Part shown: piece after piece, positions 1 through 64,000 of the stretch
Position numbering within the stretch: position 1 is the first letter of the stretch
Layout of the letters: every line of letters starts with the position of its first letter
Source: Dehalococcoidia bacterium
Lineage (GTDB): Bacteria; Chloroflexota; Dehalococcoidia; SZUA-161; SpSt-899
NCBI GenBank assembly: GCA_046498265.1
Contig: JAWOBB010000041.1
Span: forward strand, 18,362-82,361
Direction of reading: 5' to 3'
Length of the DNA: 64,000 nt
Made by a program: the position numbers and the translations under genes
Notes under the pieces: model-generated
What the model was told of the DNA's origin: nothing
Database searches by the model: none
What the model saw: the letters and a program-made list of their open reading frames with translations, nothing else

Positions 1-760
1 GTTTTCCGCTTTTATCGAAAGCCACGGTGATTTCATCCAGCCGCTTGCGCAGGTCTGCCAGGTCGGTGATAATGGAGAGAATGGCCATGCACTCGGAACC
101 TACGGCAATCCCGAACCTGGACTGCATGGTAAAGCCGTCCATGCGCCCGCCGAGGCCGATGACGATGTTGCGCAGGCTCTGGGCACAGAAGTCCATTATC
201 CAGCCCATTTCCACTCTAGTGGGGTCAACGTCAAGACGGCGCATGCCGGTCAGCCGCTGCAACTGCTCGTCGTTGTAGTTGCGCTCGTGCTGCATGCGGG
301 AAGTCACAGCTACCATGGCCAGGTTGTGGGCGTTCATGATATCGTTGATATCGCCGGTCAGTCCCAGGGAGAATTCGGTCATGGGGATGAGCAGGGAGTT
401 GCCGCCCCCGGCCGCCGTCCCCTTGACGTTCATGGTAGGTCCGCCGGACGGCTGCCTCAGCGCCCCGCCGACGTTTTTTCCTCTCATGCCGAGCCCTTCC
501 ATCAGGCCGCATGAAGTGGTGCTCTTGCCTTCACCCAGGGGGGTGGGCGTGATGGCGGTTACCTCGATGTACTTGCCATCGGGCCTGTCCTTCAGCCGGT
601 TTATTATCTTCAGAAAGTCCAGCTTGGCCAGCCTGCCCATGGCCAGGACCTCGTCTTTCTCCAGGCCCAGTTTGTCCCGCCACTCGTCGGGCATGGGCAT
701 CTTTTCTTCGGCAGCTTCCGATATCTGCCAGTCTTCCATTTTGGTGGCATCGTATGGCAT
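1..760 (-). CDS. fhs: Formate--tetrahydrofolate ligase (FTHFS), N-terminal part; gene runs off the window start
   Basis: Minus-strand translation from ATG at ~760 reads [27 protein letters not shown]...[27 protein letters not shown]..., matching the conserved FTHFS N-terminus and P-loop. A GGAGG RBS lies upstream. The gene is absent from the ORF track because no stop falls inside the window. The plus-strand ORFs 27..278 and 279..803 are antisense artefacts. Confidence 0.85.
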
Positions 761-874
761 GTGTCCTCCTAAAAATTTGCTTCCAAAGTTTCCTCGCACT
801 TGATGGGAGAGGTCAGGTGAGGGTGCTTTCCCCCTCCCTTTGATTCCCTCCCGCCAGGGGAGGGAGAACCCTTA

Positions 875-1783
875 TTATTCCGTGGCAATCCCGGCCCGTC
901 TCTCGGCGGCGACCACCGTGTTCTGCATCAGGATGGTGATGGTCATCGGGCCCACGCCGCCCGGAACCGGGGTGATGGCGCTGGCTTTCTCGCTGACCGG
1001 ACCGAATTCAACGTCGCCGCGCAGGTCGGCCACCATCTTGTTCGGGTCTTTTTTCGAAGGTTTCATTCCCACCCGGTTGACGCCGACGTCGATCACCACC
1101 GCACCTTCCTTGACCATATCCGCCTTGATGACCTCGGGTGCTCCCATGCAGGCCACCAGGATATCGGCCTGCCTGGTGATTTCGGACATGTTTTTGGTTC
1201 CGGTATGAACCACGGTTACGGTGGCGTTGCCGCGCTTGTTCTTCTGGACCAGCATGGCCATCAGCGGCTTACCCACGATATTGCTTCTCCCGCAGATGAC
1301 AACGTGCTTGCCGTCGGGGGGGTTACCGCTGCGAATCATCAGTTCCACCGCACCATAAGGCGTGCAGGGCATGAAGAACGGGTCGCCGATGAGCATCTTG
1401 CCCACGTTGATGGGATGGAACCCGTCCACATCCTTGACCGGATCAATCAGGTTGAGAACCTTATCCGCATCTATGTGCTTGGGGACGGGGAGCTGGACCA
1501 GGATTCCGTCCACGTGCTCGGCCTTGTTCATCTCCTCGACTTTAGCCAGCAGGTCAGATTCGGGAGCGTCTTCGGGCATCACAATGGTCTGCGTCCATAC
1601 CCCGATTTCCTCGGCCGCCTTCTCTTTGCCGGTAACATAGGAAACGGAGGCCGGGTCCTCTCCAACCCGCATCATCACCAGCCCCGGCGTGACCCCTTTC
1701 TCCGTACACTTCTTGACCCTCTCCGCTAGCTCCGCTCGGATATCCTTGGCCACCTCGGTACCTGAGATTATCTTTGCCGTCAT
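875..1783 (-). CDS. folD: Bifunctional 5,10-methylene-THF dehydrogenase / methenyl-THF cyclohydrolase
   Basis: 302 aa, full-length FolD architecture with the conserved C-terminal PGGVGPMT motif; immediately upstream of fhs on the same strand. Confidence 0.92.
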   Translation of the reverse strand: MTAKIISGTEVAKDIRAELAERVKKCTEKGVTPGLVMMRVGEDPASVSYVTGKEKAAEEIGVWTQTIVMPEDAPESDLLAKVEEMNKAEHVDGILVQLPVPKHIDADKVLNLIDPVKDVDGFHPINVGKMLIGDPFFMPCTPYGAVELMIRSGNPPDGKHVVICGRSNIVGKPLMAMLVQKNKRGNATVTVVHTGTKNMSEITRQADILVACMGAPEVIKADMVKEGAVVIDVGVNRVGMKPSKKDPNKMVADLRGDVEFGPVSEKASAITPVPGGVGPMTITILMQNTVVAAERRAGIATE

Positions 1784-2023
1784 ATTTTGACCTCCTCTTT
1801 TTTGGAATTGGATTTTCTGCCGGCGTGGAGAAGCCGCAACTGCGGTTCATTGAAGCATTGGGTGAACCTGATAAGCAGAGTTGAAAGGGGTTACCTTTTC
1901 GGCTTTATTCGGTGAAAAAGCCTTTGAAGTTGCAGCACCAGGAGTTCGGGAAACTGATATCGCCTGCATTTTCACACGCCGAAATCGATTATACAATGGG
2001 GCATATAAGGAAGGCAATAGGTA
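1784..2023 (-). promoter_or_regulatory. folD-fhs promoter and ~200-nt 5' leader
   Basis: On the minus strand, TTGCCT-N18-TATAAT lies about 200 nt upstream of the folD ATG. The long leader contains small hairpins (e.g. ccgcagttgcgg) and ends in AAGAGGAGG-N7-ATG. No known riboswitch consensus was recognised. Confidence 0.3.
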
Positions 2024-2614
2024 TCATTCCTGCCGGCGTTCGATGGCGCCCATCAGGATTCCGGCTGCGATCATGAGCCGGCGGTCGATGGCAGGATTCG
2101 GCTCAAAAATGGTCATGGTGTACTTCAAGATGAATGGATTGAAATGCTGCTTGATAACCGCCTGCCCGAATCCATCGAGAGTTTGGACGGTATAGGTCTG
2201 GGGAACCAGGTCGATGAACCTGCTCAGCATGGCTCCCAGGATGCTCTTCTCCGTCAGCTTACCGACCTCCAGGTTACTGGCATCCAGGAAGGCCCACTCA
2301 TCCTTGAACATCGATTTGAAGAAACTTCGCCTGAGGGCCCCGACGCTTTCCATCGTCTGCATATCGGTAACATAGTATGTGGAACCCAGGTCGAGCATCT
2401 GGGGGGTTTTGATTCTCAGCAACGGCTGATTGACATCGCTGGCATAGACGGTGAAATCCTCCCTGATCCTGAAAGACGCCTGCTCGGAATGCATCACCTG
2501 CCTGCCGCTTTCATCGTAAACCTGGAAGAACCCGCCGAAAATCCTGAATACCTTCCGGCGGAAGGTGTACATATTGCCTCTAAATGCCGGATGGAGCTCT
2601 TTTCCCAATGCCAT
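2024..2614 (-). CDS. Hypothetical protein (possibly tubby-like / LURP-one-related DUF567 fold)
   Basis: 196-aa ORF with coding-like composition; only weak resemblance to DUF567-type proteins. Family call is speculative. Confidence 0.4.
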   Translation of the reverse strand: MALGKELHPAFRGNMYTFRRKVFRIFGGFFQVYDESGRQVMHSEQASFRIREDFTVYASDVNQPLLRIKTPQMLDLGSTYYVTDMQTMESVGALRRSFFKSMFKDEWAFLDASNLEVGKLTEKSILGAMLSRFIDLVPQTYTVQTLDGFGQAVIKQHFNPFILKYTMTIFEPNPAIDRRLMIAAGILMGAIERRQE

Positions 2615-2686
2615 TTTTTCTCCTTTATGCGATGCTGTTTTTGAATCTTAGTCGAATGGACGGGGAAATGTCAAACGGGAAAGTGT

Positions 2687-4585
2687 TCAGATAATTATGC
2701 CGGTATCGAATCCCCGCCTCATGGCATCGGCGGCGTTGCCGGGTGTGGCCGCATCGCCGATTTGATATATCTGGCCGACTTTCCCTTCAAGTTGTTCAGC
2801 CAGTTCGTTTCGCGATTTCACCCCGAGCGCCAGCACAAAGGTATCAAATCCTTGCCAGAAGGTCTCTTTCCCCTCGCTCATGACGGTTACCCCTGAGGTA
2901 TCGATCGCCTTAACCTCGGTGTTTTTGAAAAGCTCCACTCCCAGCTTTTTGAGACGGTGCATGAGGTGAAAATAGACCGTCCCGCCCATATCCGTGCCGA
3001 AGGCTTTGAGCATCTCCACCACCGATACCCTCTTTCCCTGCTCAGCCAGGAATTCCGCCGTCTCCAGCCCGGTGGCCCCTCCGCCAATGACCAGTACTCG
3101 TTCCCCGGCGGGGACATTCCGCAAAGCCTGCCAGGCAGTTACCACTTCGGGCCGGTCGAACCCCTCGATCGGCGGCACCAGCGGCTCAGCCCCGGTGGCT
3201 ATTACCACTACATCGGAATCGGTTGTTATCACCTCTTCGGCGGTGACCCGATGGCCGCATTCTATCTTGACTCCGAGAATCTCTAACTCTCTGGAAAGCC
3301 AGTTAACCAGGCTTAAAAAAACCTGCTTGTGAGGGGGGCGGGATGCCAGTATCCACTGCCCCCCCATTTCATCGGCTGCCTCGTATAGAGCGACCTGATG
3401 GCCTCTAAGGGCAGCTATCCTCGCTGCTTCCAGTCCGGCCAGTCCGGCTCCGATAACCATTACTTTCCTGGACTGACTGGCAGAACGGATATCGATCTCC
3501 GACTCTCGACCGGCGAGGGGATTGACGGCGCAGGCGATGTGGCCGTTGTAGTCCGTATCCAGACAGACGTTGCAGGCAATGCAGCGGCGAATCCGGTCGG
3601 CCTCGCCTCGATAGCTTTTATTCGGCAGTTCCGGGTCGGCCACCAGTCCCCGGGTAATGGCGACGAGGTCAGCTTTGCCGCCAGCCAGTATCTCCTCCGC
3701 CAGTTGCGGGGTGTTGATCCGCCCGGCGGTTACTACGGGAACATTTACCACGCTCTTAACAGCGGCAGCCAGGTTGGTATAGCACCCTTCGGGTGTGTCG
3801 CTCGGGGGAATGGTCAGGGGGTATGAACCGATCGCTCCTGCCGAAACGCTGAGTAAATGCAGCCCTTCGCTTTCCAGCAAAGGGGCAATTTCCTGAGCAT
3901 CCTCGATGGTCGAGCCGCCGGGCACATTCTCCGCGCCGTTGATACGGCAGCTTAAGCGGAAATCGGGACCCACCTCGCTTCGGAGAGCCTGAATGATTCC
4001 CCGGACGATTCGGGTTCGCCCGTACACGTCGCCGCCGTATTCATCGGTTCGCTTGTTTCCCAGAGGGGAAAGGAACTGGCTGAGCAGATATCCGTGGGCG
4101 GCGTGAATCTCGATGAGGTCGAACCCGGCCTGACGGGCCCTTTGAGCAGCCTGAGCAAATTTGCCGGTGAGCTCCTCGATTCGCTTTTCCGACAGCTCTG
4201 CGGGCGGAATCGGGGGCAGGAACCGGGCATTCTTTTCACCCGTCCTCCAGCCGGCATGAAAAAGCTGAGCGCCGATTTTGGCACCGTTGTCTTGAACTGT
4301 CTTGACTATTTCGCCCAGTCTGTCGATGAACCTGTCTTCGTGGAGAAAAAGGAACCTGTCTTCCCCTTCCGGCTCGACGAAACATGCCTCCATCAAGATC
4401 AGCCCCACCCCACCCCGGGCCCGGGCGGCGTAGAATTCCCGCAAAGCCGGGGTTACCATACCGTCGGAGGCCAGGCGCGTTCCCACCGGGGACATGACGA
4501 TCCTGTTTCTGGTCTCCAGTTGCCCGATCCGGAGCGGCTCGAACAGGTGCGGGAAAGCGGTCTCGGAATTCGTCATGGATTCCAA
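2687..4585 (-). CDS. Old Yellow Enzyme-family NADH:flavin oxidoreductase fused to an FAD/NAD(P)-binding domain (2,4-dienoyl-CoA reductase FadH-like)
   Basis: 632 aa. N-terminal OYE TIM-barrel motifs (HAAHGYLLSQFLSP, GGS..ED). Cys cluster CIACNVC...C for an Fe-S site. C-terminal Rossmann GxGxxG motifs (VMVIGAGLAG, VLVIGGGATG). Confidence 0.85.
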   Translation of the reverse strand: MESMTNSETAFPHLFEPLRIGQLETRNRIVMSPVGTRLASDGMVTPALREFYAARARGGVGLILMEACFVEPEGEDRFLFLHEDRFIDRLGEIVKTVQDNGAKIGAQLFHAGWRTGEKNARFLPPIPPAELSEKRIEELTGKFAQAAQRARQAGFDLIEIHAAHGYLLSQFLSPLGNKRTDEYGGDVYGRTRIVRGIIQALRSEVGPDFRLSCRINGAENVPGGSTIEDAQEIAPLLESEGLHLLSVSAGAIGSYPLTIPPSDTPEGCYTNLAAAVKSVVNVPVVTAGRINTPQLAEEILAGGKADLVAITRGLVADPELPNKSYRGEADRIRRCIACNVCLDTDYNGHIACAVNPLAGRESEIDIRSASQSRKVMVIGAGLAGLEAARIAALRGHQVALYEAADEMGGQWILASRPPHKQVFLSLVNWLSRELEILGVKIECGHRVTAEEVITTDSDVVVIATGAEPLVPPIEGFDRPEVVTAWQALRNVPAGERVLVIGGGATGLETAEFLAEQGKRVSVVEMLKAFGTDMGGTVYFHLMHRLKKLGVELFKNTEVKAIDTSGVTVMSEGKETFWQGFDTFVLALGVKSRNELAEQLEGKVGQIYQIGDAATPGNAADAMRRGFDTGIII

Positions 4586-4639
4586 AAAGGGCAGTTCAGC
4601 CAGGAACTGCCCTGGAAAAGATACAAATTTACAGTGTCC

Positions 4640-5425
4640 CTATTTCATCTTCCACTGAGGCTTGCGTTTCTCGGCAAAAGCCCTGGGCCCTTCTTTGGCA
4701 TCCTCGCTGTGCCCTATCCTGTCCATCACTTCAGCTTCGATCTTGAGTCCTTCTTCCAGGGGAACTTCGATGCCCCGGTAGGCCACTTCCTTGACGCCCT
4801 GAACCGAGAGCGGCGCGGCGGCGCAGATACGCTGGGCCAGGGCTTCGGCCTCGCTCATCAGGTCGGCCAGGGGCACCACCTTATTTACCAGATTGATTCG
4901 ATAGGCTTCCTGGGCGCTGATGAAATCGCCGGTCATCAGCATCTCGAGTGCTGCCCCGAACGGAGCCAGGCGGATGAGCTTCTGGGTGCCGCTGTTGCCG
5001 GCCATCAAACCCTGTTTCACCTCGGCGAGCCCCAGGCGGGCGTTCTCGGAGGCGATCCTAATATCGCAGGCCATGGCAAATTCCAGCCCGCCGCCGGTGC
5101 AGATGCCGTTGATGGCGCAGATGAACGGCTTGGGCACGTACAGCCCCTTCATGGGATTGGGTTCCGGAATGGGGAAGGGGGGGCGTTCGGCTTCGGGGAT
5201 GGCCATCCATTCGCCCATCTCCTTCAGGTCTTGACCGGCGCAGAACGCCTTTTCCCCGGCGGCGGTGACGATGGCCACCCAGACCTCGTTATCGTTGCGG
5301 ACGTTCTCCCATGCACTGATAATGCCATCCCAGACCGCCCGGTTCATGGAATTATGGGCCTCGGGCCGGTTGATGGTGATATAAGCGATGTTGCCTTTCT
5401 TCTCGTAAATAAGCTCGTTTGCCAT
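4640..5425 (-). CDS. Enoyl-CoA hydratase/isomerase (crotonase family)
   Basis: Crotonase motifs AAGEKAFCAGQDLKE and ICTGGGLEFAMACDIRIA. Start placed at the internal MANELIYEKKGNIAYITINRPE Met (track ORF extends to 5485) because a GGAGG RBS precedes it. Confidence 0.85.
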   Translation of the reverse strand: MANELIYEKKGNIAYITINRPEAHNSMNRAVWDGIISAWENVRNDNEVWVAIVTAAGEKAFCAGQDLKEMGEWMAIPEAERPPFPIPEPNPMKGLYVPKPFICAINGICTGGGLEFAMACDIRIASENARLGLAEVKQGLMAGNSGTQKLIRLAPFGAALEMLMTGDFISAQEAYRINLVNKVVPLADLMSEAEALAQRICAAAPLSVQGVKEVAYRGIEVPLEEGLKIEAEVMDRIGHSEDAKEGPRAFAEKRKPQWKMK

Positions 5426-5533
5426 TAAAATTCCTCCGATGAGAGATTTCGTCCTCATTTTACCTGTGCTCGGGGCAAAGTACAACCAGCGATGAAACCC
5501 GATAAAGACTGAGCTATACCAGACAGCAGATAT

Positions 5534-6487
5534 TTAAGTGAAGCTGAGTACCCACCGCACCACCCCGACAACGACCAGCACGATGCCTTCTTTTCGGGTA
5601 ATCCGCCATCCAGTGCGCATGAAAATCAATACCATCAGCACCATCCCGGCCAGCGCAATCAGATTCGACCTTGCTTCGATATCCACATCGGGAAGATCCC
5701 CCAGGATGGCTGCCAGGCCCAGAACCCCGAACAGGTTAAAGGTATCACTGCCGATAAGATTACCCACTGACATTCCGGCCCGGCCGCGCAGGGCCGCCAC
5801 CAGGGAGGTAGCAAATTCGGGCATGGAGGTGCCGGCAGCGACGATGGTAGCCCCGATAACCCATTCGGAAATCCCGATTATCTTGGCCAGGTGAACGGAG
5901 CGGTCCACCATGAAATGCGAACTGCCCACCACCAACCCGACACCCAGCAGAAGGAAGAGTATATCGCGACGACGAAACTCGCCGACCGGTTTCTCCAGTT
6001 CGATGGGCTCCTTTTTCCAGTAGAGGTAACCCACGTAACCAATCAGCAGCGTAAATAAAACAGCCCCTTCAATTCGATTCAGCGACAGGTTCCACAGCAG
6101 AATGATAAGTAAGACCGAACCGAAAAAGAGGAAAACCCCGTCACGCCTGACGAGCGTTTTGCTTGTCCCCAGGCTGCGAACGATGGCCGTGCCGCCCAGG
6201 ATCAGGCCAAGGTTGAAGATATTGGAACCGACGATGTTACCCACGGAAATATCGCTCATGCCGCGAATTGCGGCTAAGATAGTAACGCCGAACTCCGGGG
6301 CGGAGGTGCCAAAGGCGACAATCGTCAGCCCGACCACCAGTTCCGAAACCCCAAGGCGGCGGGCGACCCTGGCCGCCGAATCCACCAGCCATACCGCTCC
6401 GAGTCCGATAAAGGCCATACAAGCCAGTATGACAACGACGTCGATAAAAATATCCAAAGCTTCTACCCTAAGCGCCTGTTCTATCAA
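5534..6487 (-). CDS. CaCA-family Na+/Ca2+ (K+-dependent) exchanger, YrbG-like
   Basis: 317 aa polytopic protein with two alpha-repeat motifs (GTSAPEFGVT..., GTSMPEFATSLVAA). Confidence 0.8.
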   Translation of the reverse strand: MIEQALRVEALDIFIDVVVILACMAFIGLGAVWLVDSAARVARRLGVSELVVGLTIVAFGTSAPEFGVTILAAIRGMSDISVGNIVGSNIFNLGLILGGTAIVRSLGTSKTLVRRDGVFLFFGSVLLIILLWNLSLNRIEGAVLFTLLIGYVGYLYWKKEPIELEKPVGEFRRRDILFLLLGVGLVVGSSHFMVDRSVHLAKIIGISEWVIGATIVAAGTSMPEFATSLVAALRGRAGMSVGNLIGSDTFNLFGVLGLAAILGDLPDVDIEARSNLIALAGMVLMVLIFMRTGWRITRKEGIVLVVVGVVRWVLSFT

Positions 6488-6559
6488 TCAACAGGAACAA
6501 AGGCGTCCCCGCAGGACACCTCCGAAAAGCCAGATGCGACAGTCGGGGCAGATTTCCCC

Positions 6560-7306
6560 TTATTTTTTCACCGGCATGAAGGCTTTTATCAGATCCATGG
6601 GCAACGGAAAGATCACGGTGCTGGCCTTCTCCTCAGATATCTCGGTGAGCGTCTGCAGATAGCGCAATTGAAGGGCAGACGGGTCCTGCGAGATCAAATG
6701 GGCGGCATCCAGCAGCTTTTGAGCGGCCTGGTATTCACCATCGGCATGGATGATTTTGGCCCTCTTTACCCGCTCGGCCTCGGCCTGGGCCGCCATGGAG
6801 CGCTGCATGCTGTCGGGCAGTTCCACGTCCTTAATCTCAACACTGCTGACCTTGACACCCCAGGGATCGGTAACCTCGTCTATAATCTTTCTAATCATTT
6901 CATTCAACTTGTCCCGCTTCTGGAGCAATTCGTCAAGGTCATGCTGTCCCAGCACGCTGCGAAGCGTGGTCTGGGCCATCTGATAGGTAGCCAGTTTATA
7001 GTCGAAAACCTCAATCACCGCGTTTTCAGCATTCATCACCCTCAGGAACACGACGGCATTTACCCGGGTGGTAACGTTATCCTTGGTAAGCACTTCCTGG
7101 GTGGGAACATCGATAGTGACAACCCGGGTATCAATCTTTCTCATCCGATCCAGGAAGGGAACGATAAACCGGATTCCCGGCTGCCTGGTACCCACCAGCC
7201 TGCCCAGTCGAAACACTACACCCAGCTCATACTGCTGCACTATTTTTATGGAAGCGGAGAGCAACACCGCTATAAAGATGACAATAATAACAATTGCAAC
7301 GACCAC
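6560..7306 (-). CDS. SPFH/band-7 stomatin-like protein
   Basis: N-terminal TM helix followed by an SPFH domain (IKIVQQYELGVVFRLGR...) and a coiled-coil tail; directly downstream of the NfeD gene. Confidence 0.9.
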   Translation of the reverse strand: MVVAIVIIVIFIAVLLSASIKIVQQYELGVVFRLGRLVGTRQPGIRFIVPFLDRMRKIDTRVVTIDVPTQEVLTKDNVTTRVNAVVFLRVMNAENAVIEVFDYKLATYQMAQTTLRSVLGQHDLDELLQKRDKLNEMIRKIIDEVTDPWGVKVSSVEIKDVELPDSMQRSMAAQAEAERVKRAKIIHADGEYQAAQKLLDAAHLISQDPSALQLRYLQTLTEISEEKASTVIFPLPMDLIKAFMPVKK

Positions 7307-8701
7307 TTAAGACACCTCCTTTTCTTTTCGGGTCACCTTGAGCTTGAGACCTTCTACTTCCGTTATGATCACCTCCTCTTCGGGTTCGGCCCGTCCTTCA
7401 TCCAGGACAGCCTCCCATAATTCACCATGAACCATAACCGTACCTCTGGGATCAAGGGCGGTTCTGACCTGGGCCTCTTTGCCAATCAGGCCCGGGGCCC
7501 CCGTGGGCTGTTTGCTGCGCTGGGCGCGCACCACCGCATAAAGGGCAAAAACGAGAAAACCCACAACTCCTACTACGACAACAACGATAAGCCACCAGTC
7601 AACTCCAAAGTCAGCCATTGATGTCCCTCCGGAAAATAGAATCAGAGAACCGATCACCAGAGCAGCTACACCCCCTGAAGAGAGCAGTCCGAAGCTGCTG
7701 GTAAACAGTTCGGCGGCGAACAGGCCAAAAGCAAGCAGGATGAGCAACACCCCCGCCCAGTAAGCATCCAGCACCGAGAGTGCATAGAAAGACATAAGCA
7801 GACTGAGAGCACCGGTCACTCCGGGGATAATAGAACCCGGACTGTAGAGTTCCAGGATAATGCCGAGCGAACCGATGCTCAGCAGGATGTAGGCGATGTT
7901 GGGGTCGCAGATGGCGTGGAGAAAGCGCTCGATGAGATTCATCCCCGTCTTGTGGATGGTGTAACCTTCGGTATGGATGGTTGCTGTTCCGCTATCGAGC
8001 ACAACTTCCCTGCCATCAAGCTTATCCAGCAAATCATAGATATCCTCGGCACCCAGGTCGACGAGCGGGGGAACCAGGCACGGGCTGCCCATCTCCAGCA
8101 CCTCCCGGTGGCTGGAGGGAACCGGAGCCATCCCCAGGGCTTCCTGATCAGTGAAGGAGAGGGCTTCGGCCACGGTGGCCTCGGCAGCCTTTTGATTGCG
8201 TCCCCTGAGATCGGCCAGGCTGCGGATATGTGCCCGCGTATCTTCCTGCAGTTTTTTCTCCAGCGTCTCGGATATCTCCTCGCCGCTCCCCGATACAGGG
8301 CTGGCAGCCCCGATCCGGCTGGCAGGGGCCATGGCCGCCACATGGGAAGCCATGGTAATAAACGTTCCCGCCGAACCGGCCCAGCGGTCGACGTAGACCA
8401 CCACCGGCACCTCCGCCTCAAGTATGCGATCAACGATGTCCTCGGTGGTAGTAAGCATGCCTCCCGGGGTCTTCAGTTCGATTACCACCACAGCAGCGCC
8501 CTCATCCTCTGCCCTGGAAATCCCCCGATCAATATAATCCGCTATCACCGGAACGATGGTTCCGTCAACATGAAGGACGTGAACTTCAGGGGATGAGGTA
8601 TCGGCAATGGCGCCTGCCGCCAGTGACAAAATGCCCATTAAGAAGGGCAACAGACATAATATATGAAATACCTTTTTCATCTTCATCGATTTCTTCATCA
8701 T
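7307..8701 (-). CDS. NfeD-like membrane-bound ClpP-class serine protease (stomatin-operon partner)
   Basis: Signal/TM segment, ClpP-like region (VIELKTPGGMLTTTEDIV...AGSAGTFITMASH), multi-TM segment and C-terminal OB/NfeD domain. Start chosen at the internal MMKKSMKMKK Met cluster; track ORF extends to 8764. Confidence 0.8.
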   Translation of the reverse strand: MMKKSMKMKKVFHILCLLPFLMGILSLAAGAIADTSSPEVHVLHVDGTIVPVIADYIDRGISRAEDEGAAVVVIELKTPGGMLTTTEDIVDRILEAEVPVVVYVDRWAGSAGTFITMASHVAAMAPASRIGAASPVSGSGEEISETLEKKLQEDTRAHIRSLADLRGRNQKAAEATVAEALSFTDQEALGMAPVPSSHREVLEMGSPCLVPPLVDLGAEDIYDLLDKLDGREVVLDSGTATIHTEGYTIHKTGMNLIERFLHAICDPNIAYILLSIGSLGIILELYSPGSIIPGVTGALSLLMSFYALSVLDAYWAGVLLILLAFGLFAAELFTSSFGLLSSGGVAALVIGSLILFSGGTSMADFGVDWWLIVVVVVGVVGFLVFALYAVVRAQRSKQPTGAPGLIGKEAQVRTALDPRGTVMVHGELWEAVLDEGRAEPEEEVIITEVEGLKLKVTRKEKEVS

Positions 8702-8877
8702 CGATTTGTCCTCAACACATTGGATTCCATTATAGCTGATTACTATCTTTTTGGAAACGGACATGATGCCATATCAAGAGAAAATTCTTGAGATAACATC
8801 AGCTTGACAATGTTATTACAGCAGGCTACGATTGAACCAAATGTCAGCGGAGACAACCTTCCCACAGAGGAGGCCGG

Positions 8878-9525
8878 ATGAGAGGGGATGTACTCGTCAT
8901 ACAGCCATGGCACACCAGCGCGGGACGAAAAGCGGCCGAGCTGATTACCTCTGAAATCTCCTCAAAGGAGGGCAGGTTCGCTGTCACCGTGGCCGGAGAG
9001 TCGGGCAGCGGCAAATCGGAGATAGCTGAGGTAATCTCCGAAGCGCTGGCCGAACAGGGCTTGAAATGCATCATTCTGCAGCAGGATGATTACTTCGTCT
9101 ATCCCCCCAAGACCAACGAAAACGTCCGCCGCCGGGACCCGGGATGGGTGGGGATAGGGGAGGTAAAACTCGACCTACTGGACCAGAACATCGCCGATAT
9201 CAAAGCTGGTGAGACGGAAATCCGAAAACCCCTGGTCATCTTCGAGGAGGATCGGGTAACCGAGGAGACGATATCCATCGACGAGGCCGTAAAGGTGGTC
9301 ATCGCCGAGGGCACCTTCACCACCACCCTCAAGAATGCTGACCTGCACATTTTCATCGACCTCGATTATACGGAAACGAAGAAGGCCCGGCTGGAACGGG
9401 CCCGGGAAGAGCAGGACGATTTCCTGGAAAACGTGCTCCAAATAGAGCACGAGATCATATCGGCCCATAAACCGATGGCGCATATCATCGTAACCGGCGA
9501 TTACGAGGTAGTAAAGAATGTTTAG
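8878..9525 (+). CDS. P-loop kinase of the uridine kinase / phosphoribulokinase family
   Basis: Walker A motif VAGESGSGKSEIAEV and a QQDDYF motif typical of Udk/PRK. Its last 8 nt overlap the downstream GT4 gene. Confidence 0.6.
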   Translation: MRGDVLVIQPWHTSAGRKAAELITSEISSKEGRFAVTVAGESGSGKSEIAEVISEALAEQGLKCIILQQDDYFVYPPKTNENVRRRDPGWVGIGEVKLDLLDQNIADIKAGETEIRKPLVIFEEDRVTEETISIDEAVKVVIAEGTFTTTLKNADLHIFIDLDYTETKKARLERAREEQDDFLENVLQIEHEIISAHKPMAHIIVTGDYEVVKNV

Positions 9526-10765
9526 CCGGATTGCCATGCTCAGCACCCACGGATATTTCGACCCGGTCCCCCAACTGGGCAGAACGGACACCGGCGGTCA
9601 GGTAACCTACGTAATGGAACTGGGCAAAGCCCTTACCACCCACGGCGTGAAAGTGGATATCTATACCCGCTGGTTCGAGCAAACAAAGCAGCAGATCGAC
9701 CCCGTCCCGGATTGCCCGGATATGAGGGTGATACGCATACCGGCCGGCCCCTGGGAGTTTATTCCCAAGGAGTTCATCTATGATGTCCTTCCTGATTTGG
9801 CTGAAAACATGGCCGATTTCATTGGGGAAAACGACCTCAGCTATGATCTCTATCACGGCCATTACGTCGATGCCGGCATCGTCGCCCTCGATGTAGCCCG
9901 GGCAATGAACAAACCCGCCTTCTTCACGCCGCATTCTCTCGGTGCCTGGAAGCGCGACCAGATGGGCGGGAACCCGCAAGAGATGGAAAAGCAGTTTAAC
10001 TTCACCCGTCGCATCGCCGAGGAAATGCGGATTTTTAAATCGGTTAATGCCCAGACGCTGACGACTCAATTGCAATACGAAAAATTAAAAGAGCTTTATG
10101 ATTTCGATGCGGATAACATCGTCGTCATCGAGCCCGGCACCGACATTCATACCTTTCATCCCCTGGCACCCGGCGAGAAAGAAACTGAGATCAGCCTGCC
10201 CCCCAAATACATCTTCTGTATCAGCCGGATCGATTCCAACAAGGGCCACGACATGCTGCTGCGGGCTTTCGACATCACCAGAAAAGAAGTGCCCGATGTC
10301 GACCTGGTTATCGGCGGCGGCTCGCCGCATCCCAAACAAAGGGAACTGGATATCAAGGCCGGGATGCAGGGGATCGTCGATGAATGCGGCATGGCGGAGC
10401 GGGTGCATATAATCGGCTACGTGCCGGACGAGCTGATGGCCCCTTACTATCGGCAGGCGCAGCTTTTTGCGCTTCCGTCACTCTTCGAGCCGTTCGGCAT
10501 GACCACCACCGAGGCCATGGCCTGCGGCACACCCGTGGTTGCCTCCAGATTCGGGGGCATCAGGACGGTCATCAATTCCGGGGAGAACGGGATTCTGGTG
10601 GACCCGACCGATGCTGAGGAATTCGCCGCAGCCATGATCGAGCTACTCAAAGACAGGGAAAAGGCCGAAAGGATCGGGGAGGCCGGGGCACAGACAGTCA
10701 GGGATCATCTGAGCTGGGAGGCCATTGCCCGCCGCCACCTCGAATTCTACGAGAGGTTCATGTAG
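9518..10765 (+). CDS. GT4-family glycosyltransferase, sucrose-phosphate-synthase-like
   Basis: N-terminus MLSTHGYFDPVPQLGRTDTGGQVTYVMELGKAL is diagnostic of the SPS / mannosylfructose-phosphate synthase clade; C-terminal GT4 motif EPFGMTTTEAMACGTPVVAS. Confidence 0.75.
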   Translation: MFSRIAMLSTHGYFDPVPQLGRTDTGGQVTYVMELGKALTTHGVKVDIYTRWFEQTKQQIDPVPDCPDMRVIRIPAGPWEFIPKEFIYDVLPDLAENMADFIGENDLSYDLYHGHYVDAGIVALDVARAMNKPAFFTPHSLGAWKRDQMGGNPQEMEKQFNFTRRIAEEMRIFKSVNAQTLTTQLQYEKLKELYDFDADNIVVIEPGTDIHTFHPLAPGEKETEISLPPKYIFCISRIDSNKGHDMLLRAFDITRKEVPDVDLVIGGGSPHPKQRELDIKAGMQGIVDECGMAERVHIIGYVPDELMAPYYRQAQLFALPSLFEPFGMTTTEAMACGTPVVASRFGGIRTVINSGENGILVDPTDAEEFAAAMIELLKDREKAERIGEAGAQTVRDHLSWEAIARRHLEFYERFM

Positions 10766-10890
10766 GGGTGATTTTCTATCGTTACCATGATCTTCGTGGG
10801 AAGCATCTGATTATGAACGTGATATAATAGGATAACTCGACGGTCATCTTCGGCAGTAAGATGAATGAAAGATCCTTCAGGAAATATTGA

Positions 10891-12138
10891 ATGCGTCCTG
10901 CAAATGGATTCAGCCTGGTGGCAATTATAATACTGCTACTGTTGGGTGCCTGTGGTGGTGGGAGCAGTGATGATGCTATCGTCACCCCGGAAGAAACGAA
11001 TGCCCCTCCAGAGACTCTCACAACCATCAAGATCGGCAACATAACAGATCTGACCGGTCCGGGAGCCGGCGGGATGGAGCTGGTCAATATGGCCCTGGAG
11101 GACATCGTCAGGTATTACAACGAGAACAATCTTATTCCCGGGGTAGAACTGAAGGTAATTCACTGGGACGGGCAAACGGATCCTGCCAGAATCGTCCCCC
11201 GTTATGAGTTGCTTAAGCATCAGGGCGTTCAAGTGTTCACCACCTGCGCCCCCGGCGTGGCAGTTACCCTTAAACCCAGACTGGAGGCGGAAAAGGAAGT
11301 GCTCTTTTCACAGGTCGGTGAGATGGAAGCCATCGAGCCGCCGGGCCGCGTGTTCTGCCTCGGCACCGTTCCGGAAAACGAGGCATATACATTCCTGGAC
11401 TGGATCGCCAAATACGATTGGGATTACCGGAACGACGGGCCGGCCAGAATCGGCGCCGCTGCCTGGGCAGAGCCGTATGCCATCGGTTTTGTCAAAGCGA
11501 TGAAGGAATATGCAAAGGTTCACCCCGAGCAGTTCCAGTTCGTCGAAGGGTATTTGCCGGAATTCAAATTCAACTGGTCAAGCGAGATTGAATCCCTGAA
11601 GAAATGCGATTACGTTTTCCCGCCAATAATAGTACACCAATTTGCTCGAGATATCCGCAATACCGGCAGCGAGGCCCGGCTTATCGGGGGGGCCCCGCAC
11701 ACCGCCTTCTTCGACATGGTAAGTGAAGCGGATGCCTGGCCGGCAATCGACGGCATGCTGTTCATCTACACCGGCAGCTGGTGGCACGAAGACGATAAGC
11801 TGATGATTATCGCCGAAGAGATATTAAGAGACTATCACCCGGATAATGCCGAAGACATCATCAGTAGAGGATCAAGCTATGGCGGTATCGGACCATATCT
11901 CATGTTGTGCGATATCATTGCGAAGACGGTGGAAAAGACCGGCCCTGAAGGTTTTAACTCTGAGGCGCTCTACCAAACGGCACAATCATGGAGCTATCCT
12001 CTGGAACACGCAGACTATAACTACGGACCCGAAAAACGCTACATGATCAATGCCCTCTGCGTTCTCGAAGCCAGCGCCGAGAAAGAAACCGTGGTGAAGA
12101 ACGACCCGAACTGGTATCCCGTCTTGACCGAACCATGA
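10891..12138 (+). CDS. Lipoprotein, type-I periplasmic substrate-binding protein (Liv-like ABC transporter SBP)
   Basis: Signal peptide with lipobox LLLGAC|G, then a Peripla_BP_6-like pattern (IKIGNITDLTGPGAGGMELVNMALEDIV...). No adjacent permease or ATPase genes. Confidence 0.55.
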   Translation: MRPANGFSLVAIIILLLLGACGGGSSDDAIVTPEETNAPPETLTTIKIGNITDLTGPGAGGMELVNMALEDIVRYYNENNLIPGVELKVIHWDGQTDPARIVPRYELLKHQGVQVFTTCAPGVAVTLKPRLEAEKEVLFSQVGEMEAIEPPGRVFCLGTVPENEAYTFLDWIAKYDWDYRNDGPARIGAAAWAEPYAIGFVKAMKEYAKVHPEQFQFVEGYLPEFKFNWSSEIESLKKCDYVFPPIIVHQFARDIRNTGSEARLIGGAPHTAFFDMVSEADAWPAIDGMLFIYTGSWWHEDDKLMIIAEEILRDYHPDNAEDIISRGSSYGGIGPYLMLCDIIAKTVEKTGPEGFNSEALYQTAQSWSYPLEHADYNYGPEKRYMINALCVLEASAEKETVVKNDPNWYPVLTEP

Positions 12139-12198
12139 TTACGTTTTCGCACCCGATAATTCATTTTGGCCTGAGATTCGCATGAACTAAAGGGGTAC

Positions 12199-14765
12199 GT
12201 GGTGCCACCGCAAATATCAGAGGAATACGAAAAAGCATACAAAAAAGAATTCACGCCTGATACCAGACGTTCGGCCTGGCTGATGCTGAAAAACATATTC
12301 CGGCACCCGGGCCTCTTCTCACGTACACTTCGCAAACACGATAATCTGGAAAATCACTTCGATGAATATGCCCCGAGAGTTTCGTTCGGGCGCAGCGACC
12401 ATCCCCTGGATGACCTGGGCCCCATGTCAAGCCCGTTTACCGCGATTCCCAAGTTGTACTTTCGCAAGTCCGAATCGGTGCTGAGCGTTCATCTTAAAGA
12501 AAAGCAGGGCAACCGGTTTGTATTCGAAGCCAGAACCTTCAACATCTTCAAGCTGATAAAGCCGGATTCCTTCTACAAGCACGTTTACGAATACCATGAA
12601 AAAACACCTTACAAAATCCGTCACCTGTGCATCGATATTCTTCGTGAGGATGCCTATCGTGTCCGGCTCCAGCCATCACCTGAATTCGACGATATCTACA
12701 CCCCGATGGTGGTCAATGATATCGAAGATGAAACCTGTCAGGTGAATCTCGAAGAAGACGAAGTTTGCTATCGGCTGAAAACAAAAAAACTTGCCTTGCA
12801 TATTTGCAAAAACGACTTCCGAATCGAGCTCTATGATGCTGCCGGCAACAGGATTACCCGCAGCGGCGGCCGCACCGACAACGGCTTCGGGGTGGCTTTC
12901 GATGCCTATCCGCTGGGTTTCATCAAGGATAAACGTCACAGGCGCTGGTACGCGGTGGAATCCTTCGAGCTCTCCCATGATGAGTCGATCTACGGACTGG
13001 GGGAGCATTTCGGCCGTATCAATAAAGTAGGGGAAACCCTGCGTCTCTGGATTCATGAGGGAACCGGAAACACCAGCGGCCGTATCTACAAATCCGTGCC
13101 CTTCTACATGAGCACCCGCGGTTACGGGGTGTTTTTCAACCAGACCCACCCGATGACTTTCTGGGTGGGCACGAAAGAGAAGTCAAAAGTATACAGGTAG
13201 CAGTAGAAGAAAAGAGGCTGGATTATTATCTCTTTGCCGGCAGCATCAAAGAGATACTGCGCAGCTATACCGATCTAACCGGCAAATCTCCGGTGCCACC
13301 TAAGTTTTCTTTCGGTACCTGGATTTCCCGGATGTCCTATCTTACCCAACAAGAGGTCCTTGAGGTTGCCAGAATACTCAGAGATAGCGAGTTTCCTGCA
13401 GATGTGATCCATATTGACGTTCGGTGGTTTACCGAAGGCTGGAGGTGTGACTGGCGATTTGATCCAGCCACTTTCCCTTCCCCCGAAGATATGTGCCGGC
13501 AACTGCATGAGCAGGGGTTCCATGTGTCTGTCTGGCAGGAACCTTACGTATTAAAAGGAACGGAACCCTGGAAGGAAGCTCGTCGAGGCAAGTTTCTGGC
13601 TAAAGTCAAATCGCCTTTTATTTTCGTCGGGCAGTTTGAAGCGGCCCCTATCGATTTCACCAATCCGGAGGCTATTCGGTGGTATCAGCAACAGCTCATA
13701 AAACCGCTCCTAGAGATGGGAATCGACGTCATCAAGGCCGATTTCGGAGAAGGCATCCCCCCGGATATGCAATTTGCCAAAGACAACGGGCATGCGCTGC
13801 ACAATGTATATCCGCTGCTGTACCAAAAAGCCGCTTATGAGATAACGGCCGAGGTGCATGGTGAAGAAAACGCCATGGTCTGGGGACGGAGCGCTTATGC
13901 CGGCTCGCAACGCTATCCGGTCCAGTGGAGCGGGGATAACGCGGCCAGCTTTGGTTCCATGCAGTCCTCACTGCGCGGCGGATTGTGTTACGGCCTCAGC
14001 GGATTCACTTATTGGAGCCAGGATACGGGCGGATTTACCGGGGAACCTGCGGATGAAGTGGAAATCCGCTGGACTCAGCTTTCCATCTTTCAATCCCATA
14101 TGCGCTATCACGGGTGTTACCCCTTCCGGGAGCCCTGGGTTTTTTCGAAGCAAGTCCAGGATATCATGAGGGAATACCTCAACCTGCGCTATCGGCTGAT
14201 TCCCTATCTTTACAGCGAATCGATCGCCAGCGCTGCAGATGGATTGCCGTTGCTGCGCGCCATGGTTATCGATTACCAGGAAGATCGGACCACACACCAT
14301 ATCGATGACCAGTTCATGTGTGGCAGCAACATTCTTGTAGCACCGATTATGCGTGAGGGTAATGAGCGCACCTTCTATCTGCCGGAGGGGTTGTGGTATG
14401 AATTCTTTACCAGGGAATGTGTTGAAGGGAACCAGTGGATCACCCGGGAATACGATTTGACGACGATCCCGGTATGGCTAAAGGGCGGTTCGATGGTACC
14501 ATTCGGCCCGGTTGTTCAGAGTACTGCCGAACTGACGGAGCAAACTCCGCTCGAACTAGTCGTATTGCTGGATCAGCAGAACAAGGCCGGCTGTCGGTTC
14601 TATCAGGGCAAAGGGAACGCCATTGACATTACGGCCAACAGCGAAGGTGAACAGGTCCTGGTGACGATTGATGGTATCATGCCTGTAGAAAAAGTCCGGG
14701 TATTCGGGCCGAAGGGCGAGGTGGCCGACGGTAATATTGCAGTGAAGCAGGAACATATATCGTAG
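12199..14765 (+). pseudogene. GH31 alpha-glucosidase / alpha-xylosidase, reading frame interrupted near 13195-13205 (frameshift or sequencing error)
   Basis: ORF 12199..13200 carries the GH31 N-terminal beta-sandwich (YGLGEHFGRINKVGETLRLW...PFYMSTRGYGVFF). After a TAG the catalytic domain continues in another frame from ~13202 (VAVEEKRLDYYLFAGSIKEILRSYTDLTGKSPVPPKFSFGTW...IHIDVRWF...KADFGE...WSGDNAASF...); the track lists this as 13293..14765. Combined length of ~850 aa is typical for GH31. Confidence 0.6.
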
Positions 14766-14774
14766 GGGGTAATC

Positions 14775-16250
14775 ATGTATCTTCCACTTGGAACCTTTTC
14801 ACCAGAAGTTAAAATTGGCTTCGTATCCGCATCCCGTGACTGTTTTCCACGATCGCTTTCGGAAGAGAGGAGCGCCCGCCTGCTGGCCGAAACCGAAAAA
14901 CTGGGCTTATCACTTGTTGTTCCCAAAGGCGAATGCCGCATCATCGAGACCAGGGCCCACGCCGCAGAAGCAGCCAGACAGCTCAATGCCGCAGAATGCG
15001 ACGCAACCGTGCTCTTCCTGGGCAACTTTTCACCGGAGATCGAGGATGCCGGTTTCTTAAAGGCCTTCAACGGACCGGTTGCGGTGATGGCCGCAGCCGA
15101 GGAGTCGTCTCAGGGTCTGAAAGAGGATCGCGGCGATGCGCTCTGCGGGCTGCTTTCAGCCACGCTGGCAATAAGAAGAAGGAATTTATTTGAGCGGGTA
15201 TATTTGCCACAGGATCCGATCGTGACTGCCGAATCCGGGGCGAGAGAGATCGAAAGGTTCTTTAAAGTAATGAAGGTGGTCAAAGGTATCCGGGCAGCGA
15301 CCGTCGGTCTTTTTGGGCCGAGACCGCGTGACTTCGAAACCTGCAATTACAATCTGGCGTCGATTGCCTCTTTAGGAGTGGAAATCGAGGAATACTCGTT
15401 TTTTAACCTGGTTCAACGGGTCCGTGAGATATTAGAAAAAGGTGATTTGGCCGATACCATCAAAATGATGAAAAAGGATATCCCTGATATACCAGAAGGT
15501 GATTTTGCTCAACGTTTAGCTGCATACGAAAAAGCGCTGCTATCATTTCGGGATGAATTGAAACTTTCGGGAATGACTACCCAGTGCTGGACCGACCAGG
15601 AGAAGGTACTCCGGCATGTGCCTTGCTTCATAAACGCCCGACTGGCTGCGGCCGGATTTCCGGTCGCCTGCGAAAACGACGCTTACAGCCTGATTGCCGA
15701 ACTGATGGGGCAGTACGCATCAGCTGACAGTGTCACCATGCTGGATATCAACCACAGCATACCGCATGATCTGGGCAGCCCTTTAAAGGATTATCCTCCA
15801 GAGGATCTGGTGGGCCTGTTTCACTGCGGCAATACGGACCCAAAGAGGCTGGTCAATCCCGAGATGAAGCATCAGGTGATTATGAAGAGGCTGATGGAGC
15901 CGGATACCCCGCCGGATATCACCCGCGGAACGATCGAAGGCCGGATTGGGGCATCGCCGATGACGATGCTGCAAATCCAGGGGGTCGGCGACGGTATTCA
16001 GGCATATATCGCCCAGGGAGAGTTCCTGGATGTGGACCCGCAAACGTTTGGCAGCACCGGCACGGCATACGTTCCGGGATTCAGGAGGTTCTATCGCCAT
16101 GTGCTGCTGGGCCGATTTCATCATCATGCGGCGGTGGCCTTCAGCCACTGCGGTGATGTGCTGTTCGACTCCATGAAGCTTTTAGGGATAAAGCAGATTT
16201 ACACCCCTAATAGTAAGAATTTATACGAAGGAGAGAATCCGTTTTGTTGA
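14775..16250 (+). CDS. L-fucose/L-arabinose isomerase-family sugar isomerase
   Basis: 491 aa; FucI-family N-terminal and C-terminal (Fucose_iso_C-like, ...HVPCFINARLAAAGFPVACENDAYSL...) regions. Confidence 0.55.
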   Translation: MYLPLGTFSPEVKIGFVSASRDCFPRSLSEERSARLLAETEKLGLSLVVPKGECRIIETRAHAAEAARQLNAAECDATVLFLGNFSPEIEDAGFLKAFNGPVAVMAAAEESSQGLKEDRGDALCGLLSATLAIRRRNLFERVYLPQDPIVTAESGAREIERFFKVMKVVKGIRAATVGLFGPRPRDFETCNYNLASIASLGVEIEEYSFFNLVQRVREILEKGDLADTIKMMKKDIPDIPEGDFAQRLAAYEKALLSFRDELKLSGMTTQCWTDQEKVLRHVPCFINARLAAAGFPVACENDAYSLIAELMGQYASADSVTMLDINHSIPHDLGSPLKDYPPEDLVGLFHCGNTDPKRLVNPEMKHQVIMKRLMEPDTPPDITRGTIEGRIGASPMTMLQIQGVGDGIQAYIAQGEFLDVDPQTFGSTGTAYVPGFRRFYRHVLLGRFHHHAAVAFSHCGDVLFDSMKLLGIKQIYTPNSKNLYEGENPFC

Positions 16251-16334
16251 GTCAGGGTATTAAATCCCCCTCGGCCCCTTTTTTCAAAGGGGAAAGCAAA
16301 TCTCTCCCTTTTGTAAAGGGAGAATAAGAGGGAT

Positions 16335-18842
16335 TTGAATCAAATGAAAAAACAAACCATCCATCTGGTCTGTAACGCCCACCTGGACCCGGTCTGGCTG
16401 TGGGAATGGGAGGAGGGAGCGGCCGAGGCTCTTTCCACCTTCCGCACCGCAGCCGAGCTGTGTGAAGAGTTCGACGGATTCATCTTCAACCATAACGAAG
16501 TTGTCCTCTATAAGTGGATTGAGGAATACGAGCCCGAGCTATTTTCACGGATTCAGAAGCTTGTGGAAGCAGGAAAATGGAACATCATGGGCGGCTGGTA
16601 CCTGCAGCCGGATTGCAACATGCCGTCCGGCGAGGGCCTCGTTCGCCAGATTCTAGCTGGCAGGCGGTACTTTGAGGAGAAGTTCGGCACCCGGCCGACG
16701 ACGGCTGTCAATTTCGATTCCTTCGGCCACAGCCGGGGCCTGGTACAGATTCTCAAGAAAAGCGGGGACGATTCTTACCTGCACTGCCGGCCCGCCGCTA
16801 TCGATTATCCTCAGCAGGAGCACGATTACATCTGGGTCGGCTACGACGGCTCGGAGGTGCTCTGCACGCATCAACGGACATGGTACGGGACATTTTCTTA
16901 TGGTGAGGCTGGCGATAAACTTAAGATTCACATGATGGTGCCGCCCGAGCTCGGTTCGGCGCTGATGCTCTGGGGAGTGGGCAACCACGGCGGCGGGCCC
17001 AGCCGCAAGGACATTCGAGATATCAATCGGATAGCTAAAAAAGAGAAGGCGTGGCGAATTATCCACTCCATGCCGGAAGCGTATTTTGCCGATATCAAGC
17101 GGCACAAAAAGGAACTGGTTCGCTGGGAAAGGGATTTGAATCCGGAGATGGTGGGGTGTTACACCTCGATGGTCCGCATAAAACAGGGGTACCGGGCACT
17201 GGAGAACGATCTCTTCATGACCGAAAAAATGGTTTCCTCATCTTGCGCTCAGGGTTTAATGCCTTATCCGCATGCCGAACTAAAGGATGCCGAGGAAGAC
17301 ATGCTCTGGGTGGCCTTCCACGATATCCTGCCCGGCTCCTCGGTGGAGCCGGTCGAACGATTTGCCCTGCAGAAAATCGGACACGGACGGGAGGTCCTGT
17401 CACGGATCAGGGCACGGGCTTTCTTTGCCCTGGCAAGCGGACAGCCGAAGGCGAAACCGGGGACCTTCCCCGTATTTGTTTTCAACCCCCATCCCTGGGA
17501 GACCGAAACCACCATCACCGCTGAGTTCAACTTCCCGTATTATATCTTCTGTCCCGATACCTACTGGGTGCCCAACCTGACTCACAAGGGAAAGCAAATC
17601 CCGATCCAGGCCGAGCGCCCCCACAGCAACATCACCATGGACTGGCGCAAGCGGGTCGCGTTTCGGGCTCCGTTGGTACCCGGCATGAACCGATTCGATA
17701 TCAGACTAAAGCGCCTGCCAAAGCGCCCGCAAATTAAGAATGAGGAGAAAGACGGTCTCGTCCGAATTCGTGGCCAGAACGTCGACTGGGCCATGAACAC
17801 GCAGACCGGGCTTATCGAGCATCTCCGGGTCGGTGGCCGCAAGATCGTTCGCACTGGCGCTTTCGAAGCTCTGGTAATGGAGGATACCCCCGATCCTTGG
17901 GGCATGACCACGGACCGGTTCGATACCCTCGCTGGCCGTTTTGAACTTCTCTCACCGGAAAAGAGTGCCGAGATTTCCGGCGTTTCCTCAATAAGGGGAA
18001 GTTTGAAACCGGTACGCATCATCGAAGACGGGCTGGTACGCACCATCGTCGAAGCCATTTACGGTTACAATGATTCCTTCCTGCTGATGAATTGGAAACT
18101 GCCGAAAACCGGCAGTGAAATTGAACTCGAATTGCGCGTGTTCTGGAACGAAAAGGACAGGATGCTGAAGCTCTCTGTTCCCACAACTTTACGAAGTGCC
18201 AGGTACTTCGGTGAGGCGGCCTATGGCCGCCAGGAACTTGGGGATAGCGGTCGTGAAGCGGTGTCCCAGCGATGGACGGCGGTAGTCTCGGAATCCGATG
18301 ACCTGGCCCTGACTGTGGTCAATGAAGGCACCTACGGTTCATCCTTCACGGCTGGCGAGATGCGCCTTAGCCTGCTGCGCTCGCCAGCCTATGCCGCCCA
18401 CCCGCTGGGAGATTGGCAATATATCCCGGCTAACATGTTTCGCCCCCGCATTGACCAGGGGGAGCGGGTATTCCGTTTCCGGTTCAAGGCCGGGCCGGTA
18501 CAGGAACGAATGCATTCTATCGCTCGTGAAGCCCAGGTGCATAACGAAGAACCGATGGTTCAGTGGTTTAATCCTTCCGGTAAGGGAATTCGGACAAGGG
18601 CCCTGGTCACCCTGTCAAATAAAAGTGTGCAGGTCACCACCACCAAGCAATCGGAGGATGGTAAAGGCTGGATTATTCGTCTGTTCGAGCCGACCGGCAG
18701 CAAGCAGAAGACTCAACTGCGCATCTCGGCCGGCAAACCGATACGCAAGACGATCACGCTGAAAGCCTTTGAAATCAAAACCTTCAAGCTGGATACTGAA
18801 ACCGGCACCATAATCGAAGCTGACCTGTTAGAAGAGCCCTGA
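16335..18842 (+). CDS. GH38 alpha-mannosidase
   Basis: 835 aa. N-terminal GH38 catalytic signature HLVCNAHLDPVWLWEW...GGWYLQPDCNMPSGE...NFDSFGHS, with middle and C-terminal beta domains. Confidence 0.85.
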   Translation: MNQMKKQTIHLVCNAHLDPVWLWEWEEGAAEALSTFRTAAELCEEFDGFIFNHNEVVLYKWIEEYEPELFSRIQKLVEAGKWNIMGGWYLQPDCNMPSGEGLVRQILAGRRYFEEKFGTRPTTAVNFDSFGHSRGLVQILKKSGDDSYLHCRPAAIDYPQQEHDYIWVGYDGSEVLCTHQRTWYGTFSYGEAGDKLKIHMMVPPELGSALMLWGVGNHGGGPSRKDIRDINRIAKKEKAWRIIHSMPEAYFADIKRHKKELVRWERDLNPEMVGCYTSMVRIKQGYRALENDLFMTEKMVSSSCAQGLMPYPHAELKDAEEDMLWVAFHDILPGSSVEPVERFALQKIGHGREVLSRIRARAFFALASGQPKAKPGTFPVFVFNPHPWETETTITAEFNFPYYIFCPDTYWVPNLTHKGKQIPIQAERPHSNITMDWRKRVAFRAPLVPGMNRFDIRLKRLPKRPQIKNEEKDGLVRIRGQNVDWAMNTQTGLIEHLRVGGRKIVRTGAFEALVMEDTPDPWGMTTDRFDTLAGRFELLSPEKSAEISGVSSIRGSLKPVRIIEDGLVRTIVEAIYGYNDSFLLMNWKLPKTGSEIELELRVFWNEKDRMLKLSVPTTLRSARYFGEAAYGRQELGDSGREAVSQRWTAVVSESDDLALTVVNEGTYGSSFTAGEMRLSLLRSPAYAAHPLGDWQYIPANMFRPRIDQGERVFRFRFKAGPVQERMHSIAREAQVHNEEPMVQWFNPSGKGIRTRALVTLSNKSVQVTTTKQSEDGKGWIIRLFEPTGSKQKTQLRISAGKPIRKTITLKAFEIKTFKLDTETGTIIEADLLEEP

Positions 18843-18930
18843 CAACACAAAATGGACCCAAAAACCGGCAGTCAAAACGTTCAAGTTTAGAGGAACAAAC
18901 GGTTAAAACCGGGGCAGGCAGGATTGAACA

Positions 18931-20481
18931 ATGAGATGTGTTCTCGGCATTGATATCGGCACCACCGGAGCCAGAGTATTGCTTCTGGCTGATACAGGCG
19001 AAGTAATCTCATCGGACAGCTCGGAGTATCCCATCTCTATACCCAGGCCAAACTGGGCCGAGCAGCAGCCCGATGACTGGTGGCAGGCCACTGTCACTGC
19101 AACTGAATCATGCCTTGAAAAAGCTCGCACCACATCAAACGACCCCATTGAAATTGAGGCTATCGGAATCACCGGCCAGATGCACAGTGCGGTGTTTCTG
19201 GACAGCGACGGAAAGGTGCTTCGCCCTGCCATTCTATGGTGTGACCAGCGTACTGAGCCACAATGCCATGAAATCACTGACATCGTTGGATTCGACCGAT
19301 TGATCTCCTATACGTCAAACAAGGCGCTGGCCGGCTTCACCGCACCTAAAATGCTCTGGCTGCGGGAAAACGAACCGCAGGTATATGAACGGGTTCACAA
19401 AGTGCTGCTTGCCAAGGATTATATCCGCTACAAATTAACAGGCGGATTTGCAACCGAGGTTTCGGACGCCTCAGGGACGCTGCTCTTTGACGTGGTCAAC
19501 CGGAAATGGTCTCAAGAGATGTTGCAGGCGCTTCGGATACCCCGGGAGTGGCTCCCGGATTGCTACGAGTCGACCGATATCACCGGATATTTGAGCCAGG
19601 AAGCCGCCTCAATTCTGGGGCTGAAGGGAGGTATCCCTGTAGTCGGCGGGGGCGGCGACCAGGCTGCAGGCGCGGTCGGAAACGGGATTGTCCACGAAGG
19701 GCTGGCTTCCTGTGTGCTGGGCACCAGCGGTGTCGTTTTCTGGCATTCCGACGAACATGTTTGCGATCCTCACGGTCGCCTTCACTCCTTCTGCCATGCC
19801 GTGCCGGGTAAATGGCATCTGATGGGTGTTACCCTTTCAGCAGGAGGGTCCCTGCGCTGGTTCCGGGATACGCTGTGCCAGCAGGAAATCGGAGAGGCCG
19901 GGCAGCAGGGAATCGATGAGTACGAAGCCATCATCAGTAAAGCTGGCGGTGTGGTTCCCGGATCAGAAGGGCTCCTTTTCTTACCCTACCTGGCCGGGGA
20001 AAGGACTCCTTACGCTGATGCCAACGCTCGCGGGGCGTTTCTGGGACTCTCGTTAAGGCATACCAGGGACCACATGGCCAGGGCGGTTCTGGAGGGGATC
20101 GTCATGAGCCTGAAGGACTGCCTCGAACTGGGCAGGGAAATCGGTCTTGAGCCGCAAAGGATAAATCTTTCCGGTGGCGGCGCCCGCAGTGATATGTGGA
20201 GCCAGATGATAGCCGATATTTTCGGGCTCGAACTGGTCCGTACCGGCAGCGATGAAGGGCCCGCTTACGGCGCAGCGATCCTGGCCGGTGTCGGGGCCGG
20301 CATCTACAGTTCCGTCGAGGAGGCCTGCGGCAAACTCGTTTTCCCCACCGATTCGAAAACGCCCAATCCGGCTATCATGGAAATTTACCGCGATCTCTAC
20401 GGTTTATACAAACCGCTTTATGCCACACTGAGAGAGCACTTCGAGCGAGGTGCTAAATTCGTGCCTGAGAACCCAGGCTAG
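18931..20481 (+). CDS. xylB: Xylulokinase (FGGY carbohydrate kinase)
   Basis: 516 aa. FGGY N-terminus LGIDIGTTGARVLL and a C-terminal ATP-binding region GGGARS; best fit is the XylB subfamily. Confidence 0.8.
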   Translation: MRCVLGIDIGTTGARVLLLADTGEVISSDSSEYPISIPRPNWAEQQPDDWWQATVTATESCLEKARTTSNDPIEIEAIGITGQMHSAVFLDSDGKVLRPAILWCDQRTEPQCHEITDIVGFDRLISYTSNKALAGFTAPKMLWLRENEPQVYERVHKVLLAKDYIRYKLTGGFATEVSDASGTLLFDVVNRKWSQEMLQALRIPREWLPDCYESTDITGYLSQEAASILGLKGGIPVVGGGGDQAAGAVGNGIVHEGLASCVLGTSGVVFWHSDEHVCDPHGRLHSFCHAVPGKWHLMGVTLSAGGSLRWFRDTLCQQEIGEAGQQGIDEYEAIISKAGGVVPGSEGLLFLPYLAGERTPYADANARGAFLGLSLRHTRDHMARAVLEGIVMSLKDCLELGREIGLEPQRINLSGGGARSDMWSQMIADIFGLELVRTGSDEGPAYGAAILAGVGAGIYSSVEEACGKLVFPTDSKTPNPAIMEIYRDLYGLYKPLYATLREHFERGAKFVPENPG

Positions 20482-20605
20482 GATATTCAGGCTCTCTTCT
20501 CTTTTGGTTGCCCTGTCGAATTGGTCCACCAGAGTCGAATGGAGATCTGCCTGTTTATGAGAAGGTTGCAGAATCCCCACTTGATTCCACCTTTGACAAA
20601 GGGGG

Positions 20606-21877
20606 TCACTCATATCTCAAAGCATCTATCGGGTTGAGGCGGGAGGCCCGGATGGCCGGATAGGTTCCGGCCACGATTCCGATGCCCACCGCCACGCCAA
20701 AGGAAAGAAAGATGTACTCGGCCTGAATGACGGGATCGATCGTCGACTGCGACATCATCGTTATCTGAGTTACCTCAAAACCCGTGAAAACGAACTCGGA
20801 AAGCAGAAAGCCCACCCCGATACCGATGATCCCGCCGATGATGCTGATGGTAGTGGCCTCAAGCAGAAACTGAATCAGAATATGGTGCCGCTTGGCGCCG
20901 ACCGCTTTGCGGATACCGATCTCCCGGGTACGCTCGGTCACCGAGACCAGCATGATGTTCATGATGCCGATGCCGGCAATGGCCAGCGCGAAGGCAGCCA
21001 CGTATGTCAGCAGGGTCTTCAAGGTGTCGCTGGTGTTCGTCTGGCTGTCAAGCAGCTCCTGCTGGTTGTAAATGGTGAAATCGGCGGATTCGCTCGCCCC
21101 CAGTTCGTGGCGTTCCTTCAGGAAAGCGGTAATCTGCTCGATAGCATCGTCGATTTTACTTTCGCTCACCACCTGAACGCCGATGCCGGTGACCAGGTCA
21201 TCACCTGAAGCAGAACGATTCGGCTGGAGGCGAAACATGGTCGTGATGGGAATGAACATCAGATTGTCGGAGGTGGAGAAAAATGACTCGCCGTCGCTGT
21301 GGAGCGCACCTATAACGGTGAACGAACGGCCCCAGGCCCGCAGCCTTTCCCCGACGGGGTTGCTGTCGCCGAAAAGGTCTTTGCTCACATTACTGCCCAG
21401 TACGCATACCAGGCTCTTGTTCTCCATATCGTACCGGCCGAAAAATTCACCAAAGGCAAGCGATTTATTCTGCCGGGCCTCAAGGAAAGTGTCAGTTGTC
21501 CCCTGAACCTGCACGTTTGCGTTCTCATTGGCTGCGATCAACTGGGTACGGGCGGCAGCATCAGGAACTACGTATTCCAGGATATCCAGTTCGGTCGACT
21601 CGGCCAGGGACAGCGCATCCTCATAGGTGAGCGTTCTGGCGCTCCCCTCAGCCCCGGTTATCAATCCCATATAGCCGGCTCCAGGCACAATGTAAAGCAA
21701 ATTAGAACCCATCTTGGTGAAATCCTCGGTCACCGACCTCTCCGATCCCTCGCCGACGGCCATCATTGAGATGATGGACCCGATCCCGATGGCCACGCCG
21801 AGGATGGTCAGAAAGGAGCGCAGCTTGTGCGCCATGATCCCGTGAAAGGCAACTATAAAAGAAGCCAGATATTTCAT
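20606..21877 (-). CDS. ABC transporter permease, MacB/FtsX family
   Basis: 423 aa; N-terminal TM helix, large periplasmic domain and C-terminal FtsX-like 3-TM bundle. Overlaps the ATPase gene by 4 nt. Confidence 0.85.
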   Translation of the reverse strand: MKYLASFIVAFHGIMAHKLRSFLTILGVAIGIGSIISMMAVGEGSERSVTEDFTKMGSNLLYIVPGAGYMGLITGAEGSARTLTYEDALSLAESTELDILEYVVPDAAARTQLIAANENANVQVQGTTDTFLEARQNKSLAFGEFFGRYDMENKSLVCVLGSNVSKDLFGDSNPVGERLRAWGRSFTVIGALHSDGESFFSTSDNLMFIPITTMFRLQPNRSASGDDLVTGIGVQVVSESKIDDAIEQITAFLKERHELGASESADFTIYNQQELLDSQTNTSDTLKTLLTYVAAFALAIAGIGIMNIMLVSVTERTREIGIRKAVGAKRHHILIQFLLEATTISIIGGIIGIGVGFLLSEFVFTGFEVTQITMMSQSTIDPVIQAEYIFLSFGVAVGIGIVAGTYPAIRASRLNPIDALRYE

Positions 21878-22551
21878 GTACCCAGCATCTCCTCGTCGCT
21901 GACCATGCCGTCGCGCAGATTGATGATGCGCCGGGCATATTCGGCTATCTCCCGCTCGTGAGTGACCATCACCACCGTAATGCCGTCGTTGCGATTCAGT
22001 TCGGCAAACATCTCCATGATTTCACGGCCGGTGCGGGTATCCAGATTCCCGGTCGGTTCGTCCGCCAGGATGATGGCAGGACCGGTGACAAGCGCCCGGG
22101 CAATGCATACCCGCTGCTGCTGGCCGCCGGAGAGCTCGTTCGGTTTGTGCCCGGCCCGGTCGGAAAGGCCGACCCGCTCCAGCGCCGCCATTGCCCGCTT
22201 CTTCCGGTCGCCTGCCCCATTGTAGATGAGCGGCAATTCCACATTGGCAAGCGCTGTGGTGCGGGCCAGCAGGTTGTAATTCTGAAATACGAACCCGAGC
22301 TTCCTGTTCCTTATCTCGGCAAGCTGGTTATCGCTCAATTTGCCGATATTGGCCCCGTCCAGCTCATAGGTTCCGGAGGACTGCTGATCCAGGCAGCCGA
22401 CGATGTTCATCAGGGTCGACTTCCCCGACCCGGAAGGCCCCATTATGGCCACCATCTCCCCCGGTCCAACCTCAACATCGACCCCCCGAAGTGCCTTCAC
22501 TTCGATCCTGCCGACTTTATAGGTCTTGGTAATACCCCGCATCCTGATCAT
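21874..22551 (-). CDS. ABC transporter ATP-binding protein (MacB/LolD-type)
   Basis: Walker A GPSGSGKST, signature LSGGQQQRVCIARAL, Walker B ILADEPTGNLD, and the YKVG...AL motif typical of the MacB-type NBD. Confidence 0.9.
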   Translation of the reverse strand: MIRMRGITKTYKVGRIEVKALRGVDVEVGPGEMVAIMGPSGSGKSTLMNIVGCLDQQSSGTYELDGANIGKLSDNQLAEIRNRKLGFVFQNYNLLARTTALANVELPLIYNGAGDRKKRAMAALERVGLSDRAGHKPNELSGGQQQRVCIARALVTGPAIILADEPTGNLDTRTGREIMEMFAELNRNDGITVVMVTHEREIAEYARRIINLRDGMVSDEEMLGT

Positions 22552-22561
22552 TTCGATCTCT

Positions 22562-24781
22562 CTACTTACCCATCATGCCGCCTATATCTTCCAATCTAAA
22601 GCTGGCGGGATCTATCCCCATATCCTCTGCCATCTCGATCAGGGCATCAATGCACCCCCGGTTTTCGATAAGCTTGTTAAGGCATTCCCGAACGTCGTCG
22701 GGGACCTCCCCGGTATCGTCATCGGCCCACTGCTCGATCTCCTCCCAGGGGATTTCGCCGCTATACTCACTCGTATCTATGCCAAACTCCTCCGCCATCC
22801 CCATCAGCTTCTCGAAACAGGGCATTAGATCCTGTAACTTGCTCATGCATTCCATTATGTCAACATCTCCACTGCCAGCAGAACCCTCCGGATTCTCCGT
22901 TACCTCGATATCCACACTGGAGACAACCTGTTCCCCCTCTTCCAGTCCTGATGTTATCTCCGTCAGCCTTCCATCGCTGAGACCGGTCTCCACCGGGCGG
23001 ACTTTCTCCTCACCGCTATTGGTAATCACCCTCACCGTCCTGTTGCCGGTGGCTCGATCCGTGTGAATTGCCGCCTTCGGCACCAGGAGAACATCCCTGG
23101 CCAGCACCGCTTCGATATCAGCGGTCACGGTCATCAGGTCCTTAAGCGGATATCCCTTCAAATCCTCGAGGGCGATCTCGACATCATAGGTAATCAGCCC
23201 GGACTGGCTTCTGCCCATAGGAGAAATGGCCGTAACCTCGCCCGTCAAGGAAGCATCGGGGAAGGCATCGACCTGAATCCGGGCCAGCTGCCCCACTTGC
23301 AATTTAGCCACATCGATCTCATCCACAACGGCGGCTATTTCCACTTTACCGGTATCTATAATCTGCATGACAATGGTATTGGCCATAATTCGATCGCCGA
23401 TATCGATATTCACCCCGGCAACAGTACCATCGAACGGGGCAACGATAACGCCATCATCGAGCTGCCCCTGAGCTTCCTCGAGGGCGATTTCAGCCTTATC
23501 TACCGCCAGTTGAAGCAACTCCTCATTCAAGCCACCTTTAGCATGGATCAGGTTACCTTGCGAAGAGGCCAGATTCGCTCTGGCATTGGCCACGTCCGCT
23601 TCTTTTTGCTCAATCTGCGCCGGGACGCTTTCGAGCTTCCTTTCGGCAACGCTCAAGTTGACTTCGGCACTACCAGTGGAAGCATCAACGTTCTCTTGAG
23701 CAAGTTGCAAAGTCACAGCAGACGTCTTAACCCCTCTCAGCAACTCCTCTTCCTGGACAGACAGACTGTACTCGCTGATCAGGTTATCGATATGGCATGA
23801 AACCAGTTCCACCCAGGCATCCCTGGCATTTTTCAGATGGTTTTTCGCACCGGCAATAGAATCAATGTCCTCCTGATCCGGAATCAAAACTTCTTCTCCG
23901 CCCTCATACCCATACCTGACACGAACCAGATCATTGATGGCCTCCGCCAGACTCGCCCTCGCTCTGGTAACAGCAAATCGCATCTGAGGGATATCGGGGT
24001 AAACGCCGGAGAGAATATCATACGCTGCTCTTACTTCAGCCCAGGCTTCATCTATTGAGTCGCCCGGCCCAGGAAGAGCGCTTTCCAGGTTATTTTCAGC
24101 TTCAATAATGTCCTCCCATAATTGCTCTTCATCCCCCAGCAACTCCAGTTCATCTGCGGGCAAATCACTTGTATTGGTAAGGAGATATTCATCCCAGCCT
24201 TCCCAGGCACTGTCAAGCCGACTTTCTGCCTCATCAATTATAAGCTCCCCCGAGTCACGGGTAGCTTCAAGTTCACTGGCAGCACTCTCCACCTCGGTCT
24301 CAGCATCGGAGATACCGAACTGCCTGGACTGATCGAGTGCAATCTCGGCAGCACTCAGCGAAGCCTCAGCACTGCTCACTGCCGCTTCCGCCTCCAGAAT
24401 GCTGGCATCCTGATGGAACTGTGCCAGGTTTATTTCCGCCGTGCGCAGGTCAGCCTGGACTCCGGCGAGAACCCTTCGAAGCGAATCGGCCTTAAGCCCG
24501 GCCACTACCTCGCCCTCTTTCACCTCGTCGCCGAGCTCCACATTCAGTTCCTCAACGGTTCCATTCACCCCGAAAGATAAACCGGCCCGATGCGGCATGG
24601 AGATATTCCCCGGGATACTGACCCTGCTGATGAGATCCCCTCTTTTGGCTTCAACGGTCGGGGGTCGGCTTGATCCGGGGGAAGATGCATCGGCCCCGTC
24701 ATCACCATTGCAGGCAGTTAAGCCGGCCAGCGCCATGACCAGGATGATGAGAAAAGTAATTGCTTCTTTCCGGTAATTCAT
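22562..24781 (-). CDS. Efflux periplasmic adaptor (HlyD/MacA membrane-fusion family), lipoprotein, unusually long with a C-terminal duplicated Cys-pair module
   Basis: Start set at MNYRKEAITFLIILVMALAGLTAC (lipobox LTAC) preceded by GGGAGG. Long coiled-coil hairpin, beta-barrel/MP domains, then about 110 extra residues containing two tandem ~25-aa repeats: ECMSKLQDLMPCFEKLMGMAEEFGID and ECLNKLIENRGCIDALIEMAEDMGID. Confidence 0.8.
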   Translation of the reverse strand: MNYRKEAITFLIILVMALAGLTACNGDDGADASSPGSSRPPTVEAKRGDLISRVSIPGNISMPHRAGLSFGVNGTVEELNVELGDEVKEGEVVAGLKADSLRRVLAGVQADLRTAEINLAQFHQDASILEAEAAVSSAEASLSAAEIALDQSRQFGISDAETEVESAASELEATRDSGELIIDEAESRLDSAWEGWDEYLLTNTSDLPADELELLGDEEQLWEDIIEAENNLESALPGPGDSIDEAWAEVRAAYDILSGVYPDIPQMRFAVTRARASLAEAINDLVRVRYGYEGGEEVLIPDQEDIDSIAGAKNHLKNARDAWVELVSCHIDNLISEYSLSVQEEELLRGVKTSAVTLQLAQENVDASTGSAEVNLSVAERKLESVPAQIEQKEADVANARANLASSQGNLIHAKGGLNEELLQLAVDKAEIALEEAQGQLDDGVIVAPFDGTVAGVNIDIGDRIMANTIVMQIIDTGKVEIAAVVDEIDVAKLQVGQLARIQVDAFPDASLTGEVTAISPMGRSQSGLITYDVEIALEDLKGYPLKDLMTVTADIEAVLARDVLLVPKAAIHTDRATGNRTVRVITNSGEEKVRPVETGLSDGRLTEITSGLEEGEQVVSSVDIEVTENPEGSAGSGDVDIMECMSKLQDLMPCFEKLMGMAEEFGIDTSEYSGEIPWEEIEQWADDDTGEVPDDVRECLNKLIENRGCIDALIEMAEDMGIDPASFRLEDIGGMMGK

Positions 24782-24982
24782 CGGTTTACCTCCCTGGCTT
24801 CCGCAAGATGCCTGATTCCCCATGGAGATCGCCACGGCGTCATCAGGACGCCTCGTGATGACAGCTTTTTATGCCATTCCCGCCCCATATTAACAATCAT
24901 ACATCTTTATCTAACCATAGCAGGACAAATCTGTCATGAAAAGGAGAAAACGGACGGGGAAAAACCGGGTTCCATCAGGAAG

Positions 24983-25357
24983 CTATTCAATTTGTGAAGT
25001 CGAGCCGCGCCGGGATTTTATAAATCTCCTGGCCAGGTAAAACGCTGCGGCTATCAGGGTAATAACGATTATATCAAGAACCGCATTGGTGCCGGTGACC
25101 TGGACATCGAGCGCCAGGTTGAGGGCAAACATACTCAATGTTACCAGCGCAATGGACAGGCCGACCGAGATAACTGCTCTCTCCAGGAAATTCACTTGTT
25201 TCGAGGAAAAGAACACGAAGGACCAGGCCAGGCCGGGAACAAAGAAAATCAAAACGACTGCCAGGATCGCCCTGATAACCGGTACATGGTCAAGGCATGA
25301 AGACACAGAGCTACTGATATCACCAAGGCAACAGAGAGGAGTGGCAAGGTATTCCAT
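24983..25357 (-). CDS. Small integral membrane protein (hypothetical)
   Basis: 124 aa, 3-4 predicted TM helices, basic C-terminus; co-directional with the efflux operon. Confidence 0.4.
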   Translation of the reverse strand: MEYLATPLCCLGDISSSVSSCLDHVPVIRAILAVVLIFFVPGLAWSFVFFSSKQVNFLERAVISVGLSIALVTLSMFALNLALDVQVTGTNAVLDIIVITLIAAAFYLARRFIKSRRGSTSQIE

Positions 25358-25405
25358 TCTGCATCCTCTTAAACTCAGCCCGCCGATGAGTAACGCCGGG
25401 CCGGA

Positions 25406-25720
25406 TTAACCCTCCATTTCTTCATCTTCCCCAAGATACTCCTCGTCACTGAAGGTGCCTGCCTCACGTCCCTGATAAACGGTTACCACAAAATCCTCCC
25501 GGGGAACATCGGAGGAAAGCACCAGTTCCTCGTCTATCAGGTTTATCAATTCCCGGACCTCTTCGGCGGTCAGGTTTTCCCCCACGCAAAGGGTGGCATT
25601 GACGATGCTTGAGGTGAAATGCAGGTCTAATCGCCCCACTATTTGCTCTTCGCCGACGGTGATCACATATGCCTCCGAATAGGGAGTGCGGCATTCCCTC
25701 TCAAATCTATATTCAGCCAT
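25406..25720 (-). CDS. Small acidic hypothetical protein
   Basis: Start at MAEYRFE, preceded by GAGGGGG. Very acidic tail (DEEYLGEDEEMEG). Sits between proA and the membrane protein. Confidence 0.4.
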   Translation of the reverse strand: MAEYRFERECRTPYSEAYVITVGEEQIVGRLDLHFTSSIVNATLCVGENLTAEEVRELINLIDEELVLSSDVPREDFVVTVYQGREAGTFSDEEYLGEDEEMEG

Positions 25721-25753
25721 GGTTTTCCCCCTCTCGAATTTCATCTCTTATAT

Positions 25754-27049
25754 CTACTCAAAATCCTTCTGAAGGTGCCGGTGAGTGAAGGTTTTACCGC
25801 CCTCGCCCGAGTATTCGGCTACCGTCTGCCCGCTGCCCACAAGCCGCCACTTGTAAATAACCATTCCCTCCAGTCCCACGGGCCCGCGAGCATGAATTTT
25901 GTTGGTACTGATGCCGACCTCCGCTCCCAGCCCGTACCGGAACCCGTCGCTGAACCGGCTGCTGCAGTTCATAAACACGCCCGCCGAATCCACATAATCC
26001 ATAAATCTTATTCCCCGGGCCTTCTCGGAGGTGACGATCACATCAGTGTGGCCTGAGCCGTAGCGATTGATATGCTCTATGGCTTCATCGAGGCTGTCCA
26101 CTATCTTGATGGAGAGAATCAGGTCGAGATATTCGGTGGACCAGTCCTCTTCCGTCGCCGCTTGGACATCGATAACCTGCGCTGTGCGCTCACAGCCCCG
26201 CAGTTCGACGCCCTTCTCCTCGAGGGCCTCTTTGACCTGCGGCAGGAATACTGCGGCGATATCCTGATGCACCAGCAGCGTCTCCACGGCATTGCAGACC
26301 GCCACGTACTGGGTTTTGCTGTCGACGGTCACCCTGACGGCCATCTCGATTTCCGCCTCCCTGTCCACATAAACATGGCATATCCCGTCGGCGTGCCCCA
26401 GAACGGGGATATTGGTATTCTGCATGATATGCCGGACGAACTCGTTGCTGCCCCTGGGGATAACCAAATCAATATACTCGTCCAGCCCCAGCATCTCGGC
26501 AACATCGGAGCGCGCCTCCAGGAGTGCCAGCCACCCCGCCGGCATGCCGGCCTCGACACTGGCCTGATTGATGATGTCCGTCAGGATGCGGTTGGTACTG
26601 GCTGCCTCGCTGCCGCCCTTCATAAGCACCGCATTGCCGCTCTTCAGACACAGAGAAGATATTTGAACCAGGGCATCGGGCCTCGATTCGAAAACGATGC
26701 CTACAACCCCGATAGGACAGCTCACCTGATAAAGCTCCAGCCCTTCGTCCAGTTCCATGGCGCTCAGGGTTATGCCCACCGGATCGGGCAGGCCGATCAG
26801 GCTTTTCAGCCCCTCGCAGACCTCATTGATTTTGTCCTCTTCGAACTTCAGCCTCTTCAGTAAAGGGGCAGCCAGATTCTCGCTTTCGGCTTTCTCCATA
26901 TCGGCCCGATTGGCAGCGATGATATCTGCTCTACGCCTCTCCAGTTCCTCGGCTACCCTTTCGAGAGCTTTGTTCTTGATATCTATCGAGACGACCGCCA
27001 TGGGGATCGAGGCTTGCCTTGCCAGTCGTGCCCTCTGTTTCGTATCCAT
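25754..27049 (-). CDS. proA: Gamma-glutamyl phosphate reductase
   Basis: 431 aa aldehyde-dehydrogenase-fold ProA; region VCNAVETLLVH consistent with the catalytic Cys. Confidence 0.9.
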   Translation of the reverse strand: MDTKQRARLARQASIPMAVVSIDIKNKALERVAEELERRRADIIAANRADMEKAESENLAAPLLKRLKFEEDKINEVCEGLKSLIGLPDPVGITLSAMELDEGLELYQVSCPIGVVGIVFESRPDALVQISSLCLKSGNAVLMKGGSEAASTNRILTDIINQASVEAGMPAGWLALLEARSDVAEMLGLDEYIDLVIPRGSNEFVRHIMQNTNIPVLGHADGICHVYVDREAEIEMAVRVTVDSKTQYVAVCNAVETLLVHQDIAAVFLPQVKEALEEKGVELRGCERTAQVIDVQAATEEDWSTEYLDLILSIKIVDSLDEAIEHINRYGSGHTDVIVTSEKARGIRFMDYVDSAGVFMNCSSRFSDGFRYGLGAEVGISTNKIHARGPVGLEGMVIYKWRLVGSGQTVAEYSGEGGKTFTHRHLQKDFE

Positions 27050-27086
27050 ATCGCACCCTCACGTATCTCAAATATTTCAAGTCAAA

Positions 27087-28223
27087 TCAGGAAATAACCA
27101 GGTTATCCCGATGCACCACTTCCTCGCCGTATCCATAACCCAGTACCGATTCAATTTTATCAGACCGTACTCCCATGATTTTCTTAATATCGGACGAACT
27201 GTAATCGGCGATGCCCACCGCAATCCTGTCGCCCTCAGCATCCGTGATCTCCACCATATCGCCCCTTGCGAACCTGCCTTTGACGTCCACAACCCCGGCC
27301 GGCAAAAGGCTCGTGTTCTGCCCGCGCAAAGCATCCACCGCTCCGGCATCGACGACAATGTGCCCATTCGCCGGCTGGCTGAGCATCCAGCGCTGGCGGC
27401 TCTCCAGATTGGAAGTGACGGCCGGGAAAAAGGTGCCCAGCGCCTCTCCGGAGACAAGCCTCATTATGACATCTGGCTCGGAACCTGAGGCGATCACCAC
27501 CGAGGTTCCTGAGGTCATGGCCATCCTGGCAGCCTCGATCTTAGTGGCCATCCCGCCGGTGCCTCCCGCCACAGCAGTTCCCCGGGCAAAGCGCTCTATC
27601 GATTTATCAATCTTCTCCACCCTGGGAATGAGTTCAGCTTTGGGATTTCGGGCCGGATCGGCGGTGTAGAGACCGGCCACGTCGCTGAGGATGATGAGTA
27701 AATCGGCATCGACCAGATTGGAAACCAGGGCAGATAGATTATCGTTGTCGCCGAAGGTCAACCCCTCAAGCTCCTCGACGAAGACCACGTCGTTCTCGTT
27801 GACGATGGGCACCACCCCCATCCCCAGCAGCGCCAGCAGGGTATTGCGCGCGTTGAGATAGCCGAGCCGATTGAGGATATCCGGCTTGGTGAGCAGAGTC
27901 TGGGCAACGGTGATGCCGTGCGCCTCAAACAACTCATCGTAGGTGTGCATCAGCCGCCCCTGGCCGACCGCTGCCATCATCTGCCGATAAGGGGTGTCCC
28001 GGCGCTTTTTCCGGCTGCCCAGACGTTCCTTGCCGGCCGCCACCGCGCCCGAAGAGACGACTATCGGCTGCAATCCCCGCTGGTGGAGTTGAGCTACCTG
28101 ATCCACCAGTCCACTCACCCTTTTACGTGAAAGCCTGGGTTTACTCCCCGTGATGAGATTGGTTCCCAGCTTAATCACCACACGATGATAAGCGGGGGAG
28201 CCTGATTTACCTTTCTTCACCAT
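27087..28223 (-). CDS. proB: Glutamate 5-kinase with C-terminal PUA domain
   Basis: 378 aa; amino-acid kinase fold (VVIKLGTNLIT...) plus a PUA domain. Confidence 0.9.
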   Translation of the reverse strand: MVKKGKSGSPAYHRVVIKLGTNLITGSKPRLSRKRVSGLVDQVAQLHQRGLQPIVVSSGAVAAGKERLGSRKKRRDTPYRQMMAAVGQGRLMHTYDELFEAHGITVAQTLLTKPDILNRLGYLNARNTLLALLGMGVVPIVNENDVVFVEELEGLTFGDNDNLSALVSNLVDADLLIILSDVAGLYTADPARNPKAELIPRVEKIDKSIERFARGTAVAGGTGGMATKIEAARMAMTSGTSVVIASGSEPDVIMRLVSGEALGTFFPAVTSNLESRQRWMLSQPANGHIVVDAGAVDALRGQNTSLLPAGVVDVKGRFARGDMVEITDAEGDRIAVGIADYSSSDIKKIMGVRSDKIESVLGYGYGEEVVHRDNLVIS

Positions 28224-28241
28224 AGTTACCCTGTTCCCACT

Positions 28242-28793
28242 TCAAGAACGAAGAATCTCCACTTTATGCCAGGTCAGCATTCCCCCTCCCCTCCTGGTCA
28301 CGCGGAGACTGGTTACGTCAGCCTGACCGGCGTCTGTAGTGATATGTTTCTGTGCCAATAGCCCCAGCGGCTGGGCCAGGATGGCACCGATCATCGAAGC
28401 CGTGGCCATGCGCTGGAACCTGCTCCAGCCGCTATGGCCTCTGCCGGCAATCATGGATGCTGCACCTGCTACCAGACCGGTCACCACCAGGTTAGTGCCG
28501 CACATAGGGGAAATGGCAATTTCTTTCTTGCCTTCCTGAAGCTGGCGCAGCGCCTCCCGGGCCGATTGCTCCAGCGTCTCAGTGGAAATATCGCCAACTA
28601 TATAAAAGCCGGCCAGACTGGTGTAACCGAGCAAGCGAACTTTCCTGCTGAGTTGCTTCAAAAGCACATTTATGGTCGCATGTTCCATGGCGTGATTTTG
28701 CCGCAATACCCGGACCATATCGAGCAAAAGGGCCTGCTTTTTGGGGGAACCATGAAAATGCTCTTTCGGCGGCTTTCTGCTCGGCCATGCCAT
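28242..28793 (-). CDS. Hypothetical protein
   Basis: 183-aa ORF 18 nt upstream of proB on the same strand; no confident family assignment. Confidence 0.45.
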   Translation of the reverse strand: MAWPSRKPPKEHFHGSPKKQALLLDMVRVLRQNHAMEHATINVLLKQLSRKVRLLGYTSLAGFYIVGDISTETLEQSAREALRQLQEGKKEIAISPMCGTNLVVTGLVAGAASMIAGRGHSGWSRFQRMATASMIGAILAQPLGLLAQKHITTDAGQADVTSLRVTRRGGGMLTWHKVEILRS

Positions 28794-29025
28794 AATTCAA
28801 TCTCAATTCAAACTAGGGATAACATATCACAGGGCCAACAAATAGGCAAGGAAGTGAACATCTGAACACCATCCACCTTGCGCTGCCCGAATCTCTAAGG
28901 GCATTCTGAATGACAAAAGGGAAGTCAACATTGCAGTGGAAAAGTTTTTAAGGTAGAATGACTCTGGTGATGGAGGGCTGTCGTTCGATTGTTAATACTT
29001 AAAGCACGATTCAGAGGAGAAACTA

Positions 29026-29445
29026 ATGGATGAAAATAACTCAAAGGGCATCAGCATAAATGAACTGGCTGAATGTTTAGAGGGTGAGATATTGAATTTG
29101 CCTGAAAAGTCAGGGGAGATGGTGGAAAATCTGATGGTCGGGGCAATGTGCGTCGATCCCGCTCCTCTTTACTTCAATGTGAAATCAAATAAGGCGGTCA
29201 TAACCCGAGGTGATCGAGCCGATATCCAGATGGGAGCGTTGAATACTCCCACCAAATGCCTGATTCTCACCGGCGGCACCAGACCGATTCCCAGCGTTAT
29301 GCAAATGGCGGAGGAAAAAGGTGTGCCCATCCTGGTGGTGGGAAAAGATACCCCAACCGTTCTGGATGATTTGGAGCAAAGTATGGGCAAACCTGCTCTG
29401 GAAGCGAAGGCACCGGAAGTTGAACCAAGCGAAGCCGGCGAATAA
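29026..29445 (+). CDS. Stand-alone DRTGG-domain protein
   Basis: 139 aa; pattern CLILTGGTRPIPSVMQMAEEKGVPILVVGKDT matches the DRTGG domain. Confidence 0.55.
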   Translation: MDENNSKGISINELAECLEGEILNLPEKSGEMVENLMVGAMCVDPAPLYFNVKSNKAVITRGDRADIQMGALNTPTKCLILTGGTRPIPSVMQMAEEKGVPILVVGKDTPTVLDDLEQSMGKPALEAKAPEVEPSEAGE

Positions 29446-29510
29446 TCTCAAATAACCCTGAGATTCCCGGCGGCTCGGAGTTTTCCCCGCTTTTAAAATC
29501 GCTTTGCAGA

Positions 29511-29542
29511 GCGGTGAGGAAACAAGAGCTCATCCTCACCGC
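29511..29542. terminator. Bidirectional rho-independent terminator between DRTGG gene (+) and rplL (-)
   Basis: Perfect 10-bp GC-rich stem gcggtgagga / tcctcaccgc with a 12-nt loop, flanked by T/A runs on both strands. Confidence 0.6.
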
Positions 29543-29595
29543 CCCTTAAAACAAATCTCTCTTTATCTCGATAGCGGCTGTAACAGAAACAAAGG

Positions 29596-29976
29596 TTATT
29601 TAACCTCTACAGTACCGCCGGCATCTTCAAGTTTCGTTTTTATCTGGTTTGCTTCATCCTTGGCGATATCTTCTTTTATGGGCTTGGGAACGCCCTCCAC
29701 CAGTTCCTTGGCATCCTTCAGCCCGAGGCCGGTCACTTCGCGCACCGCTTTAATCACGTTGATTTTGCTGTCACCGAAGCTGGAAAGTACGACGGTGAAT
29801 TCCGTCTGCTCCTCTTCCGGAGCCGCCTCTTCCGCACCTGCCGCAGGAGCAGCTGCAGCCACAGCGACGGGGGCAGCTGCACTTACACCGAATTCCTCTT
29901 CCAGTGCCTTTACCAGGTCGGCCAGTTCCATGACCGTCATGCCTTTGATTGCTTCGAGCATTTCTTCTTTTGTCAT
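29596..29976 (-). CDS. rplL: 50S ribosomal protein L7/L12
   Basis: 126 aa; Ala/Glu-rich hinge and conserved C-terminal domain ...[24 protein letters not shown]... Confidence 0.95.
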
Positions 29977-29977
29977 T

Positions 29978-30511
29978 TTATACTCCTTCTTCCAGCTGTT
30001 TTACTCTGGCCTGTAATACCGTTACAAGGCCCTGCAGGTTGCCGTTCAAAACATTTATCAACCCGCTTATCGGCGCCTGAAGCGTGCCTGCAAGCTTGGC
30101 AATAAGCTCATCCCTGGGAGGCAGCTTAGCTATAGCCGAAACCTGCTGGGCTGTAAGCAGTTCGTTACCAAGCAGGCCCCCTTTTATCTGCAGGGGAATA
30201 TCCTCTGCGGACTTTTGATACTCCAGCAGAACCTTGAGGGCCTGTACAGGGTCATCATAGCCGAAGGCTATAGCTGTGGGACCTTCAAGGTATTGAGCAA
30301 GATCGGCTTTGCCGACCTTGCCGGCAGCGAATCCAGCCAGGGTATTTTTAACCACATGGTATTCCACACCCTGCTTTCGCAGCTTGCTGCGCAAATCCGT
30401 TATCTGAGCCACGGTAAGGCCCCGGTAATCAGTGGCAACCACGACCTCGGCGCGGTTGAGTTTATCGCTGATCCGGTCAACTATCTCAGGTTTTTTCTCT
30501 TTTCGAACCAT
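29978..30511 (-). CDS. rplJ: 50S ribosomal protein L10
   Basis: 177 aa, L10 family; 1-nt spacing to rplL. Confidence 0.95.
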
Positions 30512-30742
30512 TATAACTAACCCTCCTTTCTCAGCCTCAGCCCCATAAAAAAGAGGCCTCTGCTCGGTGCAAGGCCCCCCAAAACGACTGCTGCTACCTG
30601 TTTCTCAAGTAGCTGAAGTGAAAGGTCGGCACCTCGGCAGGTAGTTCTTAAGCTTATTCAAGCGCCTGCTGTCTTCAGTATGACCTGCGTATTATCCCTG
30701 ATCCTTTGTGTTTATGTTTCCCTCCGATAAAAGCTTACGATA
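30512..30742 (-). promoter_or_regulatory. rplJ 5' leader (candidate L10-leader autoregulatory RNA)
   Basis: A 230-nt untranslated gap between rplA and rplJ at the position where bacteria carry the L10(L12)4-binding leader. Structure not verified. Confidence 0.35.
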
Positions 30743-31444
30743 TTAACTTGCGATAGAGCGGAGGTCCAGTTTTATGCCCGGTCCCATAGAGGTTGCCAGT
30801 GATATTCCCTGTATATACTGGCCCTTTGCTCCGCTGGGTTTAGCGCTTACTATCGCTTCATATACTGACATCAGGTTCTCTACCAGCATATCATCCGAAA
30901 AACTTACTTTCCCTATTGGTAGATGAATCAGTGCAGTTCGATCCAGCTTGAACTCAACCCTTCCGGCCCGCACTTCATCGATAACCCTGGGCAAATCCTC
31001 GGGATTGGCAACAGTCCCTGATTTCGGATTGGGCATGAGCCCCCGGCGTCCCAGAATCTTGCCCAGCTTTCCGATTTTGGGCATCATATCGGGCGTAGCC
31101 ACGGCTACGTCAAATTCGAGCCAGCCGCCCTCTATCTGCTTAATTACGTCATCAGCACCGACATAATCGGCACCGGCCTCTCTGGCAATCCGCTCACCCT
31201 CACCCTGAGTGAAAACCAGAACAGTAACTTTCTTGCCCAGACCATGAGGAAGCGAGGCTACTCCTCGTACCTGCTGGTCGGCATGGCGGGGATTAACCCC
31301 CATGCGAAAGTGCAGCTCCACCGTTTCATCGAACTTGGCAAAGGAGGCCTTTCTGGCCATGTCCACCGCCTCCTGCGGGGTGTAGCGTTTTTCCTCTTCG
31401 ATAACTTCGCTTGCCTGCTGGTATTTTTTGCCGTGTTTTGCCAT
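30743..31444 (-). CDS. rplA: 50S ribosomal protein L1
   Basis: Start at MAKHGKKYQQA (track ORF begins 51 nt upstream). Confidence 0.95.
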   Translation of the reverse strand: MAKHGKKYQQASEVIEEEKRYTPQEAVDMARKASFAKFDETVELHFRMGVNPRHADQQVRGVASLPHGLGKKVTVLVFTQGEGERIAREAGADYVGADDVIKQIEGGWLEFDVAVATPDMMPKIGKLGKILGRRGLMPNPKSGTVANPEDLPRVIDEVRAGRVEFKLDRTALIHLPIGKVSFSDDMLVENLMSVYEAIVSAKPSGAKGQYIQGISLATSMGPGIKLDLRSIAS

Positions 31445-31460
31445 TATTCTATAACCTGCT

Positions 31461-31889
31461 CTATCCCACGACCTCAATTCCCATACTTCGGGCACTGCCC
31501 TCCACTATCCGCATGGCGCCTTCCATATCCGTTGCGTTGAGGTCATTAATTTTCGCGCTGGCAATTTCCCCTATCTTATCCCGGGTCAGCTTTGCCGCCA
31601 CGTTCATCTTCACGTCACCGCTACCTTTCTCTATGCCCGCTGCCTTTTTCAATAATTCAGAGACCGGCGGTGTCTTGGTGACGAAAGAAAAAGAGTTATC
31701 CTCATAGATAGTGATTTCAGCGGGAATAACCGTACCTGCCTGAGATGCGGTACGTTCATTATACTCCTTGCAGAACCCCATAATATTGACGCCATGCTGA
31801 CCCAGGGAAGGGCCCACCGGCGGTGCAGGAGTGGCGTTACCCGCTGGTAGCTGAATGGTCAAGGTCGCTTTTATTTTCTTTTTCTTTGC
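31461..31889 (-). CDS. rplK: 50S ribosomal protein L11
   Basis: Start at [36 protein letters not shown] (track ORF starts 60 nt upstream). Confidence 0.95.
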
Positions 31890-31896
31890 CATAATT

Positions 31897-32430
31897 TTAA
31901 ATTCTCTCCACCTGGGAGAGGTCGAGGTCGATGGGAGTCTCCCTGCCAAAGAAAGACACCATCAGCCTCACTTTCCCTTTCTCCAGGTTTATCTCGTCCA
32001 CCGTGCCAATAAATTCAGAAAACGGACCGTCAATGATGCGGATATTATCCCCTTCAGCAAAACCGAGTTTTATCTTGGGAGTTGTCGATTCAATCCGGCT
32101 CATGATATGGTCTACTTCTTCCTCCTCCAGCGGAACCGGCATGGTGCCCGATGCTACGAATCCGGTAACACCGGGAGTATTACGAACTACGTACCAGCTT
32201 TCCTCATCCAGTTCCATCTGAACCAGGATATACCCCGGCAGCGTCTTTCGCGATACTGTTTTCCTTTCTCCTCCCTTGATTTCAATTTCGTCTTCTTTAG
32301 GCACCACAACCTGAAAGATCTTATCTTTCATATCCATGGAAGCAATACGCATCTCCAGGTTGCTCTTGGTACGCTCCTCATATCCAGAATAGGTGTGAAG
32401 CACGTACCATTGCTTTTTGATTTCTTCCAT
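31897..32430 (-). CDS. nusG: Transcription termination/antitermination factor NusG
   Basis: 177 aa with NGN and KOW domains. Confidence 0.95.
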
Positions 32431-32435
32431 GTTTC

Positions 32436-32648
32436 TTAATCGAGAAGAATTAACTCAACGAGCTCAGTGAAGATCGTGTCGATTCCCCACAGGATAAGCG
32501 ATGCTATTCCTGTTACGACAAGTACGATTCCTGTTAACCGAATGGCTTCTTGCCTTGATGGCCAGGCTACCTTCCTGAGCTCTCCGATAACCCCTTGAAC
32601 AAGATTCGCCCCGGGTATTCGTCGCTTACTTTCCGCCTGTGCCTTCAA
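32436..32648 (-). CDS. secE: Preprotein translocase subunit SecE
   Basis: 70 aa with a single C-terminal TM helix; canonical position between rpmG and nusG. Confidence 0.85.
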   Translation of the reverse strand: MKAQAESKRRIPGANLVQGVIGELRKVAWPSRQEAIRLTGIVLVVTGIASLILWGIDTIFTELVELILLD

Positions 32649-32659
32649 AAATCCCGCTC

Positions 32660-32830
32660 CTTATTTAACCTCGCGGTGTGGCACATGTGCCCGGCAGCGG
32701 GGACAATACTTGGTGAGCTCAATTCGCCCCGGGTCGTTCCTTTTATTCTTGGTTGTTGTATAAGTCCTCTCCTTGCACTGGGTACAAGCAAGATGAATCA
32801 CTATACGGGCCTCTCCCTTCTTCTTTGCCA
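32660..32830 (-). CDS. rpmG: 50S ribosomal protein L33
   Basis: Not in the ORF track (under 60 aa). Minus-strand [59 protein letters not shown] (56 aa) with the CxxC...CxxC zinc ribbon. Confidence 0.85.
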
Positions 32831-32861
32831 TCTATTCGATTCCTGAACAGCCGGTAAGTTG

Positions 32862-34067
32862 TTATTCTTCGATGCTGGTAATAACGCCGGAACCTACCGT
32901 TTTGCCCCCTTCTCTAATTGCAAATCTAACACCTTCCTCAAGGGCCACTGGCGTTATCAGCTTGACCTTCATTTGAACGTTATCACCGGGCAGGGCCATC
33001 TCCACCCCGCTGGGTAAGTTAAGCTCTCCAGTGATGTCCATTGTCCTGATGTAAAACTGGGGCTTGTAGCCACTGAAGAAAGGAGTGTGCCTGCCCCCTT
33101 CTTCTTTGGTCAGTACATATACTTCACCATTAAAATTGGTATGAGGTTTTATCGAGCCGGGTTTTGCCAGCACCATACCCCGCTCGACATCGTCCCGTTC
33201 AATTCCGCGCAACAGACACCCCACAGCATCGCCAGGGAGAGCTTCCTCAAGGTTTTTATGGAACATCTCGATACCTGTTACCACCGTTTTACGGGTATCT
33301 CCCAGCCCGACTATCTCTATCTCTTCGTTGAGCTTGAGGGTTCCCCTTTCCACCCTGCCGGTAACCACGGTGCCGCGACCTTTTATGCTGAAAACGTCCT
33401 CAACAGGCATGATGAACGGTTTGTCGGCAGGTCTCTGTGGTAAAGGTATATAGTTATCAACCTGGTCCATCAACTCCAGGATGGGTCCGCACCATTGACA
33501 CTCCCTCTTGCCGCAGCCGCATTCCAGGGCCTTGAGTGCGCTCACACGCACGATAGGAGTTGTATCACCAGGAAACTCGTAATGTGGCAAAATATCTTCC
33601 CTGAGCTCCATCTCGGTTACTTCGAGCAACTCTTCATCCTCCACCATATCCACCTTGTTAAGGGCGATAATGATTGAGGGAACTTCCACCTGCCTGGCCA
33701 GAAGGAGATGCTCGCGGGTTTGAGGCATTGCACCATCATCTGCAGCAATAACCAGTATCGCTCCATCCATCTGAGCTGCGCCAGTGATCATATTCTTGAT
33801 ATAATCCGCATGGCCGGGACAGTCCACATGAGCATAGTGTCGATTCTCAGTTTCGTACTCAATATGTGCGATGGCAATGGTCAATCCCCGGGCCTTTTCC
33901 TCGGGGGCATTGTCGATGCTGTCAAATGCCCTGAAGTTCACCTTGGGATTGTTAGCCGCTAGAACCTTGGTTATGGCTGCAGTGAGAGTCGTCTTCCCAT
34001 GATCAACGTGACCGATCGTCCCTATATTAAGGTGCGGTTTACTGCGATCAAAAGTCTCTTTAGCCAT
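32862..34067 (-). CDS. tuf: Elongation factor Tu
   Basis: 401 aa with [17 protein letters not shown] and NKVD motifs; nearly identical to canonical EF-Tu. Confidence 0.97.
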
Positions 34068-34103
34068 ATTTCCTCCTTAAATTTTCAGTTCATTTAATTC
34101 GAA

Positions 34104-34178
34104 TGGAGCCCACAGCCAGACTTGAACTGGCGACCCCGTTCTTACCAAGAACGTGCTCTACCACTGAGCTATGTGGGC
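34104..34178 (-). tRNA. tRNA-Thr (anticodon GGT)
   Basis: 75-nt cloverleaf gcccacatagctcagtggtagagcacgttcttggtaagaacggggtcgccagttcaagtctggctgtgggctcca; anticodon loop tt-GGT-aa; CCA encoded. Lies immediately upstream of tuf, as E. coli thrT-tufB. Confidence 0.85.
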
Positions 34179-34181
34179 GAG

Positions 34182-34267
34182 TGGTGGAGGGGGCAGGATT
34201 CGAACCTGCGTAGCCTTCCGGCGGCAGATTTACAGTCTGCTGGTATTAACCGCTCACCCACCCCTCC
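34182..34267 (-). tRNA. tRNA-Tyr (anticodon GTA)
   Basis: 86 nt with a long variable arm; anticodon loop ct-GTA-aa; CCA encoded. Confidence 0.85.
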
Positions 34268-34273
34268 GGGAAG

Positions 34274-34346
34274 AGCCCGAGAGGGGACTCGAACCCTCTA
34301 ACCTGCCGATTACAAGTCGGCTGCGCTACCATTGCGCCACTCGGGC
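34274..34346 (-). tRNA. tRNA-Thr (anticodon TGT)
   Basis: 73 nt, gcccgagtggcgcaatggtagcgcagccgacttgtaatcggcaggttagagggttcgagtcccctctcgggct; anticodon loop ct-TGT-aa; no encoded CCA. Confidence 0.8.
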
Positions 34347-34367
34347 GCAGATTACCCACGAAAGAGT

Positions 34368-34396
34368 AGTATAAACTGAGTCTATGGGAAAGTCAA
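34368..34396 (-). promoter_or_regulatory. Sigma-70-type promoter for the tRNA-tuf-rpmG-secE-nusG-rplKAJL transcription unit
   Basis: On the minus strand, TTGACT-N17-TATACT lies about 25 nt upstream of the first tRNA. Confidence 0.45.
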
Positions 34397-34526
34397 GAAT
34401 TTTATACTATTACTCACTTTAAGGCCTCCGGCAGTTCCGCCAGCCATGCATTACAGGAAGCCTGACCCACCGCCGGCCCCGATCCCCCACCCAGTTCAAC
34501 ATGAGTATTTTACAGGGATATTTATT

Positions 34527-35060
34527 TTATTCATACCTCCTGACCTCAAAACGAAAGAGTTTGGCCGGTTCATCAAGGAAAATACCCGCTTTACTGCGAG
34601 CAATATCTATCTGTTGGGCGACGCTATTAACTCCGGGGAGATCGGGCAGCAGGATTCCCTTTTTGTTTCCCGCTACCACCAGCACACCGTATTTGACAGG
34701 ATCGAGCTCGGATTCTCTTTCGACGGGTTCGGGGGTGGTCAGAATATCAACTTTATAAGTAAGCTCCGGGAGCTCCTCCTCGGATACCGGGCCGGGATCG
34801 GGGAAAAAACGGTAATCGCGAGTTGCCGACGCCACAGCATTGCGAATAATCTCCTGCGCCACGTTGGGTTGCGTAGGCTCAAAGGTGCCGATACAGCCCC
34901 TTAGCTGCCCGTGTTTATGGATGGAAACAAAAACGCCAGCCCTTTCCGCCATCTCGGGCGTTTCCATCCTCGGATGCGGCGTCTCTTTATCCCGAACCAC
35001 CATTTCCACAGTCTCTTTAGCCAGTTTTACGACAGGATGTAACTTGCCTTCTTCCATCAT
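34527..35060 (-). CDS. AMMECR1-domain protein (AmmeMemoRadiSam system protein A)
   Basis: 177 aa with the AMMECR1 hallmark LRGCIGTFEPTQP; 4-nt overlap with the Memo-like gene. Confidence 0.85.
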   Translation of the reverse strand: MMEEGKLHPVVKLAKETVEMVVRDKETPHPRMETPEMAERAGVFVSIHKHGQLRGCIGTFEPTQPNVAQEIIRNAVASATRDYRFFPDPGPVSEEELPELTYKVDILTTPEPVERESELDPVKYGVLVVAGNKKGILLPDLPGVNSVAQQIDIARSKAGIFLDEPAKLFRFEVRRYE

Positions 35061-35860
35061 TTTATAATCACCCCCGCATATCCGACTACGCCGCCGTAGT
35101 CACCCGTGACATCCCCGCTGGTCTGATATCTAACCAGCTCTGCTTCCCTCGCCCCAAGCTCTTTGGCCGCAGAGATGAGAGAGACCACCGGCCCGTATCC
35201 GCACATAGTTATATTGAATTCCCTGATTCGCCCCAGCAACTCGTCCTCAGCCAAATCAAGAATGGCCTCGATGGCTTTCATATCTTTTGTCCGGGCGCTT
35301 TCCTGCGGCTCATAGTGGGTCATATCGCTGCTGGCCATAATCACCACTTCCTGACCGCTTTCCTTAACGGCCCTGGCAATACTTTTGCCTATTTCCTTAT
35401 AGAATTCACCGCCGGAATGGGAAAGCACAATGGGCACAATCTTAATATTCTCCCCCAGATACTGCAGGAAAGGCAATTGAACCTCTATTGAATGCTCATA
35501 ACGATGCGCTTCGGCATCCTCATCAAGATATTCGGAATTTTGCAGGATCAGCTTTCCCAGTTCGGCATCGATTTGTACTTCACCGAGCGGAGTCTCCCAG
35601 TTTTCCCCGGTCATAATGGCGAAAGGAGAGCCCATACCCGTATGGTTTGGCCCCATAATCACGAAGGTACCCGCCGGTTCTATTCTCGAAAGGGTGGCTC
35701 CGGCCACCGGTCCGGAAAACGAGTAGCCGGCATGAGGGGAAATCAGGCCAATAACTTTTTCTCTGGAAACCTGGGGATCCATCATCCGTTCGATTTCAGC
35801 CAGCAACGCCCCGGCTGAACCCGGATAGAACCTTCCCGCTACCACCGGCTTTCTGGCCAT
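35057..35860 (-). CDS. Memo1-like protein (AmmeMemoRadiSam system protein B)
   Basis: Begins MARKPVVAGRFYPGSAGALL...LISPHAGYSFSGPVAG, the defining N-terminal signature of the Memo/AmmeMemoRadiSam-B family. Confidence 0.85.
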   Translation of the reverse strand: MARKPVVAGRFYPGSAGALLAEIERMMDPQVSREKVIGLISPHAGYSFSGPVAGATLSRIEPAGTFVIMGPNHTGMGSPFAIMTGENWETPLGEVQIDAELGKLILQNSEYLDEDAEAHRYEHSIEVQLPFLQYLGENIKIVPIVLSHSGGEFYKEIGKSIARAVKESGQEVVIMASSDMTHYEPQESARTKDMKAIEAILDLAEDELLGRIREFNITMCGYGPVVSLISAAKELGAREAELVRYQTSGDVTGDYGGVVGYAGVIIK

Positions 35861-35874
35861 GGTTCACCTCCTCT

Positions 35875-36885
35875 CTAAATCCTGAAGTTGAGTTCCGTGC
35901 CGCAATATTTGCACCTGGAACCGTCGAGTCCAACCACTCTGATGTGATAACCCACCCGTTCCACTACGAGATTGCCGCAGGAATAGCAAACTGTATTTTC
36001 ACCCGCACTCCCGGGCACATTGCCGATATAGACATAGCGCAGCCCTGCCTCCTTTCCGATTTCCATGGCAGTTTCCAGGGTCTGAAGGGGAGTTGAAGGG
36101 ACTTGTTTCATTCTGTACATGGGATGGAAGCGGCTGATATGCCAGGGCGTATCTACACCAAGTTCGTTGACTATGAAATCCACCGCCTGGTGCAATTCTT
36201 CAGGGGCATCATTGATTCCGGGGATTACCAGAGTGGTCACCTCCAGGAAAACCCCATAACCTTTAAGCGCTTTCAGGTTATCCAGAATCGGCTGGAGTGC
36301 ACCCCCAACATACTTATGATAGGTCTCTTCCCGGAACGCTTTCAGATCAACGTTAATAGCGTCGAGCAGGGGATGGAAAAACTCCAGCATCCGGCTGCTC
36401 ATATAACCATTGCTTACATATACGTTAGACAGGCCGGCTTCGTGAGCCAGATGAGCAGTTTCATAGGTATACTCAAAAAAAATGGTTGGTTCAGTATAGG
36501 TATAAGAGATACTTCGACACCCGCTTTGTTTAGCGGCAGCCACAATTTCCTCGGGAGATGCTTCTATCCCGGCCACCAGATCCCGCTCCCGGGGCATCTG
36601 GGAAATATCCGCATTCTGGCACCAGTCGCAATGAAAATTGCATCCGGGAGTAGCAATCGAATAAGAAGTGGTACCGGGCTGGAAATGAAAGAGGGGCTTC
36701 TTTTCAATGGGGTCTACGTTGCGAGCGATGGTTCTTCCATAGACAAGGGTGTACAGAATACCATCCTGATTTTCCCGCACATAGCAGATTCCCTTCTTGC
36801 CCTCTGCAATTTTACAATGATGGGCACACAGATCACAGCGCACCTTATTATCAGGGAGCTTCTCATAGAGCATAGCCTCGCGCAT
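35875..36885 (-). CDS. AmmeMemoRadiSam system radical SAM enzyme
   Basis: N-terminal Cys motif VRCDLCAHHCKIAEGKKGIC, canonical radical-SAM CNFHCDWC, and a C-terminal Cys-rich tail. Confidence 0.85.
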   Translation of the reverse strand: MREAMLYEKLPDNKVRCDLCAHHCKIAEGKKGICYVRENQDGILYTLVYGRTIARNVDPIEKKPLFHFQPGTTSYSIATPGCNFHCDWCQNADISQMPRERDLVAGIEASPEEIVAAAKQSGCRSISYTYTEPTIFFEYTYETAHLAHEAGLSNVYVSNGYMSSRMLEFFHPLLDAINVDLKAFREETYHKYVGGALQPILDNLKALKGYGVFLEVTTLVIPGINDAPEELHQAVDFIVNELGVDTPWHISRFHPMYRMKQVPSTPLQTLETAMEIGKEAGLRYVYIGNVPGSAGENTVCYSCGNLVVERVGYHIRVVGLDGSRCKYCGTELNFRI

Positions 36886-36942
36886 ACAAACCTCTTCTCC
36901 AGATAAATTCAGGAGTTCAACAGGGTCGCATCGATAACCTGG

Positions 36943-38085
36943 TTATGCCTTACCCTGGGCCATCTGCAATTGCTTACCCTCGGTCTTTATGGCTGGAGCA
37001 ATTACCAGTTCGATTTGACGGTATGCTTCGAGATTTTGAGCCCCGCACATCCCCATACTTGTGCGAAGCGCCCCTACGAGATTCTGGGTTCCGCCGGTGA
37101 CGGTGGCCGGACCGAAGAGGGTTTGCTCCAGAGTGCTGTTTTGAGGAACCTTAACCCTCACTCCCCTCGGCAAGCCGGCATGAGGGGTAGCCATCCCCCA
37201 GTGATACCCCCTGCCGGGAGCCTCGGCAGTTTGCACCATGATCGAGCCCAGCATTACAGCATCAGCTCCACAGGCAAACGATTTACAGACATCCCCGCCG
37301 GCGCGAATGCCCCCATCAGTGATGATGGAAACATAATTACCGGTATCACGAAAATAATCGTCCCTGGCAGCGGCGCATTCCAGCGTGGCCGTTGCCTGGG
37401 GTACCCCGACACCGAGAACCTCCCTTGAAGTGCAGGCTGCCCCCGGCCCTATCCCTATCAGCAAAGCAGTTACACCGGTCTCCATCAAGGCACGGGCCGC
37501 ACTGTACGTAACGCAGTTACCAACAATGATAGGAACCGAAATCCACTCACGAAGTTCGGAAAAAACGAGCCCTCGTTCGCTCTTGGAAATATGCCTGGCG
37601 CTGGTAACTGTTGATTGAACTACCAGTACATCCATTCCTGCTTCTTGAGCAAGCGGGGATAAACGCTTGGTAAGAGCCGGTGTCAAAGATACTGCCGCAA
37701 CTCCGCCCCCTTCCTTGATTGCTTTTATCCGATCACCCACCAGGTTATCCTTAATCGGTTGAGAATAGAGTTTCTGCATCAAGGGAGTAACTTCCTCATC
37801 ACCAGCAGCAGCGATTTCCGCCAGACACTCATCCGGATCTTCATAGCGGGTTTGCAGCCCTTCCAGATTGAGCACAGCCAGGCCGCCGAGTTTACTCATA
37901 GAAATTGCAAAGTTGACATCAACTACGGCATCCATAGCAGCCGCCATGATAGGGATATCAAAATGGAGTTCGCCTAGATCGAGGCCAATATCGGTCTGCT
38001 CGGGATTAATGGTGACATTCCCAGGAACAAGGGCTATATCCTCAAAACCGTAGGCATGGCGCAAAGTTCGACGTTCCTGGCTCAA
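36943..38085 (-). CDS. IMP dehydrogenase/GMP reductase-family protein lacking the CBS pair (GuaB3-like)
   Basis: 380-aa TIM barrel with IMPDH active-site loop IGIGPGAACTSREVLGVGVPQ; no CBS insertion. Confidence 0.7.
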   Translation of the reverse strand: MSQERRTLRHAYGFEDIALVPGNVTINPEQTDIGLDLGELHFDIPIMAAAMDAVVDVNFAISMSKLGGLAVLNLEGLQTRYEDPDECLAEIAAAGDEEVTPLMQKLYSQPIKDNLVGDRIKAIKEGGGVAAVSLTPALTKRLSPLAQEAGMDVLVVQSTVTSARHISKSERGLVFSELREWISVPIIVGNCVTYSAARALMETGVTALLIGIGPGAACTSREVLGVGVPQATATLECAAARDDYFRDTGNYVSIITDGGIRAGGDVCKSFACGADAVMLGSIMVQTAEAPGRGYHWGMATPHAGLPRGVRVKVPQNSTLEQTLFGPATVTGGTQNLVGALRTSMGMCGAQNLEAYRQIELVIAPAIKTEGKQLQMAQGKA

Positions 38086-38153
38086 AATACACCTCTTTCT
38101 TATTTTGATTTATCTATAATTATAGGGAACTTTAGCAGAGCCTGCAATCAAAG

Positions 38154-38891
38154 TCAATCCACCATCTGCCCCATCGGAACAAGCCTGACCTGGCCCCAGG
38201 CACCCATCCTGTCATCTTTGATGATCAGAATTCCTTTCAGGGAATCAATACCTTGCGCCAGCTCTATTCCTTTCTCAATATCCCCCAACTCTTTGACGAC
38301 GTTACCGGCAGCAGTAGCCACGGCATCGGCCAGCGCCGCCGATTGGGCCAGAACAATCACGGCATCAGCTTTGCCCAAACTTAGAGAATGGCCCACGGTT
38401 CCTGAGGAAGTGCAAATTCCCATAGGCGTTTGGTCGGGTTCGATCTCCAGGGCAAGCCTGCCGCTCAAAGGAGAATCACCGGCATAAATACCAACTGTAC
38501 GTTTTCGTTTGGTCTGAAGAAAGATATCCCCTCCGTTTTCAACGATCAACTCCAATGAGAAGGGTAAAAGCTCTTTCCCCACCGCTTCGGCGATGGCCCC
38601 GGCTACCGCCGCCATTGGCCCAAGTGAAACCGCTTCTGTGACACGGGACATTTCTTTAACAATCAACGGAGCATCATCCTGCACAGCGATTGGCCCAAGA
38701 GAGGTAAGAAACAAAGGATTTCGGGCGATGTATCCTTCAATGGCCCCTCGATATTTGTCAACCACCTTTTTTGCCTTTCGCCTCAGGTTGCGGCGGGCAC
38801 GGATACGCAGGTCAGTTTCTCCGACGGCCACATCAAAAGAAACCAGGTCAGTATCCTTAACCCAGTGGCGATAGGTTCGCGGCTGATACAT
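38154..38891 (-). CDS. UPF0280 / ApbE-like family protein (COG2122-like, putative)
   Basis: 245 aa. Assignment rests on recalled resemblance to archaeal UPF0280 proteins and on its position next to the DUF39 / NIL-ferredoxin pair. Confidence 0.4.
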   Translation of the reverse strand: MYQPRTYRHWVKDTDLVSFDVAVGETDLRIRARRNLRRKAKKVVDKYRGAIEGYIARNPLFLTSLGPIAVQDDAPLIVKEMSRVTEAVSLGPMAAVAGAIAEAVGKELLPFSLELIVENGGDIFLQTKRKRTVGIYAGDSPLSGRLALEIEPDQTPMGICTSSGTVGHSLSLGKADAVIVLAQSAALADAVATAAGNVVKELGDIEKGIELAQGIDSLKGILIIKDDRMGAWGQVRLVPMGQMVD

Positions 38892-39013
38892 GCAGTGCTT
38901 ATCCCACGAAAATTAAAACAGTAGAAATGAAGAGTACTGTCCGTTGCGGTTGGACAGATCGTATCAGGATTCCGGTATTACCGGGATTGCCCGACGCTTA
39001 TCTCCCAGGATAC

Positions 39014-39424
39014 TTAGAAGCGTATCTCCATGGCCCGGGGCGGACAGGCAGGGACGCATATGCCACAGGCCAGGCACTTATCTTCCTTGAAATCCACCCG
39101 CCTCGTTTCGTGATCAACCACCAATGCACCCGCCGGGCAAATTGCCACGCAAGCGCCACAGTGAGTACACCTTTCTTCGTTGCGGATTATATCCTGGCTT
39201 AACGGCTGAATGCCCACACCCGTTTCCGCCAGGTAATCCATGCCCTTTTTGTAATCCCGGGATTTGCCGCTTAATTCCACCACCAGCACCCCTTCCTCTT
39301 TCGGAGTGACTGAGGCCTTCAGAATGTTGAAATCGATATTAAACTCCCTGGCCAGCCGGCACAGAATCGGCTGATCCACCAGTGAGCGGGGGAAATGCAA
39401 AACTACTCTCCTGGTTACCGGCAC
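39014..39424 (-). CDS. NIL-domain / 4Fe-4S ferredoxin fusion protein (MA1822-type)
   Basis: N-terminal NIL-like domain followed by two CxxCxxCxxxCP motifs (CTHCGACVAICP, CLACGICVPACP). Confidence 0.75.
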   Translation of the reverse strand: MPVTRRVVLHFPRSLVDQPILCRLAREFNIDFNILKASVTPKEEGVLVVELSGKSRDYKKGMDYLAETGVGIQPLSQDIIRNEERCTHCGACVAICPAGALVVDHETRRVDFKEDKCLACGICVPACPPRAMEIRF

Positions 39425-39519
39425 ATCAATACCCCTTTACTCTCAATTTAGCAAAAACACTGCCAGGTTGAACTGCCCGGAAATCACTCACTCTACTTCA
39501 GATATATCTCTTCCCCGGT

Positions 39520-40737
39520 TCAACTCTCATCCTGCTTCGGGGGCCTTTCCTTAAGCGACTTGAACTCTATACCGGCTTCGAGACCCGGGATGGGAGCTAC
39601 CGGTTCGGTAAGCAGGAAATCGCCCTTTTGAATCCAATCCTTTAAGGTATCGGCTATCTCCTTCGCCTTGTAGTAACTCGAAAGGGAAGCGGTGGGAGTT
39701 TCCTTCCCGGATACCTGTATCTTCCCGCTTTTAAGTTCGGCATAATTCACTTCGCCCAGAATATCCGGCAGGCATTGCGGAAATGCCTTCGAATAATCCA
39801 CTATGGGAGCAAAAATTTCTTCGTCCCTGACTGAAACATGGCGCAATATATCTTCGGAAAGGACAGGTATAGGGACACCGATCCCCACGGTCAGGCTGGC
39901 GCCATAACCAAGCATGCTGGTACCTATCAGCCATCCCGGCTTCATCTGCTTTAGATTGCCAATAACCGCCAGAGTCCCAGCCGCCCTCGTGGGTACCCCA
40001 TTCTCACCCCGGGGCACATCCGGGTGATGCTGGGTACCATGCCAGGCAACATAACCTATCCCACCGCCAAGGAATATTTTCGTCCCGATACCGATGGTCT
40101 GGTAATGCGGATCGTTGAGCAGCGGGGAAAGCTGCCCCGAAGTGGAGTAATTGGCATTGCCGCAATTGGGTTTGAGTACCCCCATGTAAGTGTAAAGTGT
40201 CTTCTCCGAAAGATTTACGGCTACACTGTAATTCTGACTGGCATTACGTATATTGAAAAGGGTGGCTTCATTCATATCCTCGAGCCGGACCAGGGTTTCA
40301 ATCTTCTTCCTGGGGTAGCAATCCGTTCCATAAGCGGCCACCGCCAGCCTCAAATCCCTGCCCGCCAGCAAATCCTCGATGACATGCCCGCCACCGTAGT
40401 CGAAATGGCCCGGATGAACCTTGTTACGAGGGTCGTCATCGGGAAGGGCAGTGGCCCCGAGAAAAACGTCCACCGCGGCAATCCCGGTGTAAACCGGCAC
40501 ATCGTTCAAGGTGGCCCGGCCACCGCCGGCCTTCAATCGGGGGGATGTGTGCCCCAAATTCAGAAAAACCCCGGAGGAACACATCGGGCCGAACGTGCCG
40601 GTGGTCACCACATCGATTTCCTCAGCCGCCTTCTCAACACCTTTTTCCTCGACGATGCCGATGATCTCCTCGGCGTTTACCACCACTGCCCGGCCTTTGC
40701 CAATCTTCTCGTTGATTTCAGCAACCGTCCTGTTCAT
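39520..40737 (-). CDS. DUF39 (COG1900) homocysteine-biosynthesis protein (MA1821-type), no CBS pair
   Basis: 405 aa; DUF39-like conserved blocks (e.g. VVTTGTFGPMCSSG); sits immediately upstream of the NIL-ferredoxin gene, as in methanogens. Confidence 0.7.
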   Translation of the reverse strand: MNRTVAEINEKIGKGRAVVVNAEEIIGIVEEKGVEKAAEEIDVVTTGTFGPMCSSGVFLNLGHTSPRLKAGGGRATLNDVPVYTGIAAVDVFLGATALPDDDPRNKVHPGHFDYGGGHVIEDLLAGRDLRLAVAAYGTDCYPRKKIETLVRLEDMNEATLFNIRNASQNYSVAVNLSEKTLYTYMGVLKPNCGNANYSTSGQLSPLLNDPHYQTIGIGTKIFLGGGIGYVAWHGTQHHPDVPRGENGVPTRAAGTLAVIGNLKQMKPGWLIGTSMLGYGASLTVGIGVPIPVLSEDILRHVSVRDEEIFAPIVDYSKAFPQCLPDILGEVNYAELKSGKIQVSGKETPTASLSSYYKAKEIADTLKDWIQKGDFLLTEPVAPIPGLEAGIEFKSLKERPPKQDES

Positions 40738-40823
40738 GGATGCAAACCTTATTTATACTACCGATTCCAGTATATGTTAATTAATATGCTTTTGTAAAAT
40801 TATTTATCAGGGAAATCTGAGTT

Positions 40824-43385
40824 TCAAGACCGCGCCTTTTTCTGCAGTTCATACAGTCTGGCGATGGCCTCCAGCGGGGTCATGGAATCGATATCCATGT
40901 TCTGCAACTCTTCCACCACCGGGGGAGTCGAACCGAAAAGGGGTATTTGAGAAGAAGGCGGGGATTCCTTCTTTCGGGAAGGCAGTTTCCCCTTCTCGGC
41001 GGCGCCGTTTTCCAGCCCCTCCAGGATCTCCTCGGCGCGGTGAACCACCGACCGGGGCATTCCCGCCAGCTGGGCAACGTGGATTCCATAGCTCCGGTCG
41101 GCCCCGCCGGGGACGATCTTTCGCAAAAAGACCACCTTGCCCCCTTCCTCCGTTACCGCCACATTGCAGTTTTTCACCCGCGGCAGGATATCGCCCAGTT
41201 CCACAAGCTCGTGATAGTGGGTGGCGAAAAGGGTCTTGGCCCCAAGCTGCGGGTTGTTGTGGATATGTTCGGCCACCGCATGGGCAATGGAAAGGCCGTC
41301 GTAGGTGCTGGTGCCCCGGCCGATCTCGTCCAGGATTATCAGCGAGCGGGGAGTGGCGTTGTTCAGGATGCTGGCCGTCTCGGTCATCTCGATCATGAAA
41401 GTGGAGCGTCCGGCAGCCAGGTCGTCCATCAATCCCACCCGGGTGAAGATGCGGTCCACCAGCCCGATGGAGGCGGAGTCGGCGGGAACGAAGGAGCCGA
41501 TCTGGGCCATGAGCACCATCAGGGCCACCTGGCGCAGGTAGGTCGATTTCCCCGCCATGTTGGGACCGGTCAGGATGACGACCTGGGATTCGCCGTTGGA
41601 GAGCCAGGTATCATTGGGCACGAATCCGCCCTCGGTGAGAACCTGTTCCACTACCGGGTGCCGCCCGCCGGTTATCTGTATCGAGTCTCCGGTTGTAAGT
41701 TCGGGACGAACGTAATTGTAGCGAACCGCCGCCTCGGCAAAGGCAGCCAGGATATCCAGGCGGGCGACGGCTTGAGCCGTCTGAAGTATCCGCTCGCCCC
41801 ATCCACCGACCTGCTGGCACACCTGCCGGAACAGGGTGCTCTCCAGCTCCGAGATGCGCTCCTCGGCATTGAGGATCAGCGACTCGTACTCCTTCAGCTC
41901 AGGGGTGAAGAAGCGCTCCGCACCCACCAGCGTCTGCTTGCGGATATAATCGCCGGGAATCTTCTCCAGGTGGGTGCTGGTCACCTCGATATAGTACCCG
42001 AAGACCTTGTTGTAGCCCACCTTGAGCGATTTGATGCCGGTCCGCTCCCGCTCCTTGCTCTCCAGGTCGGCGAGGTATTGCCTGGCATTCCGGGAAGCGG
42101 AGCGAATCTGGTCCAGTTCCGGGGAGAAGCCCGGTTTAATCAGCTCGCCATAGGCAGAGGCTTCGTCAACGATAGCCCGGGAAATCAGCTCAGCCGCCTC
42201 AGGGCAGGCTTTCAAATCGGAGGAAATCCAGCCGAGCGGAGAGGATTCGTCTTCGATTATGGCCTTTATCTGCGTGATCGCCTCAAGGCTGTGGCGCAGC
42301 GAGGTAAGCTCCCGGGCGATGGCAATCCCCGCTCTTACTCGATTAATCAGCCTTTCCATGTCGGCCAGCTTGTTCAGGGTATTGACCAGCTCAATGCGGC
42401 GGGAGGTGCTGGAGGCCAGCCAGGCCGCCGCTTCGTGCCGCCGGCTGATGGCTTCGATATCGAGCAACGGCTGGCCCAGCCAGTTCTTAATCAGCCTGCC
42501 GCCCATGGGTGTTTTAGTAAGGTCGATGACCGAAAGAAGCGAGCTTGACCCCGTTGCCATCTGCCCCGACTGGAACAGCTCCAGGTTGCGGCTGGTCTGG
42601 GCATCGAGGACCATGAAGGAATCGGTGGAATAAGTGGAAAGCTTTGAGAGGTGCCCCAGCACCCCTTTCTGCGTTTCCTGCAGATAATGAATAATCGCCC
42701 CGGCGGCCCGAACCGCCAGCGGCAGACCGGCACAGCCGTAAGCCTCCAGCGAGACCGCGCCGAAATGTTCCAGCAGGGCCCGGCGGGCGGTTTCCTCCTC
42801 GAACCACCGCTCGTCAAGCGGGGTCTGGGAAAAGGGAAGCTGGGGCAAACCGGCTTCTTTGGGGAGGATGATTTCGGAGGGCTTCAGCCTCTCCATCTCG
42901 GCGATGAGGCGTTCGGCGCTGAGCTGGGTGGTGGCGAATTCGCTGGTGGTTATATCAACATAAGCGATGCCCGCCTTTTCCCCGTCGGAGACCAGAGCCG
43001 CCAGGTAATTGTTGGAGGTGGTCTCCAGCAGACTGGTCTCCACCACCGTTCCGGGAGTTACCACCCTGACCACGTCCCGGTCCACCAGCCCTTTAGTGGC
43101 TTTGGGGTCGCCGGTCTGCTCGCAGATGGCCACCTTGTGCCCGGCGGCGATCAGCCTGGCCAGGTAACTTTCCAGGGCGTGATGGGGAATCCCCGCCATG
43201 GGGAAGCGCTGCCCCTTACCCATGGAACGGGAAGTGAGCACGATCTGGAGCTCCCGGGCCACGATCTCGGCATCGGCTTCGAAGGTCTCGTAGAAATCGC
43301 CGAGCCGGAAGAAGACGATAGTCTCGGGATACCGTTCCTTGATCCTGAGATACTGGCGCCGGATGGGAGTCGGGCCCTTGGTCAT
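40824..43385 (-). CDS. mutS: DNA mismatch repair protein MutS
   Basis: 853 aa with MutS domains I-V, Walker A GPNMAGKST and the C-terminal HTH/dimerisation region. Confidence 0.95.
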   Translation of the reverse strand: MTKGPTPIRRQYLRIKERYPETIVFFRLGDFYETFEADAEIVARELQIVLTSRSMGKGQRFPMAGIPHHALESYLARLIAAGHKVAICEQTGDPKATKGLVDRDVVRVVTPGTVVETSLLETTSNNYLAALVSDGEKAGIAYVDITTSEFATTQLSAERLIAEMERLKPSEIILPKEAGLPQLPFSQTPLDERWFEEETARRALLEHFGAVSLEAYGCAGLPLAVRAAGAIIHYLQETQKGVLGHLSKLSTYSTDSFMVLDAQTSRNLELFQSGQMATGSSSLLSVIDLTKTPMGGRLIKNWLGQPLLDIEAISRRHEAAAWLASSTSRRIELVNTLNKLADMERLINRVRAGIAIARELTSLRHSLEAITQIKAIIEDESSPLGWISSDLKACPEAAELISRAIVDEASAYGELIKPGFSPELDQIRSASRNARQYLADLESKERERTGIKSLKVGYNKVFGYYIEVTSTHLEKIPGDYIRKQTLVGAERFFTPELKEYESLILNAEERISELESTLFRQVCQQVGGWGERILQTAQAVARLDILAAFAEAAVRYNYVRPELTTGDSIQITGGRHPVVEQVLTEGGFVPNDTWLSNGESQVVILTGPNMAGKSTYLRQVALMVLMAQIGSFVPADSASIGLVDRIFTRVGLMDDLAAGRSTFMIEMTETASILNNATPRSLIILDEIGRGTSTYDGLSIAHAVAEHIHNNPQLGAKTLFATHYHELVELGDILPRVKNCNVAVTEEGGKVVFLRKIVPGGADRSYGIHVAQLAGMPRSVVHRAEEILEGLENGAAEKGKLPSRKKESPPSSQIPLFGSTPPVVEELQNMDIDSMTPLEAIARLYELQKKARS

Positions 43386-43508
43386 CGAGGTTTATTCTAC
43401 TAAAAACCGCAGGACAAATCCAAGGAAGACCGGCGAATACTTTCGGGTTCGCTTGACGAAAGCTGGCGGCTCGTGTAGGCTAGTGGTGAATTCCACGAGG
43501 CAGACCGA

Positions 43509-45107
43509 ATGAAAATCCAGCTTTACGATACCACCCTGCGCGACGGGGCCCAGCAGGAAGGGATTTCCTTCTCGGTCGAGGACAAGCTCCGAATCGCCCG
43601 CAAGCTCGATGAGCTGGGGGTTCATTTCATCGAGGGGGGATGGCCGGGGTCGAATCCCAAAGACACCGAGTTCTTCCGTCGATTGCGGGAGGTGAAATTC
43701 GCCAATTCCGTCCCGGTTGCCTTCGGCAGCACCCGCCGTCCCGATTCCTCGGCGGAGGCCGATGCCAATCTCAAAAGCCTGCTTGATGCCAAAACTCAGG
43801 TGGTCACCCTGGTAGGTAAGGGCTCGGCCGAACAGGTTAAAAAGGTCCTCAAGACCAGCCTGAAGGAAAACCTGAATATGGTTGCCGATTCCATCGGCTA
43901 TCTCAAATCCAGGGGAATGAAGGTCTTCTTCGATGCGGAGCATTTCTTCGACGGCTACAAGGACGATGCTCAATATTCCCGAAGCGTAGTAAAGACCGCT
44001 GCCTCCGCCGGTGCCGATTGCATCGTCCTGTGCGATACCAACGGGGGTAGCCTGCCTGAGGACATTGCCTCGATTTGCTCCGCTTCCAGGGGAAAAGGAA
44101 TAAGGCTGGGTATCCATGCCCACAACGATTCGGAGCTGGCGGTAGCCAACACCCTGGCGGCGGTGCAGACAGGCGTCAGGCACGTCCAGGGCACGGTCAA
44201 CGGATATGGCGAGCGGTGCGGCAATGCCAATCTCTGCTCTATAATACCGGCGCTTCAGCTTAAACTGGGAATAGATTGCATATCTGAGGAGCAGCTTGCC
44301 CGCATCACCGAGGTTTCCCGTTATGTAAGCGAGGTAGCCAATCTGCTGCCGGATTCGCGCCTTCCCTACGTGGGAGCCAGCGCTTTCGGGCACAAAGCGG
44401 GGATTCACATCTCGGGGATGCTCAAGGCCAGGGAAAGTTACCAGCATATCGATCCCCTGCTGGTGGGCAACGGCAGCCGTTTGATTGTATCGGAGCTTTC
44501 CGGGATCAATACTGTCATCTATAAAGCCAAGGAGCTCGGCCTGACTCAGGCGGCCAGGAAGACGGAAGCTAAAAAGATACTGAATCAGGTAAAGACTCTG
44601 GAGAGCCAGGGGTTTACCTATGATAATGCCGAGGCCTCCTTCGAGCTGCTGCTGCGCCGAACTCAGCCGGGGTACCAGCCACCCTTTGAGCTGGTCGATT
44701 TTATGGTGGTGGTGGAGAGACAACGGCGCGCTCCCACTATAAAAGAGCAGGGAACACTGTCGGAGGCAATGGTCAAGGTCAGGGTGGGCGAAGATATCCA
44801 TCACACCGCCGCCGAGGGCAACGGGCCGGTCAACGCCCTTGACGAGGCCCTGCGCAAGGCCCTGGGGCAGTTTTATCCCGGCCTGGTGGCGGTGAAACTG
44901 GTCGACTACAAGGTCCGCATCCTGGAAGAGAGCGAGGGGACGGAGGCCAAGGTGCGGGTGCTCATCGAATCCAGTGACGGCGAGCATCAGTGGCACACGG
45001 TGGGAAGCTCCACCAACATCATCGAGGCGAGCTGGATTGCCCTGGCCGACAGCATGGAATACTGGCTGCTGGACAAAGAAAACCAAAGTCGAAAAAGAAG
45101 AGGCTGA
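43509..45107 (+). CDS. cimA: (R)-citramalate synthase / 2-isopropylmalate-synthase-family enzyme
   Basis: 532 aa. N-terminus MKIQLYDTTLRDGAQQEGISFSVEDKLRIARKLDELGVHFIEGGWPGSNPKDTEFF, HxH metal-site motif, and C-terminal LeuA-dimer regulatory domain; length fits CimA. Confidence 0.75.
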   Translation: MKIQLYDTTLRDGAQQEGISFSVEDKLRIARKLDELGVHFIEGGWPGSNPKDTEFFRRLREVKFANSVPVAFGSTRRPDSSAEADANLKSLLDAKTQVVTLVGKGSAEQVKKVLKTSLKENLNMVADSIGYLKSRGMKVFFDAEHFFDGYKDDAQYSRSVVKTAASAGADCIVLCDTNGGSLPEDIASICSASRGKGIRLGIHAHNDSELAVANTLAAVQTGVRHVQGTVNGYGERCGNANLCSIIPALQLKLGIDCISEEQLARITEVSRYVSEVANLLPDSRLPYVGASAFGHKAGIHISGMLKARESYQHIDPLLVGNGSRLIVSELSGINTVIYKAKELGLTQAARKTEAKKILNQVKTLESQGFTYDNAEASFELLLRRTQPGYQPPFELVDFMVVVERQRRAPTIKEQGTLSEAMVKVRVGEDIHHTAAEGNGPVNALDEALRKALGQFYPGLVAVKLVDYKVRILEESEGTEAKVRVLIESSDGEHQWHTVGSSTNIIEASWIALADSMEYWLLDKENQSRKRRG

Positions 45108-45166
45108 GCCCCGATTAACGGGACCCAACCTCTTTCAAACTACACCTCAGGGCTTCGTCTTTGTCT

Positions 45167-48100
45167 TTAAATCTCTGCGTCTTCGCTCGTTTCCGTATCG
45201 TCTGTCATTCCTTCTTCGGCAATTGATTGCATTCCGGTCATTTCTTCATTCAAATCAATTTCTGGCATTTGCTCCTCTAAGGCACCGATTTGCAAAGGAC
45301 TTTCATGATCGATGGAAATCTCGCTGCGAGCCGGGATAAGCTTGCCGATAATCACGTTCTCTTTCAAGCCCGCCAGGTTGTCAACACTCCCGCTAACAGC
45401 GGCCTCTGTCAATACCCTTGTGGTCTCCTGGAAAGAAGCTGCTGCGAGGAAACTGCTGGTGCTTAAGGATGCCCGGGTGATGCCCAACAACACAGGATGG
45501 GCAGCAGCAGGTTCGCCACCCTCAGCCAGTACCTTGGCATTGCGAGCTTCGAATTCGAATTTATCCACCAGCTCACCGGGGAGCATAGCGGTATCTCCTG
45601 AAGCGTCAACTCGCACCCGCCGCAGCATCTGCCCGATTATAATTTCGATGTGCTTATCATGAATATTCACGCCCTGAGATCGATACACCTTTTGCACTGC
45701 ATCCACAAAATACCTTTTAATGGCGTCGGTTCCACGGATGCGCAGAACATCCTGAGGATTAAGCGGACCTTCTGTGATCTGATCACCGGCTACTACGCGT
45801 TCCCCTCCTCTTACCCGGAAACGTGCCGAAGCAGGAGCCACACTCTCCCATTCCTCCACATCTTCATAAGTTACATGTATCTGGTCATCCTTGACCTCAA
45901 CGAGGCCTTTGGCATGGGACAGCAGGGGAGAGGAAGATAGTTTCCCGGTATCCCCCTCGGCGCTTTCTCCTTCGGGCGGAACAGCCAGAACCTGGTCCAT
46001 ATCTACCCACTGGCCGTCTTCGACCGTGATTTGATATCCTGAAGGCAGTGAGTGGGCTTCCCGGCAAGTCTCAGCATTTGTTACCTTAATCTTCCAGCCG
46101 TCCTCAACCTCCGTGATTTCCAGCACCCCGTCGATCTCGGCAATGACGGCTTGACCTTTGGGATTTCTAGCTTCCAGGAGTTCCTCGACCCTGGGCAGAC
46201 CGCCGGTAATATCTCCACCAGCTACTCCGCCTGTGTGGAAGGTGCGCATTGTAAGCTGAGTTCCCGGTTCCCCGATGCTCTGGGCGGCGATGATTCCAGT
46301 CGCTACGTTCAGTTTCACCAGATGCCCCCGAGCAAGGTCGGTACCATAACAATACTGGCAAATCCCATTTAAAGATCGGCAATTTAAAGGGGAGCGGACA
46401 CACACTTCCGTTACGCCGGCCGCCATGATTCTCTCAGCTTTAGCCGCGTCGATTTCCTCATTACGGTCCACTATTATTTCACCTGTTTCGGGGTCAGCAA
46501 CCGGCCGGGCAGCCAAACGCCATACGATTCTCTCGGCAAGCGGAGGCAGTAATCCTTTCTCCTCGGAAGATTTGAAAATCCAGAGGCCTTCTTCAGTGCC
46601 ACAATCCTGCTCGTTGACAACTATCCCCTGAGCGACATCTATGAGCCTCCTGGTGAGATACCCGCTATCGGAAGTACGGAGGGCGGTATCGGCCAGCCCC
46701 TTTCTGGCACCATGTGTCGAAATGAAGTATTCCAAAATGGAAAGCCCTTCCCGAAAATTGGCTTTGATAGGCAATTCAATAATCTTTCCGGATGGATCGC
46801 TCATCAGGCCGCGCATTCCGGCCATCTGCCTGATTTGCCCCATATTACCCCGAGCTCCGGAATTGGCCATCATATGGATGGCTCCATGAGGGTCCAGCGA
46901 ACTCTCCAGCTTACTGGTCAACTCATTATTGGTTGCGGTCCAGATGTTTATCGCGTTCTGATACCGCTCTTCTTCGGTCATAAGCCCTTCCATGTACTGG
47001 GTTTTGATCCTGGCGACACTTTCTTCTCCTCGGGCAATGATCTCTGCTTTATCTTCGGGAACTTCGAGGTCGCTGACTGCCATGGTCAGTCCCGACCTGG
47101 TAGAGTAATCAAATCCCAGCTTCTTGATCTTATCCAGCATCTCAGCTGTAATATCACAATTCAGGACATGGTAACATTCGGAGGTAATTTTTTTGAGCTT
47201 TTTCTTGTCGATTACCTCATTTTGAAAGCCGAGCTCCTCGGGTAACGCCTCGTTGAAAATAATGCGCCCCACAGTCGTTTTCAGGGGTTCACCGCCATGG
47301 GGATCTCTAACATTGATCTGGGCTCCCACTTCAATGATTCCCATATCATATGCCAATCTGGCATCGTCGGGATCGGCGAAAGTCATGCCTTCACCTTTGG
47401 CATCCGGCTTTATCATGGTCATGTAATAGGACCCAAGCACCATCTCCATGGTGGGAGCGACCACCGGATCGCTTGAGCTCGGTGAGAGCATATTATGCTT
47501 GCTTAACATTATCTCCTTGGCTTCCGCAATTGCCGCTTTGGAAAGAGGAATATGAACAGCCATCTGGTCTCCATCAAAGTCGGCGTTGAAAGCACCGCAG
47601 ACCAGCGGGTGAAGCTGAATGGCGTTGCCATCCACGAGAATGGGCATAAAAGCCTGCAGACCCAATCGATGCAGCGTTGGAGCCCGGTTCAAAAGGATGG
47701 GATGATCTTTAACCACTTCCTCCAGGACATCCCAGACCCCCTCCTTCTTCTGCTCCACTGCCCTCTTGGCATTGCGGACATTATGAGCCATGCCTCGAGC
47801 TATCAGCCGGCGCATCACGAATGGTTTAAACAGCTCCAGGGCCATGCGGTTGGGCAAACCGCACTGATGCAAATGGAGATTCGGACCGGACACAATAACC
47901 GAACGTCCACTGTAATCAACCCTCTTCCCCAGCAAATTCTGGCGGAAATGCCCCTGTTTACCCCTGAGCATGTCCGAGAGCGATTTAAGTTTGTGGCCAC
48001 TGCTGGTCGTCACCGCCCGCCCCCTCCTGCCGTTATCAATAAGCGAGTCGACAGCTTCCTGAAGCATGCGCTGTTCATTTCGGATTATAACCTGAGGCGT

Positions 48101-49102
48101 GCCTAATTCCTTGAGCCTCTTAAGGCGATTGTTGCGATTTATGACTCTCCTGTAAAGATCGTTGAGATCACTGGTAGCAAATCGACCACCATCAAGCTGA
48201 ACCATGGGGCGGAGTTCGGGAGGAATGACCGGAAGCACCGTCATTATCATCCATTCCGGCTTTGTCCCCTGCCTTAAAAATGACTTGACCACACGCAATC
48301 TTTTGATGACCTTCTTTCGATTCTGGCCGGAACTGGTCAAGGCTTCTGCATAAAGGTCTTCGCGGAGTTTTTCCATATCGAGGTCACGAAGAGTATCGAG
48401 TATGGCTTCAGCTCCCATCTTGACCGTAAAAAGGCGGGGCCACTGGCTATCCAGTTCCCGGTATTCGCTGACGCCGAGAAGTCTTAACGGTCGTATCTGT
48501 TCCAATTCCGCGATTTTGTCAGTCAGCTCCGCCTTGCGCTGTTTAACTTCGTCCGCAATTTCTTCCGCGGACTGTTCTTCCTCGGCTGGTTCCTGTTGTT
48601 CTTCCGTTGATTCCTCAGCCTCTGTTCCCAGCTCTTGCAGTTCTTCATTGAGTTCCTTGAGGAGATCGGTCCGGGTCTTTTCATCAACGCTGGTAATAAT
48701 AAATTTGGCGAAATAGAGTACCTGTTCCAGTTTTCGAGGGGAAAGGTCCAGCAGAAGGCCCAGCCGGCTGGGGGTTACCTTAAAAAACCAGATATGAGCC
48801 ACAGGAGCGGCAAGCTGAATATGCCCCATGCGCTCCCGGCGTACCTGGGAATGAGCCACTTCGACGCCGCATTTGTCACAAATGACACCCTTGTATCTGA
48901 TTTTCTTGTATTTGCCGCAGTAGCATTCGTAGTCCTTGGTCGGGCCAAAAATACGTTCACAGAAAAGCCCGTCCCGTTCCGGTTTCAACGTACGATAGTT
49001 GATGGTCTCCGGTTTGGTTACTTCTCCATATGACCATCCCTTTATCTGTTCCGGTGAAGCAAGTGAAAGCCGAATGCTCCCAAAATCATTGAGATCCAAC
49101 AT
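45167..49102 (-). CDS. rpoC: DNA-directed RNA polymerase subunit beta'
   Basis: 1311 aa with Zn-binding CxxC...CxxC near the N-terminus and the NADFDGD catalytic motif. Confidence 0.97.
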
Positions 49103-52100
49103 TACTCATTCTCCTCAATCTCTATACCCGAGAGATTTATTCCCAGCCTCGGGACCTCTTCGGAAGTACCTTTCAATCTCAAAACCTCCTCTTCATCCTG
49201 ACTAAGCACCTCAATTGCCAGGCCCAGGCTCTGCAATTCCTTGACTAATACCTTGAAAGACTCCGGCACTCCAAGGCTTAGAATGTCTTCCCCTTTAACT
49301 ATTGCGCCATAGGTCTTAACCCTGCCCACTACATCATCCGATTTAATAGTGAGCATTTCCTGGAGATTATAGGCAGCCCCATAGGCCTCCAGGGCCCATA
49401 CCTCCATTTCCCCGAACCGCTGTCCGCCGAATTGGGCTTTACCTCCCAGGGGTTGCTGGGTCACCAGAGAGTAAGGCCCCGTAGAACGGGCATGAATCTT
49501 ATCTTCAACCAGATGGATGAGCTTCATAATATACATATATCCAACGGTTACAGGTTCGTTGAAGGTCTCGCCAGTTCGGCCGTCACGGAGTGGCAGCTTG
49601 CCCGATATGGGGGACGGTACTCTTATGTCTCGTTCGAGCCTCTTCGCAGTTTGTTTCAGCTGTTCATCATTCATATCTTCGATATTTTCAATCCCCTGTT
49701 CATCAAGCCATAATCTCAGGCAAGTTCTCCTCGCTTCCCCGTTGCTGTTATCTCCCAGCAGCCTCTCGCCATCGAAACCCTTCTCCGAGAGCCATTGTTT
49801 TGTCTTTTCTATCTGTTCCGATTCGCTGCCGAGTTCACCCCGGTTTTCTTTTTTAACCTGCCGTACAAACCAGGACTGAGCCAGAACTTCTTCGATGGCA
49901 TCCTCGTCCGCGCCATTGAATACGGGGGTTACAGCTTTAAACCCGAGATCATGGGCCGCCAGCCCAAGATGGGTTTCCAGAAGTTGCCCGATATTCATCC
50001 GGGAGGGAACCCCAAGCGGACTGAGAACAACATCCACCGGCTGACCATCATCAAGGTAAGGCATATCCTCTACGGGGAGAATTTTGGAAATCACCCCTTT
50101 GTTGCCATGCCGGCCCGCCAGTTTATCACCTTCGGAGAGCTCCCGTTTCTGGGCTACGAAGATTCTCACCATTTTATTTACGCCGGCATCCAGGTGGTCA
50201 CCATTCTCCCGTGAAAAGATGTCGACGCGCATGATTTTACCGGACTCACCATGAGGCATCCGGAGCGCGGTATCTTTAACATCGCGAGCTTTTTCCCCGA
50301 AAATGGCTCGAAGAAGTTTTTCCTCCGCCGTGAGGACTCTCTCACCTTTGGGAGTGACCTTCCCCACCAGGATATCGCCGGACGTAACCTCGGCTCCCAC
50401 CCGGATGACGCCATCTGCATCCAGGTTGTGCAGACTGGCTTCGCCCACGTTCGGTATATCACGGGTAATTTCTTCAGGCCCCAGCTTGGTATCCCTTGCC
50501 TCGACTTCGTGCTTCTCGATGTGAATCGAGGTATACATGTCATCCTGTACCAGGCGCTCTGAAACGACGATGGCATCCTCAAAATTGTAGCCTTCCCAGG
50601 CCATAAATGCGCAGAGCACGTTCTGCCCCAGGGCCAGCTCTCCCCTGTCGGTAGCAGAGCCATCGACCAGAACATCTCCCTTCTTAACTCGATCCCCTTT
50701 GTTGACTACCGGGTGCTGGGTAGTACAGGTTCCCTGATTGCTTCTGACAAATTTTTTGAGATCGTAGGTATAAAGCTGACTATTTTTGCCCTTCAGTGTA
50801 ATCTGATTGCCTGTAGAAGAGACTATGGTACCTTCGACAGGGGCAAGGATTACCTGCCCGCTATCACGAGCCACCTCACGTTCCATTCCGGTTCCAATAA
50901 TTGGTGAGGTTGCACTGACAATGGGAACCGCCTGCCGCTGCATATTAGAGCCCATCAAGGCACGATTAGCATCATCGTGCTCCAGAAAGGGGATCAGGGC
51001 AGTACTGGCACTTGCAATCTGGGTCGTGGATATATCCTTATAATCGATCATATCAGCGAGTTCCATCCCAACCTTATCTGCCCGCCTGACCTCGATTCTG
51101 CTATCGACGAACTGGTCTTTTTCATCCAGCCGGGCGTTTGCCTGAGCGATTACATGCTTATCCTCCTCGTCTGCCGGCAGATATTCTATATCCTGGGTCA
51201 CATAAGGGACAATTTTTACAGCGCATGGTGACAGCCTGCCCAGTTGCTGGGCTGCTGTTTCATCAATTACCGTATCTTTATCGACAACCAGTTTGCCCTT
51301 CTTATTCAAAACCGGTTCCCGCACGGTCCTGTTCAATAATTCCGGGGCATTGTTGGGCAACTCGTTAATCACTTTCCGGTAAGGCGTCTCGATAAAGCCA
51401 TACTCGTTCACCCTCGCATAGGTGGCCAGAGAAGTGATTAATCCGATATTTCTTCCTTCCGGTGTTTCTATTGGGCAGATTCTTCCGTAGTGGGAGTGAT
51501 GAACGTCACGTACCTCGAAGCCGGCCCGATCCCGGGAAAATCCCCCCGGCCCTAAAGCGGAAAGCCGGCGCTTATGGGTCAGTTCCGATAAAGGGTTCGT
51601 CTGGTCCATGAACTGGGAGAGCCGGGAGCTTCCGAAGAATTCCCTGATAGCAGCAGTCACCGCCCGATTGTTGACCAGAGTGCTCGGCGTAGCAGAGGCT
51701 GGATCGAGAAGGCTCATCCGTTCCTTAATAGTCCTCTCCATGCGGAGTAATCCCATCTTAAGGTGACTTTGCAGGAGCTCCCCCACAGCCCTGACCCGGC
51801 GGTTGCCAAGATGATCGATATCATCTGCGTAATCGAGTCCGTTATTAATCAATATTATGTGTCGCACAATGGCTATAAAGTCCTCGGGGACAAGAGTCTG
51901 CTGCCTGAGAGGGCGGTTGAGCCCCAGCCGCTTGTTCAGTTTATAACACCCGCCCTTACCGAGCCGGTAACGCCGCGGGTCAAAAAAGAGCGTATGAATG
52001 AGAGTCCGCCCGTTTTCGATGGTAGGAGGCTCGCCGGGCCTTATTTTCTTGAAGAATTCCGGAAGGGCCTCTTCCTCGCTGGTGATGCGCGGGTCGCGCT

Positions 52101-52827
52101 CCATGGTAGCTTGAATATAGGAAATCTCTCCATTATCGACGTCGGAGAACAAATCCAGAAGTTGCTCGTCACTCCCATACCCCAGCGCCCGAAGAAGGGT
52201 GGTAACAGGAATTTTGCGTTTGCGATTCAGTTTGGCGGATATCACGCCCTTGTTGGAGGTTTCGAACTCCACCCAGATTCCTCGATCCGGGATTAATTTA
52301 GCAAAGCAAAGCCTTCGCGCGGTAGATACGTCTTTTTCTATAGTAAAGTAAATGCCGGGGGACCGGATTAACTGGTTGACTACCACCCGCTCGGCTCCGT
52401 TGATAATAAAAGTGCCCCGCGGAGTCATAATGGGAAAATCTCCCATGAAAAGGTCCTGTTCCTTGATCTCCCCCGTTTCCTTAACTATCAGTCTTGTTTT
52501 TACTTTGATGGGGGCGGCATAGGTAAGGTCTCGCTCCTGACATTCCTGCTCCGAGTATTTAGCCGCGCCTATTTCATGTTCGAGAAAATGTATTTCCAGC
52601 CGGTTACCTGTGTAATCGCTGAGAGGTGAAATCTCTTCCAGGAGTTCCCTCAATCCCTCGTCCATAAACCATTTGTAAGAATTATGCTGGACCTGGATCA
52701 AATTAGGGACACCTACAACTTCAGGCACTCTGGCAAAGGATTTTCTGGATCTGTGAGCAATAAATTCAGGCAAGGATGTGGCTGAACTCACTATTGGCAC
52801 TCCATTCGGGGCACAAAAAGCCCGCAT
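49102..52827 (-). CDS. rpoB: DNA-directed RNA polymerase subunit beta
   Basis: 1241 aa canonical RpoB; stop overlaps the rpoC start. Confidence 0.97.
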
Positions 52828-53195
52828 TTTTATTTTCTAGCATGTTTGCTGAAACGAGATTGGAAGGAAATCATGAGGATATATAACCAAAGTAGCAAAC
52901 CTCTATTTTAATGCCTGGCAGTAAGTTTGTCAAGAGCAATTTCTTTTTCTCTTAAATAATGACAAACAAGCTAAAGACCAGACTAAGCAGGATTAACGAT
53001 CTCAAGGATAAATAAGGCTAAAACAATGAGTTTCCTTTTCACAAATTACATAAATGGGGCAAAAAAACTTCGCTTAAGTCTTCCCGTAGTTTGAGGCAAA
53101 TCAAACAATCTACAGTAGCTCAAACTTGAAGTCCCTGTTATAATAGCACCAAGTAAAAGTATAATTCGACAAGCAGAGAAAAACGGAGTTATTCA

Positions 53196-54398
53196 ATGAA
53201 AGCGGTTATCCTTGCCGCCGGCGAGGGGAAAAGGATGAATCCCCTTACTTATACCAGGCCGAAGGTCATGGTACCCCTGGCCGGCAAGCCCATACTGGAA
53301 CACTTAATTTTGGAAATGAAGCAGGCCGGGATCAGCGAATTCATCCTCATTGTCGGCTACTTCGACGAATCGATACGCGACTACTTCGGTGATGGCAGAC
53401 GCCTGGGAGTCAACATCGAATATCACACGCAGCGCAAGCAACTCGGCACCGCCGATGCTATCAGGGATATCGATAAACTGATTCAGGGCAGCTTCCTGCT
53501 GGCCAACGGCGATGCCCTAATCCAAAGCAATGACATTAAAAAAATCTGCGTCCAGAATCAGCCTGCCATGGGCCTGATAGAAATGGTCGATACCACCGAT
53601 ATGGGAGTGGTGGAAATACAGGATAACAAAGTGGTGCAAATCCACGAAAAGCTCATCAGTCCACCTTCAAATCTGGTTAATGCCGGCATATACCTGCTCA
53701 ACCAGGAGATTTTCCCGGCTATCGCTGAGACAAATCCCTCTCCCCGGGGGGAATATGAACTCACGGACACCCTCCAGATACTGCTTGATAGAGGCACTCC
53801 AATTGCGGCTGAGATGATAGGCTCATGGCTCAACATCACCTATCCCTGGGATATGCTGGAGGCAAACGAGCAATTACTTTCCGGAATAGAAGCGGCCAAT
53901 CACGGCACCGTCGAGGAGAACGCTGTTCTGCGTGGTCCCGTCTCGATAGGAGAGGGAACCGTCATCCGGGCCGGCTCTTACGTCGTGGGGCCGGTGATTG
54001 TGGGGGAAAACTGCGAAATCGGGCCTAACTGCTACATCCGGCCCAGCACCGCTATAGGCAACAACTGCCACATCGGCAGTGCCGTGGAGGTAAAAAACTC
54101 CATCATAATGGACAACAGCAAAGTTCCACATCATAACTACGTTGGCGACAGCATTATCGGGGAAGATTGCAATTTCGGCGCCGGCACCAAGGTCGCCAAC
54201 CTGAAACTGGATAAGAAAACCATATCCGTCGGCAGGATCGAAACCGGACGGCGCAAGCTGGGCGTCATCATGGGCGACAGGGTACAGACCGGGATCAATT
54301 CCTGCCTCAATATCGGTTGCAGCATTGGAAACGACAGCATTATCGGACCCGGCATGACGGCCAAAGGGGTTATCAAACCAAGGGCAAAGATTTTCTAA
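53196..54398 (+). CDS. Bifunctional sugar-1-phosphate nucleotidylyltransferase / left-handed-beta-helix acyltransferase (archaeal-type GlmU-like), paralogue 1
   Basis: N-terminus MKAVILAAGEGKRMNPLTYTRPKVMVPLAGKPILEH (NTP-transferase G-x-G-x-R motif) and C-terminal hexapeptide repeats. Confidence 0.8.
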   Translation: MKAVILAAGEGKRMNPLTYTRPKVMVPLAGKPILEHLILEMKQAGISEFILIVGYFDESIRDYFGDGRRLGVNIEYHTQRKQLGTADAIRDIDKLIQGSFLLANGDALIQSNDIKKICVQNQPAMGLIEMVDTTDMGVVEIQDNKVVQIHEKLISPPSNLVNAGIYLLNQEIFPAIAETNPSPRGEYELTDTLQILLDRGTPIAAEMIGSWLNITYPWDMLEANEQLLSGIEAANHGTVEENAVLRGPVSIGEGTVIRAGSYVVGPVIVGENCEIGPNCYIRPSTAIGNNCHIGSAVEVKNSIIMDNSKVPHHNYVGDSIIGEDCNFGAGTKVANLKLDKKTISVGRIETGRRKLGVIMGDRVQTGINSCLNIGCSIGNDSIIGPGMTAKGVIKPRAKIF

Positions 54399-54454
54399 GG
54401 TGAACAATCACACCCGATGAGTGTAATGCTACTTGCTCCAGGAGGGGAGGTAAT

Positions 54455-55639
54455 TTGGAACGGATAACTCAGGCAATCGTTCTGGCTGCGGGGGAAGGCC
54501 AAAGGCTGAAGCCGTTGACGGTGTTCATGCCCAAGGTGATGCTGCCCATCGCCGATAAGCCCATTCTTCAATATGTGGTCGAAGCCCTGGCGGAGAACGG
54601 AATACGCCGCATAGTCATGGTAGTGGGTTACCGCAGAGAACAGGTACAGGATCACTTCGGGTCGGGGCAGGAATTCGGGGTGGACATCGAATACGTCATT
54701 CAGAATCAGCAGATCGGCACCGCCCATGCCTTAAAACAGGCCGAATCAGCCGCTGATGACACATTCCTCCTTGTCTCCGGCGATAACATGATCAGTGCCG
54801 ACACCATCGCCCCGCTCGTAAATACCACCTCCCCCACGGTGCTCATAAAAGCCCATGGGGATATATCCAGATACGGGGTAGTGATTGTTCACAACGGCCT
54901 CCTGAGAGAGATCGTGGAGAAACCACCGGAAAAGTTGAGCGGTCTGATAAATACCGGGACATACGTCTTCAACAGGGAAATCTTTGATTTCATAGAAGAT
55001 GAGGTCAGGTTGAATGTGGTTATCCAGAAAATGATCGATAAAGGGCGCGAGATCGCTACGCTCGAGACAGAGGGGTTCTGGCAGGACGTGGTCTACCCCT
55101 GGGACATCATTACACTGAATGGCTCCTGCCTGAGCCAGATTTCACCCAGCCTGGGAGGCACCATCGAAGAGGGCTCCCGAATAAACGGGCTGGTCTCAAT
55201 AGGAGACGGCACCATCATCAGGTCGAATTGCTATATCGTGGGGCCGGCTATCATCGGGGAAGATTGCGAAATCGGGCCCAATGTGTGTATCTTCCCGTCG
55301 ACAAGTATCAGAAACGGAGTAACCATAGCCCCCTTCACCGTGATATCGAACAGCTGCATCGGCAACAATATCTCCATTGGAGCAGGCTCCTCAATCAACG
55401 ACTCCATCATCTACTGGGGAACGCTCATAGGCAGTCACTTCGCCGCCCGAAGCAGCGAAGGCACAGTGAAGATCGATAATGAGTATCACCAGGTAAAGAT
55501 GGGCACCATAATCGGCAGCTACTGCGAATTCGGAGACAGCGTGACAGTCGAACCCGGGACCATAATCGGCAATCACTGCCTCATAAAGCCGATGAAGTTG
55601 ATAGGAGAAAACATCCCCGATAACGGGCTGGTGGTATGA
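54455..55639 (+). CDS. Archaeal-type GlmU-like nucleotidylyltransferase / LbH acyltransferase, paralogue 2
   Basis: N-terminus AIVLAAGEGQRLKPLTVFMPKVMLPIADKPILQY and C-terminal LbH repeats; about 35-40% identity to the upstream paralogue by eye. Confidence 0.8.
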   Translation: MERITQAIVLAAGEGQRLKPLTVFMPKVMLPIADKPILQYVVEALAENGIRRIVMVVGYRREQVQDHFGSGQEFGVDIEYVIQNQQIGTAHALKQAESAADDTFLLVSGDNMISADTIAPLVNTTSPTVLIKAHGDISRYGVVIVHNGLLREIVEKPPEKLSGLINTGTYVFNREIFDFIEDEVRLNVVIQKMIDKGREIATLETEGFWQDVVYPWDIITLNGSCLSQISPSLGGTIEEGSRINGLVSIGDGTIIRSNCYIVGPAIIGEDCEIGPNVCIFPSTSIRNGVTIAPFTVISNSCIGNNISIGAGSSINDSIIYWGTLIGSHFAARSSEGTVKIDNEYHQVKMGTIIGSYCEFGDSVTVEPGTIIGNHCLIKPMKLIGENIPDNGLVV

Positions 55640-55643
55640 ACTG

Positions 55644-57431
55644 ATGTGCGGCATCGTCGGCTACGTGGGCTACCGGGAGGCCCGGCCAATCCTTCTCGAT
55701 TCCCTGAAGCGGATGGAATACCGGGGATACGATTCCTGCGGTATCGCCATCTCCGCCGACAGCGAGCTCGAGCTCCATAAAGGGGTGGGACGCGTGGTGG
55801 ATTTCGAGCAAACCATCCCTGAAATACAGGGCACCATCGGCATCGGGCATACCAGGTGGGCAACCCATGGCGAAGTCACTGCGGATAACGCCCATCCTCA
55901 TACCGATTGCGACGGCAAAATCGCCGTGGTCCACAACGGGGTGATTGAGAACTTCCAGGGACTGCGAGAACAACTGACCAATGACGGGCATCGCTTCAAC
56001 TCCGACACGGATACCGAGGTCATCGCCCACCTGATTGAAAAATACTACCGCGGGAATTTGAAGGAAGCTGTCAGCGAAGCTTTAAAAGAGGTTGCGGGGA
56101 CCTACGCTATCGTGGCCACGGCCGAAGGGTGCCGGGAACTCGTGGCCGCCCGGAAGGAAAGCCCTCTGGTTATCGGCATAGGGGATAAGGAAAACTTCGT
56201 CGCTTCGGATGTAGCCGCCATACTTGATTACACCGACAGGGCGATTTACCTGGAAGATGATGACCTCGCCATAGTAACGGAGAACGATATTGCCATCACC
56301 AGTAACGGCGAGCCGTTACAAAGGGAGGTACAGATAGTGCCCTGGACCGTTGACGAGGCTAAAAAGGCCGGGTACGAACATTTCATGCTCAAGGAAATAC
56401 ACGAGCAGCCCAGGGCCATCGAGAAGACCCTCCGGGGGCGAATCTCATCGATTGAGCCCATGACTCAACTTGGAATCGAGGAGGCAGGCCAGCTCGAAAA
56501 ACTGCTTCTGCTGGCCTGCGGCACTTCATATCACGCCGCCCTGATAGGAGAATATGTCATCGGCAGGCTCTGCCACATACCCGTAAACTCGAAGATCAGC
56601 TCGGAATTCCACCATGTCGAGATGGCGCTGGACAGGACCTGGGCGATGGGTATCAGCCAGTCCGGTGAGACCGCCGATACCCTGGGGGCCCTTAAAAAAG
56701 CCAAGGCGCTGGGATGCCCCACCCTGGGAATCACCAACGTCAGGGGAAGCACCATCACCCGTCTGGTGGACGAAGTTCTCTATACCGAATCAGGACCCGA
56801 AATAGGCGTGGCGGCCACCAAGACTTTCCTTACTCAACTGGCTACACTTTATCTGTTCGCCCTCTCCCACGCCTCCCTGGACCAGCAGGCCTTCGAAAGT
56901 TTTACGGAAGAGTTTCGCCTGCTTCCCGCCAGCATACAGCAGGTTCTCGACTCCGAAAGCGAGATTGCCTCCCAGGGAAGGGCCCTGGCCAGATACGACA
57001 ACGCCTTTTTCATCGGGCGGGGGGTCAGCTTTCCGGTAGCCATGGAAGGAGCCTTAAAGCTGAAGGAAATTTCTTATATCCATGCGGAGGCCTACCCCGG
57101 CGGCGAGATCAAGCACGGGCCCTTCGCCCTGCTGCGCAGCAACACCCCGGTGGTTGCCGTGACCGCCCCCGACGATACCTACGAGCCGATGCTCACCAGC
57201 ATCAAGGAAATCAAAGCCAGGGGACCGCAGGTCCTCGCCGTAGCCGAGAGGGAAGACGACATAATCGAGCAATATGTCGATACAGTAATAAGGGTGCCGA
57301 AAGTCGACCCGCTGTTCTCGCCTTTCGTAAACACAGTCGCTTTGCAATTACTGGCCTATTATGCCGCCAGGGAGAGGGGTTGCCCCATCGACCTCCCGGC
57401 CAATTTAGCCAAGAGTGTTACCGTGCCGTAG
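55644..57431 (+). CDS. glmS: Glutamine--fructose-6-phosphate aminotransferase
   Basis: MCGIVGYVGY N-terminal nucleophile and two SIS domains. Confidence 0.95.
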   Translation: MCGIVGYVGYREARPILLDSLKRMEYRGYDSCGIAISADSELELHKGVGRVVDFEQTIPEIQGTIGIGHTRWATHGEVTADNAHPHTDCDGKIAVVHNGVIENFQGLREQLTNDGHRFNSDTDTEVIAHLIEKYYRGNLKEAVSEALKEVAGTYAIVATAEGCRELVAARKESPLVIGIGDKENFVASDVAAILDYTDRAIYLEDDDLAIVTENDIAITSNGEPLQREVQIVPWTVDEAKKAGYEHFMLKEIHEQPRAIEKTLRGRISSIEPMTQLGIEEAGQLEKLLLLACGTSYHAALIGEYVIGRLCHIPVNSKISSEFHHVEMALDRTWAMGISQSGETADTLGALKKAKALGCPTLGITNVRGSTITRLVDEVLYTESGPEIGVAATKTFLTQLATLYLFALSHASLDQQAFESFTEEFRLLPASIQQVLDSESEIASQGRALARYDNAFFIGRGVSFPVAMEGALKLKEISYIHAEAYPGGEIKHGPFALLRSNTPVVAVTAPDDTYEPMLTSIKEIKARGPQVLAVAEREDDIIEQYVDTVIRVPKVDPLFSPFVNTVALQLLAYYAARERGCPIDLPANLAKSVTVP

Positions 57432-58776
57432 AGGATATCCCTTCCTCAACCAGCTTCATCCCCGCTTCAACTAATTTTTGAACCTCTTCCTTGCCAGTCG
57501 CTTCCGCCATCACCCGGATCGCCGGCTCGGTCCCGCTGGGACGAATCAGCACCCATGAATCGGCAAAATCGAGCCGCACCCCGTCGAGGGAGTTCAACTC
57601 TTTCGGATCAAGCCTCCGGGCACCCGCTGTGATTTTCTCCATGGCCGCTTCCTTCAACTCATCGGGACAGGCGACCTTCCTCTTATCTGCATAAAAGCGG
57701 GGGAACCGGCCCAGGAAATCTCTGATCTCCTCAGGGGATTCGATCTCGCTGAGCAGGGTCAGGGCGGCCAGCATCGATTCCGGGTAGCAGCCCATTCGGG
57801 GCATGATGTAAACCCCCACATCCTCAACGCCGATGGCGGCTTCATTTTCCCTGACCAGGTGAGCCAGATAAACGTCGCCCACCTTCCCCCGGACCACCCC
57901 GGCACCCACCTCTTCGAGCACCAGGTCGAGCAGCTTCCCCACCTCGATGGTGGCCGCCACCGTCCTGTTGCCGCTCTCCTTGACCATCAGCCGGGAGATA
58001 AAGCTCACCATCTCCGTGAACCCCAGAAAGCCTTCCCTATCGGCAAAAACCACCCGGTCCGCATCGCCGTCGAAGCAAACCGCCAGGTCGGCCCCCTTCT
58101 CTCTCAGGAACTCAATCGTGCCCTCAAGTGTCTGGCCGGTAGGCTCCGAGGGCCTGCCGGGGAAATTGCCGTCCGGCTCGTCGTTCAAGGGTAATATATT
58201 GAGTCCCAGGCGGGAAAACAGGCCGCTGGCAAAACCGGCGGCCGCCCCGTTGCCGGGATCGACCACTATCTTCAAATCCCGATTGAATTTTTGTTGCGAG
58301 AAAATATCGAGCAGTCGCTGCCGATACACCTCTGCCGCCGCCTCATCCGTGTGTACGCTCCCCTCAACGGGTGAACCCCGGAACTCTTTTTGCCGGTAGA
58401 CCGCCTCGATGGCGTCCTCCTGGGCTACGCTGTAGCCGATGGTATCGGCATTGAACACCTTTATGCCGTTGTACTCGGGGGGATTGTGTGAGGCGGTGAC
58501 CATCAGCCCGGCACTGAAGTTCATCTCCCGGGTCAGGAAAGCAAGAGCAGGCGTGGGCAGAATCCCCAGATGGGTCACGTCGATTCCCGCCGAAATCAGC
58601 CCGGCGGTGACCTCGTCCCTGACCATCTCCCGGCTGAGCCGGGCGTCGGTAGCGATACAGACCCGGGATTTCTCAGCCAGCGTGCTGCCCAGGGCCTGAC
58701 CCACCTGGCGACAAAACTGGGGTGTGAGCAAATCCCCCACCACCCCCCGGATTCCGCTGGTGCCGAACAATCGCAT
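57418..58776 (-). CDS. glmM: Phosphoglucosamine mutase / phosphomannomutase (alpha-D-phosphohexomutase family)
   Basis: Phosphoserine loop TASHNPPEYNGIKV and metal-binding FDGDADR; convergent with glmS, overlapping it by 14 nt. Confidence 0.8.
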   Translation of the reverse strand: MRLFGTSGIRGVVGDLLTPQFCRQVGQALGSTLAEKSRVCIATDARLSREMVRDEVTAGLISAGIDVTHLGILPTPALAFLTREMNFSAGLMVTASHNPPEYNGIKVFNADTIGYSVAQEDAIEAVYRQKEFRGSPVEGSVHTDEAAAEVYRQRLLDIFSQQKFNRDLKIVVDPGNGAAAGFASGLFSRLGLNILPLNDEPDGNFPGRPSEPTGQTLEGTIEFLREKGADLAVCFDGDADRVVFADREGFLGFTEMVSFISRLMVKESGNRTVAATIEVGKLLDLVLEEVGAGVVRGKVGDVYLAHLVRENEAAIGVEDVGVYIMPRMGCYPESMLAALTLLSEIESPEEIRDFLGRFPRFYADKRKVACPDELKEAAMEKITAGARRLDPKELNSLDGVRLDFADSWVLIRPSGTEPAIRVMAEATGKEEVQKLVEAGMKLVEEGISSTAR

Positions 58777-58791
58777 ATCGAGTCCCTTTTG

Positions 58792-59298
58792 CTACGGGGT
58801 TGCGGCGTACTGCGGCGTGCCCCGGAACGCCAGCTGAGCACTGGGAATATCCTTGCGTTCCCAGCTCTCGTGGAAGAGCTGCCGGCAGATGACGGATTTC
58901 ATCTTCCATTTTCCATCGATCTTGACATACTCCTCGTGGTAAATGCCCCCGACGCGCTGGGCCCGGTCGCCCTTTTTATCGATGAGGAAATTGTACAGCG
59001 CCCACGTGCCCCGGGCCGTGGTCTGGCTGGTGAGCTCGATTTCGGGTTGATGGGCATGATGGACGGCCACGATATCGTCGATCAGACCCATCCGGAAAAA
59101 CTGCATGGTGGCTTCCTTGCCGTCGGTCTTTATCTCATCGTTGAAATAGCTGGTTTTGACATCGTCGGTAAAGCAGTCCTCCATCTTATCCCAGAGCTTG
59201 CCGTCGAGGCAGCGCGAATATGTGCTCTTGAGCTTCTTGATAGCTTCGATGTCCTCCAGCGCCCCGATTCTCGCTTCCAGTTCAGCCAGGTCCGACAT
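58792..59298 (-). CDS. SnoaL-like / NTF2-like domain protein
   Basis: 168 aa; loose match to the SnoaL_2/DUF4440 cone-shaped fold. Confidence 0.5.
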   Translation of the reverse strand: MSDLAELEARIGALEDIEAIKKLKSTYSRCLDGKLWDKMEDCFTDDVKTSYFNDEIKTDGKEATMQFFRMGLIDDIVAVHHAHQPEIELTSQTTARGTWALYNFLIDKKGDRAQRVGGIYHEEYVKIDGKWKMKSVICRQLFHESWERKDIPSAQLAFRGTPQYAATP

Positions 59299-59765
59299 GG
59301 TACCACCTCCTTTTTTAAATTAACGTTAGTAAAATACTGGTGAGAACCCTTTCATTCACGAGGAGGGAATATTGTGAGAAATCATATTTCAGAAGCGGTG
59401 TCCCCTCATTGAAACATCCAGAGCTTCCTGTATAATACCATCATCGCCAATAAAAGTCTTGTTCAACCAAGTTCGGGGTTGGTACCATACCGCCACGGCG
59501 TTGCCGCTGCTGTCTACGGCTACCTGCGGGCTGTAAGAGCCCCAGCGTATCCTGACCATGGATCAAGCCTATAGACTCTCGACTAAAGATTTTTCCTGTT
59601 CCTGCGGTCCTCCGTGGGAACCAGTCCCCCACTCTCCGATTCCCCCATTCTCCCGTTCTCCCGACCCCTGCCCCCCAGTTGCCAGCTATCAGCGGTCAGT
59701 CATCAGTTCCCCCGATCCCTGACCCCCGTATCAACCAATAACCAGGGAGCCAAGTAACAAACAAA

Positions 59766-59810
59766 TGTAAACCTCCCTGTTTTAGTACCAGTCTAAATTA
59801 AAGGAGGTCA
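59766..59810. repeat. 45-bp perfect direct repeat, copy 1 (tgtaaacctccctgttttagtaccagtctaaattaaaggaggtca)
   Basis: Identical to 61463..61507. Contains a nested inverted repeat (cctcc...ggagg around tttag...ctaaa). The two copies bracket the low-GC two-gene module. Confidence 0.85.
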
Positions 59811-59829
59811 TTAGATAAAAAGTTTAATT

Positions 59830-60927
59830 TTAGCTTTTGTCACCCAGTTCTTTGAATATTTGATCAAAAGGTGTCAATGGCTGATATAAAGGCATTTCCT
59901 GAATTTGTGCCTTGACTTGATTCAAAATCATTAAGATTTCAAAGGCTGCTTCAAAAGAGAGTATACCATCACTCAAGGTTACATCAATTTCTTTGATGGC
60001 TTTCTTGATGAAGATCTCGACATGTTGTGGGTTGAGATGGCCATACTCTTTGCGGTTATCTTGAGAATCAAATATTTCGAATTCATCCTTCAAAAAATCA
60101 AGCTGAATACGCCCTCGCGAACCACAGATATTCATAGCTTTGGTGTCACTAGCCACGTATTTGCCCATAATAGCTCGAACTGGCAAATCACCAATTGTAA
60201 AATCCAGCAAGGCAAATGTTTCTCCGCAAATTGGGCATCCAACATATTGTGCCACCTTTACCTTGTCAAGTTTTATCCGTTGAAAACTTAGTTTGGGTAC
60301 GGTTGAGTCTCCTTCAACAAGAACACCAACAATGGCTAGAATGTGGCAGAACAGGTCAAAGATTATTCCTTTGTCCAGACTTTGCTCCCGATGTGGTGGA
60401 ATACTAGACGATTCCAGAATAGAGAAGTCTATTGATTTTAATTCACCTATTTCCCGAAGGCATTCTCTCTTTAGCCGTAAAAAAGGCCATGCTCTAGCAA
60501 GATAGTGATCAAAAGCAAATACGGTGTTCCGCTTTTGTTCTCTCTCAATCTTCTCTTTCAATGCTAGTGCCGATAACACAGAGACGTCAAGGGGCTTCTC
60601 AACAAAAATATTTCCTCTAGGATCTATATGATCGAGCCAGTAACTAGCCACAGAGGAATGGTATCGGTCAGGTGTCACAACAAAAACATGAGTTATATCG
60701 GAGGTATCGCTGTGTTGTCTATCATTTTTGTTGATATAGCGCACACTCCTGGAATGAGCCAGCACATGCCACAATTTTTTGATGTACGGGTCACCCAACC
60801 GTATCTCAGGCTCGATGCCTATTGCCAGAAGTTCGGTTTTCCCTTCCTGGACACTCTCCAATAAGGTAGGGAGATAATGCAGTTGGGCCCATTCCGTGTT
60901 GCAGCCTTCAAGGATTATCTTTTTCAT
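59830..60927 (-). CDS. Gfo/Idh/MocA-like oxidoreductase-fold protein with degenerate dinucleotide-binding motif
   Basis: Track ORF is 59830..60966; start moved to MKKIILEG. HVFVVTPDRYHSSVASYWLDHIDPRGNIFVEKPLDVSVLSALAL matches the Gfo/Idh/MocA signature, but the GxGxxG is replaced by LEGCNTE. About 40% GC versus about 58% in flanking DNA. Confidence 0.45.
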   Translation of the reverse strand: MKKIILEGCNTEWAQLHYLPTLLESVQEGKTELLAIGIEPEIRLGDPYIKKLWHVLAHSRSVRYINKNDRQHSDTSDITHVFVVTPDRYHSSVASYWLDHIDPRGNIFVEKPLDVSVLSALALKEKIEREQKRNTVFAFDHYLARAWPFLRLKRECLREIGELKSIDFSILESSSIPPHREQSLDKGIIFDLFCHILAIVGVLVEGDSTVPKLSFQRIKLDKVKVAQYVGCPICGETFALLDFTIGDLPVRAIMGKYVASDTKAMNICGSRGRIQLDFLKDEFEIFDSQDNRKEYGHLNPQHVEIFIKKAIKEIDVTLSDGILSFEAAFEILMILNQVKAQIQEMPLYQPLTPFDQIFKELGDKS

Positions 60928-60931
60928 TAGA

Positions 60932-61459
60932 TTAAATAGGAAATTCCCAGTCCCATATTTGTTCACCTAAGATTGTAACGAATAATCCCGCAAAAACAAG
61001 GAAAGTAAATAGATAGAATCCGAGAATCCATCTGAAGGTAGCTCTATTCACTAGCCAGTTTCTTAGTGATGATCCATCTGTATCCATTTTAATCTTCCTA
61101 GGGAATCCCAAATCCGCAGATTTCAAAGTTTCCGGGAAATCGCCCCTAACTTGCATTTCCTCTAGCGTATCTCTGATTCCCAATTCTCTGGATAGGAACC
61201 TAAGTAATTTTTCAGTACCGTCTCGATAATAGGTATCTTTGGCCACAGAAATACTAATCACTAATGAGAAATATGCTCCTATAAATAGCAAACAAAGCTT
61301 CACAGCCCACAACTCTTCCCCAACTGTCCCTAATGCAATGCCTACTAGTCCAAACAAAACTCCTGATGCGCCAAGTTTATCAAGCACGTATTTATCTCGT
61401 AAACACCAATCTTCGTAAAGTAATTCGTACTCGATTTTTTTAATTTTCTCTTTATCCAT
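60932..61459 (-). CDS. Hypothetical integral membrane protein
   Basis: 175 aa, about 4 TM helices, low GC. ATG preceded by GGGAGG contributed by the 45-bp repeat. Confidence 0.5.
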   Translation of the reverse strand: MDKEKIKKIEYELLYEDWCLRDKYVLDKLGASGVLFGLVGIALGTVGEELWAVKLCLLFIGAYFSLVISISVAKDTYYRDGTEKLLRFLSRELGIRDTLEEMQVRGDFPETLKSADLGFPRKIKMDTDGSSLRNWLVNRATFRWILGFYLFTFLVFAGLFVTILGEQIWDWEFPI

Positions 61460-61462
61460 TTT

Positions 61463-61507
61463 TGTAAACCTCCCTGTTTTAGTACCAGTCTAAATTAAAG
61501 GAGGTCA
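61463..61507. repeat. 45-bp perfect direct repeat, copy 2
   Basis: Identical to 59766..59810; here it supplies the SD for the 175-aa gene. Confidence 0.85.
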
Positions 61508-61674
61508 AGCCAGCCTATCCCAGGCCTCATGGTACTTCCTGACCCTGTCGATATCTTTGTCGGTGAGGGTTGGAAGCCGGGAAATATTCAGATTGTCTTC
61601 GATATCGGCTTTCTTGACCTTGACGGCCAGATCGTTCGTCTTCACCCGGTCGATGAATTCGAAATTAGAGACAG

Positions 61675-62022
61675 TTACTCTTCTTCACGAACGATATCAC
61701 CTTCGCAAAGGTCAAAAATCAAAGAATGGGCTTCGATATCAAACCACTTTTTGAAGGTGGCATAATCCCGTTTTTTCGGCCACATGCTTTCGTCGGTGCA
61801 CCATCCCCAAAGTTCGTTCTCAAAGATTTCTTCGTAGACACCCTTTAGAACTTTAAGGTGACCGTCTATTTCCTCATAACTCTTAACGAGGTATACGCTA
61901 TGATCGTCCTGAATTTCGGCCAGCGTGATATCACCATCCCCGTCATCTTCGGTGGAATTAACCCAATCCAGGAAGGGCTGTTTCGGCTTTATGACGACTA
62001 CTGCGCGATCAATTGTATACAT
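61675..62022 (-). CDS. Hypothetical protein (acidic, W-rich)
   Basis: 115-aa ORF with low GC. It is followed at 61506..61640 by a 45-codon open frame with no start codon (VKTNDLAVKVKKADIEDNLNISRLPTLTDKDIDRVRKYHEAWDRLA), a likely gene remnant. Confidence 0.4.
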   Translation of the reverse strand: MYTIDRAVVVIKPKQPFLDWVNSTEDDGDGDITLAEIQDDHSVYLVKSYEEIDGHLKVLKGVYEEIFENELWGWCTDESMWPKKRDYATFKKWFDIEAHSLIFDLCEGDIVREEE

Positions 62023-62146
62023 GTTTCACCGGGAATTAAACTGTTGGTCTGTCCGGAACTCAGTAGCTTAGTCGGAATAAAAGTGGGGTTTGGTGGCGAA
62101 GGTGCGCATGATGCTGACTACTTCGGCACCGGAGAGCCGCTTCAGT

Positions 62147-62374
62147 TTAGGGGACACCTGCCGGCTCCAGTTCGAAAGTAACCAGGAGAGAGGGATTAGG
62201 AGCCAAACCGAATTCGGCCAAGTCTTCACCTTCCAGGTGCAGGCCAACGGCCTCCTGCAAATTATGCATCGTTTTGTCTAGTGTTTTACCCTGGGTCACC
62301 ACAGCAATATCCATGCACTCGGCAATATAATATTCTTCACCTTTGTATACAAACGCTTTAATTGAATGGCGCAT
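62147..62374 (-). CDS. hicB: HicB-family antitoxin (UPF0150), apparently orphan
   Basis: YKGEEYYIAECMDIAVVTQGKTLDKTMHNLQEAVGLHLEGE is the HicB N-terminal domain signature. GGGAGG RBS present. Just downstream and overlapping (about 62068..62157, another frame) is a 29-codon HicA-like remnant (VSPKLKRLSGAEVVSIMRTFATKPHFYSD*). Confidence 0.7.
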   Translation of the reverse strand: MRHSIKAFVYKGEEYYIAECMDIAVVTQGKTLDKTMHNLQEAVGLHLEGEDLAEFGLAPNPSLLVTFELEPAGVP

Positions 62375-62567
62375 GCTGCCCTCCCGCTATGTCGTCAATT
62401 CCACAAATTTCCGGGCGATAGAGCCGTCTTTTCCGTTCCTCTATTTTATCCCATGTTTGCCGGTTACTCAATCAGTTCTCCCGACCCCTGCCCCCTGAAC
62501 CACGATCAATAATTATGTAGGGTATGACGTTAATTCGTGGGGTCCGGTTCAGGCATTACATCTTAAC

Positions 62568-62792
62568 CTATTTTAATTGCAGGAATTCTTCAATTGTCAA
62601 ACCAATGTCTTTGACAATCTGACGTAGCAGTATTGGTGAAATGTCTCTACCTTTGTGGAATGGGACAGTAGTTCGCCGTCCATCCGGGTGATTGAACTGT
62701 TTGTGAGAACCTCGTTGGCGAGTCTCTTTGAATCCAGCGGTGACTAATCTGGTTACTACTTCCTGTGGTTTGAGGGCTGGTACATTGCCCAT
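62568..62792 (-). CDS. hicA: HicA-family mRNA interferase toxin
   Basis: 74 aa; LKPQEVVTRLVTAGFKETRQRGSHKQFNHPDGRRTTVPFHKGRDISPILLRQIVKDIGL is the YcfA/HicA fold signature. 3 nt downstream of hicB. Confidence 0.8.
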   Translation of the reverse strand: MGNVPALKPQEVVTRLVTAGFKETRQRGSHKQFNHPDGRRTTVPFHKGRDISPILLRQIVKDIGLTIEEFLQLK

Positions 62793-62795
62793 TTT

Positions 62796-63017
62796 CTAGG
62801 CGACCACCACAGTCTGGATACCAACAAATTCGGCTTCCAAATCAGGCTCACCATCCTCAAGTAACATTGCGACTACCTCACGCAGGTTGTCGTTCAACTC
62901 GTCAAGTGTTTTGCCCTGAGAATGAGCGCCTGGAAAGCCCGGGATATAACCAACATAAAGGTCAGTGTCAGAACACTTTTCAATGACCGCTTGATATGTT
63001 TTCACGGGATACTCCAT
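62796..63017 (-). CDS. hicB: HicB-family antitoxin
   Basis: 73 aa; YQAVIEKCSDTDLYVGYIPGFPGAHSQGKTLDELNDNLREVVAMLLEDGE matches the HicB/UPF0150 signature. Confidence 0.8.
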   Translation of the reverse strand: MEYPVKTYQAVIEKCSDTDLYVGYIPGFPGAHSQGKTLDELNDNLREVVAMLLEDGEPDLEAEFVGIQTVVVA

Positions 63018-63219
63018 TTAGATCAATTCATCCACTATGGATATTCATTTTATCCCTAATCAGTAGATTTTGCAAAAGTTACGATATTCAACGGGCAATC
63101 CCCTTTTTGAATCAGAGGCATAAAGCTCGAATTGAGAAGCCGCCAGATGCATGGTAGCTGTGTCCCCCGATCCCCGACCCCTGATCCCTGTACTAGCCAC
63201 AGAGGGCACAGAGAACGCA

Positions 63220-63249
63220 GAAAAAAAACCTCCCTCCCTTGAGGGAGGG
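63220..63249 (-). terminator. Rho-independent terminator downstream of the methyltransferase cassette
   Basis: On the minus strand: 8-bp GC stem tccctccc / gggaggga, loop tcaa, then an 8-T run. Confidence 0.6.
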
Positions 63250-63443
63250 ATTAGAGGGAGGGTGAAATGCACAAATGAGTAGCAGGTTCACGGTGCCAAG
63301 TTCACGGTTATCGGTTCTCCTGTAGGGGCAATCCCTTGGCTGGTTCCTACGGTCCTCCGTGGGAACGGATTTCTCGTTTTCCGGCCCGTGCCTCCTGATC
63401 CCCAAACTACCATCAATAATTAATAAGGTGTATCTTTAATTAA

Positions 63444-64000
63444 TCATTCGATTACATTACTCATTTTTGAGGGAATAATGCTCCATCGTATTCTTGATAA
63501 ATCCTCATTAGCATTAGGTTTTCGAAAAACGAAGAGGTGTTCATGCATGATGAGATAGAAACCGTATTGTTTTGCACGAGTTATCCAGCGAGTTGAATAG
63601 ACACAGTTATGCTGTGCTTTTATAATGTCCTCTTTTAAGGCAAATCCGTTTTGTAGAAACTTTTGAAGTACCAAATATGAAAGTGGAACGTAGTGTTGGG
63701 CTTTCCGCGTATCGCCAACCAAAATCGCACAATAACGATTCGGTTTAAGAACGCGGTACATCTCTTTTATGCCAGCATCTAGTTCATCGCAGAATTTCTG
63801 AGGGCTGGCAATATTTGAAAAGTCCCCTTCGATTTTACCTTTAGAATATGTAACGAGGTTAAGGTATGGAGGATGGGTACATATTAAGTCAATAGAATTG
63901 TTTTTAGTATAATTAAGTGAGCGTACGTCCGCTTGATATACATCCTGTTTTGAATTTGTGGTAAACTCAAAATCAATCGCTTGCCTCGTCAGTTCGACTG
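63444..64000 (-). CDS. DNA methyltransferase (N6-adenine/N4-cytosine, DPPY-motif class), C-terminal part; gene runs off the window end
   Basis: The frame stays open beyond the track ORF's first Met: ...DLICTHPPYLNLVTYSKGKIEGDFSNIA...MYRVLKPNRYCAILVGD... DLICTHPPY is motif IV and RYCAILVGD lies in the catalytic region. About 40-45% GC. Confidence 0.75.
   Translation of the reverse strand, partial: VELTRQAIDFEFTTNSKQDVYQADVRSLNYTKNNSIDLICTHPPYLNLVTYSKGKIEGDFSNIASPQKFCDELDAGIKEMYRVLKPNRYCAILVGDTRKAQHYVPLSYLVLQKFLQNGFALKEDIIKAQHNCVYSTRWITRAKQYGFYLIMHEHLFVFRKPNANEDLSRIRWSIIPSKMSNVIE

Follow-up and report, generated by a model that had tools for sequence, protein, structure and literature searches.

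In the window (the whole 64-kb stretch of DNA analysed), the minus strand carries what is, judged from sequence, a self-contained three-gene MacB-type (type VII ABC) exporter on the chromosome of an uncultured member of the Dehalococcoidia (Chloroflexota). Its adaptor lipoprotein ends in a rare tail made of two copies of a cysteine-pair unit. We give a probability of about 0.6 to the explanation that accounts best for the locus overall, in which the pump is a MacB-type exporter, the adaptor tail is a disulfide-stapled accessory domain and two small upstream genes are bystanders.

The permease (423 residues; 20606–21877, minus strand) matches Pfam MacB_PCD (2.1e-39, residues 21–251) and FtsX (1.4e-25, residues 293–416), thus combining the FtsX-type transmembrane (TM) domain and the MacB_PCD domain of a MacB-type (type VII) permease. 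Between the first two of its four TM helices (TM1 and TM2) lies a large extracytoplasmic domain; PDB sequence matches are to MacB (5lil, 3.3e-48), 5nik_J (2.3e-45) and Spr0695 (5xu1_M, 4.6e-42). The adjacent gene encodes the cognate ABC ATPase expected of a MacB-type transporter (225 residues; 21874–22551, minus strand; Pfam ABC_tran, 2.2e-33), whose best NCBIfam similarities are to the MacB NBD, LolD and DarD. The ATPase and permease genes overlap by 4 nt and are separate and unfused. All three proteins have matches in Pfam, NCBIfam and PDB sequences that bear out the MacAB-like operon proposed in the first-pass annotation. The ORFs of permease, ATPase, adaptor, the two small genes, proA (25754–27049) and proB (27087–28223) were all located on the minus strand. 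Promoter and terminator scans of the locus gave signals at or under chance level, and Rfam has no match inside or close to the operon. No conserved small peptide gene, a candidate substrate, was found adjoining the pump. The named homologues and the genome loci all belong to Dehalococcoidia or Chloroflexota metagenome-assembled genomes (MAGs).

The order of adaptor, separate ATPase and permease is that of Spr0693-Spr0694-Spr0695 from Streptococcus pneumoniae (PDB 5XU0/5XU1) and of YknXYZ from Bacillus, and all three pumps belong to cells without a classical outer membrane. Relatives of the adaptor carry precomputed Pfam labels for YknX-type barrel and C-terminal domains. The adaptor is around twice as long as Spr0693 or YknX, having in addition a 128-residue insertion and a 102-residue tail, and unlike YknXYZ the locus has no YknW-like fourth component. 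MacAB-TolC of Escherichia coli (PDB 5NIK) has the same permease fold family (MacB_PCD + FtsX) and the same adaptor domain set, but E. coli MacB is a single chain of ATPase and permease. MacAB-TolC also has an outer-membrane factor, whereas no such gene was found among the 28 proteins scanned in the window, the PRK and GT4 neighbours included, or in related loci; within that scope, the partner of a tripartite TolC-dependent pump is absent. A literature search on Dehalococcoidia MacB found nothing relevant.

The adaptor gene (22562–24781, minus strand) encodes a membrane-fusion (periplasmic adaptor) lipoprotein of 739 residues. An alternative GTG start would extend the ORF to 22562–24835. The likely start is the ATG at 24781, since a GGGAGG ribosome-binding site precedes it and the identical 739-residue protein is already recorded (P0001). 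The protein matches TIGR01730 (RND_mfp; 4.1e-38, 131 bits against a cutoff of 94.9) as well as HlyD_D23, HlyD_3 and Biotin_lipoyl_2. Profile and structure-sequence matches together place in it the lipoyl, beta-barrel and membrane-proximal domains of a HlyD/MacA adaptor, with a putative hairpin set into the lipoyl domain. The signal peptide read from the sequence (residues 1–24; 24710–24781, minus strand) ends in the lipobox L-T-A-C (residues 21–24), and the adaptor is in all likelihood lipidated, as had been suggested. In the alignment, most relatives have a cysteine equivalent to the lipobox position; it is missing from two (P0005 and P0008).

The adaptor had also been described as atypically long. 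This holds against characterised adaptors but not within the Chloroflexota, where 500–900 residues are common: about 44 of 120 relatives among the matches listed have at least 600 residues, and some reach 914. E. coli MacA has 371 residues and terminates at the membrane-proximal domain. The solved adaptors used for comparison total 273–478 residues, besides one 695-residue fusion construct. The span between the lipoyl half-motifs (approximately residues 93–447), at most a putative continuous coiled-coil hairpin, is around three times its length in solved adaptors and contains Pro/Gly-rich breaks. Within the alpha-hairpin region, alignment locates the 128-residue insertion (residues 208–335; 23777–24160, minus strand), which among the aligned sequences is found only in this adaptor and in P0002. 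Long adaptors are normal in the Chloroflexota, and what is distinctive in the length of this one is the extra insertion. The adaptor has a pI of 4.1; most proteins of the window have a pI of about 5, so a proteome-wide tendency accounts for only part of its acidity. "Salt-in" halophily was considered as the source of this acidity and rejected on the same comparison.

Matches of the adaptor to PDB entries (MacA, EmrA, MexJ and Spr0693) stop at about residue 622; that to 5xu0_A has an E-value of 5e-07 and that to MacA spans residues 427–620. A variable G/S-rich linker follows in the alignment, which places the tail after the last conserved adaptor domain. Alignment, AlphaFold2 (AF2) modelling and HMM searching delimit the tail as a C-terminal orphan domain of 102 residues (residues 638–739; 22565–22870, minus strand). 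Aligning its two halves with hhalign gave a probability of 99% and an E-value of 8.5e-18 over 34 columns, defining repeat 1 (DIMECMSKLQDLMPCFEKLMGMAEEFGIDTSEYS; 22760–22861, minus strand) and repeat 2 (DVRECLNKLIENRGCIDALIEMAEDMGIDPASFR; 22595–22696, minus strand). The two tandem cysteine-pair repeats noted earlier are therefore real: in the tail a unit of about 34 residues has been duplicated in tandem, with one CX9C pair per copy. In a nine-sequence alignment Cys645, Cys655, Cys700, Cys710 and Trp679 are invariant, as is an MAExMGxD motif.

When only the tail was used as query, a word-indexed search for homologues returned no match, hence the need for an exhaustive profile search. Among 1.84 billion representatives this identified seven real clusters. 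Twelve distinct tails are now known, every one of them at the C-terminus of a Dehalococcoidia adaptor. The same search gave no genuine stand-alone copy; two short matches (192 and 446 residues) retain adaptor sequence before the tail. These data bear directly on the possibility that the long ORF is an artefact in which a missed stop, a frameshift or an assembly error has joined two genes. Assembly errors do occur in these MAGs, as seen in P0121 (locus L008), the N-terminal half of which is scrambled. Against this, the ORF is uninterrupted, and adaptor and tail form a single ORF in at least 11 further sequences (43–68% identity) from independent assemblies, with ENA, JGI, NCBI and Logan all represented; nor does the tail occur alone in the exhaustive search. 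Conservation refutes this possibility, and we consider an artefact extremely improbable.

The first-pass annotation had asked whether the C-terminus maps to known adaptor domains, Pfam families or solved folds. It matched none of these, and the tail profile retrieved nothing under an E-value of 0.04 from PDB sequences. Similarity to proteins with AEELGIDTEGKT repeats (P0129; E 3.6e-5, hhalign probability 60%) is confined to one short motif. Homology to the AVEEGxITQEQAD repeats of the DUF2680 (YckD-like) secreted protein that neighbours the operon in relatives was rejected, the hhalign probability being 1%. The tail is a genuine, conserved, very rare and previously undescribed adaptor domain.

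The AF2 model of the tail is all-alpha, of moderate confidence (pLDDT 74.5), with predicted helices at tail positions 5–29, 42–49, 58–69 and 71–83. On both helices the cysteines border the hydrophobic face. Their number is even in all 12 tails (four or six), and in the two tails with extra cysteines the gain came as a pair. The spacing is 9/44/9 in eight tails; the others have 9/45/9, 9/42/9 and, twice, 12/44/9. None of the 12 tails contains histidine, and net charge ranges from −12 to −24. Methionine makes up 8.8% of the tail and 1.3% of the remainder of the adaptor, a seven-fold difference, and the C-terminal tip is rich in glycine and methionine (GGMMGK, GGMGGM). In the P0125 tail methionine is down to 3.6% and the MAExMG methionines are replaced. 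Export of the protein, the even cysteine counts, the fixed spacing, the lack of histidine, the helix-edge placement of the cysteines and the unconserved methionines of P0125 together point to disulfides. Most likely, two inter-repeat disulfides staple the repeats together as a compact helical bundle of strongly acidic character. Charge complementarity between tail and permease was considered and rejected, since the extracytoplasmic domain of the permease is itself acidic (net −17). Permeases that go with a tail have a TM3–TM4 loop longer by six residues.

The same residues invite a different reading, that of a metal-binding domain akin to metallochaperones, whose cysteines and methionines hold Cu(I), Ag(I) or Zn and pass the metal to the pump or sense it. 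The four invariant cysteines, the methionine enrichment and the Gly/Met-rich tip would all fit. So would the genomic setting in relatives, in which an OmpR-type two-component system adjoins the operon, as does a secreted DUF2680-like protein that is rich in His, Met and Cys and has a similarly Gly/Met-rich end. Yet in the window neither a two-component system nor a DUF2680-like gene is present, nor are HtrA and a second MacAB operon, all of which are found in relatives. The absence of histidine in 12 of 12 tails, the loss of methionines in P0125 and the arrival of additional cysteines only in pairs also argue against a metal site, as does the lack of sequence or fold likeness to any metal-binding family. 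We know of no MacB-type pump established as a metal exporter, which counts further against this reading.

There is a precedent in SilB of Cupriavidus metallidurans, in which a functional CusF-like domain has been added to the adaptor C-terminus (PMC4446572). The SilB domain is a beta-barrel within an RND metal pump and is also found by itself, as the protein CusF. In contrast, the tail is predicted to be all-alpha, has no stand-alone form, shows no sequence or fold likeness to the SilB domain and sits on an ABC pump. It has neither the small beta-barrel nor the Met/His/Trp site of CusF-like proteins; prediction gives only helices, histidine is lacking and there is no sequence match. The metal-binding reading is on balance unlikely. 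We note that the methionine enrichment of the tail would suit soft-metal binding too.

A further observation concerns the redox state of the exported cysteines. One related genome (L015), which has the small proBA-associated protein discussed below and no tail-bearing adaptor, encodes CODH/ACS. This suggests an anaerobic lifestyle, makes the formation of extracytoplasmic disulfides less certain and weakens the disulfide reading. Although L015 is not a tail carrier, probable anaerobiosis would leave exported cysteines reduced and in that respect favours metal binding.

The conserved Asp-rich loop W-A-[DN]-D-D-[TS]-G-E-V, between the predicted helices 42–49 and 58–69, raises the question of calcium. 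An EF-hand-like module binding Ca2+ through this loop could rigidify or regulate the pump base, and the strong negative charge of all 12 tails would be in keeping with it. Tail residues 29–74 also give a weak Pfam match to SAPC2_N, described as "EF-hand like" (E 8e-4); at 19.7 bits this lies under the curated cutoff of 27 bits. Set against the canonical 12-residue EF-hand loop (DxDxDG...E), the sequence is shifted out of register: its glycine stands at position 5 instead of 6, and position 12 lacks an acidic residue. Calcium binding would also leave the invariant cysteines unexplained. We regard this reading as very unlikely.

The disulfide-stapled bundle recalls the twin-CX9C (CHCH) proteins of the mitochondrial intermembrane space, which likewise carry two CX9C motifs on amphipathic helices in an oxidising or extracytoplasmic compartment. 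CHCH proteins have a short turn between the motifs, whereas the tail has 44 residues and an extra helix, and in two tails CX12C replaces the first CX9C. The tail has no Pfam match and no CHCH protein appears among its fold matches. A literature search on bacterial CX9C domains found nothing relevant. The tail might nevertheless be a bacterial counterpart, a redox-dependent, disulfide-stapled arm that, in six tethered copies, captures or gates substrate at the base of a MacB pump in a monoderm cell; we hold this to be rather doubtful. Were it true, a net charge of about −20 could trap cationic peptides or metal ions, for example, pump activity would be coupled to the extracellular redox or ionic state, and the tail would found a new family of adaptor accessory domains confined to the Dehalococcoidia.

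Two small genes lie between the adaptor gene and proA. One (24983–25357, minus strand) encodes a three-TM membrane protein of 124 residues resembling the N-terminal part of DUF1616 (Pfam, 2.9e-08). The other encodes an acidic cytoplasmic protein and is a member of the proB-proA block; its first ATG would give 112 residues (25406–25744), and the conserved start at 25720 gives 104 residues (25406–25720, minus strand). Homologues of the acidic protein number 318 at E ≤ 0.001, with 59–88% identity among the 120 matches listed, and those that are named all come from Dehalococcoidia or Chloroflexota. Throughout the Dehalococcoidia it comes after proBA: its gene lies 12–13 bp past proB-proA in genomes that continue with hisS/hisG, CODH/ACS or transketolase genes. 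Homologues of the membrane protein adjoin MacAB parts in none of 22 metagenome loci and are often close to GT4 glycosyltransferases. The membrane protein stands beside the adaptor only in the window and in two related loci, L007 and L012. In another locus, L017, the proBA block is retained, with 75% identity in the membrane protein and 81% in proA, and a convergent surface-repeat gene follows the membrane protein where the window has the pump. A gap of about 200 bp separates the membrane protein gene from the adaptor gene, which has its own ribosome-binding site, the only element of this region conserved in L007 and L012. The suggestion that the two small proteins are co-transcribed pump components fails on the proBA association, the pump-free homologues and the separate ribosome-binding site. 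Both genes are, by sequence and context, bystanders of the proBA block and no part of the pump. In relatives the tail-bearing operon stays constant and its neighbours vary. The operon boundary is corrected accordingly, and a widespread proBA-linked small Dehalococcoidia protein, unrelated to efflux, is identified.

Judging by its family, the cytoplasmic ATPase would bind and hydrolyse ATP, and the long TM helices of the permease would relay this to its extracytoplasmic domain, which would pick up substrate on the outer side of the membrane and push it into the adaptor channel. By analogy with solved MacA/MacB complexes, the channel would be a hexamer of the lipid-anchored adaptor. Each pump would then carry six tails at the foot of the adaptor ring, next to the extracytoplasmic domain of the permease. 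The most likely role of the tail is that of an accessory module that captures a substrate or partner, or stabilises the base of the assembly. The insertion in the already long hairpin and the C-terminal domain are both lineage-specific additions to the adaptor.

To our knowledge, the choice of substrate by MacB-type pumps and the role of the adaptor in cells without an outer membrane are poorly understood, and most extra adaptor domains on record are those of metal RND pumps (SilB, CusB). The significance of the tail is bounded by its narrow distribution, in a handful of uncultured Dehalococcoidia. At about 100 residues, it is a small domain tractable for expression and testing. If the tail is indeed cysteine-stapled, the pump would be a second case of an adaptor with its own cargo-handling or regulatory module.

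The ORF list places eight genes on the minus strand between 20606 and 28793. In transcription order they encode a DUF6391 protein (28793-28242), ProB (28223-27087), ProA (27049-25754), a small acidic protein (25744/25720-25406), a 124-residue membrane protein (25357-24983) and then, after a gap of about 200 bp, the long adaptor (24781-22562), an ABC ATPase (22551-21874) and a permease (21877-20606). Pfam and NCBIfam assign the adaptor to TIGR01730 (131 bits, above cutoff), HlyD_D23 and HlyD_3, the ATPase to ABC_tran and the permease to MacB_PCD and FtsX. Among solved structures the permease matches MacB (5lil, 3.3e-48; also 5nik) and pneumococcal Spr0695 (5xu1_M, 4.6e-42); the adaptor matches MacA, EmrA, MexJ and Spr0693, only to about residue 622. 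The pump is a standard exporter of the MacAB/YknXYZ type, and its adaptor is specific to the lineage. Translation of the adaptor most likely begins with the ATG at 24781, since GGGAGG precedes this codon and an identical 739-residue protein is already on record (P0001). Residues 21-24 (L-T-A-C) sit behind a hydrophobic stretch, so the signal is that of a lipoprotein. The factual observations of the first-pass annotation are all correct. Its reading of the adaptor as atypically long does not hold, as length is a trait of the phylum: about 44 of the 120 listed relatives have at least 600 residues and several exceed 800. Aligned with nine other relatives (seven with the C-terminal tail, two without), the adaptor and its 68%-identical homologue P0002 share an extra 128-residue insertion in the hairpin region (residues 208-335). 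It holds Pro/Gly-rich segments, thus one continuous coiled coil is not required. We note that in one 1.77-Mb Dehalococcoidia scaffold (JBGLNL010000001, locus L008, 9023-10309) the adaptor is intact over its C-terminal 430 residues only; the 833-residue protein called there (P0121) has an unrelated N-terminal half and probably reflects a rearrangement, a pseudogene or a join made in assembly.

The two small genes had been proposed as possible members of the pump transcript, and comparison argues against this. Homologues of the membrane protein, a DUF1616-like protein (N-terminus of DUF1616) with three TM helices, occur in 22 metagenome loci and in none of these beside MacAB genes. Locus L017 retains the five-gene DUF6391-proB-proA-acidic-membrane block (DUF6391 is 71% identical, the other four proteins 75-85%), followed by a convergent surface-repeat protein gene where the window has the pump. 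GT4-type glycosyltransferases often follow the distant homologues (L017-L037) and lie within about 4 kb in 11 of the 21 distant loci, which suggests that the membrane protein is linked to envelope glycosylation rather than efflux. Promoter and terminator scans were uninformative on transcript limits. Comparative evidence places the probable operon boundary in the 200-bp gap (24782-24982); read-through from the proBA block into the pump may occur. Within the gap there is also an inverted repeat of 7 bp without mismatches, GTCATCA-N10-TGATGAC (24850-24885, minus strand), overlapped by a second, GGCGTC-N5-GACGCC; neither is conserved in the related loci L007 or L012.

Homologues of the adaptor, acidic protein and tail come from Dehalococcoidia / Chloroflexota metagenome-assembled genomes, and a record labelled 'MAG: Dehalococcoidia bacterium' (P0132) is 100% identical to the acidic protein. 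The remaining window is ordinary chromosome, with EF-Tu, ribosomal protein L1, an L10 leader, MutS and sugar catabolism genes; size and position suggest that ORFs of 1241 and 1311 residues are rpoB and rpoC. The Rfam L10 leader (30538-30696, minus strand) scores exactly at the gathering threshold (44 bits, E 1.8e-4); it comes shortly after the L1 gene (30743-31495), at the place where an L10 gene would be expected to follow. A family-31 glycoside hydrolase is apparently split over two plus-strand ORFs (12199-13200, N-terminal mutarotase-like domain; 13293-14765, TIM barrel and C-terminal domain), which may reflect a frameshift, loss of function as a pseudogene, or two real genes. Two minus-strand ORFs (38154-38891, 245 residues; 43392-45128, 578 residues) have no Pfam match at 1e-5; a 532-residue ORF overlaps the latter on the opposite strand, so its coding strand is uncertain.

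The last 102 residues of the adaptor (638-739; 22565-22870, minus strand) form the tail, which is preceded by a Gly/Ser-rich linker whose length varies. Across nine aligned tails the invariant residues are Cys8, Cys18, Cys63 and Cys73 (Cys645, Cys655, Cys700 and Cys710 of the adaptor), Trp42 and several Gly, and the MAExMGxD motif is shared as well. The two halves of the alignment match each other by hhalign (probability 99%, E 8.5e-18, 34 columns), thus the tail is a true tandem duplication. Pfam gave no match (the best was a sub-threshold 'EF-hand like' SAPC2_N, 19.7 bits) and PDB sequences none. A profile search over all 1.84 billion cluster representatives returned 13 hits, seven of them genuine: five are full-length adaptors that end in the module, and in two shorter records (192 and 446 residues) adaptor sequence still precedes it. 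The other hits were repetitive proteins matched through one short motif. The Cys-pair module recurs only at adaptor C-termini, with no genuine stand-alone copy and none on other kinds of protein among these representatives. A fusion artefact, raised at first pass, was ruled out because independently assembled sequences, 43-68% identical, carry the same single ORF with its tail. In the tail-less paralogous adaptors the C-terminus is a short peptide, 'DVVDIMEKMMEGG...GGMGG', that resembles the first and last tail residues. This suggests that a short ancestral C-terminal peptide was enlarged into the module through insertion and duplication within it.

In 12 distinct tails the Cys count is always even (four in ten tails, six in two), and in the six-Cys tails the two additional Cys appear together. 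Spacing is 9/44/9 in eight of the 12, the others being 9/45/9, 9/42/9 and, twice, 12/44/9. His is absent from all 12 and net charge runs from -12 to -24. In both repeats the Cys map to predicted helices, where they border the hydrophobic face. A disulfide within one helix is impossible for Cys spaced by ten residues, but two such helices packed alongside each other can be joined by two disulfides, the design used by mitochondrial twin-CX9C proteins. As the adaptor is exported and the extra Cys are paired, these features together lead us to favour two inter-repeat disulfides, with a probability of about one half. A Cys4/Met soft-metal site is an unlikely rival, kept for three reasons. The lineage is probably anaerobic (a related Dehalococcoidia locus found via the acidic protein carries CODH/ACS); the tails are Met-rich (3.6-11.5%; nine of the window adaptor's 17 Met lie in the tail) with a Gly/Met-rich tip; and the adaptor SilB is a precedent, since it bears a metallochaperone domain at its C-terminus (PMC4446572). 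The SilB domain, a beta-barrel of the CusF type, does not resemble the tail, however, and in P0125, another homologue, the conserved MAExMG methionines are replaced.

Three related loci have two MacAB-like operons in tandem, of which the second bears the tail (L001, 1-11819; L003, 1860-11810; L005, 187-11991). The first encodes an adaptor of about 530-546 residues without the module and is decayed in L003. Ahead of both operons comes a divergent OmpR-type two-component system (HAMP-HisKA kinase and OmpR-type regulator), and after it the gene for a secreted, DUF2680-like protein that is rich in His, Met and Cys and has a Gly/Met-rich end; in L001 the two operons are separated by an HtrA-type protease gene. 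The arrangement resembles a cluster for envelope stress or detoxification. Gly/Met-rich tips (GGMGGM, GGGGMRPPM, GHGMMGMG) close three different exported proteins encoded there, recalling GroEL's GGM tail or Met-rich copper motifs. The window has no two-component system, DUF2680-like gene, first operon or HtrA protease; there, and in L007 and L012, the pump adjoins the proBA block instead. Given these differing neighbours, the three-gene operon is the only constant unit.

In solved adaptors the chain terminates in the membrane-proximal domain; a tail on a flexible linker would therefore sit at the base of the adaptor ring, beside the permease outer domain, in six copies per pump if the adaptor is hexameric like MacA. 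Compared with the permeases of the tail-less paralogous operon, the tail-associated ones have six more residues in the TM3-TM4 outer loop and two more in the outer domain (window 20606-21877, minus strand, against L001 5311-6558 and L005 6592-7842). The longer loop correlates with the tail but does not show that the two touch. Because the outer domain is acidic too, simple electrostatic docking of the acidic tail is unlikely. The twin Cys-pair domain is the only new element of the pump: real, conserved, very rare, without known relatives and confined to a few uncultured Dehalococcoidia, in which we infer that it serves the pump as an accessory in capture, docking or stabilisation.

Follow-up and report, generated by a model that had tools for sequence, protein, structure and literature searches.

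L-aspartate-semialdehyde sulfurtransferases (L-ASST) of the type of Methanosarcina acetivorans MA1821 are defined by near-universal Cys54 (essential) and Cys131 (PMC12068725). The archaeal catalytic subunit carries a C-terminal CBS pair that is thought to sense SAM. In M. acetivorans it is joined by an adjacent partner with a NIL domain and two [4Fe-4S] clusters (MA1822), and by a COG2122 helper, MA1715, whose gene is not adjacent to MA1821-22. Genetic proof for all three families comes from Desulfovibrio: D. vulgaris mutants in the DUF39, NIL/ferredoxin and COG2122 genes are methionine auxotrophs, homoserine is not an intermediate (PMC5764234), and homocysteine rescues a D. alaskensis DUF39 mutant (PMC4045070). 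The Desulfovibrio genes are Dde_3007, DvMF_1464 and DVU2938 (DUF39), DvMF_0262 (NIL/ferredoxin) and DvMF_0044 (COG2122); DVU1097 is a structurally solved COG2122 family member (PDB 2O34). In D. vulgaris Miyazaki the three genes are scattered, judging by their locus tags. Within the Dehalococcoidia, the three-gene cluster DET0921:DET0919 of Dehalococcoides mccartyi (ethenogenes) 195 has been named as the same DUF39 pathway (PMC5764234, PMC4045070). A further COG1900 branch, methanogenesis marker 16/ComF (COG1900d), is the coenzyme M synthase; COG1900 enzymes may overlap in substrates, and in Methanosarcina part of the coenzyme M synthase function may be taken over by L-ASST (PMC12068725).

We analyzed a 64,000-nt stretch of DNA (the window) from an uncultured, metagenome-assembled Dehalococcoidia genome. 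All four reading frames reported by a first-pass annotation were present on the minus strand (Table 1). The gene run is mutS, DUF39, NIL-ferredoxin, UPF0280, GuaB3, radical SAM, Memo and AMMECR1; the same-strand genes of the span are separated by 57-122 bp, the NIL-ferredoxin gene lying 95 bp downstream of the DUF39 gene. Like DET0921:DET0919, to which it is likened by published description, the locus is a three-gene cluster from the same class; it belongs to a different, uncultured lineage, and its flanks (mutS, GuaB3 and the AmmeMemoRadiSam trio) are particular to its clade. Unlike the Miyazaki genes, the three are contiguous, and the helper gene lies inside the cluster rather than apart from it as MA1715 does. 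We conclude that the genes at 38154-40737 very probably encode a bacterial sulfide-dependent homocysteine pathway, by analogy with the orthologues above. We base this reading on the protein families, on conserved catalytic cysteines and [4Fe-4S] ligands, on the predicted fold of the helper and the conserved gene order, and on the ties of related clusters to the SAM/methionine regulon.

Table 1. Features of the locus: feature, position in the window, strand, and basis of assignment
DUF39/HcyBio (COG1900a) protein, 405 aa	39520-40737	minus	PF01837 profile match
NIL + 2x[4Fe-4S] ferredoxin, 136 aa	39014-39424	minus	NIL + Fer4 dicluster models
UPF0280/COG2122 protein, 245 aa, ApbE superfamily	38154-38891	minus	NF003323
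GuaB3-type CBS-less IMPDH homologue, 380 aa	36943-38085	minus	TIGR01304
mutS-DUF39 intergenic region, AT-rich, short; probable promoter	40738-40823	minus	

The DUF39 protein matched PF01837 (HcyBio) over the complete profile (1-349 of 349; E 9.3e-150, 498.8 bits). Its best relatives were Dehalococcoidia proteins labelled 'homocysteine biosynthesis protein'; homologues from Desulfovibrionaceae were 54-61% identical to it. In an alignment of 74 sequences, Cys53 was conserved at 100% and Cys140 at 97%. Both residues aligned with the cysteines of the CBS-bearing representative P0242 (504 aa), whose inter-cysteine spacing of 77 residues equals that of MA1821 Cys54/Cys131; relative to P0242, the stretch between these cysteines in the window protein is lengthened by insertions of 2 and 8 residues. 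A Pfam search found no match to PF00571 (CBS) in the 405-aa protein. The first-pass annotation was right about the missing CBS pair, but the special meaning that it attached to the loss does not hold, as all 73 bacterial relatives (379-442 aa) are CBS-less. Absence of the pair is not diagnostic for bacterial members because the proven Desulfovibrio enzyme also lacks it (Kuehl 2014, PMC4045070). No DUF39 structure was found in the PDB, and the AlphaFold model of the protein reached a pLDDT of only 31.9. On the evidence of profile and cysteines, the protein is assigned as an L-aspartate-semialdehyde sulfurtransferase catalytic subunit of the bacterial, CBS-less type.

In the 136-aa ferredoxin, the NIL domain occupies residues 5-72 (E 5.9e-18) and Fer4 models span residues 79-132. 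The eight ferredoxin cysteines, arranged in two CxxCxxCxxxC motifs, were 100% conserved in 57 sequences, and the NIL part matched the C-terminal domain of MetN (2QRR) at E 5.8e-6. A NIL-ferredoxin partner was present at 50 of 64 related loci. By analogy, this protein is assigned as the MA1822 equivalent and electron-donating subunit, and it is probably a methionine-sensing subunit as well.

The UPF0280 protein scored 310.6 bits against NCBIfam NF003323 (PRK04334.1-3; cutoff 271). Its 100%-identical database entry is 'UPF0280 family protein [Dehalococcoidia bacterium]' with a precomputed Pfam PF27030, and JGI labels its homologues 'ApbE superfamily uncharacterized protein (UPF0280 family)'. PDB 2O34 was matched both by sequence (E 5e-40) and by the AlphaFold model (pLDDT 88.5; TM 0.83, 38% identity). 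The sequence profile alone did not reach ApbE, whereas the model also matched about 40 chains of ApbE/Ftp/FmnB flavin transferases at E 3e-7 to 2e-4, the best of these structures at E ∼3e-7 with probability 1.0 and TM 0.5-0.63. The predicted fold is thus ApbE-like. True ApbE flavin transferases have about 300-330 residues vs. 245 here, and in PMC5764234, citing Rauch and Perona, COG2122 proteins are described as being without the flavin-binding region of true ApbE. The lone cysteine, Cys160, belongs to the motif GICTSSG and shows 91% conservation. By analogy with its orthologues, the protein is assigned as a helper in assimilating sulfide and in supplying the DUF39 enzyme with sulfur. The family assignments made in the first-pass annotation for all four proteins were borne out by Pfam/NCBIfam matches above cutoffs: HMM searches, with E-values well outside the range of chance matches, placed the 405-aa protein inside DUF39 and the 245-aa protein inside UPF0280 as the COG2122 partner, and PF01837, NIL/Fer4 and the conserved cysteines agree with its view of the first two proteins as MA1821/MA1822 homologues. 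NCBI names for these proteins already exist.

Across Chloroflexota, Bacillota, Atribacterota, Actinomycetota, Desulfovibrionaceae and others, the order DUF39, NIL-ferredoxin, UPF0280 was found in 39 of 43 loci holding all three genes. By these bacterial loci, together with Desulfovibrio genetics and DET0921:DET0919, the 'methanogen-type' set of the first-pass annotation is nothing out of the ordinary for bacteria. The relatives L001 (88% identity) and L007 (76%) retain the whole mutS-to-AMMECR1 arrangement, L007 with an extra CutA-like gene between UPF0280 and GuaB3; in L002 (87%) unrelated genes follow the cluster.

We examined the region upstream of the DUF39 gene for regulatory elements. 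Two sigma-70-like matches (10/12 each) lie between mutS and the DUF39 gene, in a region whose count of such sites is not above that in shuffles. A block TTTTACAAAA..CATAT..TTGACATATACTGGAAT..TAGTATAAAT is kept 5' of the DUF39 gene in the window, L001, L002 and L007, and it persists even where the upstream gene is different. Rfam searches of 36800-41000 gave nothing at E<=1, no SAM riboswitch was detected in the whole window at the gathering threshold or at 10 Dehalococcoidia loci, and no recognisable methionine-linked regulatory element was found upstream of the window cluster. The intergenic region is too short to accommodate a riboswitch. At 7 of 10 Bacillota loci, a same-strand SAM-I riboswitch lies upstream; what follows it is the DUF39 gene itself, or metH and then the cluster. 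metH adjoins the cluster at nine loci of relatives, and the order SAM riboswitch, metH, cluster held in the four metH-linked loci checked. The Bacillota cluster is thus under SAM riboswitches and linked to metH, whereas the Dehalococcoidia cluster has neither. For the latter, the only candidates for control are the NIL domain and the conserved motif near the promoter.

It is very unlikely that the DUF39 enzyme acts on another aldehyde, or in general sulfur trafficking, instead of making homocysteine. The model case would be methanogenesis marker 16, which makes coenzyme M from sulfoacetaldehyde and shares with the window protein the COG1900 domain and an analogous aldehyde-to-thiol chemistry. 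The functional diversity of COG1900, a possible coenzyme M side activity of L-ASST (PMC12068725) and the lack of a methionine-linked regulatory element in the window are consistent with such a role. However, the window protein scored 119.4 bits against TIGR03287 (marker 16), far under the cutoff of 363.95, and so is not a coenzyme M synthase. Marker 16/ComF has an inserted ferredoxin domain and its cysteines elsewhere; no Fer4 match was found inside the 405-aa protein, so it has no inserted ferredoxin domain, and it has both L-ASST-type cysteines, which distant COG1900 representatives are without. Its partner bears a NIL domain, the type of domain with which MetN binds methionine, the orthologous Bacillota clusters sit behind SAM riboswitches and beside metH, and the Dehalococcoides orthologues have been assigned to homocysteine synthesis (PMC5764234, PMC4045070).

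The gene downstream of the cluster encodes a 380-aa protein that scored 425.4 bits against TIGR01304 (GuaB3; cutoff 342.1). In a Pfam search it showed an IMPDH domain alone, with no CBS match. It matched PDB 8P4Q/8P37 ('IMP dehydrogenase subunit') over its full length at E 2.8e-124, with an identical active-site loop, GIGPGAACTSR. This cyanobacterial GuaB3 structure is that of Hernandez-Gomez et al. 2023, as cited in PMC13273366, where cyanobacterial guaB3 is treated as an IMPDH gene; mycobacterial GuaB3 has no known activity (PMC9790621). The window protein and the cyanobacterial one share the catalytic loop and are both without a Bateman/CBS module, differing in host phylum. Most likely, judging by these matches, the gene encodes this organism's CBS-less IMP dehydrogenase and stands outside the homocysteine pathway. 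The first-pass annotation correctly described this neighbour as CBS-less, which is a trait of the GuaB3 family by nature (PMC9790621), but the link that it drew to the pathway does not survive the comparison of loci. GuaB3 adjoins the cluster at only 2 of the 64 loci with enough flanking DNA, which points to local synteny and not to a pathway link.

An exceedingly unlikely reading is that GuaB3, and perhaps the AmmeMemoRadiSam genes, cooperate with the DUF39 set in a larger unit, for example one that couples methionine/SAM supply to purine metabolism or to radical-SAM modification. The common strand, the short gaps and the arrangement kept in L001 and L007 would fit it. Both loci with an adjacent GuaB3, however, share the wider synteny and retain the whole neighbourhood, as plain synteny would have it; the CutA-like gene intervenes in L007 and the L002 cluster is followed by unrelated genes. 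GuaB3 also comes with a separate promoter-like site and a strong ribosome-binding site, and it is close to the solved cyanobacterial IMPDH-type protein. It is equally hard to credit that the homocysteine cluster, GuaB3 and the AmmeMemoRadiSam trio form a real functional or regulatory unit, in which a protein regulator at the upstream motif, along with the NIL domain, would do what CBS and riboswitch do elsewhere; if true, the unit would link methionine/SAM supply, guanine nucleotide synthesis and an uncharacterised radical-SAM system. A recent horizontal gain from methanogenic archaea, as a foreign 'methanogen-type' island, deserves next to no credence: the first description of the pathway in methanogens and the 52-54% identity of the DUF39 protein to the CBS-bearing representative would fit it, but the closest relatives of this protein are all Dehalococcoidia proteins (72-88% identity) of the same CBS-less architecture, the GC content at 36-40 kb (0.51-0.52) is that of the adjoining housekeeping DNA, the cluster has mutS on one side and the tuf/ribosomal region on the other in a synteny kept in relatives, and no mobile-element genes were found nearby.

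In the homocysteine pathway that we favor, the DUF39/HcyBio enzyme would swap the aldehyde oxygen of L-aspartate 4-semialdehyde for sulfur, which Cys53 (MA1821 Cys54) probably bears as a persulfide. The UPF0280/COG2122 protein, ApbE-like with one conserved cysteine, would aid in capturing sulfide and loading it onto the DUF39 enzyme. The NIL-ferredoxin would then pass two electrons through both [4Fe-4S] clusters, taking a thioaldehyde-level intermediate to L-homocysteine, and its NIL domain would probably mediate feedback control by methionine. Published work on orthologues supplies the substrate, the dependence on all three genes and the part played by the persulfide; from these we infer the order of the chemical steps and the control through NIL. 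Reconstitution of L-ASST with purified proteins is not reported in the literature cited on the pathway. The route would bypass homoserine and O-acetylhomoserine, in agreement with the O-acetylhomoserine independence proposed in the first-pass annotation. The accompanying term 'metE/metH-independent' was wrong, because the product of the pathway is homocysteine and a methionine synthase is still needed; metH lies beside the cluster in the nine relatives mentioned above. In this organism, the methylation of homocysteine would fall to a separate methionine synthase with its gene in another part of the genome; the window was found to contain neither a methionine synthase nor an aspartate-semialdehyde dehydrogenase, nor any other met gene.

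Earlier publications already cover the pathway and its three components, the CBS-less form found in bacteria and the occurrence in Dehalococcoidia, and the locus adds no new biology. Its value lies in correct annotation: as read from the sequence, the organism probably has a direct route from aspartate semialdehyde and sulfide to homocysteine. Given such a route, tools that consider only metX, metY and metB should not count it among the methionine auxotrophs.

The cluster belongs to a run of minus-strand genes at 34.5-43.4 kb of the window, in the order mutS, DUF39, NIL-ferredoxin, UPF0280, GuaB3, the AmmeMemoRadiSam trio, three tRNAs and tuf (see the table). The set of four genes reported in the first-pass annotation was found as described: the 405-, 136-, 245- and 380-aa ORFs pass the family models PF01837, NIL, NF003323 and TIGR01304, respectively, and are separated by gaps of 95, 122 and 68 bp. 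[quoted passage not shown] GC content across the cluster (0.51-0.52) is like that of neighbouring housekeeping DNA. Elsewhere the window carries ordinary genes (folD, proA/proB, ribosomal proteins, rpoB/rpoC, glmS, sugar-metabolism genes) and a citramalate/isopropylmalate synthase-like gene. Pfam/NCBIfam-type searches of ∼37 window ORFs detected no further methionine genes.

Genes of the cluster and its surroundings (positions in the window)
Feature	Position	Strand	Remark
mutS	40824-43385	minus	
405-aa ORF, DUF39/HcyBio	39520-40737	minus	PF01837 match
136-aa ORF, NIL-ferredoxin	39014-39424	minus	NIL + two-cluster ferredoxin domains
245-aa ORF, UPF0280	38154-38891	minus	NF003323 match
380-aa ORF, GuaB3 family	36943-38085	minus	TIGR01304 match
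Radical SAM enzyme of AmmeMemoRadiSam trio	35875-36885	minus	TIGR04337
Memo-like protein B of AmmeMemoRadiSam trio	35057-35860	minus	TIGR04336
AMMECR1 protein A of AmmeMemoRadiSam trio	34527-35060	minus	TIGR04335
tRNA-Thr(TGT), tRNA-Tyr(GTA), tRNA-Thr(GGT)	34104-34346	minus	directly upstream of tuf
tuf (elongation factor Tu)	32862-34067	minus	

The 405-aa protein covers the whole PF01837 profile (HcyBio, earlier named DUF39/COG1900; E 9.3e-150), which confirms its proposed family, and Pfam found no CBS match in it. Against the methanogenesis marker 16 model it scored 119 bits (cutoff 364). By sequence it is a member of COG1900a, the homocysteine subfamily, rather than of the subfamily of coenzyme M synthases. 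Alignment with 73 homologues from genome loci revealed exactly two conserved cysteines, Cys53 (100%) and Cys140 (97%). According to PMC12068725, almost all L-ASST homologues share two cysteines, which in the numbering of the Methanosarcina acetivorans catalytic subunit MA1821 are Cys54, essential in vivo, and Cys131. P0242, retrieved from a set of 1.84 billion representative proteins, is a 504-aa protein of 54% identity that consists of HcyBio and a CBS pair (Pfam); this is the archaeal type of architecture, whereas the window protein has no CBS. Cys53 and Cys140 align with cysteines of P0242 (motifs GPMCSSG and YGTDCYPRK). Between the two cysteines P0242 lacks 2 + 8 residues of the window protein, so that its cysteine spacing is 77, equal to that of Cys54-Cys131. 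COG1900 representatives at 30-43% identity lack both cysteines. Two other representatives, P0243 and P0249, carry a C-terminal fusion to a 2x[4Fe-4S] ferredoxin with the NIL domain absent, and P0366 has a cysteine-rich insert within the domain. DUF39 proteins show three architectures: CBS-tailed, ferredoxin-fused and plain. The PDB search found no relative of the DUF39 protein, and its AlphaFold model (alignment of 22 close relatives) was unusable at pLDDT 31.9.

The 136-aa protein combines a NIL domain (E 5.9e-18) with a two-cluster ferredoxin domain (Pfam). Its eight cysteines, in two CxxCxxCxxxC motifs, were invariant in 57 sequences. Its NIL region matched 2QRR, the MetN (methionine importer) C-terminal domain, at E 5.8e-6, and the NIL domain is reported to bind methionine and regulate activity (PMC12068725, citing the MetNI structure). 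The 245-aa protein had no match in the local Pfam copy, and NCBIfam NF003323 placed it in UPF0280 at 310.6 bits (cutoff 271), as had been proposed. A database entry with the same sequence bears the name "UPF0280 family protein [Dehalococcoidia bacterium]", and JGI lists its homologues as "ApbE superfamily uncharacterized protein (UPF0280 family)". In PDB the protein matched 2O34 (DVU1097, Desulfovibrio vulgaris Hildenborough; E 5e-40); the sequence-profile search (alignment A1) found only this entry and did not reach ApbE. The AlphaFold model (pLDDT 88.5) superposes on 2O34 with TM 0.83, and its next matches in the fold search were ∼40 ApbE/Ftp/FmnB flavin-transferase chains (E 3e-7 to 2e-4). 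The ApbE-superfamily claim therefore holds at the fold level. One cysteine is conserved, Cys160 (91%), in the motif GICTSSG.

We retrieved 80 genome loci with DUF39 homologues, which span Chloroflexota, Bacillota (Syntrophomonas, Pelotomaculum, Thermovenabulum, Dethiobacter), Atribacterota, Actinomycetota, Desulfovibrionaceae and others. Metagenome-assembled genomes of Dehalococcoidia/Chloroflexota account for all of the nearest DUF39 relatives (72-88% identity). Among the 64 loci in which 2.5 kb or more of downstream sequence was available, NIL-ferredoxin was present in 50, UPF0280 in 38 and both in 37; the gene order and strand of the window were found in 39 of 43 loci with all three genes. 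Horizontal transfer of the cluster from archaea was rejected on the basis of GC content, synteny and nearest relatives. The lack of CBS in the DUF39 protein had been taken as special. However, the 73 complete DUF39 ORFs from bacteria all measure 379-442 aa, which shows that absence of CBS is normal in bacteria. In the relative L007 (76% identity) the cluster region contains extra small genes, identified by eye and not by HMM: a NifU/Nfu-like 92-aa ORF (8246-8524) and a cysteine-rich 81-aa ORF (8653-8898) between DUF39 and NIL-ferredoxin, and a CutA-like 101-aa ORF (10228-10533) separating UPF0280 from GuaB3. An Fe-S scaffold gene in the L007 cluster would fit an iron-sulfur and sulfur-trafficking role.

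The 380-aa protein belongs to the GuaB3 family (TIGR01304, 425 bits, cutoff 342), which is by nature without a CBS module (PMC9790621). It matches the solved structures 8P4Q/8P37 of cyanobacterial GuaB3 (E 2.8e-124), whose catalytic loop is identical to its own. PMC13273366, citing Hernandez-Gomez 2023, treats cyanobacterial guaB3 as the IMP dehydrogenase gene. The window gene is most simply read, from its sequence, as the cell's IMP dehydrogenase. GuaB3 adjoins the cluster in only two of 64 loci, L001 and L007; since both retain mutS and the AmmeMemoRadiSam trio, the adjacency reflects local synteny. In L002 (87% identity), unrelated genes follow the cluster. On this count (2/64) GuaB3 was rejected as a member of the homocysteine pathway, and the significance earlier attached to a CBS-less IMPDH-like neighbour falls away: the absence of CBS from both DUF39 and GuaB3 proteins is a coincidence. 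[quoted passage not shown]

A SAM-I riboswitch (88-98 bits) was found upstream on the same strand in 7 of 10 Bacillota loci scanned. In L038, L044 and L049 it immediately precedes the DUF39 gene; in L033, L037, L040 and L041 it is followed by a metH-like gene and then DUF39, NIL-ferredoxin and UPF0280. The MetH-like domains (homocysteine S-methyltransferase, pterin-binding, B12-binding) were confirmed for L040, and the genes of the other three loci were matched by tblastn. Overall, metH adjoins the cluster in nine loci. The Bacillota riboswitches and metH genes provide independent support for the methionine assignment. The window and ten Dehalococcoidia loci gave no Rfam match to a SAM riboswitch or other regulatory RNA, so the same pathway is regulated differently in the two phyla. 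Immediately before the DUF39 start codon, within 40738-40823, lies a promoter-like block that is conserved in L001, L002 and L007, also in cases with a different gene upstream. It contains two CATAT repeats, 7 nt apart, around a -35 element, and may be an operator for some regulator. L007 has a ∼200-nt insertion without Rfam match between block and start codon. Scanning for promoters and terminators gave no excess over shuffled sequence (7 found vs. 6.4 expected; 7 vs. 9.8), and the predicted sites are thus only suggestive, except for the promoter block conserved across relatives.

The AmmeMemoRadiSam system immediately downstream of GuaB3 (34527-36885) is complete and tightly packed (14-bp gap and 4-bp overlap); its three TIGR models are curated only as "hypothetical equivalog" and carry no function assignment. 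tRNA genes before tuf are a common bacterial arrangement. EF-Tu of the window has a four-cysteine motif in domain I (residues ∼182-195), kept in L001, which could be a zinc-binding knuckle; E. coli EF-Tu is not known to carry cysteines there. Three minus-strand ORFs of 378, 175 and 196 aa (59830-61459 and 2024-2614) had no Pfam match at E<=1e-5. The 378- and 175-aa ORFs sit in the lowest-GC stretch of the window (0.42-0.45 at 60-64 kb), which could be foreign DNA.

The cluster finding is correct in substance and already known. The DUF39 gene Dde_3007 is required for homocysteine synthesis, DET0921 of Dehalococcoides was named as its orthologue, the CBS domain of MJ0100 was noted to be missing from the bacterial protein, and DUF39 orthologues were reported often to adjoin ferredoxin and COG2122 (Kuehl et al., 2014, PMC4045070). 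In Dehalococcoides the pathway in apparent use is the one "encoded by DET0921:DET0919" (Price et al., PMC5764234), and NCBI names the relatives "homocysteine biosynthesis protein". The Dehalococcoides core-MetE paper is silent on the origin of homocysteine. PMC12068725 summarises the archaeal work (Rauch 2014; Allen 2015) along with the name L-ASST. The chemistry of the pathway comes from published work on orthologues. The conserved cysteine of the DUF39 subunit would pass sulfur to aspartate semialdehyde, with reducing electrons from the NIL-ferredoxin, whose NIL domain probably senses methionine, and with UPF0280 assisting sulfide capture; a separate methionine synthase would finish the pathway. 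Of the two routes suggested earlier for this anaerobe, the O-acetylhomoserine-independent one stands and the metE/metH-independent one does not: the route would bypass O-acetylhomoserine but still depend on metE/metH, because it needs a separate methionine synthase.

Follow-up and report, generated by a model that had tools for sequence, protein, structure and literature searches.

Perfect 45-bp direct repeats around a low-GC two-gene module in a Dehalococcoidia island: probable junctions of an insertion

The 64,000-nucleotide stretch of Dehalococcoidia DNA analyzed here (hereafter the window) carries two copies of one 45-bp sequence with a pair of genes of low GC content between them. Are these copies the footprint of an inserted unit, or do they represent an RNA element which acts on the neighboring genes? 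A sequence-only reading of the locus had proposed three sources for the repeat, namely a long target-site duplication, the attL/attR-type cores of a site-specifically integrated cassette or a duplicated 5′ UTR, and had moreover pointed to a hairpin that could sequester a Shine-Dalgarno sequence. In the following, we argue that the arrangement is most likely a fairly ordinary insertion footprint rather than a demonstrated regulatory switch.

The repeats and the enclosed genes

The features of the locus, given by their coordinates in the window, are:

59590..59745, minus strand: repeat element ‘A’, a G-rich heptamer-like run with the palindrome GTTCCCACGGAGGACCGCAGGAAC
59766..59810, minus strand: downstream copy of the 45-mer, 19 nt past the stop codon of the dehydrogenase gene
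59811..61462, minus strand: segment between the repeats, the putative inserted unit (1652 bp, GC 40.3%, two genes)
59830..60927, minus strand: dehydrogenase-like protein of 365 aa, second cargo gene (NCBI R6U37_05100, Dehalococcoidia MAG)
60932..61459, minus strand: membrane protein of 175 aa, first cargo gene (from the ORF, a hydrophobicity scan and alignment)
61463..61507, minus strand: upstream (coding-sense) copy of the 45-mer (from sequence, identity and hairpin fold)
61505..61645, minus strand: orphan 46-aa ORF (NCBI R6U37_05110), GC 50%, whose stop codon opens the upstream repeat

As had been read from the sequence, perfect direct repeats stand at both ends of the module (45 of 45 positions identical, start-to-start distance 1697 bp), and these were the only two copies in the window with up to three mismatches allowed, at an expectation of 0.00 from shuffled sequence. 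Both copies are sharply edged, their 200-nt flanks aligning at or barely above shuffle level; a longer imperfect repeat beside the 45-mer was rejected, as neither an extension nor decayed similarity was seen in the flanks. The 45-mer has a GC content of 38% (vs. 50% in the adjoining 46-aa ORF) and forms an imperfect palindrome, with the arms ACCTCC..TTTAG and CTAAA..GGAGGT around a 7-nt spacer. At the upstream copy, the first three bases are the TGA stop codon of the 46-aa ORF (61505-61507), followed by CCTCC (61500-61504) and by the GGAGG Shine-Dalgarno sequence (61469-61473), which lies 9 nt 5′ of the ATG of the membrane-protein gene. The downstream copy runs into the U-rich stretch TTTGTTTGTTAC with no gene after it, in line with the earlier description; only a 25-codon TTG frame was seen by eye, and repeat element ‘A’, which marks the next island unit, starts about 20 nt past the copy.

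An exact-pattern scan of genome, metagenome and viral collections with the core of the 45-mer (loop left free) gave no match, and neither an empty site nor a donor arrangement was found in the public collections scanned. The check for a dispersed element thus turned out negative in the window and in the three public collections alike, and as far as can be seen from these, the 45-mer does not belong to such a class.

Exactly two genes at about 40% GC had been described for the enclosed segment, which agrees with our count of two minus-strand genes at 40.3% GC, compared to 54.0% in positions 1-59300 of the window. The non-coding ends of the segment measure 3 nt before the first ATG and 19 nt after the last stop codon. 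The membrane protein was formerly taken for a 4-TM protein; a Kyte-Doolittle scan finds three hydrophobic segments instead. It shares 50–55% identity with the partner proteins of the dehydrogenase at four other loci (L019, L021, L033, and L036) and gave no match in Pfam, NCBIfam or PADLOC, and two membrane partners compared as one family by hhalign reached a probability of 18% (E 0.0013).

The second gene product (P0001 in our protein list) is 100% identical to R6U37_05100. Its mechanical ORF reaches up to a GTG at 60966 (378 aa), and the gene start lies 4 nt past the stop codon of the membrane-protein gene. Contrary to its first description as a degenerate Gfo/Idh/MocA-like enzyme, it yields an AlphaFold model with a mean pLDDT of 90.6, and the best PDB matches of this model are G6PD and Gfo/Idh/MocA sugar dehydrogenases (Foldseek E ~1e-18 to 1e-15; for G6PD, E 1.8e-18 and TM 0.65–0.73). 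Across 17 homologs, E110, K111, and P112 (EKP) as well as H141 (of DHYL) are invariant, and the Y and L of the latter motif near-invariant; together with the fold matches, these conserved motifs rule out degeneration. Judged from its predicted fold and motifs, the cargo enzyme is a member of the G6PD/Gfo-Idh-MocA dehydrogenase superfamily, with which it shares a Rossmann N-domain and an alpha/beta C-domain, EKP, DHY(L), and a GxxGxxA-like N-terminus. Unlike these enzymes, it always comes with a small membrane protein, be it a separate partner or a fused N-terminus, its identity to solved members is only 12–16%, and its Pfam assignment is marginal (G6PD_N at 23.9 bits vs. a cut-off of 22.1, GFO_IDH_MocA below the cut-off).

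In search of genes or sites which could have moved the segment, we found no recombinase or transposase domain in the two cargo genes and the five neighbors tested and no terminal inverted repeats at the segment ends. A 15-nt direct match near both inner ends was judged to be chance in AT-rich sequence, because its positions lack symmetry. Furthermore, PADLOC gave no defense-system match on cargo and neighbors, the viral collection contained no relatives of either cargo gene, and exact-protein look-ups returned no record for the membrane protein, the 115-aa neighbor, P0001, SnoaL, HicA, and P0046.

The sole database match of the 46-aa ORF is the ORF itself; presumably, the ORF was already resident and recombination took place at its 3′ hairpin. 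Comparison of the window with three further loci (L059, L060, and L061), all of which hold relatives of repeat element ‘A’, revealed an island built as a mosaic of shuffled ORF-sized units. Island sequence neighboring the insert is likewise low in GC. The island continues beyond the window end at 64000.

The module in other genomes

In dozens of metagenomic loci, the membrane-protein/dehydrogenase module appears as a discrete low-GC unit, and in most Dehalococcoidia/Chloroflexi loci the two partners are adjacent, overlapping or fused. Of 24 loci compared, nearly all have a module whose GC content is below that of one or both flanks, and in most it is below both. Housekeeping genes enclose the module at positions which differ from clade to clade (leuA-leuC, proS, metK-glmM). 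The dehydrogenase of the window clusters with a clade in which the module is found immediately 5′ of glmM, and in the window glmM is located about 1 kb downstream of the module. Because of this grouping and the nearby glmM, the module may be close to its ancestral place, and the repeat may then stem from a more complex rearrangement. We also considered that the module had been duplicated in tandem and its second copy then precisely deleted, but judged this less parsimonious, since two exact events would be needed.

Apart from the window, repeats also bracket the module elsewhere. At locus L036, it lies between two copies of 84 bp from the 3′ coding end of proS, composed of 63 perfect bp and 21 bp with two synonymous differences. 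At L055 and L038, which come from two separate assemblies, the repeat on both sides of the module measures 23 bp and derives from the 3′ end of a tRNA, with one difference in the T-loop. In all three repeat-flanked cases (window, L036, and L055/L038), the target gene lies upstream and is co-directional, and the repeats of window, L036 and L055 have no motif in common. As repeats were searched for in the vicinity of the module only, the tight bracketing is partly an ascertainment effect. The discrete, low-GC character of the module elsewhere, at least two independent repeat-bracketed cases and a 45-mer which, as far as the scans show, is not dispersed back the initial proposal that the repeats bound an inserted two-gene unit.

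At L036, the first nine nucleotides of the downstream copy (AGCGCCGAG) are also present in the module's own 3′ flank, as deduced from the repeat-free relative L033, so that AGCGCCGAG represents a 9-nt microhomology common to module flank and proS. The two repeat copies encode different ProS tails (GRGTAK* vs. SEGLSKLSNSV*), as would be expected of a donor and a recipient allele, and a similar allele-like pattern was observed at L002, where two versions of the leuD start lie on either side of a HicAB pair. On these sequence features, L036 fits a homology-anchored illegitimate recombination. Allele-like differences between the copies are seen at L036, L002, and L055, whereas the window copies are identical.

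Routes to the repeat

Taken together, the 45-bp repeats are probably insertion junctions, regardless of the kind of enzyme that made them. For the route itself we tentatively favor recombinase-independent recombination by the host, which in our estimate falls just short of an even call. A promoter-less 1.65-kb two-gene cassette would have recombined into a terminator-like hairpin behind the small ORF, where one unit of a variable Dehalococcoidia island of low GC content ends. One 45-mer would already have been resident, the other would have arrived with the incoming DNA, and host recombination could have joined both via the shared 45-mer with no element-encoded transposase or integrase taking part. 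Either a looped-out or circular intermediate could have entered through a single crossover, or homology-facilitated illegitimate recombination could have taken place, with homologous pairing upstream and an illegitimate join on the other side.

Following such an event, the membrane-protein gene would receive its Shine-Dalgarno sequence from the upstream copy, the cassette would be open to read-through from the upstream genes, and the downstream copy would be a by-product. The duplicated 5′ UTR named among the three candidate sources holds only in this trivial sense, of an upstream copy which supplies the Shine-Dalgarno sequence. Due to the 45-bp identity, the cassette could be deleted again by homologous recombination. 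A circular or tandem form would read ...TTATCTAA - 45-mer - AAAATGGAT, and an empty site would read 46-aa ORF - single 45-mer - TTTGTTTGTTAC. With identical copies and sharp borders, the window alone does not display the allele and microhomology signals of L036; taken by itself, it is no less compatible with the att pair of a site-specific system or with a duplication from staggered cuts.

Among the other routes, attL/attR cores come next, although we regard them as unlikely. Here, a recombinase encoded elsewhere would recognize the palindromic 45-mer and insert or excise a 1.7-kb circle, as is the case for integrase-less islands or cis-mobilizable elements using a recombinase in trans. The perfect, sharply edged repeat is consistent with such a pair, and so is the inverted-repeat character of the 45-mer (fold z-score –2.7), whose palindrome and 7-nt spacer resemble a simple recombinase core site. 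Moreover, the L055/L038 repeat is located where integrases classically insert, i.e., at the 3′ end of a tRNA, and integrase-less precedents exist in the ssrA islands of Dehalococcoides, 15 of 31, with 20-bp repeats (PMC3146451). Against this stand the missing recombinase in the cargo genes and the five neighbors tested and the lack of a core site common to the modules of window, L036, and L055/L038; since their repeats have no common motif, a single shared recombinase site is not seen. The target in the window is no tRNA, tmRNA or conserved gene, the window contains neither a third copy nor a tandem array, and the non-coding ends of the cargo (3 and 19 nt) leave no room for arm sites. Of the sources proposed at the outset, the att pair is thus left with neither a recombinase nor a shared core.

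A separate and more far-reaching reading, which we consider quite unlikely, is that the membrane-protein/dehydrogenase pair constitutes a recombinase-less mobile cassette family moved by an unrecognized trans-acting or host pathway, with repeated co-directional landing at the 3′ ends of expressed genes (tRNA, proS, small ORF) and repeats of 23–84 bp. The hosts of such a family would be Dehalococcoidia and perhaps archaea. The shuffling of ORF-sized units in the surrounding island, which has repeat elements of its own, might be due to this pathway as well.

A long target-site duplication appears very unlikely. It would require staggered nicks 45 nt apart at the hairpin, which were filled in after ligation of a linear fragment, e.g., by a casposase-like, an NHEJ-type or a structure-specific nuclease route. 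Identical copies, sharp borders on both sides and the absence of flanking similarity are what such a fill-in would leave behind, and cruciform extrusion of the hairpin could make it a target for nicking. However, the repeat around the same module varies in length (23, 45, and 84 bp), and neither a transposase or casposase nor terminal inverted repeats were found in the segment and the neighbors tested, which together disfavors a fixed-length, transposase-type duplication and with it the first of the three proposed sources. Furthermore, the repeats of L036 and L002 fade into allele-like sequence and microhomology, which fill-in does not predict, and on its right side each repeat stops where a functional unit does (tRNA end, conserved part of proS, hairpin).

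That the 45-mer functions as an RNA element and has for this reason been retained twice is, in our view, highly improbable as well. The upstream copy would then serve as an SD-sequestering hairpin, e.g., one that couples translation of the membrane-protein gene to the end of the 46-aa ORF (at the UGA in the 5′ arm) or acts as a thermometer-like switch, and the downstream copy as terminator or stabilizer. In fact, the earlier suggestion that the GGAGG Shine-Dalgarno sequence can pair with the upstream CCTCC was supported by folding: minus-strand RNA of the 45-mer folds at –13.6 (to –13.9) kcal/mol, with CCUCCUU paired to AGGGAGG, at a z-score of –2.7 for the 45-mer alone. As in known SD-sequestering hairpins of RNA thermometers or translational coupling, the anti-SD CCUCC pairs with the GGAGG that serves a downstream start, and the 5′ arm of the stem directly adjoins the stop codon of the preceding ORF. 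A U-rich stretch follows the downstream copy, and a canonical terminator elsewhere in the island has the same CCUCC/GGAGG stem style, which suggests that the 45-mer is a terminator-like hairpin at a cassette end.

Yet, the fold is unremarkable with flanks included (z –1.5 to –1.7), and in the downstream context GGGAGG pairs instead with a downstream CUCCC, in competition with the 45-mer hairpin (z –0.2). The terminator scan left the 45-mer uncalled, and Rfam gave no match at E≤1 over 58.5–64 kb. The 5′ leaders of the L019, L021, L033, and L036 modules are unrelated; among the orthologous modules, there are 5′ regions that run into the stop codon of proS and others that consist of a plain AGGGGA leader. 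A translational-control element, as had been inferred from the pairing, is therefore unsupported, because the hairpin is absent from the orthologous 5′ regions. In contrast to the known SD-sequestering hairpins, the 45-mer is without conservation, covariation or family match, its second copy serves no gene, and no further copy turned up in the window or the collections scanned. Function alone can also not account for exact copies on both sides of the module. The idea of a regulatory hairpin would be of importance only if experiments reveal an effect.

The least probable option is an assembly artifact, in which a 1.7-kb circle or a strain variant sharing the 45-mer was threaded into the contig: the source is a metagenome-assembled genome, insert and core genome are unlike in GC content and a graph node of ≤45 bp could join a circle to the chromosome, but 45 is no usual final k-mer length among common assembler defaults, the adjoining island sequence is low in GC too, similar repeat-flanked modules occur in other assemblies (one of them in the two separate assemblies of L038 and L055), and even an artifact would imply similar biology, i.e., a circle with 45 bp in common with the chromosome.

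Relation to known systems

If the favored insertion by host recombination is correct, the locus would illustrate neatly, in a natural setting, that a streamlined and uncultivated lineage can acquire small functional modules even though no dedicated mobile-element machinery takes part, and the repeats would make this gain reversible. Of wider use may be the comparative result, a conserved and persistently low-GC pair of membrane anchor and G6PD/Gfo-type enzyme in many Dehalococcoidia, whose position between housekeeping genes points to an often-exchanged, uncharacterized sugar or envelope function.

Several known systems share parts of this arrangement. The attC sites of integrons usually span 57–141 bp, with AAC...GTT outer boxes (R″ and R′) and paired L boxes, and those of neighboring cassettes are non-identical. 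Integron cassettes resemble the module as promoter-less, ORF-sized units in a co-oriented array with partly palindromic boundaries; the 45-mer, however, is shorter than attC, has no AAC...GTT frame by eye and comes in identical copies, and no IntI was seen among the two cargo genes and the five neighbors tested. An assignment of the 45-mer as attC, dif or CRISPR repeat was rejected by eye on length and box order.

Closer in phylogeny are the ssrA islands of Dehalococcoides, 15 of 31 of which, all bounded by 20-bp repeats, are without an integration module of their own (McMurdie et al., 2011, PMC3146451). They stem from the same class, carry low-GC cargo and are flanked by a direct repeat of the upstream gene's 3′ end, and the lack of integration genes in this half of them is a further parallel. 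These islands use one 20-bp ssrA repeat and the serine recombinase DsiB, form tandem arrays and extend over several kb or more, whereas here a unique intergenic hairpin was found with no recombinase seen in the genes tested, and the repeats of the other modules are unrelated.

Small variable segments of bacterial genomes offer a further comparison, as 10–18% of them carry flanking direct repeats, and illegitimate recombination assisted by homology is recognized as one of their origins (Touzain et al., 2010, PMC2884548). With 45 perfect bp, the repeat of the window is longer than most of those, 66–94% of which measure less than 30 bp (PMC2884548). Homology-facilitated illegitimate recombination itself was described by de Vries and Wackernagel (2002) and Prudhomme et al. 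(2002), as cited in PMC2884548. As in the variable segments, the module would represent a short, recombinase-free insertion between direct repeats, with one side anchored in resident homology and, in the sister case L036, a microhomology at the other junction, and with repeats that can mediate its later deletion.

The repeat and the two genes it encloses

The sequence TGTAAACCTCCCTGTTTTAGTACCAGTCTAAATTAAAGGAGGTCA is present twice in the window, at 59766-59810 and 61463-61507, 1697 bp apart and 100% identical. Between the copies lie 1652 bp holding exactly two minus-strand genes at 40.3% GC (vs 54% in the first 59 kb), so that the perfect repeats, the two enclosed genes and the GC content of about 40% described in the sequence-only reading were all confirmed. 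With up to three mismatches allowed, these are the only copies in 64 kb, where shuffled sequence would be expected to hold none, and the repeat was not dispersed in genome, metagenome or viral collections either. Its borders are sharp, since the 200-nt flanks on either side share no meaningful similarity.

61505-61645, minus strand: 46-aa ORF, whose TGA stop is the start of the upstream repeat copy
61463-61507, minus (coding) strand: upstream repeat copy, opening with this TGA
60932-61459, minus strand: 175-aa membrane protein with three hydrophobic segments
59830-60927, minus strand: dehydrogenase-like protein (the mechanical ORF extends to 60966)
59766-59810, minus strand: downstream repeat copy, beginning 19 nt past the dehydrogenase stop, then TTTGTTTGTTAC and, as anticipated, no gene

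On the coding strand, the upstream copy ends 3 nt 5' of the membrane-gene ATG, with GGAGG 9 nt 5' of that ATG, while a U-rich run directly follows the downstream copy. At 38% GC the repeat is AT-rich like the module; the 46-aa ORF has 50%.

The enzyme matches NCBI protein R6U37_05100, encoded on a 94,406-nt contig of a Dehalococcoidia MAG, at 100% identity. It had been regarded as degenerate, a view which its structural model (built from 17 homologs; mean pLDDT 90.6) contradicts: it shows a G6PD-type fold (E 1.8e-18, TM 0.73) and also matches Gfo/Idh/MocA sugar dehydrogenases, e.g., KijD10 and GnnA. Across the family, EKP does not vary, nor does the H of DHYL, whose Y and L are near-invariant; Pfam gave marginal matches to G6PD_N and GFO_IDH_MocA. 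For the membrane protein, three hydrophobic segments replace the four transmembrane helices counted earlier, and no family match was found in Pfam, NCBIfam or PADLOC.

The repeat folds as a CCUCC/GGAGG hairpin of -13.6 kcal/mol, with a z-score of -2.7 for the repeat by itself and of -1.5 to -1.7 once flanks are included; the structure is real but modest, and an alternative pairing beats it in its downstream context. The Shine-Dalgarno pairing proposed earlier is retained, but a regulatory role is not supported, as neither conservation or covariation in orthologous leaders nor an Rfam family was found. With the upstream ORF's stop codon directly adjoining the 5' arm, a termination-dependent unmasking of the Shine-Dalgarno sequence would be conceivable. 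A simple terminator scan did not call the hairpin. A canonical intrinsic terminator of the same stem style, preceded by CACCCTCCCTCT, lies further along the window:

63229-63250, minus strand: CCCTCCCTCAAGGGAGGGAGG then T8 (U8 in RNA)

The CACCCTCCCTCT/terminator motif recurs at 735-775 of L060, an ENA contig from another sample.

The module and its flanking repeats in other genomes

The pairing of membrane-protein and dehydrogenase genes is conserved. Across 58 fetched loci, Dehalococcoidia and Chloroflexi homologs usually carry a 170-200-aa membrane protein immediately 5' of the dehydrogenase, often overlapping it, and in some loci both are fused to 526-620 aa (e.g., P0003 and P0004). The membrane protein of the window is 50-55% identical to its counterparts in L019, L021, L033 and L036; a second partner type, with no demonstrable homology to the first, occurs in L002, L020, L055 and the fusions. 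Clade by clade, the site follows phylogeny (leuA-module-leuC, proS-module or metK-module-glmM), and the window groups with the last of these, glmM lying about 1 kb downstream here as well. In most loci the module has about 41-42% GC vs 47-55% in the flanks, which is the pattern of a unit repeatedly exchanged horizontally. In 24 module-bearing loci among L001-L055 it mostly lies some 5-10 GC points under its flanks, even at the clade-conserved sites. Homologs also adjoin NTP-transferase/hexapeptide genes in CPR contigs (Saccharibacteria, Parcubacteria), a hint at a nucleotide-sugar role.

An exact-repeat scan combined with local alignment of upstream against downstream flanks revealed two further significant cases of a repeat-bracketed module (L036 and L055/L038); a comparable repeat occurs in L002.

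L036, 307-390 and 2101-2184: 84-bp direct repeat around a membrane-A/dehydrogenase pair as in the window
L055, 5579-5601 and 7898-7920: 23-bp repeat, tRNA 3' end
L038, 148-170 and 2467-2489: 23-bp repeat, tRNA 3' end
L002, 6642-6670 and 7258-7286: perfect 29-bp repeat flanking a HicA-HicB pair

In L036 the repeated stretch is the 3' coding end of proS; 63 bp are perfect and the other 21 bp differ at two positions, both synonymous. Past the upstream copy, ProS ends in GRGTAK*, with a stop codon overlapping the membrane-gene ATG as in the repeat-free relative L033, and past the downstream copy in a different tail, SEGLSKLSNSV*. That downstream copy opens with 9 nt, AGCGCCGAG, that are also part of the module's own 3' flank, an assignment made because L033 has the homologous ATCAGGCGCGCAGGGTGGCGCCAAG. 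This is the pattern expected of a double event, with a homologous exchange within proS to the left of the module and a join by microhomology to its right; under this reading the copies would be donor and recipient alleles, and L036 a textbook-looking homology-facilitated illegitimate insertion.

In L055 and L038, two separate assemblies, the copies differ at one T-loop position and bracket a dehydrogenase and a type-B membrane gene; an integrase is absent from the surrounding 5 kb. The tRNA was missed by ARAGORN and its Rfam match spans 116 nt, pointing to a tRNA with an intron and perhaps of archaeal origin. The HicA-HicB pair of L002 interrupts a leucine operon, flanked by two diverged copies of a stretch with the leuD RBS and first 12 codons; these repeats look allele-like, unlike a fill-in duplication. 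Three other inserted genes share this leuC-leuD interval. The three module-bracketing repeats have no common motif, and in 3/3 cases the module follows a co-directional target gene. In the Saccharibacteria locus L012, three copies of a ~100-nt repeat (3776-3878, 5722-5822 and about 10750-10855) flank a distant dehydrogenase homolog, one of them beside a tRNA-Leu (5867-5954).

An island of shuffled units

Core genome appears to make up the window's first 59 kb. Domain-search annotation covered the last stretch of this part and gave two NTP-transferase/hexapeptide proteins and a phosphoglucomutase-family gene that we take as glmM; two further features were named from reading their translations.

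55644-57431: glmS
45-53 kb: large ORFs, rpoB/rpoC-sized

From about 59.3 kb onward GC falls to 42-48%, and the genes include HicA/HicB, a HicB-like gene accompanied by a HicA remnant (read from translation), a methylase fragment and orphan ORFs, parted by a G-rich repeat element.

59590-59745, 62470-62520, 63160-63200 and 63335-63425, minus (coding) strand: element copies between gene units of the window
L059 1-108; L060 60-240 and 600-700; L061 1-180: copies elsewhere

The element consists of TAATTATTGATnGTGG, a G-rich heptamer-like run (GGGGnCAGGGGTCGGGAGAAC...) and a 24-nt imperfect palindrome, GTTCCCACGGAGGACCG(C/T)AGGAAC, identical in contigs from other samples, and sits about 30-50 nt 5' of a start codon. 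It gave no strong fold and no Rfam match, and an attC reading does not fit. A 115-aa orphan gene (61675-62022) forms an ORF-sized unit, of which copies with at least 90% identity turn up in differing contexts: after a HicA remnant in the window, between two elements in L060, and followed by a TIR-like 356-aa gene in L059. Similarity among these copies and L061 ends some 25 nt 5' of the ATG and some 20 nt past the stop; the MAG itself has a further copy of at least 90% identity, MFO8101404.1, on another contig. At 62068-62374, a HicB-like 75-aa gene and the apparent first ~26 codons of a HicA toxin gene look like a decayed toxin-antitoxin pair, adjoining an intact HicB/HicA pair at 62568-63017.

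Two by-products are of more interest: the conserved membrane-anchor and G6PD-like module recurring between housekeeping genes, and this island, with its shuffled ORF-sized units and a repeat element of its own.

Origin of the repeat copies

The copies probably mark an insertion junction, in outline as the sequence-only reading had it; neither a fixed-length target duplication nor a shared att core fits. In other genomes the module lacks the repeat, its leaders being unrelated. Given these unrelated leaders, the two mechanisms that do not fit and a repeat that is AT-rich and not dispersed, together with the CCUCC/GGAGG hairpin, the terminator of the same stem style and the downstream U-rich run, the repeat is read as a terminator-like hairpin at a cassette end that supplied the shared identity for recombining the module. 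Such a recombinase-independent, homology-anchored route is put forward tentatively. A site-specific recombinase acting in trans or a staggered-cut duplication would fit this perfect, sharply bordered repeat equally well, because 45-mer scans of the collections and neighbour-protein look-ups found no empty site or donor for the window. With the module lying near glmM, as in its closest clade, the local history may also have been more complex.

The literature lends plausibility to the homology-anchored route. In E. coli, S. aureus and S. pyogenes, direct repeats flank 10-18% of the small variable segments, and homology-assisted illegitimate recombination is an accepted route (Touzain et al., 2010; PMC2884548). 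Islands lying between copies of a 20-bp ssrA repeat are common in Dehalococcoides, where just 16 of 31 have an integration module of their own (PMC3146451). Read as a repeat-flanked recombinational insertion, the feature in the window adds a new example to a known class of event.
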